Source of the DNA: Carcharhinus longimanus
Taxonomy: Eukaryota
Assembly: GCA_030264375.1 (NCBI GenBank)
Contig: JASCQW010000099.1
Span: 16,231,364 to 16,295,363, forward strand
DNA: 64,000 nt
Direction: 5' to 3'
The notes under the pieces were generated by a model, which was given only the letters and a program-made list of their open reading frames with translations, did not search any database and had not been told where the DNA came from. Shown piece by piece: positions 1 to 64,000 of the stretch (within the stretch, counting starts at the first letter, position 1; each line of letters opens with the position of its first letter). The position numbers and the translations under genes are program-made.

Positions 1-89
1 TTTTTCCTGATTTTTGATGTAGTTGGAACATTCTCCCCACATTTTGTTCTTGCTCCCTCCTTCTCGAACTTCTTCCATAGCTCCCCATC

Positions 90-690
90 CTTTGGCATCT
101 TAATTTAAACCGTTCCCCAACTGCTCTAGCAAACACTCCCCCTAGGGCATCAGTCCCAGGAGTAACCTGTCCAGTCTGTACAGGTTCCACCTCCCCCAGA
201 ACCAGTCCCAATGCCCCAGGAATCTGACATCCTCCCCCTGACACCACCTCTTCAGCCATGTATTTATCTGATAAATCCTGTCATTTCTACTCTGACGAGC
301 ACGTGGCACCGGTGATAATCCTGAGATTGCCAACTGCGGAGGTCCAATTTTTTAACTTTCTTCCTAACTCCCTATATTTTGTTTTTAGGATGTCACCCCC
401 TTTTTTTAACCTATGTTGTTTGTACCAATGTGTACTATGACCACTGGCTGTTCGCCCTCCCCCTTCAGAATGTCCTGCAGCCACATCCTTGACCCTAGTA
501 CCAGAAAGGCAACATACCATCCTGGAGTCTTGTTGGTGGCCACAGAAATGTCTGTCTATTCCTCTTACAATTGAATCCCCTATAACTGTTGCACTGGCAC
601 ACTTTTTACCCCTTCCCTTTGCAGCTGAACTACCGTGGTGCAATGAGTTTGGCTGCTGCTGCTTTCCCTAAAGAGGTAATTCCCCTCAAC
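90..690 (-). mobile_element. CR1-type LINE ORF1 fragment (SGNH/GDSL esterase domain), frameshifted
   Basis: VIGDSIVRGIDRHFCG...MVCCLSGTRVKDV and ISGLSPVPRA...INTWLKRWC...FLGHWDWFWGRWNLY are typical of the CR1 ORF1 esterase. Confidence 0.85.
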
Positions 691-2845
691 AGACAGAAAA
701 GTCTGTTATAGGGTTGAGGGCAGGGGAGATGAAATGAGATGCAAGTCCTGTTACCAATTTAAAGATTTTTTTTAGACCAATCGGCACCCTGCAAAACAGA
801 TCTGAATTCTAAATATATCCCTTACAAAAAACATGATATATATTTTAAAGGCACAGTATTATTAATTAGCATAACATTTATTATCTGCCAGACCATAATA
901 GTCACTGTCTGGTATGAATGATGCTTGCTACTTATAAATCTAAGCCTGAATCCTGTCCAGGTCTTGCAACATGATTTGATGATGTGATTTGGGCGTTTGC
1001 AGAGGCTGCAGTTTTACTTTCTTCAACTAAACCCGTTACATGTTTGATTGAACATGTGTGCACAAAGCAAGTATTTGTGTGTAAAGCCCATATAGTTAGG
1101 ACAATACAATGCCAAACTACAAAACACAGAAAAGTTGATTGTTTCAACTCTGAAACACACAACTGAAAACCAGCCCTTAATAAAGCCACTGACCAAGGGC
1201 ACTATATTGTGATTGAAGTTGCTAAACTCTATTTACTAAATTAATTTCAAGATCATTATCAGTATTTTTGGATAACATTCCACAATTATTTTGAAAAGCT
1301 TGTATCTTTATTCTGGCAGTCTACCATTTTGGTTTGTAACTTTCTAATCAATGTTATTAGACATTGCTTGGTGCATTGCAAGAGCCCCACTCTGGCATGG
1401 CAGTCCCTGTTACACTTGCTGCCGATGAAGGCAGAGGTTTGAAAAAGGTGCAGAAGTTGCTGGGCCTCTACTTTCTTCTTGGCCAGCTGAGCTTACCATT
1501 TCTTCTTGCTTTTTCCGGCACCTCCTCAGACAGACAGCCACCAGAATGCTCAGCAACATAGAAATCATGGTTTAGTGTTGATGGAATAAGCATGCCCAGA
1601 CTCTCCTGAGAGACAGCAAAGGTGGAGTCTTTTCTCCTACCTAGTGTATGTTGCCCGTGTCTCACTACTTCAGAGGACTGCAGTGAGGACGCAAGCTTGC
1701 ACTGCTGTGTTCATGATCAGTTTGTTTTTTCTTTACTCAGTTTGGCCATAACAGCAGCTTTGAAACGTAGGTGTTAAATTCCAGCAGTTAGTGACGGATC
1801 GCTGATAATTGTGGACCCTGAGAACATCCAAAAGGTTTTTGTTATAACTGGAATGCCATAGGATATGTATTCAGCCTGAAATAAGCAACAGTTCCACTCA
1901 ATACTGCATTAGATATATTATCTTTGAAGTGGAGGATTTAAAAATTTAAGATGACGCACACTTATGTCTGGCCTCATGGAATTTGGATTTTTGGTACACT
2001 TGCTGCATTTTGGTTTAGCATTTTAAGTCATTATAAGAGACACAACTGACATGATTTCTGCACCATCAGTAAGTCAACACTATAGCCCTCACCAATCATT
2101 AAGACTATTGACTATATATAACAATGACAATTTTTCCAATACTTCTGGTGGCCTAAATTTGAAACACCAGTTTAGCCTGCATTTTATGCATGATGATATC
2201 TTGGTAAAGGAGTTGAAGCTTACGATAGGAATGCCCACCCAGAGGATTATTAAGCAGTTGACTGTTCCTTAAAATTCCTGCTGGTGCTCATTAAGCAGGT
2301 TGCATGGTAAATTGGAGGCTAGAACTGGTCTTAACATCCTTTAACAGCGACCAGTTGATTGAGAGTGAACAGGTTGTTACAGATGTAACATCAAATGTAA
2401 AACCTATTGGAGAGATGGACACTTTATTTTTGAAAGGCAGCCTTAAGTATGGACAATTACCTTCACAAAATGGACTCAAGTAACCTGTGAGACTTATATA
2501 CAGATAGGGACTTCCAAAGTCATTTGCTGTAAAGTCATTAAAATATAAATGTCCTTGTGGAGGACCTTCCATTGAAAAGAATCAGAATTAACAAAATGAT
2601 TTGCAGAATAATCAATAGTACTAGGTACCAATTGTCTGGATATCTACAGAAACTCAATAGAATGGTCACCCCCAGAACTGGTGTCTTAAAATTTAAATCT
2701 AACAAAATAGGATGTGAAAGAACCATTTTATCAGAAGCAGGTTGGAACAGCTGCCATTCATGCCCCACTGTGAGACAATGCCTATGACATCAAATCATTT
2801 GTGTGAAAAAAGGGAATACATTGGTATTATCATCTGATAAACTAG

Positions 2846-2944
2846 GCACGGTGGCACAGTGATTAGCCCTGCTGCCTCAGCACCAGGGACCCGGGTTTGA
2901 TTCCCATCTTGGGTCATTGTGCAGACTCCAAACAGACATTCTCC
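2846..2944 (+). mobile_element. V-SINE (HE1-like) tRNA-derived head, cut by a gap
   Basis: GCACGGTGGCACAGTGATTAG A-box and GGTTTGATTCC B-box. Confidence 0.8.
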
Positions 2945-4669
2945 NNNNNNNNNNNNNNNNNNNNNNNNNNNNNNNNNNNNNNNNNNNNNNNNNNNNNNNN
3001 NNNNNNNNNNNNNNNNNNNNNNNNNNNNNNNNNNNNNNNNNNNNNNNNNNNNNNNNNNNNNNNNNNNNNNNNNNNNNNNNNNNNNNNNNNNNNNNNNNNN
3101 NNNNNNNNNNNNNNNNNNNNNNNNNNNNNNNNNNNNNNNNNNNNNNNNNNNNNNNNNNNNNNNNNNNNNNNNNNNNNNNNNNNNNNNNNNNNNNNNNNNN
3201 NNNNNNNNNNNNNNNNNNNNNNNNNNNNNNNNNNNNNNNNNNNNNNNNNNNNNNNNNNNNNNNNNNNNNNNNNNNNNNNNNNNNNNNNNNNNNNNNNNNN
3301 NNNNNNNNNNNNNNNNNNNNNNNNNNNNNNNNNNNNNNNNNNNNNNNNNNNNNNNNNNNNNNNNNNNNNNNNNNNNNNNNNNNNNNNNNNNNNNNNNNNN
3401 NNNNNNNNNCAACCATCTCAACGACTGATTAGAAGTTTTGACTCTAAGATAAGTGCATTCTACATCTTTGGAACTCATCCTTGCTTGAATGTGTATCTGG
3501 TGTGAATGAGTGGGCATATGTTGCGTTAACATTTCGCATGTTAAGAAATAAATGTTTATCCTCTCTTTCGCCTTGTACTTATAAGGAAGTGTGTTTTGTG
3601 TCTTTCAACTCACAGCAATCAAGGGATTGGAACATACCCACTCAAACATTCATCTCAGGACAGCTGAGGTGAGAAGGGGAGAAATTATCCCTTATCACAT
3701 CCTATCCATCATAACACTTTATTGAGACTTCATTTGTCAATAGTGATTACAGAAAATTATTTCACCTAAAAATAGCGCACATGGTGCTAACCTACCTTGT
3801 TGGACATTTACAGAAGTCACCAGTGAGAGCGAGAGTTCAGTTAACATCTTTCTTAGGGTTCCTTTTGTCTACAGGAGAAATGGGGGAAGAATGGGAGGCC
3901 CAGAAGAGCAGCATCAACTGCTAGAGAAGGATGGGTGTGCGGGGATGGGGGTTGATTTCACCCCCCCCCCCCCCCCCACCCCCAATTTGCTCTGGGCCTC
4001 CAGTACCTCATCCAAGAGCCTGTGCACTATTTCACAGTCCCTGCGCCATCTTGAAAGGTGACGCTCTATCAACACACACATCTTCAGTAAAAAAAAACTG
4101 CTTGGAAACTACACATTGTGCACAACAGAAATTGCATTGAATCAAAGCTCGAGCATCAAACGTGCAGGTGTCTTGTTGAGCAGCTCTGGGCAAACTCAAA
4201 TAATAGCAACTAATGGTTAGCACCAAAATTACACGGTAAAGCTGGACCTTTAAAACAGTAGCACAGCGTCGTTTTGTACCTTTCATCCTTTCACAAAATA
4301 ACCCCTAATATTGTTCATACCCTAAAATCAGATCATCATTAAATTCATTTACTGATTTTTAAAACAGTAGATATTAAGTTATAGAACTTTCTGCCATAGA
4401 AACTTAAAAAGGTATTAAATAAAACTGTAGGTAATAATTTGTAATGAAAATTAGTGGATGCTGCCATTAGGTGCCATTCTTCAAGTCTCAAGAAATAAGA
4501 TGACATTGAAGTTCGTTGGCAGATTTTAAATGAATGCTACACCAATCAATAGAACAGCCAATAACGGGCCTTATTAATCCAATCATTCAGACCAAGGACA
4601 CAAAAATACCTTGCATTTTTACTTGTGAAATGAGTTCAATTAGCCTTCTTTAATCCTTTCCAATTAATC

Positions 4670-5010
4670 AGAGAACCCCTACAATGCAGAAGTGTCTTTT
4701 CGGCCCATCAAGTCTGCACCGACTATGGCAGTGTCTTACCCACGCCTTTTCCCCTGATCTATCCCTGTATCACCACACATTTCCCATGGCTGGTCCATCT
4801 CACCTACACATCTTGGAACACTAAGGTGCAATTTAACATGGCCAATTCATCTAATCTGCACATCGTTGGATTTTGAGAGGAAACAGGAGCACTTGGAGAA
4901 AATCCACGTAGACATGGAGAGAACATGTAAATGCCATACAGTCATTCAAGATTGGAATGGAACCTGGGTCCTTGGCATTGAGGCGCGGCAGGGCTAACAA
5001 CTGTGCCACC
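4670..5010 (-). mobile_element. V-SINE (HE1-like) with CR1-type tail
   Basis: tRNA-like head, V-domain core and a tail ending ...TTCTGCATTGTAGGG on the minus strand. Confidence 0.8.
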
Positions 5011-5944
5011 AATAAGCAAAAGAAATGCTTGTCTTGCCAGGTCCCATGCGACAAACACGCATGTAGTGAAGTGAGTTACATTTTTTTAATGCATAAATCT
5101 TAGCGGGACAAGTTTCATCGCCAATCAATATTTGTTCATGACACAGTTCACTGGTTAATAAGTTGTGAGCAATATATTTGATACTTGCTAATTAGTTACA
5201 GGCCCTAAAAGTTATTTACCTTACTGATGAAGGCAGAGGACAAACTATTTTAATGAAAACTGGAAGAAAATATTGTAAATTCAACATTCTTCCCTTTTTG
5301 CTGCAATAACGTACCTAACAATGCTCATTTCAGGACTGTGGAGGAAGTATTTAGTTCCATTGCCTATCAGTACGAATATTAATATTAAAATCTGGTTTAA
5401 TCTTGCCGACAGCTCGTAATCAAAATGTAGAATTCAGTAAAGCTGGACTGCTGATGATTAAAGGATATGGATCATTTTCCCCACCGTATAGGATCTTGAA
5501 TTTCGATCCAAAAATTAATCTTGGTGTTGCCAATATTTTATTAGTTGATACTTTTGACAAACACCAATCCGAAGAACCCATTTGCAATTCTGTACCATTA
5601 TTCTGTCATTTGCAAAGACTGTACTGTAGTGTGAGAAAGGACATGCCACTGCAAAGGGAGGTGGATCAACAACTCTGTCTCATTTAATCCCCAGTATGAC
5701 AAGGTGTTTTCATACCTTTCAGGCTGCCCAATTTGAAATTCCAAATATAGCTCCTGATGCAATTCCCACCACAGCTGAATACAGGGTACAGCAGTCTTAC
5801 CATCACAATTTTTATCCAGTAACCGTGTAAGTTTTGAAAACCTAGCAATTGTCAGTTTACAAAGACAATGATCAATGAAAGGTGCTAGATTGCAGTAAAA
5901 GCCCAGCTGATTTGCTAACTCCCCGCTGAAAGGAAACCATAGAT

Positions 5945-6290
5945 TCTCTATAGTGCAGAAGGAGGCTATTTAGCCCACTGAATCTGCACACACACTCTCC
6001 GAAAGAGCATCCCACCCTGGCCCATCCCCCAGCCTACCACCATAACCCACGCATTTACCTCGCTAATCCATCTAACCCACACATCTTTGGACACAAAGGG
6101 GCAATTTATCATGGCCAATCCACCCAGCCTGAACATCTTTGAACTATGGGCGGAAACTGGAGCACCCGGAGGAAATCCATACGGACAAATGGAGAAACTG
6201 TAAACTCCACGCAGATTGTTACCCAAGGCCAGAATCAAACCTGGGTTCTTGGCTCTATGAGGCAGTAGTACTGACCACTGTGCCGCCGCC
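5945..6290 (-). mobile_element. V-SINE (HE1-like) with CR1-type tail
   Basis: GGATTTCCTCCGGGTGCTCCAGTTTC core and tRNA-like head. Confidence 0.85.
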
Positions 6291-6712
6291 ATTCCAGTTG
6301 GTTTTGCTTATACATAGCACCAGGACAACATTACTTGGTTGACTTAATGTCCTCTGAAGTAAGCCTATCATTCGCAAAATAATTTTTTACCCAAAGAAAA
6401 AGCACCATTACAAGGACTTATGTTTCAGGCAGACCCACTATCATCTTCTCAGGGAACCAGGGGATGGCTTGTCCTAGTGTTGTCAGCATCCTGTTAACAA
6501 AAGAAAGGGAAGCAGATGGGGTGACCATTTTTGGGAAGGTTTGAAAGTCACAAGGCTGTCCGTACACCATATGGAAACAGGTGCTTTGAAAACAAACACT
6601 TTCAGATTTGTCAGCTGGATTGGATATTTTAATTTTTTTTTAGAAAAAACAATTTTCAGGAAAAAACATTACAATTTGGCAGAAGTACTCGGCAAATTCA
6701 ACTTCATTAGCT

Positions 6713-6718
6713 TTTAAT
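6713..6718 (-). terminator. Candidate distal polyadenylation signal ATTAAA
   Basis: Followed on the minus strand by a U/GU-rich tract (TTGTAATGTTTTTTCCTG...TTGTTTTTTC). Confidence 0.4.
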
Positions 6719-8204
6719 TTAACAGAACACTCAGAGACTTGATGCACATCACGGGTAACACACAAACAGCAGTTAATTTCGTGCACTTCCATCAAAAGAT
6801 CAGGGAAATGAAGTACAGACCCTACACTGAAAACATGTTTAAGGAAATATATTTCTCAACACATATACTTCATATTTATATATTTTCAAATATGCTGAAA
6901 AGAAATCAGTTTCGTTAAAGAAATCCTGAAATGCTAATCAAGAGGATAAAGACCCTTTGTGTATGTACAACTCCCCTTGTTAGGAGCATTGTGCCTTCAT
7001 AATTAGGGGAGAGAGAGGACAATCCAGTCAGCAGCCACTTTAAAAAGAGGTGCTCCAGATTTCAATGAGGTACTAGAGCAAACAAAAAGGAATGAAAACA
7101 ACCTCAAAAAATAAATGCAGAAAAACTGAATATGGAAAGCTTGGCAACAAATAATAACACACCAGATAGACACATTTCTGCACTGAATTCGACCATGGGG
7201 ATCGACATTTTATATTGAGTGCAGGTTAGAATTTCACCATGAAACAAAAGCTCGGGAATTTCTAATAGACTATATTTTAAAAGCTTGGTGGTCTGCTGTG
7301 TTGATCTGGATACTGTGGCTGCTGAGGTCTGTGAGCAAAAGGTTCTACTGCATGGGCAACATACAACAATGGGACTCAATTACATTCCAAGTCCAGGCTT
7401 CGTCATTAAACAAGAGCCCTCTCTGCTGGAACCAGCAGCATTTCGGCACAATGTCAGCCTTTAATTTCCCCACACAAGACCCAAGATGAATATGTGCAAT
7501 GATCATGAATGGGAAAGGCTGCAGACTTTACACACCATAGCTAAAGCAAAGAGACCAGAAAGCAGTGGTGGGTAGGGTGGGGGAGGGGGGATATAGGAAG
7601 AGGAGGAGGACGAGGAGGAGGAGAGAACTACTGTATGTACAAAAACAAAGGTAAAACACAGTTATGACCGACTTCTCAGATACATTCCATTTAATTTTCC
7701 AATATGGGCATTCCCAAAGTATTGCACTAAATATCACCTCCATGTAGCACAGAATGCTACAATACACCAATAATGTACAGCAAGGTATGAACAGGAATCA
7801 GAACCAGCCCATGCTAGCAGCTGACCTCACTTACAAAAAACTAACTATGCTGATATTCCATGCACGCAAGTGTTTCTCTAAAGGAACTTCAATGTCCTAT
7901 TAATCTGCCACCCATTTCTTCCTCCCACATCATAAATAATATTAACCTGCCATCTTTCTCCCCTTTAGTTCCAACCATGTTTCTGCCAGGAAAATAGTTC
8001 TTATTGTCGACCACAATTTGTTCCTTGAACAAGAAAAAATATTTCCACGGTCTCCCAAAGTATTCTGCAGACGCATGTCTGGTAAATGGCATGATTTCAT
8101 ACAAGACCTAGGTAGCAATAGGGTAGGAGTTACTACAATAAATATTAGAGTATTCAAACTGGAGTAAAATCTGGCAACGTAATACTATTAATGAACATTA
8201 AAAT

Positions 8205-8218
8205 TTTATTTGTTTAAT
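8205..8218 (-). terminator. Candidate proximal polyadenylation signals (ATTAAA then AATAAA)
   Basis: Plus strand tttatt at 8205-8210 and tttaat at 8213-8218. Confidence 0.4.
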
Positions 8219-8460
8219 GGCTATGCGGATTCAAACCCCAAAGATGATTTAATTTTTTAAAAAAAGGTCATTAGTTTAGAAGGATTTGCATTATTGACAA
8301 ATATTTATAGTAAATGGGGAGACATACATAAACTTACATTAACAAAAGTAACAAATCTAATTACAATACTTTCTGTACGAATAATGTTACAGGCAGCATC
8401 TGGCATGAAATGAATCCATATCAACCAAAGACAAAAGTAGGTCAAAAAATGTATTCATCT

Positions 8461-8900
8461 GACCAGTGTTGGACACAAACTGACATCATCCAATCACCAG
8501 TGAACAGAAATCAACATCTACCAATCATTGTTGGAGATACTGACATCATCCAATCACCATTGGGACAGAAATCTACATCGACCAATCACTGTTGGAGATA
8601 CTGACATCATCCAATCACCACTGAACAGAAATCAACAATCATTGTTGGACACAAATTGACATCATCCTAACTCAACCAGACAGAAACTAGCATCAGCCAA
8701 TTAGCATGGCCACAATCTGACATCATCCAATTCGCACCGGATACAAACTGTCCAACCAGTGGACATACACCAATATCGAACCAGCATTAGACAAACAAGC
8801 ATCATTCAATAGGAACTGGATGCAAACCTGTATCTTCCAATCAGCGTCAGATACAAATCAATATCACCCAACCAGCTCTGAACGCAAACCAATAAGATGC
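8461..8900. repeat. Degenerate minisatellite, about 30-bp monomers arranged as about 60-bp dimers
   Basis: (C/T)TGACATCATCC(A/T)A recurs at 8480, 8540, 8601, 8656 and 8717, with related CCAATC half-units between; it decays toward 8900. Confidence 0.85.
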
Positions 8901-9362
8901 AAATTAATTTCTTGGGGCCAGAAATGGATTATTGTTTGGATTCTCATGTCAATACTCTGCTACATGTATTTATCCTCTTGTTTTGCATTTGTTGGCATCT
9001 GGAGTGAATGCAGTATACATTTATAGCTCCATGGGTGAAACACTGGCAGAGACAATAGCACAAAACATTTGGCGTGTGAAATAACACAGAAAACCCAGCA
9101 CGGCCCCATGTGTCCCTTGTTCCCTGCTCAGGTCCCACACTGTGCACCAACCCACAGTTACAGTAGAAAACACCTTCATGTTGCAAGTTTTCAGTTTCCT
9201 CCTCAGTTTAAAGCAATGTGACTGAGGGAAAGTTTATGAGTTGTGCTAGGAAACAGCAGTACTCAAAGATGAACCTCCTGTCCTGTAGAAATAAATGAAG
9301 AGGGAGAATCATCTGTGGATAACCTCCTTCCAGCTTAAATTTGGTAACGTGGACCAAGGCCA

Positions 9363-9404
9363 TCAGAACTGGTACCACTTCTTATCTTTGCACTTTAACA
9401 TCAT
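9363..9404 (-). CDS. STXBP5: STXBP5 last coding exon: MMLKCKDKKWYQF-stop
   Basis: Acceptor TCTTTTCTTTCCAG; characteristic tomosyn C-terminus KDKKWYQF followed by TGA. Confidence 0.96.
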   Translation of the reverse strand: MMLKCKDKKWYQF

Positions 9405-9779
9405 CTGGAAAGAAAAGACAAAAATATTACTTCCAAAGAACAGACTGAAAGAAGTTTATATCTTCTGAAATGTCCTCCAAACTATTGCAGGATCAAGATA
9501 GAGGAAGAGTTTGGACAAGCAGATTTACCTTTGACCAGGGTTTCAAAGAATGGTTGTGCCAATTTGAAAGAGCAGTATAGCCAGGAATTGTACATCAAGG
9601 TATTAGCTCTCCCTTGTTTATAAGAGATGCTTGCTGGCTGCTTCAAGAACCTCAGGGACATTTGTGAACAGAAGGGCAGAACACAAAAGGCGGGTTTCTG
9701 GAACATCTGTGACAAAGAATTGATTTCCCTTCCCAAAAAAAAGCATTTTCCTATGGTACCAAGTGAACTGCAACAACCC

Positions 9780-10110
9780 TGTTGAATTCCTCACGGTCGT
9801 TCTCTTGAGAATATCTCAATGAGTTTTGCAGAACTATTTAGGGAATGCTCCAATCTAATACAAAAGCTCAAACAACAACAGAGCACTTGAAAATACCATC
9901 ACGGTTTTGTTTATGCTCACCAGAAATGAACGGTGGGGCCTAGTTTCACTTCTCGTCTGTAAGAAAGGATCTCTTAAGACAGTGTAGCACTCCTTTTGTG
10001 TGGCACAGAAGTGTCAGCCTGTATTACACGCTTGAGTCTTCAAAGTGGGACTTGAATCCACAACCTTCTGACTCAGAGGCAAGTGTGTCCAGCCACTAAG
10101 TCGTGGCTAT
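9780..10110 (-). mobile_element. Degenerate DeuSINE (SacSINE1-like)
   Basis: tRNA-like head (GGTTGTGGATTCAAGTCCCAC) followed by a Deu-domain-like segment on the minus strand. Confidence 0.55.
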
Positions 10111-10189
10111 TTTAATTGTGGATAATATCGATCTGGTTGATCTATCTCTTGCCTTTACTGCATGCTGCTATGAACAATTCATTTCCAGC

Positions 10190-11220
10190 AAATGATTAGG
10201 AAGGCAAATGGAATGTCATCATTTACTGCAAGGGGAGTCGAGTGTAAATGTACAGCTGTACAGGGCCACTTCTGGAGTACTCTGCACATTTTTGGTCTCC
10301 TTCAGAGAGGATTCAACTGTACGAGCAGCATTTTGGAGAAGATTCACTCAACTGACTCCTGGGATGAAGGGGGTTAGCTTACGAAAAATAGTTGAGTAGA
10401 TTGGGCCTATACCCATTGAAGTTTAGAAGAATGAGGGGTGATTGTACTGAAACATAAAAGATCCTGAGGTGGCTTGACAGAGTGGATACTGGGAGGATGT
10501 CTAAAGTTTAAAGCAAAGTTTAAGTTTGTTAGTCACAAATAAGACTTACATTAACACTGCAATGAAATGACTGTGAAGTTCCCCTAGTCGCCATATTTTG
10601 ACACCCATTCAGGTCAATGCACCTAATCTTTCAGACTGAGGGGAAACCAGAGCGCCTGGAGGAAACCCATGGGGAGAATGTGCAGACTTCACACAGACAG
10701 TGACCCAAGCCAGGAATCGAACCAGGATCTCTGGTGCTGAGGCANNNNNNNNNNNNNNNNNNNNNNNNNNNNNNNNNNNNNNNNNNNNNNNNNNNNNNNN
10801 NNNNNNNNNNNNNNNNNNNNNNNNNNNNNNNNNNNNNNNNNNNNTCACACAGACAGTGACCCAAGCCAGGAATCGAACCCAGGTCCCTGACACTATGAGG
10901 GAGCAGGGCTAACCACTGTGCTGCTAGGGCATACAGTTTAAAAATTAGTGGTCTCGCACTTAAGACTAAGATAAGGGAAAGTTTCTTCTCTCTCTATGGG
11001 TTGCTAGTCTGTGGAATTCTCTTCCCCAAAGGGCAGAGGAGGCTGGATCACTGAATACGTTTGAGGCTGAATTTTATAGATTTTTAATTTACAAGGGAGA
11101 TGAGGGTTATGGGGGTGGGGGCAGATAGGTAAGTGGGAGTTGAGGCCACAATCAGATCAGTCATGATTTTATAGAATGGTGGAGCAGCCCCGGGGGTCTA
11201 CTGCTGCTCCTAATTCTTGT
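10190..11220 (+). mobile_element. CR1/HER1-like LINE 3' fragment interrupted by a V-SINE
   Basis: CR1 ORF2 C-terminal sequence (KANGM..., GAAGTTTAGAAGAATGAGGGGTGA) resumes after about 10925 and ends in the CR1 tail CTACTGCTGCTCCTAATTCTT. Confidence 0.8.
10510..10925 (-). mobile_element. V-SINE with non-CR1 tail, nested in CR1; spans a gap
   Basis: tRNA head near 10920, V core, tail ...CATTGCAGTGTTAATGTAAGTCTTATTTGTGAC. Confidence 0.8.
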
Positions 11221-11269
11221 GCACAGGTTCATTTGTTTCAGAAAATATACTGTAAGATCTTGTAAAAGA

Positions 11270-11620
11270 CCTTGCACTTACAGAACACCGTATCGCATTG
11301 AGGCATTAGCCGGCCAAATTACACACAGAAAAGCCTCATAAATAGTAATGAATGACCAATTTGCTTCTGGCGCTGTTGATTGAGAAAGAAATATTGGCCA
11401 GGGCACTGGAGATCTCACTGCCTTTCTTCAGGAGGATATTTTACCTCCAGGACAGACTGTACTTCCTGTTAGCGTCTCATCACAAAGTTGGCAGTTCTGA
11501 AATGTGGCATGTCCTCAGTACTGAAGTGTTGGTCCAGATTTTGATCCAAGTCCTAGAGGGGGGCTCAAGCCCCCAACCTTCAGAGTCAATAGTGCTAATC
11601 ACTGAGCCAAGCTGAATACT
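11270..11620 (-). mobile_element. Degenerate DeuSINE-like element
   Basis: Minus-strand GTGCCCTGGCCAATATTTC core and tRNA-like head near 11610. Confidence 0.55.
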
Positions 11621-11789
11621 GCTGTTGGTCAGAATGCTCAGAGACTTTGACACCTATCTTTCACGTATTTCAGAAAGCTTCAAATATAATCGGCTGCAGT
11701 GTAGTTTTGTTGTTTTGGGGGCAAAAACAAGTACTTGTAATTGAGCTGTTTAAATAATAGTTCATGTTACAAGATTTTGGAGTATAAAG

Positions 11790-12075
11790 TTTATTTATTG
11801 GTCACAAGTAGGCTTATATTCACACTGCAATGATGTAACTGTGAAAATCCCCTAGTCATCACACTCTGGCACCTGTTCGGGTACACTGAGGGAGAATTTA
11901 GCATGGCCAATTCACCTAACCAGCACTTCTTTGGATTGTGGGAGGAAACCGGAGCACCCGAAGGAAATCCACGCAGACAGGAGGAGAACGTGCAGACTTC
12001 ACACAGACAATGACCTAAGTCGGGAATTGAACTCAGGTTCCTGATGCTGTGAGGCAGCAGTGCTACCAAAGTGCA
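11790..12075 (-). mobile_element. V-SINE with non-CR1 tail
   Basis: Head, V core (GGGTGCTCCGGTTTCCTCCCAC) and tail GGATTTTCACAGTTACATCATTGCAGTG...AATAAATAAA. Confidence 0.85.
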
Positions 12076-12768
12076 ACCCCATGCAAGTATACATATTAAA
12101 GAGAAAGACTGAATGCAAATAGTGCAAGGAACATGCTCAAATCAGGAAAAGCTGTAACAATTCTTATTTATTTGGCTGAAAACTACATCCTGTACAAAGA
12201 TGTTGATCTACCAGTAGGCATTGCCAGCTTTGCAGGATTACCAAGACTGGCTGAAACCTGATATTTCTATCACTCAGGCACAGCTTTCAGAAGTGCCTGC
12301 CTGCAGCTCCTTCAGGCTTTGGTGGAAAGACTTGGAACCTCCCCTGGGACATCCTGTCAACTGACAGCAGATGGCACAATGACCCAACAATCAACGTGAC
12401 AGTCACTGACATTCCAAAATTACAAAAACCCAAAGCTCTACTCTGATAATGACAAACAAGGAGAAAACTTTCTTAGTCCTGGTCCCTTGATAGGAAGTGG
12501 TTAGATTGAAATCCTTAAATATTCCTTTTTCGGTGTACAATATGCAGGATATAAAGAGAAGACAAAAACATAAGGATATGGTGACTTCAATTCCCAGTTC
12601 ACCAAGATCAAAAATTTCCCATGATGAAGTCAGCGGTACAAACAAAACTGTTTCGTCAAACAGCAGTTTTACCTCCAATAATAGTCAAAAGTGCAAAAGG
12701 GGAGCATCATCAACTCAGGAAATATTGGATTTATTGGGTGGGAAATCAAACTGCCAAGCCAGTTTTAT

Positions 12769-13040
12769 CATAGAATCCCTATAGTACAGAAAGAGGCCAT
12801 TCAGTCCATCGAGCTTGTACCCAACAACAGTCCCACCCAGGCCCTATCCCCATGATCCCCCTGACACTTAGGGTCAGTTTAGCATGGATAATCAATCAAT
12901 CAAACCCGCACATCTTCAGACTGTGGGAGGAAACCAAAGCACCTGGAGGAAAACCATGCAGACACAGGGAGGACGTGCAAACTCCACACAGTCACCCGAG
13001 ACCGGAATTGAATTTGGATTCCTGGCACTGTGAGGCAGCG
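12769..13040 (-). mobile_element. V-SINE (HE1-like) with CR1-type tail
   Basis: V core, with tail GAATGGCCTCTTTCTGTACTATAGGGATTCTATG. Confidence 0.8.
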
Positions 13041-13594
13041 TGAAACTGTTGGTCACTGAATTTTCCTCCAGATATGAAAATCCTGTTGTTGCAAACACCC
13101 TAATGGAAGCTGGAGTGTGGCTTTACTCAGCAAGGTGGGGAGGCGGGGGAGTGCTTGGTAATGATCGACAACACACAATAAAGAAAATAAATCCTACTAA
13201 TCACTAGCACTTACCTTTGTAAAGCCTTTGAATAGTTTGCAGGTTTCCCCATTATTTGTGTTATATTACCATAGGTTTGCACCAACTGAGGACTTAACCC
13301 TTGAATTCTCTCATTTATCTTGATCAATAATATCAGTAAGTAACCCAACATTATTATTGTCTGTTTTTAAGTACCACCTCTAAGTTTGGCAACTACATTA
13401 AAGTCCTATTGGACATTGTATGCTGCTGAATGATATGTGGCACAAAATAGAAAAGCAGGAGTGACTTACAGTTAAATAAGATGTAGCAGGAAAAAATCCA
13501 ACACCATATCCTCAAAATTTTGTCTGATAAACATATCAGGACCAGAGAGATGACTGGGGGGTAAGAAGCAGGCAAAATCCAGAATAACATTTCC

Positions 13595-13860
13595 CTCAGT
13601 GTTGAGGAAGTACGACATTGTTAAATGTGCTGTCTTTTGGACTAAACGTTAATCTAAAGACCCATGTGTCCTCTTAAGTGGAGGTAAGAGATCCCAAGAT
13701 AATATTACTTATCCCTCAACGAACACCAGCAACACAGATTGTCTGCAAATTGGACACCATGATTCCTACATTAAACAGCAGTGACTAACTTCAACCAAGC
13801 ACCCGATTGCATTCAAAGTGCTTTGAAAAATCCTGAGGCCCGGAAAGGTGCTATAAAACT
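13595..13860 (+). mobile_element. DeuSINE-like fragment
   Basis: GCTGTCTTTTGGACTAAACGTTAA...AGATCCCA...TATCCCTCAAC resembles the Deu-domain. Confidence 0.6.
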
Positions 13861-14561
13861 AAATCCAAATTATTCAAAACACAGGTCCAGGGATGCAGTG
13901 AACTTTATTGGTGTGGTCTGTTGGGACACTGAATGTTGAGGGTTTTGGGGAATGGCCAGAAAGTGGTGTTGAGGTCATAATCAGATGAGCCTTGATCGTA
14001 CTGAATGATGGAGCAGCCCCATGGGCCAAATGATCCACTCCTGCTTCCAATTCTTATGATCTTATCACCTCATGAATGAAGCTTCCCACTCTGCACTTGA
14101 TGCAACACAATCAGTACAAGCACTTCTTTATCAATGTGTTTACACATTGATTTTAAAAGAGATATTTAGTGCATGGCAAACTTAAGGGAAAAATTATTTA
14201 AAAAACAATATTCTGCATCACACATTAGGAGTGGGTAAACAAGAGATGCTGCATGGCTTTCTGTATAGAAGATATATTCTGGACTGTTAATTAGCAATTG
14301 AATACACCAATTTTTCTGTGGGGGGACAGCAGGCCAGTTAAGATAATCCTGATAGCGTAGGGCGCTCGTGGGAGGAAATGTGAAATGGAAAAGGCAACAT
14401 GTCGCTTGTGAAAGACAGAAAGCACGAATGTGTATCTCTGTAGCACCAAGTACTTCTGAAGTGTCTTCTTATTTCGTGTTATGGTTCCAAGCTAGGGAAA
14501 CCAGAAATTAGAGATAACATGACATTGCTAAATGTAGTACAGGTCACTGCCTAGTGCTTAC

Positions 14562-14782
14562 CTCATGAGCATGTTTAGAGAAAGTGTCAGCACTATATAA
14601 CATGGCTGCTGTTCGCTCTTCCAGTTCACTCAGCTTCTGTCCTCTTTCATCAAGTGCTATCCTGGCCCGTGCCAGCTCGCCTGCAACACCAGATGCTGCT
14701 CCTTTGACCCCTTCAATTCCACCAGTCCCTGGGATATGTTGCGCCAGGCTCCTCGAGGGTTTACCTGCTGCGGATTCACCGA
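14562..14782 (-). CDS. STXBP5: STXBP5 exon, 221 nt, tail plus VAMP-like R-SNARE domain: FGESAAGKPSRSLAQ...ALDERGQKL...SKHAHE
   Basis: Inside ORF 14544..14900; CAG acceptor, GTAAGC donor, phase 1-0; zero-layer Arg in ERGQKL. Confidence 0.97.
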
Positions 14783-15239
14783 CTGGTTTAAAGGAAAAGT
14801 AGATTTTTAGTACAGAAATAAAATATGACACAGGTAAGATTGGTTTTTTGGCAGGGGGGCGGGGTACAAGTTTTGAAAATAATAAATGTTGAGAACTCAA
14901 AATTGTGTGAAGTCCATATCAAGTTTTTAAATGAAAATACCAGAAATAGTTTTTATTTCTGCTAAGTTGTGGCGATAGTTGGTCCACTTCCAATAATGTA
15001 TGAGCTGGAGTGAATGGCTGCCTTTCTTCTTTTCTCCAGCAGGGTTCTTTAATCCTGACTGTAGAAAACCAATGGATCATTGCAGAGTAACGTTTCAAGC
15101 CCACCTTTAGCCAACATACACAACACTATTGAATGAAACAATATACTATCAAATTCTAGACCTACACCAAGGAGATTTGATTGATACTGCCAATATAAGA
15201 TGGTCATATGAAAGTGTAGTAGGTGTATACCATTAGGCA

Positions 15240-15630
15240 CCTGCTCTGCCATTCAGAAAAATTATGGCAGATTTTACTGTGGTGTAAACAGCACTTTTCT
15301 GCTCGTCCCCCCATAATTCCCAACTGGGCAAAAATCTATCTAACTCAACCTTGAATATTCTTAATGACCCAGCCTCCACTGCTTTCTGTCGAAGTGAATT
15401 CCAAAGACCGATAACAGAGAAGAAACGACTTCTTATCTTTAAACTGTCTCCCTTAGTTCTAGATTCCCTGATGAAACAAAACATCCTCTCAGCATCTAAC
15501 TTGTCAAGCCCCCTCAAAATCTTTAAATCTTTCAAAAGATCACCTCTTATTCTTCTAAACTCCAGTGAGTATAGGCCCAATCTGCTCAACCGTTCCTCAG
15601 AAGCCAACCCCTTCATTCCAGGAATCTGCC
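15240..15630 (-). mobile_element. CR1/HER1-like LINE 3' end
   Basis: ORF 15233..15688 IPGMKGL...RLGLYSLEFRRIRGDL is the CR1 ORF2 C-terminus. Confidence 0.85.
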
Positions 15631-16811
15631 TATTATTGGTCATTAAGACTCCAAGACTCAAACATGAAATGGCAACATTGCAATACAAATATTTCTAACC
15701 AATAGGAACATGCCCATCTCCTGAAAATGCCCCCTCCAAACTATTCACCACCCTGACTAAGAAATATATTGCTGCTTCCTCACTGTTCTTGGGTTAAAAT
15801 CCTGGAAATCAGTCTCTAACAGCATTGTGGGTGTAGCTGCAGCACATGGATCACACTGTTTCATGAACACAGCTCACTAACACCTTCTCAAGGGTGATAA
15901 ATACTTGACTAACCGGTGATGCCCAAATACCAAGAATGTTACAAGAAACTCAAAACCTGTTTGGGATGAACTGGAATAGTCAGCATTCAGTTCCAAGTAT
16001 AAAGCTAGATTTATGTAAATAGAAGTCTAATATGCAAACTAATTGAAATAATAGATGAAGAATAGAGAAAGCGCCAGTGACGAGCAACAGTGATTGATTG
16101 AATTGCCATAAGGTGTACTAAATTTCCACGGAAGCCCAAACTATGCATAAATAATGAATGGTATAAGAAGTGGTGCTGATACGTACCCCAGGGATTGATG
16201 ATGTTCTAGATTTGAATCAGTGTTTTTTTTCCAACTCCCAAGTTCTGCCCTTCACAAATTGTAACGTGTCCAAACCTACATCCTCTTATCGTGTCCTTCA
16301 ACTTTCATTGTTATTCTATCCTATGCAAACCCTTGCCCTCTTATGACTTTATAACCTCTCCAACCCCCTCCATTCTTGTCTTCCTGTATAGGTGTTCCAC
16401 TCATTCATAATGGCTATATTACAAAGATCTCTTACTTGCTGTGAAGGGCTTTGGAACATCATGAGATTATGAAAACCTCGCCATGAATGCAATTTGTTCT
16501 CCAACTTCTGATAAAGTTTTGGATTTTTCATTGTGTTGCTCGACCTTCAGTTACAGATCAGAGAACCTCATGCTCAAGTTGAAATCTCAAATCAGAGGGA
16601 GCAAATAAGTCACAGAGATATTGCAGTGTCTGATGGCCTTCTTTTGTTGTTTTTATGTTACAAAACTTCTGTACAACTTAGGAGCAGACATTTTGTTTAC
16701 CAACGTATTTCTTGCTTGCAAGTAAAAATGACACAGAGACCTTAAAAAAGCCAGCTAAGGGCACAGCTCTAAGGACCAAAGTCATCCTTGTCATTACTCC
16801 ATTGTACTTAC

Positions 16812-16923
16812 AAAGCTCTTCTCTGTCCAGTGACTGGGCACCTCCACCAAACAAGCCTTTAAAAAACCCTCTGTTCGGAGCTTCTGGTGTTTCCACAGGA
16901 GTAAACAGTTCTCCTAACATTTC
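16812..16923 (-). CDS. STXBP5: STXBP5 exon, 112 nt: EMLGELFTPVETPEAPNRGFFKGLFGGGAQSLDREEL
   Basis: Acceptor TTTTTTCCAG, donor GTAAGT, phase 0-1. Confidence 0.97.
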
Positions 16924-17059
16924 CTGGAAAAAAGTCAAAGGTGTTTTATTCAAAATCTTTTTTACAAAAACCGAGGGCATCCAGTTGAACAACACTGCAT
17001 TGCTAACTCGTCAGTGGCCTCTTGAAAACACTTCATGTGGTAAAAGACCCTTCAATTCA

Positions 17060-17260
17060 TACTTAGAAATCCTACAGTGCAGAAGGCCATTCAGCCCATC
17101 GAATAACAATCCCACCTACGCCCTATCCTTGTAAGCCCAAAAATATTTACCCTGCTAATCCCTCTAACCTATGCATCCGGGGACACTAAGGGGCAATTTG
17201 GCATGACCAATGCACCTAACCTGCACATTTTGGACTGTGGGAGAAACCCACGCAGACACA
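17060..17260 (-). mobile_element. 5'-truncated V-SINE
   Basis: CCCACAGTCCAAAATGTGCAGGTTAGG core plus CR1-type tail. Confidence 0.75.
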
Positions 17261-17379
17261 GGGTTTATCCCCAGCTTTCTCTAAATGTGCTCCCCGCCAA
17301 CACCTCCAAACAACTGTACAAAGTTGTATTTTGAGGTGAACTGCAGCCTTTTTGCAAAGGGACTGTAGTACAAGAATAA

Positions 17380-17860
17380 AGAAATATTGTTTCAATTGCG
17401 TGGTGCTTTGGAATAACCACAGCTGGAATACTATGTGCAATTTGGTCTCCATATGTAAGAAAGGATTATACTTGCACCAGAGGCAGTACAGCAAAGGTTC
17501 ACTAGATTACTCCTTTGGGTGAGACAGTTGTTCTATGATGAAAGGTTAAGTAAATTGGATCGGTATTCTTTGGAGTTTAAAAGAATGAGAAGTGATCTTA
17601 GTAAAACATTCAAGATTATGAAGAGGGTTGACACTGAAATGTTTCCTCTGGCTGAATCTAGAACAAAAGGGCACAGTTTCAGGATAAAGGGCTGATCTTC
17701 AAACTGACTGAAAAGAAATGTCTTCACTCAAAGTGAATCTTTGGAATTCGCTACGCAAGAGGATTGTGGATTTGGTATCAAGCAGGTAGCAAAGTAAAGT
17801 TGAAACCCATGGTCATATTGCACTCAGGAGCAGGCTTGATTCTTTTGCTCCTATTTTTTC
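17380..17860 (+). mobile_element. CR1 LINE 3' fragment
   Basis: CCACAGCTGGAATACTATGTGCAATTTGGTCTCC (PQLEY.VQF.SP-like) and a downstream CR1 end. Confidence 0.75.
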
Positions 17861-18476
17861 CGTTCTTAAATGACCAAAAGTTTGATCAAAGAGGTAGTTT
17901 TTAAGGAATATTGAACAGGATTATAAAGATGCAGAGAGGTGGGGAGATTTGGAGAATGAATTCCAAGATCTTAGCATCCAGGCAGTTGAAGGTACAACAA
18001 TGGGATGAAGTAAATCAGATGCACAAGGAGCTATGGATGGAGATTTGTAAGACAGAAAGTGCAGAGCTGACCGCTGCTTGCAGAATGAAGGATTTTTCAG
18101 CAATGAATTGGTACATGCTGGATTGTCAGTTGACTGCTGGCATCAGTCACAAAGAGCCTCTGTTTTTTGAAATGTTTCTCCTCACTTTAGTGCCTTATCA
18201 GATTCTGTTGCTTCAGGCCAACATACAAGAGAAAACAGCAACAAAAATAATCAAACTGATTTGTGATCCTGGAACAAGGCAATAGAGTAGGGTGATTATA
18301 CCACCTGCATAACGCATGTCACAGTAACGCCTTCTGCGTCAAGTATGTTTCAGATCTACTTTGATATAGATGACATGTAAATAAGGAAACATCAATGAGA
18401 ACAGGCGCTCTAAAGGTTAGCTTCTGCAGTGCCATTTTCACTGTGTGGAAATACAACAAACTCCAATGATGCTCAC

Positions 18477-18642
18477 CTGTAAATTCTCACATGTTCCTTG
18501 ACTGTAAGTAATGCGCTGGATCTCAGTAGGGGAAACCAGGTACAGAGCCTGCCCGTTGTTGGTGAAACAAAAAGTACGAGCTATTCGCATGTCCGTCAGT
18601 GGCAAATAATTGACATCTAGCAGTGGCCTAAGGCTTGGCAAG
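18477..18642 (-). CDS. STXBP5: STXBP5 exon, 166 nt: SLPSLRPLLDVNYLPLTDMRIARTFCF...CENLQ
   Basis: Overlaps ORF 18438..18641; acceptor TTTTGTTTTGAAG, donor GTGAGC, phase 2-0. Confidence 0.96.
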
Positions 18643-19504
18643 CTTCAAAACAAAATCAGAATATGATTAAAATATGTATTCTATTATATTTTGCTTAATA
18701 TTACATATCACCTGTTGCAGATACACAAACTGTATACAAATCATTGGTCACAGACACATTGGTACTAGATACATGTTCCCTCTCCTAGCTATCTCATATA
18801 CACTATTCTATTAAAACACCTTTCTACTGGTATCAAATCAAAGTAAAGTAAGCAAGGTAGTCTTAGTCCAAGTCTTTTTGACCAAGAGAGATGACTGATG
18901 GTGATTTAACCCGAGGGTCACCACACCTCAGGTTAAGAAGGTGGGGCCTTCATGAATAATCTCAGCCAGTACAGGAACTGAACCCACACTGTTGTCACTC
19001 CACATCATGAACCAGCCATCCAGCCAACTGCTACTCTCAAGACCTGTACCAGAAAGCATGCTTCTGACATGCAGAACCAGGAGGCACATAGAAGAGAACA
19101 TTTGCTAAAAATGATCAAATGGCCATACATGATTAAAAAGCTTTTTTGCTTCTGGTATAGACTTTATCATTGTGATCTCAAATACAGCTTGATGAGTGAC
19201 AATCACTTAAAATACATGATTTCAAGTACAATGCTGAAGACCTTGAATGAAAAAAAATGCTAACAAAGTGCTGACTATAAAAGAACTTTGTGAGCTCTAT
19301 GTAACACTCCCTCTTTACAATAGAACTGCTGTCAAAGTCACTCTGTATATCATCATTCTAGTCTTTGGAAAGGCTTCCATTTTTAAACTGCACTGATGAT
19401 GAATTTGACCATTTTATAAACCTATTCAGTGCACACCCTAGAACAAATTCAATGTACATGTCTACAACACCTTTTGCATCCTTAGGACGTTTCTAAGTAC
19501 ACTA

Positions 19505-21115
19505 GGATGCAAAATAGGAGTAGGATGTATTAGCTATTGAAGAAACGTGGTTGCAGGGTGACCAAGACTGGGTGATCGATATTCCCGGGTATTCAATGGA
19601 ATACCTGGGAGGATATTCCAAAGGGGAAAGAAGGTGTGGTATCGCTATTAATCAAGGAAGGTTTCAGAGAAGTGCTGGCATGTGACATAATAGCAGTGAA
19701 TAGTGACTTGGACTCATTAAATTTCGGCATGGTACTGTACCACACGGTACAGCCAATGCGATTCCCTTGTTCAAAAAGGGAGAAAGGCAGAAGACAGGGA
19801 ACTATAGGTCAGCTAGTTTAACATCTATTATTGGTAAGATGCTGGAGTCAATAATCAAAGAGGAAATAGTTAATCATTTAGGGAAGCTGTATATAATCAA
19901 ACATTAAAAAACCCAGAAAGTAAATCACATTTGACAAATTTGTTCGAATATTTTGAGGATGTAATAGGGAGTGTAGATAGGGAGGAACCTGCCGATGTAG
20001 TGCATTTAGATTTTCAAAAGGCTTTTGACAAGATACCTCAAAAGACTAGTGCATAAAGTAAAAGCCCATGGAACTGGAAAAAGTGTGTTAGCATGGATTG
20101 AAAACTGACTGTTACATAGAAAACAGAGTTGGAATAAGTTGGTCATTTCCAGAGTTGAGAAATGTACCTAGTGGAGTACTGCAGGGATCAGTTCTTGTCC
20201 TGCAATTGTTTGCTATTTATATTAATGATCCACAGGAAGGAATAGAATGTAAGGTTTCCAAATTTGCTGATGATACGAAGATAGATAGAAGGGCAGGTTG
20301 TAATGAGGATATTGTGATTCTGCAATGGCATACAGATAGATTAGGTGACTGGGCGAAAACCTGACAAATGGAGTTTAATATGGGGAAGTGAGGTCATGCA
20401 CATTGGTAGGAGGAATCAAAAGGCAGATTATCTAAATGGAGAGAGACTGCAAGTGAGTGAAATAGAAAGGGATCTAGGTGAACCAGTACATGAATCACAA
20501 AAAGCTAGCAAGCATGTCCAACAAGTAGTTAAGAAGGTAAATGGCATTCTGGCAAAAGGGTTGGAGTTTAAAAATAAGGAGGTTTTGTTGCAATTGTACT
20601 GGGTACAGTTTTGGTTCCCTTATCTTAGAAAGGATATGGTAACATTGGAGGCAGTCCAAAGGAGATTCACCATGCCAATTCCTAGAGGGGGTTGTCCTAC
20701 CCAGAGAGACGAACATGTCGGGTCTGTATCCCTTGAAGTTTAGAAGAGTGATGGGTGGCCTTATTCACACATATGGCTTGATAGGACTTGACAGGGTAAA
20801 TGGTGAGATGTTTTCACTAATGGGATAGTCTCAAACAGGGAGGCATAGCTACAAGATAAATGGTCAGTCATTGAAAACTGAGGTGCACAGAAATTTCTTG
20901 TAGAGGATGGCGAATCTCTGGAATTCTCTGTCCCAAAGAGTAGCGGATTATTAGCAGTGCTTAAAATAGAGGTGGATAAATATTTGATAGATGAAGGAAT
21001 AGGGGGCTATGGAGAAATAGCACAGCAAGGAATTGAGGCCTGCATAGATCAGCAATGATCGTACTGAGTGGTGGGGCAGGCTTGAAGGCTTATACCTGCT
21101 TCTATCTCTCATGTT
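19505..21115 (+). mobile_element. Decayed, internally deleted CR1 LINE ORF2 (endonuclease remnant, RT and 3' tail)
   Basis: LDFQKAFDK, SGVLQGSVL and SKFADDTK RT motifs, ETWLQGDQDW endonuclease remnant, many stops and frameshifts. Confidence 0.9.
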
Positions 21116-21139
21116 GCTTCCTGCCATATCCCAGGAATC

Positions 21140-22800
21140 CCTTAGCGCTCCAGATCCTAAATCATCCCATTGTTACCAACTATAAAGGATATTGCCCCTG
21201 ACAGTATTCTGGCAATAGTACTGAAGACTTGTGCTCCATAAATTGCTGTGCCCTTAGCCAAGCTGTTCTAGTGCAGCTGACATCTATCCAGCAACGGGGA
21301 AAATTATCCAGGCATGTCCTGTATACATGAAATAAGACAAATCCAACCTAGCTAATTACCACTCCAGTCTACTTAAGATCCTTTGTAACGTGATGGAAAA
21401 GGTCAACAGCGCTATCAAATGGCACTTACTAACCAACAACCTGCTCACACATGCTCAGTTTGGGTTCCACCAGGGTCACTCAGCTCCTGACCTTATTACA
21501 GCCTTGGTTCAAACACGGGCAAAGAGCTGAACGTCAGAGGTGAGGTGAGGATGATTGACCTTTACATCAAGACAGCACTTGACAAAAGTATGACAATAAT
21601 GAGCCCTAGCAAAACTGGAGTCAATGGGAATANNNNNNNNNNNNNNNNNNNNNNNNNNNNNNNNNNNNNNNNNNNNNNNNNNNNNNNNNNNNNNNNNNNN
21701 NNNNNNNNNNNNNNNNNNNNNNNNNNNNNNNNAAAGTATGACAATAATGAGCCCTAGCAAAACTGGAGTCAATGGGAATAAGGGGGAAAATCCTCTGCTG
21801 GTTGGAGCCATACTTGGCACAAAGGAAAATGATTGTGGCGATTGGAGATCAATTCCCTCAGCTCCAAGGCGGTGTCGTAGTCTCAACCATCTTCAGCTAC
21901 TTCATCAATGGCCTCATTTTCACCACAAAGTCAGAAGTGGGGGCGGCTCACTGATGACTGCACCATGTTCAGTACTCCTCAGATACTGATGCAGTCTATG
22001 GCTAAATGCAGCAAGTCCTGGACAATATCCAGGCTTCGGCTGACAAGTGGCAAGTAACATTCACATCACACAACTGCTAAGCAATGATCATCTCCAACAA
22101 GAGAGAATCTAACCAATAGCAGTACCATTGCTGAATCCCCCCACTATCAACATCCTGGGGGTTACCTCTGACCAGAAACTGAACTGGATTGGCTATATAA
22201 AACTGGCTACCAGAACAGCTCAAAAGCTAGGAATCCTGCATCAAGTAACTCACTTCCTGACTCCCCAAAGCTTGTCCATCACCTACAAGACACAACTCAG
22301 GAGAGTAATAGAATGCTCTCCTCTTGCCTTGAGTGCAGCTCTAACAACACTCAAGAAGCTTGACGCCATCCAGGACAAAGCAGCTCATGTGATTGCTACT
22401 CTTTCCACAAACATTTAATCCCACCACCACCGATGAACAGTGGCAGCCTGTATACCATCTACAAGATGCACTACAAGAACTCACCAAAGATTTTAAAGCA
22501 GCACCTTTCAAACCCACAACCACAACCATTTAGAAGGACAAGGGCAGCAATACCTGGGAACACCACCACCTGGAAGTTCCCCTCCAAGCCACCTGACTTG
22601 GAAATATGTTGCTGTTTCTTTCACTGTCACTGAGTCAAAATTCTGAAACTCCCTCCCTAACAGCACGGTGGGTATACCTGCCCTCAGGGACTGCAGGTTC
22701 AAGAAAGTAGCTCACCACCACCTTTGAGAGCAACTAGGAATGGACAGTAAAAATGCTGGTCTAGCCAGTAATGCCCACAAACCATAAAATGAATAAAACA
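21140..22800 (+). mobile_element. Second decayed non-LTR retrotransposon family (CR1/L2-group RT), 3' portion
   Basis: QFGFHQGHSAPDLITALVQT, LDKSM..., INILGVT..QKLNW RT-like segments; ends AATGAATAAA. Related fragments at about 15700-15940, 23525-23870 (minus) and 60880-61380. Confidence 0.8.
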
Positions 22801-24276
22801 ATATTCAAGCTGAGTTCACACAAGTCTCAGGACCATTCCCAATGTCCTGAGGCCGTTATTTTACAGCCAAACCACATGAAATGCACAGCAAACAATCTGA
22901 TATTCCATTCAGCATTAATAATCCCAGATTTTCTTCTTGTATTATTGCCACATGGCAAAACCATACCCTTGCAACCAATTCACCATTCTATCTATTGATA
23001 CGGTTCCAAAGGAAATAAGTAAAAGATAAAAATTAAGTACACAGGTAAAGGAACATCTTTGAGGGCCAACCTTACCATAAAGCAATTCTAGGTGATTATG
23101 TTCGGTATAATATTAACAGATGTCTGGCAATGCTGGTTAGTAAATTAGACATAGGTGCTAAGGCGTTATGTAACCTACAAGGCATCATAAGGCTAAATGC
23201 TTTATGGAATTTATGCACTGGAACAGGGAGTTGCAATGGAGAAGCTAGCACCAGTACAGGCACAAAGTATCAAACAGGCTTGTTCTCAGCTGTAACTTCC
23301 ATGAATTTTCCCTTTTGTAATGTTGAGGGTGGAGTGAGAAGGTGCATGATTTGAGACTCTGTGACACTGGAGCCACTTGTGCATGCGCTGAGGAAAAGCA
23401 ACCTGTATTTATAAAATACCTTTTAGTCTTCAGAACATCCCAAAAAGTGTTTCACCACAGTACATTTGAAAAGCAGTTGTCTAGCCTGTTTACACGCTAA
23501 AGTTCCCCATGAACAGCAATTTAGTAAAGATTTCTTTTGTGGGATGTGAGCATTGCTGACAAGGTTAGCATTTGATGCCCAAATAGCCATCCAGAATTGC
23601 CCTTGAGAAGGTGGTGCTGAGCCATTTTTGTTTTTGAAACGCTGCGGTCCATTTGGACGAGGTACATCCTCAATGCTAGAAGGGAGTGACAGTGATGGAA
23701 CAGTAGTAAGATTCCAAATCAGGATGATGAGAGACTTGGGAGGGGAGCTTGCAGGTGTCTGTGTTCCCATTCACCTTTCCTTCAAGGTGTTAGAAGTTGC
23801 AGGTCTGGAAGATGCTGTCTTTGGAGGTTGGCATGTTGCTGCAGTGCATCTTGTATATGGTGCACAATGCAAGTGGATAACATTCCAACAAAGTAATATA
23901 TGAAAAGATAAGCAGTATAGGCAGAGAAATCATTGCTGGTCAAAGCAGACAAGACCATGTATCAATTTATAGACCAAAAGCAGCACCTTGAGCACCGCAG
24001 CACTGATCAAGTACTTCAAGCCACAATACGCTGACCGGAGGGCAACAGTGTTACAACTGAACCAAGTTGGAAGATGTTGAAAATTTAGAGTTTTTAAACT
24101 TACACCAAACTGGTAACAACAACCAATTCTTTCCAATAAACTTATTGAAATACAAATTTCTAATATCCTTGCAAAAAATTATCATGCGCTTAACAAATTT
24201 CAGTTTGTGCACTGTGGGCTCTATCACACATCCTGATACAACTAGTTCATTCGCACGAAAGCACAATGTGAGTTAC

Positions 24277-24646
24277 CTGAATGTCATGATATGTCCATTG
24301 GCACAGAAGCATGCAAGGCAGATGCTCCCATTCATTCCCACAATATCAGCACGAAGAACAAATGATGTTTCAGTTATGTTGTGTTTATAAATACAGTTTT
24401 GGGATGGCAGCGAGATAACTTTTGCCTGTTTTTCTGAACATATCACTGCGTACTGGGTTTCATTTATCTCCTGAGAGGATGAGGGAGAGACAGATACAGG
24501 CCTCAGTTTCCTACATTTATCTTTGTCATCCTTCTCCTCTGGTACATTTGGTTCTCTCCAGGGTTCGTGTGCTGGGTTGATGAGGCTTCCTGTGGTGTCC
24601 AGAAATGCCATTCTCAAAATTGCCCCTTTTAGTCTCAGTATAGTCC
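24277..24646 (-). CDS. STXBP5: STXBP5 exon, 370 nt: GTILRLKGAILRMAFLD...CANGHIMTF
   Basis: Inside ORF 24273..24719; acceptor TTCTACAG, donor GTAACT, phase 1-2. Confidence 0.96.
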
Positions 24647-25677
24647 CTGTAGAATATACAAAATACTGTAAGGAATAATATAGAGTTACACTAGGCAAAA
24701 CAAATTCAGCAATATGCACAATACAATTAAGGTTTTCACTTACAGCAACAAGCTACTTTTTCACCACTAAATATGCAAAACATTTCAAGAAGAACAAGAA
24801 AATACTGCAGTTACTGGAGATGCTCGGCACGTCAGGTAGCATCAATGGCAAAATGGAGAGAGGGTTACTGTTTCAAAAGGATGATCATTTGTCAGGCGAA
24901 ATGTACCAAAATGATAACCCCAACTTCCTCACTCCAAAAGGTAACAACATAGATCAAATGTTCTGTCTTTAAAAATCTAATCCCACCACTTAGAAGCTTC
25001 ATTGATGTCATTTTTAACATGAAACAGTTCACTTGGCAAAAACACTATTAGATCCATTAAACATGCCTGGTGTGACAACACAATCTGCATTGTACTTGAA
25101 CCTGGCTGACTGACAAACCGTATTCAGTGGGAGAAACAAAGTTGACAAGCTGTTGACAACTATTCTCGTTTGGCTCACAATGTGCAATTATGCAACATGA
25201 AGATGAGGGAACAGTGAAGGTCCAAAGTGACTTGGGGATCCAGCTGCATAGATTAAAATGTCAGGAACCAGTACAGAAAATAATAAAAACTAATGGAATG
25301 CTAGCCTTTATACCCAGAGGACTGGAATATAAAGGGGTAGAGGTCTTGCTATAGCTATTTAAAGGCCTGATTAGACCACACTGGAGGTACTGTGTTCAGA
25401 TCTGGGTACCAATATTCTCTTTAAAATTTAATCATGATGTGTGGCCAGTTTTTCCATGTGTATTTCCTGTAAACAGTCAATCCAATAATTAAGTACAAGT
25501 CTTTACATTCCACACAAGCCTCTTCCTTTACTTCATCTCACTTTACATAAATGCGAGTTGTTGTTAATGTCTTTAATACAGCAGAATGTCACAAGGCACT
25601 TCACAGGAGCATTATGTCTCAATTATTTTCTCTACAATGTCTTCAAATGTGAAATATGACTGTACAAATGCTCTTAC

Positions 25678-25917
25678 CACTGGGAGACACGATGACTGGC
25701 TGAGTAAGTCTCTGCTCTCCTCCAGGTGGCAGATTCAGTACTATGACCAGTACAGTGCCAAGTGTAGTCCCTACCCACAAACATGGTGATGTGCATGTGT
25801 CCGCCTTTCGGGTATAAGTCTCACAGAAGTGAAGAGCTGTGATTGCCTCTCGGGACTCCTTGTCAATGCTGGTAACACTGGAACTGCGAGAACGGCTGAA
25901 AGAGTTGTCTCTCACAT
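25678..25917 (-). CDS. STXBP5: STXBP5 exon, 240 nt: DVRDNSFSRSRSSSVTSIDKESRE...QPVIVSPS
   Basis: Inside ORF 25643..25951; CAG acceptor, GTAAGA donor, phase 1-1. Confidence 0.96.
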
Positions 25918-28900
25918 CTGATTTTGAAACATGAGAAGTAAAATCCTTCATTCAAATAGACCAGAACACAAGTCAGCGTACCTGCAGCTTAAATTATCTG
26001 GACATTATTAATGACTCAGAATTGGACATTTTATATTTCAAATAAATTTGTTCCCACTTCATTGATTTGTTGACACAAAGTTAATAGTCAGATCAATTAA
26101 TCCACACATACTGGGAAAACCTTATGGTAGGAAGCACGGATCATTGGGACATCGAGTCAGTCTCCAAAGGTCTGCTAAAATTGTACTAGTAGAAATTTTA
26201 CTTCTTATTCGCCCCAATATTTCGGCCTTTTGTTTTCTTTTGCCTTGTTTCATTGAACTTTGAAGACAATACACGTTTAATGAATTTGTATAATTTGATG
26301 ACTTTGTACACGAGGGGTGGTATGATGCTAGTTTGATACATTTCTCCCCTGGCAACGTAAGTTTAAGGATTACATCAATTCCTCTTGATGTCTGGAATAC
26401 TGTGGGAAATTAGGGGGTTAATGGTTACAGCTTGGGAATATTGCCGTTTCTGCTTCTAAGAGTTGATTTGAGGGGCAGGGGTTAGGGATTGTGTCGAAAC
26501 AGCTCCTAAGAGTGGGCCTCAGGCTATATGGTATTTTTTCCAATTGCTTGCAGATATTTTCCATCACTTGTGCCAATTATTATTTGCCCAACAGGCGCTC
26601 CATCCATGCTTTCATGGTGGGTGCTTGCTGTCATAGTCAACAAAGTCAGTAACTTTCACTGATGCAGCAAATGACCAGGCTTTTTCTCAACAGAGATCAG
26701 TTACTTTGTGGGGCAGGAAAATGTCTATAGGGAGAAACCTTATGTACCCCCAGCCCAGGATGCTCTCACTGCTCTTGCAACTGATGCGGCAATCGGTGGC
26801 TGTGGTATATCACATCACTACCGCTCTCCCTACTTCACACTCCTCCTACACCACCAGCTCCTCCAGCTGGTGGACTAGCATGACCTTCAATTTTATGGCT
26901 ACTAGCCTCATCAACTCAGTTCGAAAAAAGTACAATTTTACAGTTAACCGTGGAATAAATAATGGTGCAGACTGGTCTTAAGTCGAGTCATTATGGGTCT
27001 CCATAGTTAAATATGGATTAGGAAGATCTGACTGTTACATGTAGCCTTTTTGCATCTACAAAAAGATGCAGATGTGCTGTACCCAAGCATATTTCTAGTT
27101 ACCCATTGTAGAAGGGAAATCACCATACCATACTTCATTTCATAGAATTTTCAGTGCACATTAGTGTAATGCAATCTAAAAATAGGAATTAGATGAGTCA
27201 ACTTGATGATGATTACTGGAGATTTTGAAGAAAGAATCCATTGGTGATAAAAAATTAATACCCTAAATGAACATGCAAGTTGATCAAAGATTAATTTAGA
27301 ACCTCAATCCCATTATCAAGTTTTTCAGAAGCAGAGTCTTACGAAAGAAACGTGCAAATAGAGAAGTCATGCTCCAAATATTGTTTTTAAGTTGCTTCGT
27401 TTCTTCAGGCTGATGGTTAAGGTGTTGGTCTCTGCCTTTTGACCCAATTCCAAGCTCTATCATTGGCAGGGAGCAAAGAATGGAGGTCAGTACTGTAAAT
27501 GATGAGCCACTGCCCAAACAAGTAAAATAAAATCTCATTTGGGTTATAAATATTGCAGATACTTCTTTCGTGAAGCCCTATGTGCTGGAGAAAAAAAATA
27601 ACCAGCATATGGTTATACACCCACTGCATTATTACCCTGCCGTATACCCACAATCACACTGCATTGTTACCTGTAGTTATATATCTGTTAGATTGTAAAT
27701 AATAGTACCATTTTTGCATAGTATATAGTATTCTCAACAACAAACATGGCAAATCCAGGAAGTCAGCCTGATGATCTAATTCTTGCAACAAGTGATCAAC
27801 CTTGTCCCATAGGTGATTTCACTTCAGACTGCAAACTGGCGCAAAGCTAATTTAAGTTTTAATAGTTCACTTTAAATTTAATAGAACTTTAAATTTGAAT
27901 GACTTTAAACGTTACCAGCGCTCCCATTCTCTGAAGATGAACATTCTCATCAGCTTATTGAGCACAGTACAGATAAGAATCAAGAGACCACTAGATGAAA
28001 AATACATTAAGCATTTATATTGTTCAACAGGACTTGAATGACATTTTCCACTTTACTTCCTTTTATTACAGTCTTTTTTAACTTGTGGATCCCCCCATTA
28101 TGTGTGATTTTGTAAGCTGGGTCTTTTCATCAGCAGAATCCCTGTAACCCAATTCTTTGGATTGTAGTTTAAAAATGAACAATTAACCATCTCTTAAGAG
28201 ATCAGAGTTTCAAAAACACTCAAGGTTTCCTTGCATTGTTATTGTTGCCAGAGCATTCACAAGGCCAAGATGTTACAGGCTGATGTAAATATTTAACATT
28301 AGCCCCTTATTAATCAGGAAGATGACAAAAGTCAGATGGTGCTCAGAACATTGGATTTCATTTGGAAGGCAAATAGCAGCCTTTTCTCAGGTACTGCAAT
28401 GCTGGTCTCTTTTGCTATGCTATGCCACGGCTGCTCAATATCTAACAATACAGTAAGGTAACCCAGGGATCTAACTTAAAAAACCTTGTTGTGATCAGAA
28501 CCAGATTTTTACATGTCTCATACATACCCAGAGGTGATGTCCAATCTTTTTGGAATCACACTGATAACACTTAATTCAATGAGAAAGACATTTTGCAAAT
28601 TATATTAAATAATGGCAAAGGTACCTTTTCCTGCATTGGTGGGCCCGACATAAAATAATTTCTAACTGTTCTCTTATAATTTTAACCTTTTAAGTCTGAT
28701 GAAAGCCTACCGTAGAACTTGTTGAAAAATCTGACCAGCAGTTTGTTTATAAAGTCACTAGACCACTGACATCCTTGTACCTTATTAACATGCCACAGAT
28801 GGCTGATGTTCCAATTGCCCATTTTATAAAGAATGGCACTTAACTAGAAAAAACAATCCAGCAGGTGGAATAATGTTATTATTCTCTGAAACAAAGGCAG

Positions 28901-29621
28901 TAAATGTTGTAAACCTACTGTCTTGCAATGCAGTACAGAGATACCTTTGAGAAAATTATTAGTGCATCTACTTCACCTCATGAAATTAGACATGGGAGTT
29001 TGATTGTCTCCAAGTTTCAGAATTCTTGATCCACCACTGTCACACAACAAAGTCATTTCTACAGTAATGACACTACTTCAGTGATGGGAACTTGTATTCA
29101 TTTGCTTATATTTTTATCCTGAAGTTACTTTAACACTTAAATCCCAGTGTGTAGTTAACATGAGGTTGTGAATGGTCAAAATGACCTATTGAAACAAGTG
29201 GAAACAAGTGGAAACAGAAAGCGTCCAAGTATTCAAAGGGCAGATCTGTGGAAAGAAGATAGGTTTAATATTTTCTCTCGACAGTTGTTGCCTGATCCAA
29301 GTATAATAGGCATTTTCTGTTCTCACCTTCCAGCACCTATAGCCTTTTGCTTCTTGTCCTCTTGAAACAAATATTTTGTTTGAGATATAAAAGTCTATAA
29401 AGAGCAAACTTAAGCATCTCACTGGATTCTTCAAATACATAGTAATTTAAAATGGCTGGCTGAAATCCTATTTTCAATCTGTAACCTAAGAGGTATGATG
29501 AGTTGGGAACATAACTGACATTTCATGAACTATCTGCTCCTATATCAAAGCCTATAAACTATCTAAATTTTCAATCCAAACCTTGGCAACAAAACAAACA
29601 GAATAATAAGATGAAGGTATT

Positions 29622-30689
29622 GGGGGTGATGCTCCCAGCCTGCTGCATTCCTCTTGCAGCGCAGCGAGCCAGAAGGCTCAAGTGGAGGCTGTTTTGCGGA
29701 CTCCAGCAAGGTTTACAAAAGTTCCCCACTTGCAGGGGAGTGGCGGTCCAACCCTGCTGGAGTGAACCCCCCCCCGCCCCCTGAGGATTGGGCGCAGAGG
29801 TGGTGGTGGTGCCTCCTGGAAATTGGCAGGGCCAGCCTGGGCCCCCTGGCACAGCCTAAGAGGCAAAGTGCCAATGCCCAGGGGGCACCTTGGCATTGCT
29901 AAGCATCAAGCAATGCCAAGGGGATGGGGCCTAATGGAGGCAGGTCCTCTGGGGAGATTGATGCCACTCTGCAGTCAGGCTGAGTGACAGAGGGAGGCCA
30001 GTGATCAGGGCTGGGCACTGGGTTAGGGTCAGCCTGCCTATGCGGGGTGAGGGTGAGATGGGGGTAGGGGAAGAGAAGAGATCCAGGCCCGAGTTGGATA
30101 TATGTTTGGTGGCCCAGCAATTAGGCTGTGTGGGGGGGCTCTGCAAGCCAACGACGTGGGGGTCATAGAGCTGGCCAGCGATGGAGCTGATTAGGCATCA
30201 TCTAACAGCACCGAGATCAGCGCATGCGCAGTGGCCCCGCACTGCTGGCCTCCTGATCACTGGCCAGTCTCGCATCACTGGCTTGCGGAACCATGGTCCG
30301 ATCGCTGGCCCACCAAACATCTGGCCAGCCTCAGTCTCTCCACCCTGCAGTCACGACCTCCCCCAGCAGGTTGAACCACACCCACCACGCCCCTCCCCCC
30401 GCCTCCCGCCCCAATGCCCAGCACTGATTACTGACCTCCCTGCCTCTGCACTCGCATCAATCTTGGCACTGACAGATCGGTGCATGTGCAGTGGCCTGCT
30501 CAGAGCTATGCTGCCGGCCTCTCCAGCAGAAATAGATCCCACCCACTAAATTTGAGATGATTTACAGAGGCTCTCTGCAGCACAGAGTGTGGGAGTTTCA
30601 TTTTGAAACACCCACTGGTTTTTTGAGCGGCATTTACTTCAGCTTTTACGTAAGTTCGACACTTAGTTTTTTTGGGGGAAAATTGCCCC
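29622..30689. mobile_element. GC-rich putative non-autonomous DNA transposon with imperfect terminal inverted repeats
   Basis: Sharp GC-rich block in an AT-rich intron; starts GGGGGTGATGCTCCC and ends GGGAAAATTGCCCC. Confidence 0.55.
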
Positions 30690-30759
30690 AATCATCTTCC
30701 TGTTGGCTGGAAGGACCCATAATGAAATTGATTTGTGCACTCACCACCTAGTAAGGGAC

Positions 30760-31062
30760 ACAGAATCCTGAATGCAGGGGAGGCCATTTGGTCCATCGTG
30801 CCTGCACTGACAACAATCCCATCCAGGCCCTACCCCTTTTTCCCCACGTATTCACCTTGTCAGCCCCCGACACAAAGGTGAAATTTAGCACGGCCAATTA
30901 ATGTAACCTGCACTTCTTTGGTGGGAAGAAACCACAGCACCTGGAGGAAACCAACGCAGACACGAGGAGAATGTGCAAACTCCACACAGACAGTGACCTG
31001 AGTCTGGAATTGAACCTGGGTCCCTGGCCTTGTGAGGCAGCAGTGCTAACGACTGTGCCGCC
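30760..31062 (-). mobile_element. V-SINE (HE1-like) with CR1-type tail
   Basis: Head GGCGGCACAGTCGTTAGCACTGCTGCCTCAC, V core and tail. Confidence 0.85.
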
Positions 31063-31919
31063 TTTACGTATAGTAAAAAAATCCACATCACAAGCCTGCC
31101 CATAATCTTGCATGGATGTGGAATGAACAAGTTCAGGGTGCTTCTGAATTTGTGGTTTGGCAACATTATTCAGCACTTTAGCTTCAAAATTTTGAACTCA
31201 GCTATTTCAGCCAAATGTCCTTTTGTGTTTATTCAGTTTCCTACATCCCTTGTTTCAATGCACTCTCTCTATACCTGACCCTGGAAGTTCTTCCTGTTGA
31301 TTTCTATTGCCTAAATTGGGAAAGCTATAATGACACTGATGTCTAACATAAATGAGCAGAAAACAAAACCTTTTTTCCAACGCTTTACTTACTGCAATAA
31401 ACTGGAAATAAAATAAAAACCTGATTCCAACAAGGTGAAGATTACTTTTCTACAGAAGGACAGATTACACAAATCTCTTCAGCTGAACAATCAATAACTG
31501 CGTCACAGAAGACATGGCTAATCCTAGATGATAGAAGTTATAACATGCAAACGTGGAGGGCATTTAGAATGGATGAGAAAAGAGTCCAATAAAAAAAGTT
31601 GAATGCGAGTACCTTGTGCATGAGTCACACTGGGAGATGAGGGTGGGCAAATGAGCACCAGCAGTAAAATAAAACAATGGTAAGATATTCTCCTTGTTCA
31701 TTTGTGATCAATGAGAAATGGGTCAGGTGATCATTTGGGGTATGCTAAAGACTTATCAAAGAAACGACTCAAAAGAAATGACTCATTACCTGACAATATC
31801 AGAAAGGGAGTGAGGAACAACAGGTAGCACTGACAGGATATGAACCATGTCTTCAACTAGCAATGTCTAAAAGCATCAACTCAGAGCATTCCAGGTACAT
31901 ATGCACCTCCACTATAAAC

Positions 31920-32780
31920 ATGTATTTATTTATGCCTTTAGTGTAGCAAAATGTCCCAAAGTACTTCACAAAATCATTATCAGAGTTCAATAACAAGAAA
32001 CACGGATATTAGGGCAGATGATCCAAATAAAAGCTTGGTCAAAGAAACAGGCGTTAAGGAGCACCTTAAGGGAGGCAAAAGAAGGTAAACAGGCAAGTGT
32101 TTTAGGGAAGGAATTCCACAGCTCAGGGTCTAGGCAGAAAGCACGGCCATCTAATGCGGAAGCAATTAAATCGGGGTGCATGAGAAGCAAGAATTTCAAG
32201 GAGCACAGATATCTGAGGAATGTAAGAAATTACACAGCTAGGGAGAGCCAAGGCCATAGAGAGGTTTGAATACAAAAAAAGAAAATCTTAAAGTCAAGAT
32301 GTTGTTTAACCAGGAGCCAATGTAGATCAGCAAACCTGGGATGAAGGATGATCGAGGCTTTGTGACTGGGGCACGGGCAGCAGAGTTTTGTTTGAACTCA
32401 AGTTTATGGAGGGTGGACTGCGGGAAACCAGTCAAATGAGTGTTGGAAGAGTCAAGTCCAGAGGTAACAAATTCATGGGTGATAGCTTCAGCAGCAGATG
32501 AGCCAGGGTGGAGTCAGATGGTTTAAAGAGGTGGAAAGGAAAAGTTTTATTGATGATGCATGTGTAGTCGTAAGTTCATCACAGGCTCAGTCTCAGATAA
32601 AGTAAGGGAGAGGGATGAAGTCAATGGATAAAAAAGATTGTGGCAAGGACCGAAAACTATGGTTTCATTTTCCCATAATTTTAGTTGGAAAAACCTCTAC
32701 TCAGACAGTACTAGCTGTTGGTGAAGCAGTCGGATAAGTTAGAGACCACGAAGGAGTCAAGATGGTTGGCAGTGAAGAGG
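31920..32780 (-). mobile_element. Decayed L2 LINE 3' fragment
   Basis: TGFPQSTLHKLEFKQNSAAR and RAFCLDPELWNSFP are typical L2 ORF2 C-terminal remnants. Confidence 0.7.
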
Positions 32781-33146
32781 AACAGTGTCAGCTGTTGCTC
32801 AGTGGGTAGTGCACACACATCGGAATCAAAATGCTGTGGGTTCAAATTCCACTCCAGAGACCATGTAATGAGGTGACGCCTTATTAATTAGACATTAAAC
32901 CATTTTGCCCTCTCAGGTGAGGATTTCCCCCCCAAGAAAACAAGGTGTTTCTCCCAGTCCCCTGACTAATACATATCTTTTAAACCATATCTCTAAAATA
33001 TACAATACTTTTCACTGTATGCTAATACATGCAACAATAATAAATCAAATCAAATATATGATTTTGTCAATATTGCATTGCTGTTCGTCAGGCTTTGTTG
33101 CATGCACAAGGGCAGTTCCATCTCCTGGCATTACAACAGTGACAGT

Positions 33147-33272
33147 GGGCGGGACTTTTCAGCTTCGTTGGCCAAGATGGGAAATCCCTGTCCGAGGTCA
33201 ATGGAGATTTCCATTGTAGGTTCCTCGCCTGTACTCATTCCATGGTAGGCGAGATGGCAGAGTTCCGGCCTA
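33147..33272. mobile_element. Small MITE-like element of about 125 bp
   Basis: Imperfect inverted termini GGGCGGGACTTT ... AGAGTTCCGGCCT. Confidence 0.45.
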
Positions 33273-35223
33273 CGTGTCCATAATATCTGCTTGAACAGGA
33301 GTGGAAAATGAGGTGATAAGAACCTATAAAGGGCAGAATACCATGGCAGGTAGGTGAACACAACAGATCAACTGGACAGTTGATTTTAACTATAGTTGGT
33401 GGTAGAAAGTGGGTGATAGTTGATCCACTATCATTAAACATTCTGTTAATGTTCCTGTCCCACTTGGGTCAAAAATGTATATAGGACAGTCTCCTTGTGA
33501 AGGCTGAGTAGAATTGTTCATGAGTTAATTTGAGGTGGTCATCAATGGATAGGATGTTGCAGCAGTTGCTGTACTTAAAGCACAACAGACATTATAATGA
33601 TCAGGACCTGGCAGTAAGTTATTGGACCAGGAGCAGCGATAACACAATTCTCTGTTAGAGAAAGAAATATTCAACATCCAGAACTGTGAACATAACCTTG
33701 TTTCTGGCAATTGAATTGGTAGCAATGTGACATAACTGGCAGCCGAGTAACATAGAGCAACAAACTTCAGAGAGAAGTCCGACTTAGAGATCTTAAAAAC
33801 AGGAGTGGAATTGCCACCTGCTATGCCTCAAAAAAAACTTCTACAATCTGATCTCAGTATATCACTTGCAAATCAACTTGGCTAGGAAGAGTTGCAAAAC
33901 ATATTTGCTGTTTAATTAAATCTCCTGCTGATTAAATAGACGATACAAGTTTCTCATCTATGTTGACAAAGGACTCAATACTAAGATCCAGTGGCAGTGC
34001 TGAGAATTAAATGGATTGTAATGATTTTCCATCCCTACTCCCATCTTCACAAACACACTCATGGGCACAAAATTACAAGATATTCTGACAAGGATTTAAC
34101 ATTTGGGGAATAAGCAGTGAGATAATGTGTGACAATGCTCTAACTACAATCCAGCCAGGGTTAATGTACAGAAAACTTGAATGGTCTACTTGCAATTAAG
34201 GGTCCTGAATAAAATGAAATAGGATAGCCTAATCAGGTTCCTACTGGACACAAGTCTACAGTATAAAACAATCTGCAGTTTAAAAGTGACACTGAGGTAG
34301 TACCACCAGTACGGCTCAAATGGAAATTGTGACAGTGATGCCAAGCACTNNNNNNNNNNNNNNACTCAAGTAAGACGTCATAAGAAATTGTGGGAGGTTC
34401 CTCAAACCATTGCAGCTGAGCACAATCCTGTTCTGAACCTGATACCTGCCATACATGCACATTTTTAACTCTGTTCATTGAATACTGATCAGCAGTGGGA
34501 ATCTTGACTGATTTCCCCTCTATTCTCGCCCTATAGATGGTATATGAAATGGGAGTTCTGGCTAGTTTTCCCTTTTAGGCCATGAGCACTTATTTATTCC
34601 TAGAATTTGGACTTCAGTGGATCTTTAGTATTTGTTTATCCCTTCTTGCCCTCAAGATGGTAGCTGCAGGCCCTCTTCCTGAACTGTGACAGACCATGTG
34701 GTGAAGACATTCCTACAGTGCTGTTTGGTAGGGAGTTCAAGGCTTTAATTCCAGCAATAATGAAACATGTCCAAATTAGAGACTTGGAGGGACAGGGTTA
34801 CAGAGGTGATGGACTTTCCCATACATTTGTTTGCCCTCGCCCTTCCGGATGATGGAAGTCTTGTGTTTGTGCGGTTTTGCCAAATGCTTGGCTACTTGCT
34901 ACAATGCATTTTGCTGATATTAAGGTTGAGCCAAAAGACTTGCTGCTCTATACAGTTCGTTAAACTCACTAAATCATAATGATAGTTTGCTCTCCAGCTC
35001 ATTCTGAAGCAAGTTAATTCTTACAGACAGATCAGCATTTAACATTCTGCTATTACTGTGGTAAGAAATAAATAAGCTTTATTAAAACTACAAGCACTTA
35101 TCTGCACTTGCAGATTGGCAGATCAACATGTCTACCCATTTGTTGTTTCCAGTTGCACACAAATAAATGTAAACATACGAAGAATATTTCAACACCAAGT
35201 ATCGTGCTAGCCTCCGCACTTAC

Positions 35224-35274
35224 CTAAATCAGGTTTCAGTTCAGTCGGCAAGCTTAGTTTTCTTGACATCTTCG
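35224..35274 (-). CDS. STXBP5: STXBP5 exon, 51 nt: AKMSRKLSLPTELKPDL (17-aa segment missing from s-tomosyn)
   Basis: Acceptor GGTTTTTTTCAG, donor GTAAGT, phase 1-1; near identical to mammalian AKMSRKLSLPTDLKPDL. Confidence 0.94.
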
Positions 35275-35559
35275 CTGAAAAAAACCCACAGAAAGTTAGG
35301 TTTAGGCAAAATGGTACAAACCAGTACTGAAGCGTGGAGTCATAAACTGATATATTTCCTTGTCGATTCAAGACCACTTAATACATACTGCAGGATTAAC
35401 ACAAGCCAAGATTCCAATGAGATTTGCCAAACACCTCCCCCTTTGAAGGGTTTACCTTAGAACACAAAGATGGTTTCCAAACACCATTTTTGAAACTCAG
35501 CATATCACTCCACCCCACTTCAATGAAATACAAGACAATATCAGCAGCAGCCAACACTT

Positions 35560-36495
35560 GCATTTAAATAATGCCAAGGCCCTTTAAAGGATCAATTATC
35601 AGAAAAAAATGTTGAGCCACATGAAGAAATATTACAACCGGTGAACAAAAGTTTGACCAATCAAGTAGGTTTTAAGGAACACTTCAGATGAGGAAAGAGA
35701 TTTAGGGAGGAAATTCCAGGTATCAGCAGGTGAGCTTAAATAGGGTTGAAAGTCAGCATTCATTGTGACAGAGAGGAAGTTCAGCTCTAGATCAATCTGG
35801 ATGGCAAGACTGTCAATGGTCCAATTTAGCCTCACAGCTTGTGACCAGTGAGAGGGATGGAGTTAGTGAATAGGGAACAGAGCTTATCTGTCTGATTTTC
35901 TCCATACTACACTACAGAAAATGCTAGATGTCAGACAAGCAGGTTGACAAATCAACAACAGCAGTGGCGTGGTTGAGAGTGGTATTGTTAAAGTAGAGCT
36001 GGGTGGCATCACTAGATATGTAGAACAGAAGGTCACTATTTATGATGACACCAAAGGGCAGCTTCTTGGGGGATACCAGAGGTAATGGCATGGAAATGGA
36101 TAAATAAGCCATTGCAGATGATTTTATGGCTACGACTGAATAGACAGAAATAGAACCAATGTGGACTATACAGGAGTCGGGGTGGACGATGCGGTTACCC
36201 AGTTAACGGCCACAGATAGGTCAAGTGGGTGAGAAGATAATTTAGCACTAACAGTCACAATGTCACGTGATTTTGATGAGGGCTATTTCAATACTGAGGC
36301 AAAAATAGAAATCTGATTGATGGGGTTCAAAAATGGAGTTGCAGGAAGAATTGAGATGACAACACATTTAAGCAGCTTTAAGAGGAAAAAGATGCTGGGG
36401 AGGAAGTACGTTTGCCAGTACAGAGGGAACAAGGACTTTTTTGGTGGTGTTAACGACAAAGAGTATGAGGCAGCACTTGAGGAGAACAATCAACA
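35560..36495 (-). mobile_element. Highly decayed L2-like LINE fragments
   Basis: Shares segments with 31920-32780 (e.g. TTTAGGGAGGAAATTCCAG; ATGCTAGATGTCAGACAAGCAG). Confidence 0.55.
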
Positions 36496-37289
36496 ATTNN
36501 NNNNNNNNNNNNNNNNNNNNNNNNNNNNNNNNNNNNNNNNNNNNNNNNNNNNNNNNNNNNNNNNNNNNNNNNNNNNNNNNNNNNNNNNNNNNNNNNNNNN
36601 NNNNNNNNNNNNNNNNNNNNNNNNNNNNNNNNNNNNNNNNNNNNNNNNNNNNNNNNNNNNNNNNNNNNNNNNNNNNNNNNNNNNNNNNNNNNNNNNNNNN
36701 NNNNNNNNNNNNNNNNNNNNNNNNNNNNNNNNNNNNNNNNNNNNNNNNNNNNNNNNNNNNNNNNNNNNNNNNNNNNNNNNNNNTTTATGTAGTCCAGTCA
36801 GATCTGCCAATGTATTGCCAGATCAGCTGTCCAACAGCAATTTTCAAATCTGCTATCCATAAACTTTACTTCAAAGCTACTTCTCCTTCCATTGGAATAC
36901 AAAGGTAGTTCTTTCAATTGTATTTGCAACTCAACAATATCACTTCATCAGTAAAATGTAAAGCACCTTTTCAGTTTTCTTTGGAGCTCAATCTACCCTT
37001 ACCATCGAAATACAAGGCAACTTCTGTCACAGTATTTGGAACTCAGTAATCTCTCCTTTCCCCTGAATACAAGACAATTGTTCCAGTCATATTTGGAATT
37101 CACCAATACCTATTTTCCTTCTATTCAAATAGAAAGCAACCTTTTATTTACAAATTTGCATCAAGCCATATCCCACATGACCTTTCTCACTCCTCCAATT
37201 GGCTGGAATTGTACATTAACACCTACATCTCAGATTTTATACTTGTATGCTAAAACTAGGATGGGCCCACTCAAGCAGTGATTGTTAAG

Positions 37290-37660
37290 GTGTCAGCTGT
37301 AACTCAGCTGGTACACTTTTGTCTGAGTTAAAAGCTTGTGGATTCAAGTTCTACTCCACAGAATGGAACACTGTTTAGGCTGGCATTTCAGTGCAGCTTT
37401 GAGGGACTGTTGTACTGCCTTTCTGACCAATAATTGAACAGAATTTTCCATTTGTCCTCTTGAAGATAAGTGCAAGTTTTCTGCTGTGTCCTAGGCAATA
37501 TTTATCTCATTGCTGGCAGGTATGGCTGTGCATAAATTGGCTGGTTTGAGAGTATTTTGTGCATAAATTGTCTGTTTCATTTGTCTACAGTTCAAAGTAC
37601 TACATTGGTTGCAAGCGTTTTGTGGTGTCTAAGGTACATGAAAGGCATTAGGTAAATGCA
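37290..37660 (+). mobile_element. Degenerate DeuSINE-like element
   Basis: GTCAGCTGTAACTCAGCTGGTAC tRNA-like head and GTGTCCTAGGCAATATTTATC core. Confidence 0.6.
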
Positions 37661-38002
37661 ATTCCTTTTTTCCTTAACTAAACAGCATTAGCTGGCTTTC
37701 TTCTGAATCTTGTCTTTTGGAGGAAATCCCCATTTGACAACACATGGTCTTTTACAGGGACTGGAACTGCAACAGATCGCGGAAGAGCTAAATTCCATCC
37801 TGCTGAATCATATTAATGGGATCCTTAGATGCCTGCACCCAGATGCAAATCAACATTTAGAATGGACATGGAAGCACTGGCATATTAGTGCATTGGATAG
37901 AAAACAGAATTAACAACAGAAAACAGAACGTGATAGCGGCAAATCAGAAAAAAAGCTTTGAGAACGGCCAAAGGACAAGATAAGGATTGCCTGTTGTGAC
38001 AA

Positions 38003-38165
38003 TGGACAATGGACACTTTAGGAACTTTAAAGCAGTTATTGGATAGGCACGTGGAGCACAGCAGAATGACAGAGTGGGATAACTTGATCTTGGTTTCGGA
38101 CAAAGCTCGGCACAACATCAGGGCCGAAGAGTCTGTGCTGTGCTATACAGTTCTATGTTCTCTGT
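38003..38165 (+). mobile_element. CR1 3' end fragment
   Basis: GGCACAACATCAGGGCCGAAGAGTCTGTGCTGTGCT...TTCTATGTTC tail. Confidence 0.7.
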
Positions 38166-40164
38166 TATATAAGGGAAAAGATAAAGGAGACACTGCAATA
38201 TAAAATTCTTTAATGCCGCTGTTTCCCTATTCAGGCGATACGGAGCAAGAGGAGGAGTTGACCCCTAGACTCCTAGATCCTCGTCAATTGGTTGTTATTA
38301 AATGTGTTGCACATACGAAGGTGGACACTCCTGTGCAATTAGGGAATGCCTGTGCTGATTTGGTCTGTGCTGATTTCTCAGCATGAGAAATAATAGGGGT
38401 AACGTTATTAAATGCCCTCTTGGAACCACTCCCTTGCCAGATGGCCCTTTTGCCTGTATACAGTTTGATTTTATTGAATAACCCAAGACATGAATAAGAC
38501 TTTAATGACCCTGCTCGCAGCACCAAATGTTGAAGTGGAAACTTTCCTGCTTCTTGAATGTGGTAGAAAGACTCAACAAAAGTTTGTTCCACCAAAATAA
38601 CTTCCAAGTAGAAGTTTCCAAGAAAGAAATACGGAATAGGAGGGACCAGGCCAAATGGTCCCTCTAGTCTGCTCTGTCATTCAATAAAATCACACCAGAT
38701 CTTCTAGCTCACCTCACTTTCCAACCTAATCCGCCTTTCGCTGAATTCTCATATTGCCTAATGATCTGGAAATCTGAGTCTTGAATGTAGTCAATAACTA
38801 AGCATATACAGGCCTCTGCAATAAAGACTCAGTGCTCTGGCTGAACAGATTTTTCCCCCAGACATAATCAATGATTTCAAAAGGAAACTGGATTGGCACC
38901 ATAAAGAAATAAAGTTGCAAGGTTTTAAGGAGCGAGCGGGGAGCGGGATTGGCTAGAGCAGCTGGGATGGTATTGATGGGCCAAATGGCCTCCATCCGGG
39001 TCATAAATGGTAACAGCTCAAACCCCTCTAAGAATTTTGTATATTGCACTAAAATCATCTCTTATGCTTTTAAACTCCAGAGAATATAGGCCCATTAAAT
39101 TGGGCAAGTCAACTGCAAGTAGATTTTAAACAGAGATCAATGTAATGAACACTGACATACAAGATATGAAAAATGCCTGCACACAGACAAAAAAAAACAG
39201 TAAAAGGATATGGTTGTTGCTGCTGGTTATTCACTAAAAGTTCCCAATCAATATGAAACTTTTCAACAGGATAATGATGTACTGGGATGTTATTCAAGTC
39301 TTGTACACATCAGTTGCTGAGATAATGTGCTAAATATAGTTCTGGGCATCCTAACGTCACCATATGTTAAAGAAGATTCAGAGAAGAGCAGGAAGTGAGA
39401 TTCAGGGACTGATTTCTCAGTATAAACTAAGAAACTGAAATTAGCATTAGCGAAAAGGTTGGGGGAGGCATTATTATGCAATTATTTAATCTATCTACAG
39501 AGAAATTGAACAAGTTGCCTTCCTTTGCTGTCACACTGCAGATCACTCAAATTTGTGCCACATCTATAATTCAAAGACTGATTGTATTTTAACCAAACAA
39601 ATCAGGAAAATCACAACAAGCAGATGGTATGAATTAATAAGCAGCAAGCAGAATGAAAAGTATTATTGCATTGGAAAAATCAACATTGAGTCCGTCCAGC
39701 AAGAGTAAAAGTTTGAGTCAAACATTTTAATAGGATCATTTAAAAGTACTTTTTCTCTCAGTCTGCCAAGATTTATAACAGAATTAAAAGATCAGAAAAC
39801 ATTTTCAGTTTGCAAATATTAATCAAATTACTTTCATATCTTGAGCATCTTCACAAAGATTACACTAACAGAGACACTGTCATGTAACGATGTAAAATCA
39901 GCTGCCGTGCCCTGCACCTGCCCCATAACGCAGTACACAGGCTCAGGCTGTTCAGTCCGTTGAGTCTGCCTGTAATTTAATGATGTCATGGTTGACCTGT
40001 ATCTTAACCTCATTTACCCACATTGGTCCCACATCCCTTAATACACTGGCTTTACATACACTTATCAATGTCAGTTTAAAAAAAAATCAATTTAAAAAAG
40101 CATCTTGCTTCAATTGAAATATTTATCCATTATCCATCCATCCAAATATTTATCCATTATCCAT

Positions 40165-40510
40165 CTAGATTTTCAAAAGGCTTTTGATAAGGTGCCTCAT
40201 AAAAGGTTGCTACAGAAGGTTAGGGTGCACAGAGTTGGGGGTAAGGTGTTAACGTGGATAGAGGATTGGCTGTCTAATAGGAAGCAGAGAGTTGGTATCA
40301 ATGGGTGCTATTCTGATTGGCGGTTGGTGNNNNNNNNNNNNNNNNNNNNNNNNNNNNNNNNNNNNNNNNNNNNNNNNNNNNNNNNNNNNNNNNNNNNNNN
40401 NNNNNNNNNNNNNNNNNNNNNNNNNNNNNCAGCCATGATCTTACTGAATGGTGGAGCAGGCTCAAAGGGCTAGATGGCCTACTCCTGCTCCTATTTCTTA
40501 TGTTCTTATT
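40165..40510 (+). mobile_element. Relatively young CR1 copy, collapsed across a gap
   Basis: Intact LDFQKAFDKVPHKRLL...WIEDWLSNRKQRVGING before the gap and a CR1 tail after it. Confidence 0.9.
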
Positions 40511-42149
40511 TCCTATAAAAGGTCTATCTCAACCACAATGGAACCACAGATGTTAGCCACCATTGATGAGCTGAATGGTCTTTATGCACTGAACATTTCT
40601 ATGGTACCAGCTGTGACCAATATCCCCAGAATTTCCTAGCTTGGATCAATATAATTCCCTCGTCAAAGTGTGTAGGATTTTTGCATAATTTTGGACACCT
40701 GTCCATTCTTTTAACACTTAAAATCAAGAATACTCACAGGAAATGTATTTATTACCCCAAGTGTAAGTCAAATTACATCTTTCCAGACATGTAGTATTTT
40801 TTGAAAATCACTTGAAAGCTAAAGGAAGATTAACTTGAAAGCCTTTAAGCTGAAACTTCAGTGACACAGAATTTGCAAATCTGTACTCTGTTTATATTTA
40901 GAAATCTAAGACACTTTCAGCTGTGGTGCTTAAAGGAAACAATTTTTCAAGAACTCATTTCAATGTCACTGGAAAGTGAAGTCTGAAGACACTTCTTTCA
41001 AAATTCTTGCACTGCTGCTGTGCATCTCACTTCTACTTCTACAATCCAATTGCAAAATTCTCAGAATTATCCCCTCATTGTTGCCAAACAAAGAATCTGC
41101 TCTCAGTGCTACCAGACTGCAGGATGTCACTTTGTAACTGAATACGAAATACCTCTCCAAATGTTGTAAATTCTCATTCTGCATTATACAAAACCCCAGG
41201 TCACCAAACCCCTGACAACATTCTGCAATTCCACAACTACCCACTCCATGCCCCCAAGGTGCTGGCTTTTGCCAGTGACGACTCTGGCCGCAGTCAGCTT
41301 CATGGATTGAAGTCCCATTCCAGAGGTTAACACCATAATGCAATACCTTCTCAGGTAGACAACAAAAAAACTCATGACACTATCTGAAGCATAACAGGAG
41401 TTCTTGCTGAAGTCCTGGCCAATATTTAACTCTCAATGAACACCACTAGACAGATGATTTCATCAACTCATTGCTTTGTGTGGGAGCTTGCTGAGCACAA
41501 ATTAGCTGATGATGTGTTTCTTGCAATGGTACAGATATTCAAAAGTTAATTGGTTGCAAAGCACTTTAACACATCCTGAGTTCTTAAAAGGCATTGTATA
41601 AACTCAAGTTTACGTTCTCCCAAATCCCAGGAAACAAATTCCTCCCTTCTGCTAAATCCCCTAACCATCAAAGGTGTTCTAGGTTCCAGGACTCCTCAAT
41701 AACAATGTCAAAACTTCAGAGTCCCCTTTTCATTCTGCTAAGTATTAGAACCGCCAGCACAGTCCAGTCAAACCTTTAGAATTCCACTCCAAGGCCTCCA
41801 AATTCTAAATACTCGATCATACAAAACTAAACACTTCCCTTTCTATATCCACCAATTACACAACTAACTTGAAAATGGTGCATGCTGTCCATCAAGTTAC
41901 TGTATTTCCTGAGCTTCATCAAAAGATAAATGGATAAAATCAAATACATAATGAAAGAAACACTTATTCATGAAGTCACAAATGTAGTTTGCACAGAGCA
42001 ATGGACACTTGGATTTTCAGATTCTCAAGCTGACTTGGGTGGTATTAGAGTCTATGAGTAATCCAAGGAGATAGGTACTTTCATCTGGTTTTGGTTCGGT
42101 TTGGTTTGGTTCAGTCCAACGTATAGAGTTTAAAATCTAGTTGCCATCC

Positions 42150-42440
42150 AGGGGAGATGGTGGAAATGTGACTGGACTGGTATTCCAGAGGCCCAGGCCA
42201 ATGTTCTGGGGTTCAAATCCTATCACAGCAGTTGGTGGAATTTAAATTCATAATCTGGAATTGGAAAGCATGTCTCAGTAATTGTTGGCAAAATATATCA
42301 AAAACATGCAGCTCACCAATGTCCTTATCTTACATGTGATTCAGAACAATAATGATTTGGTTGATACACAATTGCGCTCTGAAATGGTGTGGAATGCCAC
42401 TCAATTCAAAGGCAATTAGGGATGGGCAAAGAATAAAAAA
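42150..42440 (+). mobile_element. tRNA-derived SINE sharing its tail with the 21140-22800 LINE family
   Basis: GGGTTCAAATCC B-box and GGCAATTAGGGATGGGCA tail; related copies near 50700-50860 and 63360-63680. Confidence 0.6.
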
Positions 42441-43109
42441 AATCCAAATATTTTGATTGTTTGTGTCTCCAAGGTTTCTGACTTGAGAAAGTAACCAAAC
42501 CAATTATTTCAGATAATAGCAACTGCATGCGATTTGCTTTATTTTGTAGTTACCAGTTAACTTTTGAATCTGGCAGGGAATTTGGCAAAGCTAAGAAGCT
42601 GGAGTTTTCAGGAACATTTAATGCATTAAGCAGAGCTGTTCTGAGTAAAGTTCACAAAATTAGTTTGAAACTTTCACAAGCTAGGTCAGCCTTGCTTAGT
42701 TCCCACAATGGCACAAAACAGATGGTAAAAGCCCACTAAGTACTATGAAGAACATTAAAGCTGGTCATTGATTCATGGCCACGAATACGGCTATGCACAA
42801 ATTATGACTGATATCCCCTTTCAGTTGTTCACCAGCCTGCTTTTCAAGAGGGGATCGTTCCACAAGTTGTAAGGTCAAGTAAAGTACACTTTCAACGTGC
42901 AGCTTCAGAATTTATAAATTGGGCTCCAAAATAAACCATTATTTCAACATGTATAATGCCTATGAAAAAGTATTTCATATCTTAAAGGAATATCATCCCT
43001 ATTAAAAGCTAGTAAATAGTTCACATTAATGAACACTTCAATACTCCGAATTAAGATACATTAATTATTTATGCTGCAAAGCCCCCAGTCCGCTGAAATC
43101 AATGAGCAA

Positions 43110-44110
43110 CAATAACTTATATTTATATAATGTAACAAAATTGCTCGAGGTGCTTCATAGGAGGAGCATGATAGAACATAATAGGACACTGAGCCACATT
43201 CAGAGACATTAAATCAAATGACCAAAAGCTTAGTCAAAGTTGTAAGCTTTCAGGGGTGCAGTTATGTTGGAAGGTTGTAGGGCTGTACATGATTAAACAG
43301 AGAGAGGAGGAGGAGGCGGCAGCAGCAGAGAGACCTGAAGGGATTTCAAAAACCAGGATGAAAATTTTGAAATTGAGGTGCTGCTTGAATAGGAGCTCAT
43401 TTAAATGTGAGCACAAGGGTGATGGTGAAGATATGTGCAGCAGAATTTTAGATGACAGCAAGTTTATGGAGGGCACAACGTAAGAGAGAGCAGCTGTGAT
43501 GGACTGAAATAATGATGTGGATATGCCGGCATTGGACTGGGGTAAACACAGTAAAAAGTCTGACAACACCAGGTTTAAGTCCAACTGNNNNNNNNNNNNN
43601 NNNNNNNNNNNNNNNNNNNNNNNNNNNNNNNNNNNNNNNNNNNNNNNNNNNNNNNNNNNNNNNNNNNNNNNNNNNNNNNNNNNNNNNCACCTGACGAAGG
43701 GGGGTAACCTCGAAAGCTAGGGAGTTTACTATCCAATAAATCGGTTGGACTTAAACCTGGTGTTGTCAGACTTTTTACCATGGACTGAAATAGTCAGGTC
43801 TAGAGGGATACAAAGGTAAGGACAAGTCCATGAGGAGCAGACAATAGTGGGGACAAAATAGGGCAATTTTATGAATGTGGAAATTGTTCGTATTAATGAC
43901 GGAATGACAGCTCATCTCAGGATCAAATGTGACATCAACATTGCAAACAGACTGGTTTAGACTTGACAAGTGGCGAATGGAGGGGAATAAGTCAGGACTC
44001 AGGAAATGAAGCTATAAGTAAGTATTCCCAATAGTTAATTGGAGGAAATTTCTGTTCATCCACTAGTGAATGTTGAACAGTCTGATAATTTAACAACTGC
44101 AAAGACGACA
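43110..44110 (-). mobile_element. Decayed L2 fragment interrupted by a Penelope-derived insert
   Basis: Resembles 31920-32780 and continues on both sides of 43512-43779. Confidence 0.6.
43512..43779. mobile_element. Penelope-like element with inverted terminal (pLTR) segments; interior in a gap
   Basis: Perfect 35-bp inverted repeat (43551-43585 / 43744-43778), 13-bp target duplication ATGGACTGAAATA (43499-43511 / 43780-43792), and a CTGACGA...GAAA hammerhead-like motif. Confidence 0.75.
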
Positions 44111-44819
44111 AGAAAGGTGATGAGGTAAAACAACAGACAGTTAATGGGTGCTGGCTTTACTTCTTCTTCTCCAGACTAAGATACTGTTAACCTAAAAGCA
44201 ATATCTCAAGAAGGCCAGCTGTTGTTTCTTAGTCCAGACAAACATCCATGACCTCAATCTATTAAAGAGACAAGGTTACTTGACATACCATTTCCTCTGG
44301 CTAACCACGAGCAATTCCATGGGAGATTCACTACCATTACATATCTAACGCATTTGAGAAGTTTGTTAAAAAAAGCTAAACATGATGATATATTGAGGTC
44401 TGGCCAGAGATGCAGAGTCCCACTATTCTCACGTGACAAATCATTTCACAATTTATACAAGAAATACTACAACTTACCACCACTGAGGAGATATCTGCCA
44501 CTGATATCCTGAGTGTAAGAGTGGAGACAGAATATAATTATTCAGTCTCTACTTAGATAATTTATTTACCTGTGAGGACTAAGACTTGCATAAATACCCA
44601 GAAAATAGTGCATTTTAGTAATTTTGACTGTTTACATTCCAGTTCTATTGATTATTGACACTATAAATAATTAACGGAGTTTTCAGCATTTCTCACGGTG
44701 AGACAGGGGTATGTTTTATAATGAATGGAATATCTGTGGTCCAGTGAAAAATGCATTATTTTGGTGTTATATTACTCAGTAAAAAATTATAACGAATAGC
44801 AGGTAAAAATAATTGCATA

Positions 44820-45710
44820 TAGAATTTTAAAAATGCTACAATTCTAAAGGGAATCCAGGAACAAGGGAACCTGCTCAAATCAGTGAAGTTGGCAGGACAT
44901 GTTGAGAAAGCGATCAATGAAGCATATGGGATTTGGGGCTTTATAAATAGGAGCACAGTGTTAGATAAAAGTAAGGAAGTTGTGATGAATCATAAAACAC
45001 TGGTTCTGCCTCAACTGAAATACTGTGTCCCATTCTGAGCACTACACTTTAGGAAGGAAATATTGTAAAAGTATTTGAGAGGGTGGAGAGAAAAAAAGGC
45101 TTACAAGAGCAGCTCCAGGGATACGGGGCATCAGCTGCATGGTAGATCGGAGAAACTGGGGCTGCTCTCAGAAGATTGAANNNNNNNNNNNNNNNNNNNN
45201 NNNNNNNNNNNNNNNNNNNNNNNNNNNNNNNNNNNNNNNNNNNNNNNNNNNNNNNNNNNNNNNNNNNNNNNNNNNNNNNNAAAAAAGGCTTAAAAGAGCA
45301 GCTACAGGGATAAGGTGAATCAGCTTCATGGTAGATCGGAGAAACTGTGTCTGCTCTCAGAAGATTGAAAGATTTGGTAGATATTCAAAATCATGATGGG
45401 AGAAACTGTTCCTGTTTGTGTGGATGTTGGAAACGCAGAATATTCTGATTTAAGATGATTGGCAAAAAAAGTAATGGCAGCATGAGGAAAAACATTGCAC
45501 AAGTGGTAAGGATCTGGAACGTACGAAATGTGCAGTGGAAGCAGATTCAAGCAAAGCTTTTAAAAGAGAATTGGACCATATTTTGAAGAGAAAGGAATTG
45601 CAGGGCTATGGGAGATGTGGCAGAGTGCAACACGAGTTGCTCTTAGAGAGCCAGCATAGACAAAACAGGCCAAATGGTTTCCTTCTGCACTGTAACCATT
45701 CTATGGATCC
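44820..45710 (+). mobile_element. Decayed CR1 3' fragment
   Basis: AYGIWGFINR.. and PQLKYCVPF-like remnants plus tail CCTTCTGCACTGTAACCATTCTATG. Confidence 0.7.
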
Positions 45711-45829
45711 AAAATAATGAGATCAATTATACAAAGATGATTCTCTTTTAGTTTGATCAAATTTGTAAGCTTAATAAATTACATACAAAATATTACACTA
45801 TTTACTAAAATCTCCTGTGGCATTGCATA

Positions 45830-46510
45830 GTGGAGTCAAAATGACGTATTTTTGGATGTTGACCAAGACCATTTAAACTTCGGTGTTTTAATTGACACTT
45901 AGCTGAGTTTCTGACCACTCATCATCTCTATTATTAAGACAGCCTACTTCCAAGTCTATGACAGCCCGTTCCTGTCCCACCTTGGTCCATCTACTGTTGA
46001 AACACTAATCCTTTTGCTAACTCCCAACTCAACTATTTCAGTCCTCTGCTGGTCAGCCTCCCATCTTCTATTAACTCGAGCTCATCCAAAGTTTTGCTGT
46101 CTATATCCTGACTCATAATAAGTCTGGCTTCTGTTGACCTACATTGGTTCCCAGTCTAACAATAAGTATCACCAGTTTTGGAATTCATATCCTTGTGATC
46201 AAATCCTACATTAGTCATACCCTTCACCGTCTATGTAACCTCTTCCAGCCATACAATTGTCTGATGGGCTCTTAAGTATCTAGATTTCCGTTGCCCATCC
46301 ATCGATGGCTTAGTCTTCAACTGCCTATGCTCTAAGCTGGTATTCCCTTTCAAAACATCTTTGTATTTCTACCCCTCTCGCATTTGTGATGATCTTTAAA
46401 AGCTACCTCTTTGATCAGGCTTTCCGTTACCCAAGTGACCACCTTATGTGGCTCAGTGTCAATTAGCAGCTTTGGTCATTTTATTAGGTTGAAGTTGCTA
46501 AACAGAAAGT
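45830..46510 (+). mobile_element. Decayed L2 3' fragment
   Basis: Reverse-orientation relative of 31920-32780 (CTCATCCAAAG..., ACATTGGTTCCCAGT, CTTTGATCAGGCTTT). Confidence 0.65.
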
Positions 46511-46949
46511 TGTTATTTTGCTAAAATTGGTTCCCAGCTGATGACAAAGAATTGGCTGGAGGACTGGAGAAATGCTGGAGGCGATTGGAGCAGCTTTCAG
46601 AACACAATGGATCTCTATGTGGAACGTGGTTCTGCACATGCAATGGACAGTTGAGGAGGGCGAGAGAAAATTTGGTATAGAAGCTCAGCATGGAAGGATG
46701 TAGTGGCCCTTCATAAGCAAACTAGGAGTGAGACTTCTGGTAGATTAGCTGGTATCAGAATAAAAATCAGATGACGTCACTTCAGAACAGAAAAGGTGAA
46801 TTGTATACTTAATTAAGAATTAACTTTTCATATGTGTAAAAACCTGATAAAATATGTACTTTGAACATTATAAATTTCTTACTAAGAATATCAAGCAAAT
46901 AGAATAAAGGATGAGAGAATATGTTCCTTGACTGAGTTGAGTTCCTCAA

Positions 46950-47197
46950 CAGATGTGTGGAGTATAGGGCTAACGGGAGGACTTTGAATAGTGTGGATGA
47001 ACAGAGGGATCTAGGTGTGTGTGNNNNNNNNNNNNNNNNNNNNNNNNNNNNNNNNNNNNNNNNNNNNNNNNNNNNNNNNNNNNNNNNNNNNNNNNNNNNN
47101 NNNNNNNNNNNNNNNNNNNNNNNGTAACTGGTCGGCGCAACATCGTGGGCCGAAGGGCCTGTTCTGCGCTGTAATGTTCTATGTTCTATGTTCTATG
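46950..47197 (+). mobile_element. Young CR1 copy collapsed across a gap, with (TTCTATG)n tail
   Basis: GAACAGAGGGATCTAGGTGTG before the gap; GGGCCGAAGGGCCTGTTCTG...TTCTATGTTCTATGTTCTATG after it. Confidence 0.8.
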
Positions 47198-47957
47198 AGT
47201 CATTTAAATGGCCTCCATCTAGATTCTATCTTTATGTATGAACAAGTTTGAAATCAACAAGTCAAGGGGAAAATAAATTGGCTGAAGCCAAATGTTTTAT
47301 ATGACCAAATGAAGGAAAATAATTCAGATAGTTATATATCTAGATACATGTATAAATGTGAATGGTTTAAGTGAGATTTTATTGAACTAGAACATTACAA
47401 GGACTGGCTGATGTGCAATATGATTTTAAAATCCTCCAATCTGTGACAACATTTTCAATTTTAAACCCACATTTAGTGGAAACTGCTAATGTAAACTTGC
47501 CAAGTTTTGATTACATCCTCCCCAGCAATGCAGCCCCATTACGTGAGAGCAAATGTTGTACAATATGGTGTGTTTACATCAACAGTTTTTAAATATGGAT
47601 TATGGACATAGCAACTTATGACCAACATAAAAAAATGGACTGTACTAACACAAGATGAGAACTGAATTATATCTATCTGTGCGCCCTGGTTCAATTATCT
47701 CCCATCCTCTAACCCACCTGAGCTCACGACTGCACTTGGTCTGACTCCCTGAATGCAATGCCAAGAGAGATCAACCAGCATAGATTTATATTACAGTTTG
47801 AACACTAAGTGCCACATATTCTGTTACAGCTTTCCAATAGACATATGGCTACTCACTGGGAAGCAGGAACTGCTCTTCTGTTACCGGTATTTAACAATTT
47901 GGTCGCACTGATAATTTTCATTTCTTGCAATAATCAGTGCCGTGAACCATATGGGCT

Positions 47958-48245
47958 GCACGGTGGCACAGTAGTTGGCACTGCTGCCTCACAGCACCTG
48001 GGACCTGGGTTTGATTCCCAGCTTGGGTCACTGTCTGTGCAGAATCTGCACGTTCTCCCCGTATCAGCATGGGTTTCCTCCGGGTGCTCCGGTTTCCTCC
48101 CAGTCTGACAGACGTGCTGGTTAGGTGCACTGGCCATGCTAAATTCTCCCTCAGTGTATCCAAACAGTGTGGTGACTAGGGGATTTTCACGGTAACTTCA
48201 TTGCATTGTTAATGTAAGCCTACTTGTGACTTTAATAAATAAAAT
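47958..48245 (+). mobile_element. Full-length V-SINE with non-CR1 tail
   Basis: GCACGGTGGCACAGTAGTTGG A-box, GGTTTGATTCC B-box, GGTTTCCTCCGGGTGCTCCGGTTTCCTCCC V core, AATAAATAAA end. Confidence 0.9.
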
Positions 48246-48804
48246 TAAAAAAACAGTTTCTACCAGAGAGATCCTCTCAGTGGAAGTCAATCACCTCGTC
48301 TGAAAAGGGGCAAACCACCAAATAAGAAGCAAAAATATCATCTACCACTTGACTGATTTAAAACTGAACTAAAATAGACACATTTAAAGATGTTATACCA
48401 TTTGAATCGTTAGGAAAACATTCAATTATATGCTAATAAATTGTTTCACAACTGTTGTATAGGATTGCGTTCTATCAGGTACCTGTAAAGTCATCTGTCT
48501 ATACATATCCTATAAAAAAAACTAACATCTTCATTAATATAATTATTTTGATTTAAAAAGCAAGATCTGGGAGATAAAGCAATTAAAATAGTTCATCTGT
48601 AGTTCAGTCTGAGATTACAGCGATCCCTACTGAATAAAAAGTGATCAATCACAATCATGCACTGCGTTCCCAGATCAGAAACAGCCCAAAGCACAGTGTT
48701 GATTAGAAAAGCCACCAAGCAAGGTGCTTTGATTATCTGTTTGCATTTTGGTTAGTGCTTCAGAAAGAAAGGCATTAGCAAAGTATGGAATTGACACATC
48801 ATAC

Positions 48805-48852
48805 CTATATCAGATACTACGGTCTTGGAAAACTTTCTGCTTTTGTTTTTCA
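48805..48852 (-). CDS. STXBP5: STXBP5 alternative exon, 48 nt: VKNKSRKFSKTVVSDI (second part of the b-tomosyn insert)
   Basis: Acceptor TGCTTTTCCAG, donor GTATGA, phase 1-1; matches VKTKSRKFSKMVANDI; 101-nt intron from the previous exon. Confidence 0.9.
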
Positions 48853-48953
48853 CTGGAAAAGCATAATGTTTTATATGTAAATCAAAAGAAAAATACTGAA
48901 ACAGAAGAAAAATCTGAAAACTGAAATGATATTGTACCATAATAATACTGTAC

Positions 48954-49013
48954 CCCTTTCTATAAAGTTAGGCATTTTTTGTTCATCTTCAGAATTGCAT
49001 GAAGAGGTAGAAC
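48954..49013 (-). CDS. STXBP5: STXBP5 alternative exon, 60 nt: GSTSSCNSEDEQKMPNFIER (first part of the b-tomosyn insert)
   Basis: Acceptor TTCCCGTGTAG, donor GTACAG, phase 1-1; matches GSSSPHNSDDEQKMNNFIEK. Confidence 0.9.
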
Positions 49014-50339
49014 CTACACGGGAATACATTGACAATATATTAAATAAAAAAAGCACAAACATTTAATCTTCCTCCAACTTAATCTAGGTTTAAATATGCA
49101 AATGTGCTTTATTTCATTCAGCCCCATGTTAAGACACTCTAATGAGATGCCCATGTTTCTGCAAACAAGGACACACTTCAGCAATTCAGAAACAACCATC
49201 TCCCCACCCCTGCACCGTTCTGTCTCTCTCCCCACATCAAAGGCAATCTGACTGTACCATGCACATTTTTAGAACTTACTTTAAGCATTAGCATAAGCCA
49301 CTTCCAATCCAGTCACCTAACATTCAGGTAAATTACCCCTCAAATAATCATGCATTTTTATTGCAAAAAAAAACCCAAACATTTCTCTGAAGGGTGAGTC
49401 TATTCAGAACATTTGGTCTTTTATCAGCTTCTTCCATTTTAGTTGGGGTTGCTACAATGCCAGTTGATTACCCTTCTCCATTTCCTTCCATCAATCACCC
49501 ATTCTTCTTCCAGTCTGTTGTGTTTAAGTCTCCTGCCACTGTATTCTTCCATCTGCTCTCAGGTTTTCCTCCTTTCTGTTTGTCTCATCTCCATCACGGA
49601 TCTCACAACATGTCTTCCCTCTCTCTGCAGTGTACGATTATACCATTTCAATCTCCTCTTGGCTACTTTCTTTGTTACTTCCATAATCTTTACTAATCCA
49701 TTGATGTGCTGGTTCCTGATCTCTGCTTTTTCGTTAGAACATTTAATTACAAGCTAATCTCATTAAAATGTAACAAAAGAAGCTGTGTTATGCCTTTAAG
49801 ATTAGATCAAGATGTGGGGGACACAAACACTCCTCTCCTGAATGAACTGACTCCTTGTTCATTACAGTCCAGTAGGACCCACCTACTAGCTCATCCATTT
49901 GCTCATCATTCATCTGGGAGACTCAACAGTGAGATCCACCAACAGCAAGTGCCCTTTGATTATGAGGGATGTCAGCCACCANNNNNNNNNNCAGCTTGAT
50001 TCTTCCTTGGCATGATATCTTCACACAAATATCCCCATCAGAGGATGATGACTAACAATCAGAGGGCCATGAGGTTCATTAACTCAACACTGTGAGAATC
50101 AAACCTGCAACCCTTGTGATCTAAGTGGTGAGCTGTCTTAATCAGCTGAGAAACAAGAGAGATGCTCTGTAAATCTAATTATTCTTTGAAGGAATACCAT
50201 TCACATTAATTTGCTGACTAAAGCCAATATTTTTTTCTAAATAGAAAGCCTCCCTCTGCTACTACTTGCATCAGAAGCAATGGGTGAACATCCTCAAAGT
50301 ACCCAATACACTGACTATGTTGAGTTATATTCAATATAC

Positions 50340-50560
50340 TCAGAGTAGCAGGTGCCTGGAACTCATTGTTGGGGGAGGTAGTGGAAGTGGATACTGTAGT
50401 GACTTTTAAGGGGTGTCTTGACAAGTACATGAATAGGGTGGGAATAGAGTGATATGGTCCCCGGAGGGGTAGGGGGTTTTTAGTTAAGTTGGGCAGCATG
50501 ATTGGTGCAGGTTTGGAGGGCCGAAGGGCCTGTTCTTGTGCTGTAATTTTCTTTGTTCTA
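50340..50560 (+). mobile_element. CR1 3' end fragment
   Basis: GGTGCCTGGAACTC...GGAGGGCCGAAGGGCCTGTTCTTGTGCTGTA. Confidence 0.8.
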
Positions 50561-53369
50561 AGATAATTCTAACCCCAACATCTCGGCTGCAGATTCTTGC
50601 ACCAACAATGATTCTCACCAGCCAACTGGGCTTGGGTCGCAGCAGTGTTGTGTTTACGTTCATTGGTTGTGCAAGTTCAAATTTACACTGTCTCTTAGCA
50701 GTTTGAGAATATGAATTTTAAAATGCGGAAATAAAAGTGGTATCAATAAAAGTGACCATGAACTGTCAGACTACTGTTAAAAACCCAATGTGTTCACTCA
50801 TGTTTTTAGGGAAGAAAGCCTGTTGTCCTGGTCTGGTTTATATGCAAGTCAGTCAGTGCCAGAAAAGGATTGGTTAATACGTCTTTTCCATTTTCAGAAA
50901 TGCAAAACTGCTCTGCTGGCCTTGCCATTTCTTATCTTTATTATTTATTTAACAGCAATAGCTCCAGTAAGAGTCAACGCATCATGAACCAGTACACTTA
51001 ACAGAAATGACAATGTCAGGGACACCAACCTCTATTGAATCTTAATAGATTTGAGCGTACAAGTATAACACAGCAACACACATCATTTGTGATCAGAGAT
51101 GCACTATTGTCTCTGCAGTTACACACAGACAAACACATCTTAATTCAGCACTAATCGTAAACTGTATGCAATGCAACATATTCCAATATAGCTGTAACAT
51201 TGTACATACATGTATTACACATGAGACGTTAAGCCAAGATTCCATGGCATTATTTCTCCCATTTCCTGGTTACCACCCCTAAAAAAAGATTCAGCTGCTT
51301 ATCTTCTCACGCGCAACCCTGGTGCGCTCAAACTAGCTGTCTATATAACAGTGACTTCAGATCATAAGCATCTTTGATTCGCTGCAAATATCTTGGAACA
51401 TCCTGAAGGTATGAATTGCGCTGTACAAATCTAAAATCTTTTATTACCTGTATTTCGCTAGTGTTAAGCTGTAATACATGAAGACAATGAAAAGCATAAC
51501 AGATTAATATGCAAGAGGGGATTAGAATGTGGATCTGTTATGTTACAAGATAAAACAAAAATGCAGATGATCAGGAAAAGAACAACAAAAAGACTAGCAA
51601 GTGGAACGTAACAATAAAAAGATGATTCACACTTAGGAATCTCCTACTGGACTATTCAGTATATCAGAAAATAAGCTATTTTAAAATTAATAAGTGCCTT
51701 GTCCAAATAACTTCTATTTTTGAGTCTTTCAGACAATACACTAAATTGGGCCCAAACACACACTTCATGAGAATGGATAAAATTCCACAACACTGAGGAA
51801 AATTTGGAAGTTCTCCTCGATGTTATGTTCCAATATGTATCCCTCAACCAACATCACTAGAACAGTTCAACTGGTCATTATTGCATCATTGTTTGTGGGA
51901 TGCTGCGGTGCACTAAATGGTTGCTACATTTTCTACACGGTAACATAACTATAAAGCACTTTGAGACTTCTGTAAAAGTGCAGGTCCTCTTTCCTTAAGG
52001 CATCAGGACGTGACAAATCTCTAACTACATTCACTCCCATATTTCTTGGGGGCATCAACTCCTTTGCTGATAAGGGTCCTGCAAGTACATTCCTTCTCTG
52101 GAGAAACGGGGAATGAAATTAGTATCAATTGCATTTCATTGGAACGTAAAGTGTTCCATGGATGAAAATGCTTTTGACAAGGTGTTGCCAATGAAAAAGC
52201 ATAAGAGAAAATTCCTATACTAATGGGACTACTAAACACAAGCCAACAAATCAAGCATTAGGGATTTAGCACCACTGTATTGTAACAAAGAAAGGCAGTT
52301 GGCAAAAGACTAGAGGGTGAACAATAGGTAACTAGAAAAGCAGAATACTGCAGATGCCAGCAACAACTGGCACTGATATGAGAGGATTTAGAAAAATGGA
52401 ACTGGGCCAAGATCTCTTCAATATACTGAAGTAAAATCCAATGCAACATGATAATTGGGACCCAAGACAAATCTAAATTCTTAAGATATTCGAATATTTC
52501 AGAATCTTGTTCAATATTCCTTCTTCCCTTTTCAACTGGTTCACAAACATTGCTCCCTATTTCATTCTCTTTTATCAAGATAAGAATTCATCAATTCTCA
52601 TCATTACCCGCTAGCTTTGGTTCATAAAGGATTCTCTCCTTAGGTACTTTATCAAAGGCTTTGGGAATCTGGGTAAACTACAAAATGTAGTCTTTTCTTT
52701 GTTGTCGTTGAGCCTTTCCTATTATGTTTGTATTTTATCAACTCAAAAAATCCTTCAACTTACAAAACTTAAAAAATGTCCTTAGACAGTTATTTTGTAG
52801 AACTATTACAGAAAAATTATAAATACCCTAAAACAAAAATGATCTACGATCCCTGCCAAAAAGAAAGTTGGCACTCAGTGCAGGCCAGCATTGTGGCAAC
52901 AGCAGTCTCGTCGATTTAAGCTTAATCCAGTTACACTTCAGACAATCCCAAGGTTTCCCAGGACTAACTAGGCCACAATTACATTAATTACCTCTGTCCC
53001 TCTCAGCTGATGATGGGACAGAAGTTGAATGTGGGCAACAGAAGAAAGTGAGGTTATTCCATGAGGAAGGCAACCATCATGACTGTTGGCAATTGCATCA
53101 AATTCAAAACCCACAAGGACACAGATATGCAACATGGATGGAGCACATTATTAAGAAAACAAAAATGTTTTGGAACTGGGGATCTGATCATGCAGACAAG
53201 AACATTCTGTTGCAACAAGCCCAAAGGGTTGTTGATTAAAGTAAGGAAAAGCTGACCAAAGGAAAATAGTCATGACAACGTTAGTTTAAAACTTGACAGT
53301 GCATTAATAAGGCAACACCTGGACACCATTACTAAAGCAAAAGGCTGTGGAAATTGGAACCCTTCCAAT

Positions 53370-54172
53370 CCCCTTCTAAAGGGACCCTATGCGATACCCT
53401 GCTCCAATCCTCCATCATCCCCAACAACAAACTAACCTACAGTGTTTTTCTTTCAAGCGCAGGAGGTACAACATTTGCCCCTCTGGTCTCTTCCCCTCCT
53501 GCAAGGTCCCAAAATACTCCTTCCATGTGCAACACATATCAACTTGTGCTTCATCCAATTTATTCTATTGTTTTCAAAGCTGACCACATGGTCTCTTCTA
53601 CACTGGGAAGACCAAATGCACACAAGGTTACATTTATAGAACACCTCAGTACAGTTGGCAAACACGATCCCAAACTTCTGATCATTTTAATTCCCCAGCT
53701 TCCTGCCACTCTGATCTGGCTGTCCTTGGAGCCCTGCAGTGTTCTGACGAAGCTCAATGCAAGTTGGAGAATTTTTTCATGTCTGGGCACTTTACAGCTT
53801 ACTAGACTCACTGTGTTCAACAATTTTAGTTCATAACCTCTGACCTCTTTCAGTTTTTTCCCACTACTTTCCCCTCTTCCTTCTCTTGACATTCATTCCT
53901 CCAGGCATATCTTTGTTTCCTTACTTGCCTCATTACCACTCCCATTAGCCACGCATCATGAATCCCACTGCCATTTGTCCTCCATCCCATCACATATCTA
54001 CCTTTAACTTTTTTCACCCACCCTTCCTTCATTCACCTGCTCAAAATCGATCACATTTCTAAATTTTCCCAGTTCTGATGAAATTTCACAAACCTCAAAC
54101 TTAACCTTTGTTTCCCTCTCCACAGGCGATGTCAGACTTGCTGAATAGTTCCAGCATTTTCTATTTTTATTA
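53370..54172 (+). mobile_element. Decayed Penelope-like element 3' end (GIY-YIG endonuclease remnant plus pLTR)
   Basis: RRRYNICP...PKYSFHVQHISTCASSNLFYCF...GLFYTGKT matches the PLE GIY-YIG pattern. A pyrimidine-rich UTR and a degenerate CTGATGA...CAAAC motif follow near 54074. Confidence 0.75.
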
Positions 54173-55249
54173 CAGTTGGGTACCATTGACAGACAGAAGA
54201 CAAGAATGGGTCAGACAACCATGGATGCAATAGCTGCACCAATATTTCTGACCAGAATGGGGATCAGTACTTAATTCCTACATTAGTGCTGTAAGTGACT
54301 GGAATTGATTTTAAGCATGTCCATGCTCCATTCACTTCATTTTGCGGGAGATACACCTTGCTTTTATTAGAAGAAGTTGCTGCAGTTTTGACTACAAATT
54401 CTGTTTGCTGAAGTTTAGGAGAGGCTCTCTTTGAATTGAGTCTGTAAATAGACTGTTTGCTTTGCTGCGACATACACAACTTTGCTGTCGTTCCAGTGCC
54501 CACCCTTAACTCATTGGCTGACATTGTACTACCAATAGAACATTTCACTCACCACCTACTTTTTTCTAACTGCTAAAAGAGATAGTCTTTTGCTAAATAA
54601 ATCTGACAAAATTGATCCAGAATAAATAACTGGAATCTGAAGCATTATTTGAATTGTTTTGTTGTACAGAATTCTGTAGGAAAATAGTATGCAAACACTA
54701 ACTTTTAAGAATTACAGAAAGCAGATGACAGATAAATCTTAATTAGGTTTTATTGTAATTCAGAATGAGTATTAACTGGGCGCAAAACGTTGGACAAAAA
54801 CTGTCCTCCTCCTGTCACTGTTGTGCTAATTGCTTTGTCAGGATATCTTAGAGATTCAAACTTTCTCTGGTGGCTTACAGAGGGGATCGCAACAGAACCA
54901 CTGTCTCAGGATTGATCCAGAATGTCTGTTGTACCATGGTCATTCAGATTGGATTATTCTTCTATTTGAGGGCAAACTACCATGAATTTATTTTAGGATG
55001 AAACGTAAAACTGGGATTCCACTGTTTACTTTCATATTACTCCTCAGCTACACACCATTAAAATGTTGGGTGACGAGATATCATTTAAAATGATTTAGGT
55101 GTGCAGCACTAGATTCTGTCCATCAACAAACCACTTTCACGACTATCCACTGCTGCTCCTTGCATCCTTTTGTGCAAATACAAACACCACATTTTCAATT
55201 AATCTATTCCCTGAAAACAAAAATCCCATAAACTCATTGACACACTTAC

Positions 55250-55312
55250 CTGATGTGGGAGATTTGCAGCGGTCATCTAGAGTTGTAGAACCCTCATTGA
55301 TATCACAGAGAC
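55250..55312 (-). CDS. STXBP5: STXBP5 exon, 63 nt: GLCDINEGSTTLDDRCKSPTS
   Basis: Acceptor CTTTCTTTGTCAG, donor GTAAGT, phase 1-1; matches tomosyn-1 GLCDISEG...EDRCKSPTS. Confidence 0.93.
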
Positions 55313-56663
55313 CTGACAAAGAAAGTCAACATGTTACCACAAAGAACACAATGATAAGGGGGTTAAGTTTGCATTTGTTGAACTCCATTAATGCAGAAGA
55401 ACATCTCAAGTCACTTCAGAGCCAAAACAGGCAAAAATGGACAGAAATAATTGCTCAAGAAAATAAAGTTACTCTGGAAAGCATTTGGGTCACAAAGGAT
55501 CACAATTTCATCACAGTGCTATGGGAATAAATGGGATGCCCGAGCAGCATAATGTCAATGTTTGTGGAACATCTCATCTTGAGATGGAGAACAGGTCAGA
55601 GAAACCAGAGGGGATTCATAAGCCTATTACAATCAATCAGAAAAGACTTCCCTTTTTGTTTTGCTCCACTGCAGCAAAATTTTGGAAGCCCTCAAATGAA
55701 ATATTTTAGCTTTTTTTGATTCTTAAACCTGCCTAATGGACTGGGAGAACATTGCTGCATGACTGTACTTGAGGAGGAAACATTGGTGAGATTCTTACTG
55801 CACATAGAAAGTATATCAAAATCCAGTTTCTTCTATTCAAGTCCATTCTTCCTGAACATTAATACAGCCAGAGTCCATCCCTCTGCTACATTAATTCTCA
55901 CGTCAATCTATTCTTATGATAAATTCTCACATTGGAATGCATTCATCTAGTATGTTGTGTCTTCAATCAAAGCCAAGCTTCTTTGCTACACTAATTATGC
56001 CATCAAAGCACATCATTCTGCGTAGTAATTCATCTAAAAACCCACCTCTCTCATGCAGTACTCATCCTACTGAAGCCCCTCCCACCAGGACATTTAATTC
56101 CCAAAATCCTTATCTCATGATGGCAGTCCAAGATAATTTTCAATCATTCTAAAGTAGAATCTGTATTCTATTTGCCCGACGATACATTTCACCCCGGAGC
56201 CAGATCATAAATGAAAACGTACATTTATCCAGGCATCGCACAAAGCCACATGGCAGACAAGTGCAGGGATCTTGTAACTGAACAGCTAGTATCTCCCTGC
56301 CCTTCGATGAACTTTGGTTGAACTCCCAAAAATCTCCTTGTAAATTTCAATTCAGTGAACTACATCATACTGAATATTCAGATTTAGACTCCTATTTCTG
56401 TTTCTAGTGGGACCTGCTAATCTACGGTACCGGTTACACGCCAGGGCAATACAGTGAAAGTCTATCCTCATGTGTCAACGAACATTGTAAAGCAATGTTG
56501 GAATTTACAGAACAAAAATGTATTTTCAGAACACTTCCAAAATATAGCATGATGCATGTCCACCCTATCTGACAAAACAGTGCATGTTCCTCAACTTGTA
56601 TCTCATGTTTTTTGCTGCATGAATTCCTGAATCTCAACAGGCAGAACCTACCAACGATAAGTT

Positions 56664-56791
56664 ATGATGTGGCAATGCCAGTGTTGGACTGGGATGGGCA
56701 CAGTAAGAAGTCTCACATCAGGTTAAAGTGCAAGAGGTTTAGAAAAAGAAACCTCTTGCACTTTAACCTGGTGTTCAGAGACTTCTTACTG
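56664..56791. mobile_element. Miniature foldback derivative of the Penelope pLTR family seen at 43512
   Basis: Starts ATGATGTGGCAATGCCAGTGTTGGACTGGG like 43512; about 40-bp inverted arms; flanked by an AACGATAA direct repeat. Confidence 0.75.
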
Positions 56792-57507
56792 AACGATAAA
56801 CTTACTTCTAGGCTTCTTGAACAATTCACAAAGCTTGTGTTCGAAGTGACCATGATTTAAAAAAAGACATACTAAATCCAGCTACTTAGAACAGACGACC
56901 ATGATCAGCGAAGAAAACAGAATGTTTAGTCAGGGTCCAAAGACTGAATCAGGAGAAAACAGCAAAGAAGCCTAGTTTCTTCAATCTTGAAAGGAGTCCA
57001 GGATGGATGCCTCAGAGGCAAACCAAACTAAAATAGATGTTATCATTAAAATACTATCTCCTCCAGTGGTCTAATGACATGCAACCCTCTGCTGCCAGCA
57101 AACACTTGGGCTGGACTGATCATTAAATTTTTGCTGATCTGTCTGTTTTATGAGGCCAACATAGGAGTTGTCATCACTTGGTTGACAATATAAGAGACAG
57201 CGAATGTTGATTCTCCTGCCAAGTGGAATATTCTCCAATGAAGCTTCAGCTTCCTATCTTAAATAAAACTGCTCAACCTATTTAACACAAGCACCCTCTT
57301 ATAGAGCAGCTATTGAAACAAAGTCACTCAACAGCAGTTCCAAGCATTATGCAACCAAAGCGTGCAGCTGTAGTAGACTATTTTTAATTGTTTATGTGCA
57401 AAGATAAAAGGGACCCATTGAGAATGATTTCAATAGCTGATGCGACGTATAGTAACTTCAAAATCCAAACATAAGACAGAAGTTTGTATCAGCGTGAGAT
57501 GACTTAC

Positions 57508-57591
57508 TTAGATATGAAGAACGTAGTCTTTTCACAGACTCAGAATATAAACTAGAAAGACCACACATGCAAGAAGTCACCGTCAGCATGC
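57508..57591 (-). CDS. STXBP5: Probable alternative STXBP5 cassette exon, 84 nt: GMLTVTSCMCGLSSLYSESVKRLRSSYL, resembling an STXBP5L exon
   Basis: Acceptor TGCTTTTTTTTCTACTGCGTCCTAAG, donor GTAAGT, phase 1-1, no stop codon. Similar to the recalled STXBP5L segment FCMRGLSNFYPDLTKRIRTSYQS at the equivalent position. Confidence 0.8.
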
Positions 57592-58799
57592 CTTAGGACG
57601 CAGTAGAAAAAAAAGCACAACACCAAAATAATAATTTGGCTGTAATAACCTGCAGAACAAAACTTAGAACACAGCAACAGATAATGCAATCTGCATAAAG
57701 ACAGAAAATTAAAATCAGAAATCACTGGGGCTATTTCCACATGACTTTTTCATGACCCCAAAATAATATTCACGATATGTAGGAAAATCACATGCTAAAG
57801 TAGAGTTCAAGCCATGAAGAATGCAGGATATTAAAAGAAAAAACCTTTTGGTTCCATAAGCTGTATTAACCTTCTCATCAGTCAGCTGACATGTATTTAA
57901 TGTGTGTGTTAAAAGTTACTGGAAAATTTCAAGTTACTGAATTATAAAAGATGGAGATAAAATGGAATTAACAACTTGTGAAGAGGAGCTCAGTGCAGTA
58001 GGTAGGTCGGTCATCTTGCAAAATGGCTGTTTTGAAAATGCTCTGAGTGAACAGTGAGTGGGATTGCTCCCAAGGATGGTGGACATGGACTGAATGGCCT
58101 CCACTTCTGTTCTGCAGATTTCTAGGGTCTATGTTGAGAAGCAAGGCTGTTCCAAAGCTAGAAGTAGAAAATGACAATCCTGACAATTATGTTAAGTAGA
58201 AGCTGAGTCTGGGTAACATGACACGGAAGCAGCAGATACAGAGAATATGTAAAATTATGTCCTTCCTCACAGCTGGTCAAAAGTGTCCTTCTCATAGTTT
58301 TGTGTTCTCTTGCTGGAATACCCCGATCTATTTTCAGGTATGCTTTAAGGTTAGCTAATTTTTTACACTTCAACTAGATAATCTCCTTTTGAAGGCTAAA
58401 AGCACTCCAGGATCCCCTGTCCTTCCTCTGACACTGAGGATCACCCTCCTGTCTCTTCTCTGCAATGCTTCCCTGGCTCAAATATTTCTCTCTCTTGTTG
58501 ACCCAGAGTGAACTCAGTACTTGAGATCTGTCCATAATCAGGAACTGTTCAATCTTAGAACCATATAGTCTCCTTGCATTCACTGAAGGAGTGATACAAT
58601 TCAGCACTTCACTCATTGTGGAGGAGCAATGAATGCAGTGATGGTAAATGTTAATCTATGAGCAGTTACACATTTTTTTCTGTTTCAGCTTTAGTTGTTT
58701 CTTTTGTATCATATAAGCACAGGGGGTCACTCCTGTGTTGCCTCTATAAAGAGCTATCCAAGTAGTCTCATCTCTGGTGCCTTTTCAAGTTAATACTAC

Positions 58800-58945
58800 T
58801 CAGCATACATCTTTGGATTGTGGGAGGAAACCGGAAACCCATGCTGACACAAGGAAAATGTGCAAACTCCAAACAGACAGTGACCCAAGCTGGGAATCAA
58901 ACCCAGGTCCCTTGCGCCAGGAGGCTAACCACTGTGCCACCCTGC
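58800..58945 (-). mobile_element. V-SINE head and core fragment
   Basis: GGTGGCACAGTGGTTAG...GGGTTTGATTCCCAGCTTGGGTCACTGTCTG on the minus strand. Confidence 0.8.
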
Positions 58946-59670
58946 TGTCCCAAAACTTGACTGACTGTCCTTAACATCTGCAAATTTGACTGTTTTTGCT
59001 TGTCAGAATAAGACAGCAAAAAGGTCACTTGACCCACAGATATTGCGTCATTCTCCACTTTTCCTTATTCCAGGCCTCACAAGCCTACTCTACTATTCAA
59101 TAATGACTGACCTGAATGTGGTCTTAATACCCCACCACCACCTTCTCATTATCCTCGGACTCCCTTATAGATCCAAATCTTTAGGATCAAAATCTTAGAA
59201 GCTCCAGCACCAATTCCTGAGCTATCTCATTTAGCTCCTATTGCTCGACTAACAAGTTCACACAGTCTGCTTTCCTTCTGTCAATTTCTTACCCAGATCA
59301 ATTTGTTCTAATTTCAGTGAGACACTTTAGTGAGAAGCCTTGTAACATTTGCATTCTGCTTGCAGAACACTTTTTATTTAATTCTATCCCAAGTAAATAA
59401 TAAAAAGCAATTCATTCAATGAACTCAGGCCGATGATGATGCTCCCTTCAAAAGGGAACCTTTCCATCACATCAGTGGCGGTTGTTGCTCAGCTCTTTAT
59501 GCTGCCTTACAGAACCTGGACACGAGCAAATAGCTCACTGCACTGGGCTTCTGCCTAATTAACGCTTCCACACTACAGATTCCTTCTTACATAGTGCCCA
59601 AGTTGGTTGAGCACATCAAATCTATTTTAACTCCAGAAGGTGTTACAAAAGTAGAAGCATCAGTGCTTAC

Positions 59671-59822
59671 CTCCCGAGGCTTGTCGTGTTTTACGTGGGG
59701 ACTTTGGTTGTCTCTGGTAAGGGTCGTTCGACCCATACAGTTCAATTGTGCCCAGGTTTAGCAGCACAGTTTTCTGAATGTAATCTACCATTGCAATGCC
59801 ATTGCAGTTTCCAAACACCAAA
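59671..59822 (-). CDS. STXBP5: STXBP5 exon, 152 nt: LVFGNCNGIAMVDYIQKTVLLNLGTIELYGSNDPYQRQPKSPRKTRQASG
   Basis: Not in the ORF track; translated by hand. Acceptor TTTTTCTCTTTAG, donor GTAAGC, phase 2-1. Confidence 0.95.
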
Positions 59823-62147
59823 CTAAAGAGAAAAATGCATTATATTAAAGAACATCTTCAGTCCAACAATAAATCCCAAACACTCAAACCTACATCTTTT
59901 CTTGAAAATCCAGTGCTTTAAGCGAATGCATGCCTATAAACCAGAAGTTGATTAGAAAGGACAATGGAATTAATTCTAATAACTCACATCAACAGCATAT
60001 CCCTTGTTCTAACATTACCATTAAGCTAGTGGACCAAATCTACTTCAATAGGAGTGCAGAAGAGCATTCCAGGAGCACCATTAGGCACTCTTAAAAATGA
60101 GGTGTCAAACTGGAGAAGTTATGATAGAAGTGATCCCACAACCAGTGGATCACATTAAAACTCTGCACTCCTGCCATGTCCCGTTCTGAATGATGGGGGA
60201 CAATCAAATAACAGATGGAAGGCAATCAAACAACAAATGGAAGGAGCTGACCAATGAATATCCCCATCCTCAACCTAGAATAACGGAAGCCAGTAGGAAT
60301 ATGGGCAAATCCTATCCATCTCGCCAATTGGTGTTTTTTCTGACATACTTTTAGGTGGTTTGGCTGTCAATCCAAAAAAATCAGTAGTGTTATTTGGGGA
60401 GATTTTTGTGTGTGTCTTTATTCAGATACACTGGATTTCTGGAGTACAGCAAGTGGGTCAGAATGCTCACCTCAAAGGCTCGCTAAGGCATAGATCCAGG
60501 ATAAATCCCCCAATTAAATCTGTGTAATAACAGGCTGCATGTATATAACAGTTCATGCAACAAAATACGCCAAGAGGTTTTCAAAACATCAACTTATTTA
60601 ATGACTTTCATAAAAATGATTAATGAAAACTTGATTCCAAGCCACAAAATACAATTTCAGGAGTTGGCCTATTGCATGGTTAAAAAAGATAGATTTTTGA
60701 GGAGTGTCTTAAGAGTGCACAGTAAAGACACATATGACTAGAAAGTTAACGTAGCAATTAGGTCACAGATCATTGAATGATGGAACTGACTCAATATGAT
60801 AAACAGCATACCTGTTCTTTTATGTTCTTAGAGATTTAGGGAGAGCACTGAAATCCTTAAGTATAAATTCTGTGGCTCAAACAGCAGGTTAGGTGCTGGG
60901 GATTCAGTGGCGAGTAACTCATCTGTACTCCCCAAAACCTGCCACCATCTACAAGGCACGAGTCTGGAATGTGATAGAATGCTCTCCACTTCCTAGATGA
61001 GTGTGGCTTCAACAACACAAGTTAAATACCAACCAGGACAAAACAGCCCAGCAGCCTCCATCTACCAGCTTAAACATTAATTCAGTGCACCATTGGCATA
61101 CAGTGGCAGTAGTGTGCACATCTACAAGATGCACAACTTGCAACAGCTCCTAAGGCAGCACCTTCTGCCAATCTCAACGGCAGGCAAGGACAAGGGAAAG
61201 AGATGCATGAGATCATCACCTGAAAATCTTACCCCTCCAGCCTACCCCAAGCCATTTACATGCATCTGCACTGGATGGACTATGTCAGGTGATTCACCTC
61301 TACCATCTCAAGGGAAATTAGGGATGGGCAACAAATGTTGGCCTTGCCAGTAATGCTCGTATCCCAGAAATGAATAAAGAATACATGCAATGTCATGGAG
61401 GTAAAAGTAGGCGTTGCTGATGGCACGGGTATGGAGTTAGACACTAAACTCAGCGTCAATTAGGACAAAGTTACCAATCATTTGGTTCAGCCTCAAACAC
61501 AGAACGCAGAGGGATGGAGTCAGTGGCTAGTAAACCAAGATTACAGCAGGGACCAAAGGCAATGGCTTCAGTCCTCTCAGTATTTAAGTGGAGGAAATTT
61601 CTGCCCATTGCTTGTCTGACATCCAGTTATACAGTGACAAATTAGCAACAGCAGAGGGGTTGAGAGAACTGGTGGTGAGGTCAAACCGGATATAGTCATT
61701 GTACATGTGGAATCTGGCATTGTTTTTGTATGCTGAAGCAGCGTGAAGGTGAGAAATAGAGGGGGGCACGGATAGATTCTTGGGGTCTCTAGACCCCAAC
61801 GATGCAGGAGAGAAATTAAGAGAAAGTTTTGAAGGTATAGACAGAGGGGTGAAAAAGAGTGTACACAATACCAGAATAAGGTGAGTGAAAGCTGTCACTG
61901 AGGATGAAGACAACAGGTTTCATGACAGGGTACGGTGAACACAGTCCCTGGTAGAAATTTGCCATTAGGAAACCAAGAAGAAAGTAGATGTGGAAAACGA
62001 AGTTAATTTGAGGTCTCAAGGCAGGAAATCTACTCAGGAGTGCTGTAATACATCACATTTTAACCACTAGAATTTATGATGAGAATGCTAGAACATATTT
62101 TGTGCAAGGTGATCAAGAGATTTAATGACAGCAAGGCTGATACTCAC

Positions 62148-62273
62148 AGACCATATGAAGAATTCACCGCCAGGCTGCTTATCTGCTGTGGAGGTTCACC
62201 ATTAACCCATACTAGTTGAATCACTACTTCAGCCTGATAGCCTGCCCCTTGTTTTAATGGAGTACTTTTAATT
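62148..62273 (-). CDS. STXBP5: STXBP5 exon, 126 nt: IKSTPLKQGAGYQAEVVIQLVWVNGEPPQQISSLAVNSSYGL
   Basis: Acceptor TTTCCTTCTCCAG, donor GTGAGT, phase 2-2; close match to the tomosyn WD40 region. Confidence 0.95.
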
Positions 62274-64000
62274 CTGGAGAAGGAAACGTATATTTGATTA
62301 ATTTGCAATCTTTTAGGATTGTGTGAATTGCACATAAAGATTGATACATTATAGTGCTTGGAATTGTCCACTTAGTCTACACTAAACACAAAATCTTCAA
62401 ATCACAATAACTAAGAATACAATGAGGTTTAAATTTCCTCATTAATATTTATCATTCTCATTTCAGATGACAATTCCTCACTTAGCCATAGTTCTACATT
62501 CCTAGATCATACAGGGGAACCCAAATGATAACTGCAGGGAGAGTTGGTGTTCACACCCGAGGCCAACCCTGACCAGACCCTAGTACCATTCTTATTAGCA
62601 ATCAAGAGGAGTGGATTCCAGTTGGGTTTAAATGCCAAATGCAGTAGCCCTATCTTGTCTTGAATGGTGGTTGGCTCACTTATCACAAACTGGGGATACA
62701 ACTTGGGCCCATTCTGGCTCAGCTACATTTTCTAATCAATTGATCCATGATAAATTTGGTTCCCAAGTACAAAATTCACAAAGGCTATTCCACTGTACAA
62801 GAGAGACGGAGCTACAGCAATTAATTAGAATTATATAGGACAAATCTTTATTTGCAGGAACCAATGTAGTAATTAGGAAGGTGTTTTTTTAAAGTATAAA
62901 AAGTTAGCTCTTGATTAAGGTGAATCTGGGATGTGATCGTGTAGTGGTTATGTTATGGGCCAGCCTTCCAATGGCCTTGCATGTTTTTTTAAGGTGAAGT
63001 TGGCCATGTTCATCATCTGGGCATTTGGCAAGGTTCCAGTAAGTGCATAGGTAACTGCCAAGACTAAGCTGTGTATGGAAGATTTTACAGCTAATAGGAC
63101 ATGATATTCAAAGTTCAATCGTCTGCAGTAAGTTGTTGGCTTGGGATTTCCTCTCCTGACATTTACTTTCTGCCTCTGATAAGCGCTTGCTTTTGAAGGA
63201 GGACACACCGTTTCTCATTTGGCTGTACCAAATGCAGGAATTCTAGGCGTGTTCATCCTTCATGATTCAAAGTTGGTATTAAAACTCTTAAGTGAAGGCT
63301 TCTGAGTGTCGTCATGGCACTTCCTTTCAACACCATGAGAACACACCTCAGATTCAAGCTCTCCACAAAAGAGTCACTGGACAAATAATCTAGAAACTGC
63401 AAATCTCACCGTGGTAGTTTGAGAATTTAATCTCAGTTTTTAAAATCGGAAATAAAATGCTGGCAGTGAAAGTGAACATAAAGCTGTCAGATTGTAATAC
63501 AGTTCAAATGTTTAACCAACACCCAACAAGGAAGGAAACCTACCGTCCTTATCTAATTGGGCCTATATGTACACAAAACCCACACCAACACAGTTGATTC
63601 TTAATTGTTCTGACGTGACCCAGCAGCTGTATCAAACTTTTACAGCAACTAGTGCTGGGCAATAAATGCTGGCCTTTCCGGCAAAAACAACAATAACGTT
63701 TATAGTCAAAGAAAGCAGACAAAGCATTTTTAGTGTGTGCAAGTTAAATGGTAGTACAATATACAGCAATGCAAATGTGGCAAAAACATTTACTGGAGAT
63801 AAATTTCCTTCATGCTTTCAACAATCTCAATCAGGTGGTGCTTAGATCACAGTTGTCAGCCCTATTCACAGCACCAGAGTAATGCAAAATATTCACTAAT
63901 TCACCAAAACTCAATTTTGGTCAACTCATTTGATAAATCTGTAAAGGGGCAGGAAGTCACTTAGGATATTGCTTAGCATTTAACTGAAAATCCAAACATC

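Follow-up and report, generated by a model that had tools for sequence, protein, structure and literature searches.

A conserved candidate cassette exon of STXBP5 (tomosyn-1) in a predicted disordered loop

An 84-nt segment in an intron of the tomosyn-1 gene (STXBP5) of the shark Carcharhinus longimanus (57508..57591, minus strand, within an analyzed stretch of 64,000 nucleotides referred to here as the window) is very probably a frame-keeping cassette exon that is conserved across jawed vertebrates, likely predates the duplication that gave rise to tomosyn-2 (STXBP5L) and its own counterpart exon, and is probably spliced into a minor share of transcripts. It would add 28 residues to a hypervariable loop that is predicted to be disordered, where they may form a short binding motif controlled by phosphorylation.

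The segment lies between an upstream exon at 59671..59822, whose C-terminal end reads KTRQASG, and a downstream exon at 55250..55312 that encodes LCDINE...KSPTS (both on the minus strand). It is preceded by a T-rich pyrimidine tract and AAG acceptor (57592..57615, minus) and followed by a GTAAGT donor (57502..57507, minus), and the letters at its two boundaries, with a slash at the splice point, read AAG/G at 57591 and A/GTAAGT at 57508. Because the upstream exon stops at 59671 and the downstream one begins at 55312, both in phase 1, inclusion of this phase 1-1 exon preserves the frame, and the two split codons become Gly and Ser. Its 27 whole codons translate without a stop as MLTVTSCMCGLSSLYSESVKRLRSSYL. 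An earlier note on this DNA had described the coordinates, the 84-nt length, the pyrimidine tract, the AAG acceptor, and the GTAAGT donor just as we read them, and its account of the phase, the open frame, the peptide, and the change of the next codon to Ser agrees with the translation and the flanking exon phases. We scanned the whole 4,358-nt intron for stop-free phase 1 segments of 30-200 nt bounded by AG..GTRAG, with at least 11 of 17 pyrimidines, and this segment was the single candidate; as this filter was chosen after the exon had been seen, the real case against chance is conservation. Two short high-copy repeats, apparently SINE-like and matched by thousands of contigs, flank the exon within the introns (about 56660-56790 and 58830-58950).

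The host gene had been identified as tomosyn-1, and this assignment was borne out, as the flanking exons are closest to named STXBP5 proteins rather than to STXBP5L. A protein search with the upstream-exon peptide (892 proteins with E values of 0.001 or less, of which 120 were listed) found shark and ray syntaxin-binding protein 5 records that were 100% identical to it, and two shark STXBP5 proteins aligned exon by exon down the window, giving 13 exon matches in order. A search of the shark's own genome yielded two matches, one being the window itself, on contig C99, and the other a paralogue at 66% identity on contig C105. Other optional exons of the gene are also present in the window, all on the minus strand. 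These include both b-type exons (49014-48955 and about 48853-48806) and a 17-residue m-type exon (35275-35225), the counterpart of the exon that holds the PKA/SUMO region in mammalian tomosyn-1m, which is identical at 15-17 of 17 residues across vertebrates. Past the m-exon lies another optional exon of ~38 residues (about 27344-27460), which several STXBP5 models of sharks and skates contain and which is much less conserved (85% against a Mustelus model over 41 aligned residues).

Evidence on splicing came from contigs of four sequencing runs, presumed to be RNA, aligned to 54000-61000; such contigs show the presence of a joint and cannot measure inclusion. The joint that skips the exon, removing the whole 4,358-nt intron, was found in all four runs (depths 33, 8, 92, and 8.4), so the runs hold spliced molecules. 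In one of the four, run X1, which is nearly identical to the window, a single contig (depth 5.1, with 28 letters on the short side) joined the exon donor at 57508 exactly to 55312, removing exactly 2,195 nt with CT..AC ends. The earlier note had proposed looking for two junctions: the downstream one, 57508 to 55312, is thus seen in one contig, while the upstream one, 59671 to 57591, was absent from the joints listed for the four runs over 54000-61000. A second contig alignment, covering 57100-58100, contained no splice joints. We rejected a duplicate genomic copy of the exon as the source of the X1 joint, as a search of the shark's own genome returned one match, the window itself, although at a low sensitivity that also missed the paralogue. 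The contig depths are compatible with the 84-nt exon as a minor form, and use of its acceptor in this shark is suggested by RefSeq and UniRef models from other species.

The X1 contig continues past the acceptor at 57591 into the intron as far as 57800, and it therefore represents a partly spliced molecule. This read-through would also be expected if the donor were paired with an upstream acceptor, at 57690 or 57649, to make a stop-containing exon that leads to decay, with the 84-nt form being rare in this shark; read by hand, these two CAG sites would introduce a stop in frame or shift the frame, and the 183-nt form is not stop-free. However, the contig extends beyond both sites at a depth as low as that of the rest of the intron, substitutions in two other organisms (X3 and X7) hit the pyrimidine tract of the 57690 site, and six cartilaginous-fish species are modelled with exactly the 84-nt exon. 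We consider this pairing extremely unlikely and favor the 84-nt cassette. Among the rows listed for three related organisms over 57100-58100, the exon contained no indels and one substitution. This change among close sharks, at 57524 in X8, is synonymous for Leu (codon read by hand). The deficit of substitutions is not significant in these comparisons, with one synonymous change in X8 against ~2 expected and none in X3 against ~3.

The exon had been presented in the earlier note as hidden, which it is not: it had also been suggested that the exon might already exist as a predicted minor isoform in some species, and public predicted isoforms do carry it in many, including mouse and rat. Among the 120 proteins listed for the search with the upstream exon alone, 10 carried the insert. 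Searches centered on the exon itself returned 49 and 33 proteins, and cluster listings added further named members, a sample that covers some of the isoforms of each species; the inclusion records are predicted models throughout. Within cartilaginous fishes, 6 of the 21 species examined have the insert in predicted STXBP5 isoforms (NCBI/UniRef), and it was absent from the records of the other 15, which likewise represent part of their isoforms. The peptide is identical to the shark exon in catshark, two Mobula, Hypanus, and Hemitrygon, with one change in Narcine. Beyond these, insert-bearing models were found in bichir, sturgeon, paddlefish, gar, and several teleosts (diverged); in Xenopus, Leptodactylus, a newt, four lizard genera, and many birds; and in whales, goat, dog, a bat, marmoset, gundi, gerbil, rat, and mouse. 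The insert was absent from all three coelacanth records and from three Mustelus records, and no human STXBP5 record with it appeared among the matches of the two exon-centered searches or the 15 listed of 204 bird and mammal cluster members.

RefSeq STXBP5 isoforms of catshark (XP_038661079.1), manta (XP_072121745.1), mouse (XP_036012002.1), rat (XP_063131071.1), and marmoset (XP_078226396.1) share both the exon and its boundaries with this shark, and we found no substantive difference from them apart from a tandem acceptor that bony vertebrates have on the next exon. There, bony-vertebrate records carry an additional Ala or Thr; in the shark, the acceptor of that exon, TTTGTCAG (55313-55320, minus), is not a tandem one, and the extra residue was absent from every cartilaginous-fish record examined. 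The 84-nt cassette is thus already annotated in many species, mouse and rat among them, and is an overlooked exon rather than a new kind of system; it is conserved across jawed vertebrates, contrary to the suggestion that its retention was special to this tomosyn-1. Nor does it define one extra-large isoform, as had been thought. Downstream of the insert, records have a long, a medium, or a short backbone, and since any backbone can accompany it, the insert is a separate cassette.

Conservation of the encoded peptide is high. Of the 28 shark residues, mouse shares 22, crow 23, whales, frog, and gar 24 each, and manta all 28. Over the same range, the next exon retains 14-18 of 21 residues, the first b-exon 9-17 of 20, and the upstream core exon 39-49 of 50, so that the cassette is better conserved than the first two and comes near the third. 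Among 32 distinct peptides, collected with a pattern that forces five columns, the core is nearly fixed and there are many conservative changes (K/R, S/T, Y/F, and L/I). The retention of 22-24 of 28 residues from shark to tetrapods points to purifying selection on the peptide.

A related exon was found in the paralogue. In 60 kb of searched sequence on contig C105, a counterpart in STXBP5L (L004:124-195) matches at 19 of 26 residues with an E value of 4e-7, the next best match being at 0.36, and it sits between homologues of both flanking exons, that is, in the same intron. The homology to a STXBP5L alternative exon claimed in the earlier note is therefore upheld, and shuffle tests agree: none of 5,000 shuffles reached the score of the shark STXBP5 exon against the squirrel exon of STXBP5L, and none did so against that of anchovy. 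The peptide that the note had given for human STXBP5L was compared with the squirrel record and is there letter for letter. The DNA of the two paralogous exons can be aligned, donor included, and third positions differ while the residues are kept. This genome's STXBP5L has no AG at the homologous acceptor position; within 200 nt, the sole open phase 1 acceptor is 12 nt inside that point and would give a 66-nt exon, in agreement with the short exons of the squirrel (24 residues) and anchovy (23 residues) records. At L004:122-199, the first 11 bases all match those that open the STXBP5 exon, though they are apparently intronic in STXBP5L, and the splice site there appears to have shifted, leaving a conserved remnant. 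The exon is missing from STXBP5L records of gecko and cichlid, so it appears to be optional in this gene too. The tomosyn-2 exon (DNFCMRG...SYQ in squirrel MBZ3886426.1) thus resembles that of tomosyn-1 in intron position, phase 1-1, core, and occurrence of records with and without it, but differs in having 22-24 residues, in missing the first residues, and in reading CMRG for CMCG, the second Cys being replaced by Arg. Human STXBP5L numberings V1019 and V1043, given in the available part of one paper (PMC8799713), are 24 residues apart, a gap that would be compatible with a STXBP5L cassette.

The simplest reading of these sequences, and the one that the earlier note proposed, is that the exon arose in stem vertebrates before STXBP5 and STXBP5L separated; we infer this from the paired exons of the two paralogues rather than from an outgroup. 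No match to the exon profile turned up in 150 representative invertebrate tomosyns, a set in which fragments or single isoforms were numerous. A lamprey segment matched the squirrel STXBP5L exon start at p 0.002 and the other two exons compared at 0.97 and 0.82, a result that may reflect how the lamprey model was constructed. In a 17-protein tree, four invertebrate tomosyns formed one clade outside STXBP5 and STXBP5L, and the lamprey model grouped with STXBP5L (99/96) on a long branch with odd composition, which together suggest that the duplication predates the lamprey split. Later gene conversion or copying of the exon between paralogues could account for the likeness as well, and would fit both the agreement of all 11 bases at the 5' end in the shark pair and the lack of a clear outgroup copy, with invertebrates blank and the lamprey matching just the squirrel exon start. 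The paralogues, however, lie on different large contigs, C99 and C105, and each has a signature of its own that persists from sharks to mammals: most STXBP5 sequences read CMCG, and the STXBP5L sequences of shark, anchovy, and squirrel read CMRG. We regard such an exchange as exceedingly improbable and retain the pre-duplication origin.

The exon contains a TGCATG hexamer on its Cys-Met codons (57566..57571, minus), which has a counterpart in the STXBP5L exon and which we take to be an Rbfox-type word of putative function. GCATG also occurs at the exon start (57587-57591), and both words coincide with Met codons. An extra TGCATG lies 9 nt beyond the STXBP5L donor and none beyond the STXBP5 donor (background, about 0.3 per kb), and GCATG is not enriched in the window, with 118 occurrences observed against 148 expected. 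By the position rule for Rbfox, these sites would repress the tomosyn-1 exon and favor the tomosyn-2 exon in neurons; Rbfox-type control of the paralogous exons would thus be a post hoc lead from the sequence of one genome. That the hexamer is shared by both paralogous exons could also mean that the segment owes its conservation mainly to a role as an RNA element made up of splicing-factor sites, with noise-level inclusion and an inert peptide. In keeping with this are the small number of records that include it (10 of 120 listed), the 11 identical 5' bases that seem to be intronic in STXBP5L, and the few changes in the upstream intron flank among close sharks. An RNA element would not, however, explain why the frame is kept in records from shark to mouse, why so many of the amino acid changes are conservative, or why the paralogues differ at third positions while residues stay the same. 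We judge this very unlikely, and prefer an exon conserved for its peptide.

An AlphaFold prediction from a 55-sequence alignment places the exon, as residues 691-718, in a loop between propeller strands (678-813) with pLDDT under 50. Tomosyn blocks flanking this loop align with those around residues 611-700 of Lgl chains, so that the peptide is predicted to lie in a disordered, hypervariable counterpart of the Lgl 10-11 loop. A conserved 28-mer in such a loop is most simply read as a short binding or modification motif. Its core, comprising Cys-Met, LYSES, and then a basic patch ending in R-S/T-S-aromatic, would be a candidate for a kinase-regulated docking element, and the basic end fits Arg-x-x-Ser and Arg-x-Ser-aromatic patterns, which we presume to be those of kinases. 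Some mammals and lizards deviate in the basic patch, and the last Arg of the proposed motif is replaced in 5 of the 32 distinct peptides. Such an element would tune the stability or inhibitory strength of tomosyn, leaving the propellers and SNARE motif unchanged, by analogy with the neighboring m-exon and its PKA and SUMO sites. We put this phospho-regulated role forward tentatively, as a real possibility that falls somewhat short of an even chance. Excerpts of published work place PKA and SUMO sites in the tomosyn variable region (PMC3188574, PMC3948876), more precisely PKA site 724 and SUMO site K730 in that of tomosyn-1m (PMC3948876), and describe tomosyn-2 as being phosphorylated and degraded upon stimulation (PMC12139977).

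The Lgl 10-11 loop is described, in the portions available, as binding membranes and being phosphorylated by aPKC (PMC11996676, PMC4621827), and the exon might restore such a polybasic, aPKC-controlled patch to tomosyn-1, possibly with cysteine lipidation, and so bring the protein to the membrane. Like the P-site of LLGL1/2, it occupies the equivalent loop of the second propeller, as judged by the flanking-block alignment, and has a basic patch ending in Ser plus an aromatic residue, with Arg at -2 and the aromatic at +1 as excerpted for Llgl2 S653 (PMC11996676); it also has a modest helical hydrophobic moment, up to 0.46. Unlike the P-site, it has far fewer basic residues, 3, where the polybasic domain of mouse Lgl has 13 (PMC4621827), and it cannot be traced through invertebrate tomosyns, whose lack of a match breaks any continuous line to Lgl. 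STXBP5L has Arg in place of the second Cys. Homology to Lgl was rejected as not significant: the exon profile scored Lgl-type loops (records that we presume to be such from their motif) below zero, and shuffle tests gave p 0.03-0.04 for three of five loops and about 0.25 for two, the loops having been picked by motif. The dense basic-hydrophobic stretch and three spaced serines of the P-site are likewise not seen in the exon peptide. Given the 3 basic residues and the lack of a significant Lgl-loop match, we think an Lgl-like switch unlikely, and the phospho-regulated docking element is the reading we prefer.

Published counts, in the parts of the papers available, give tomosyn-1 three forms and tomosyn-2 four, or a total of at least seven (PMC3188574, PMC5529015, PMC3948876). 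The classical b, m, and s forms of tomosyn-1 resemble the present case in using cassette exons in the same hypervariable region, as described in an excerpt of one paper (PMC3188574); the cassette reported here differs in lying one exon upstream of the b/m exons and in occurring in records with any backbone, against a published tomosyn-1 count of three in the text available. A literature search covering papers without their supplements found none on a tomosyn-1 cassette, and splicing atlases may well list the exon. Stxbp5l splicing papers, in the portions available, concern exon 23/24 under SLM2 and Sam68 (PMC3636136, PMC11077083, PMC5199341), which, judged by exon number, appears to be further downstream than the cassette, and the available part of a long-read preprint (10.1101/2025.11.25.690524) names STXBP5L only. 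At its most ambitious, the exon would be more than 500 million years old and would give both tomosyns a switchable, kinase-controlled patch for membrane or partner binding in the loop that Lgl uses to the same end, set differently in the two paralogues through Rbfox sites (in the exon of both, with an extra downstream site in tomosyn-2 only), and would define a fourth class of tomosyn-1 isoform, distinct from b, m, and s and overlooked in cDNA cloning from brain. We consider this full picture improbable.

Tomosyn-1 is a brake on vesicle fusion in neurons and secretory cells. A cassette that is nearly unchanged from shark to mouse, and better kept than the b-exons, means that the working list of its isoforms is incomplete, and it marks a gap between annotation and literature as well as a short motif worth testing. 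Its role is likely one of fine-tuning this brake on vesicle release.
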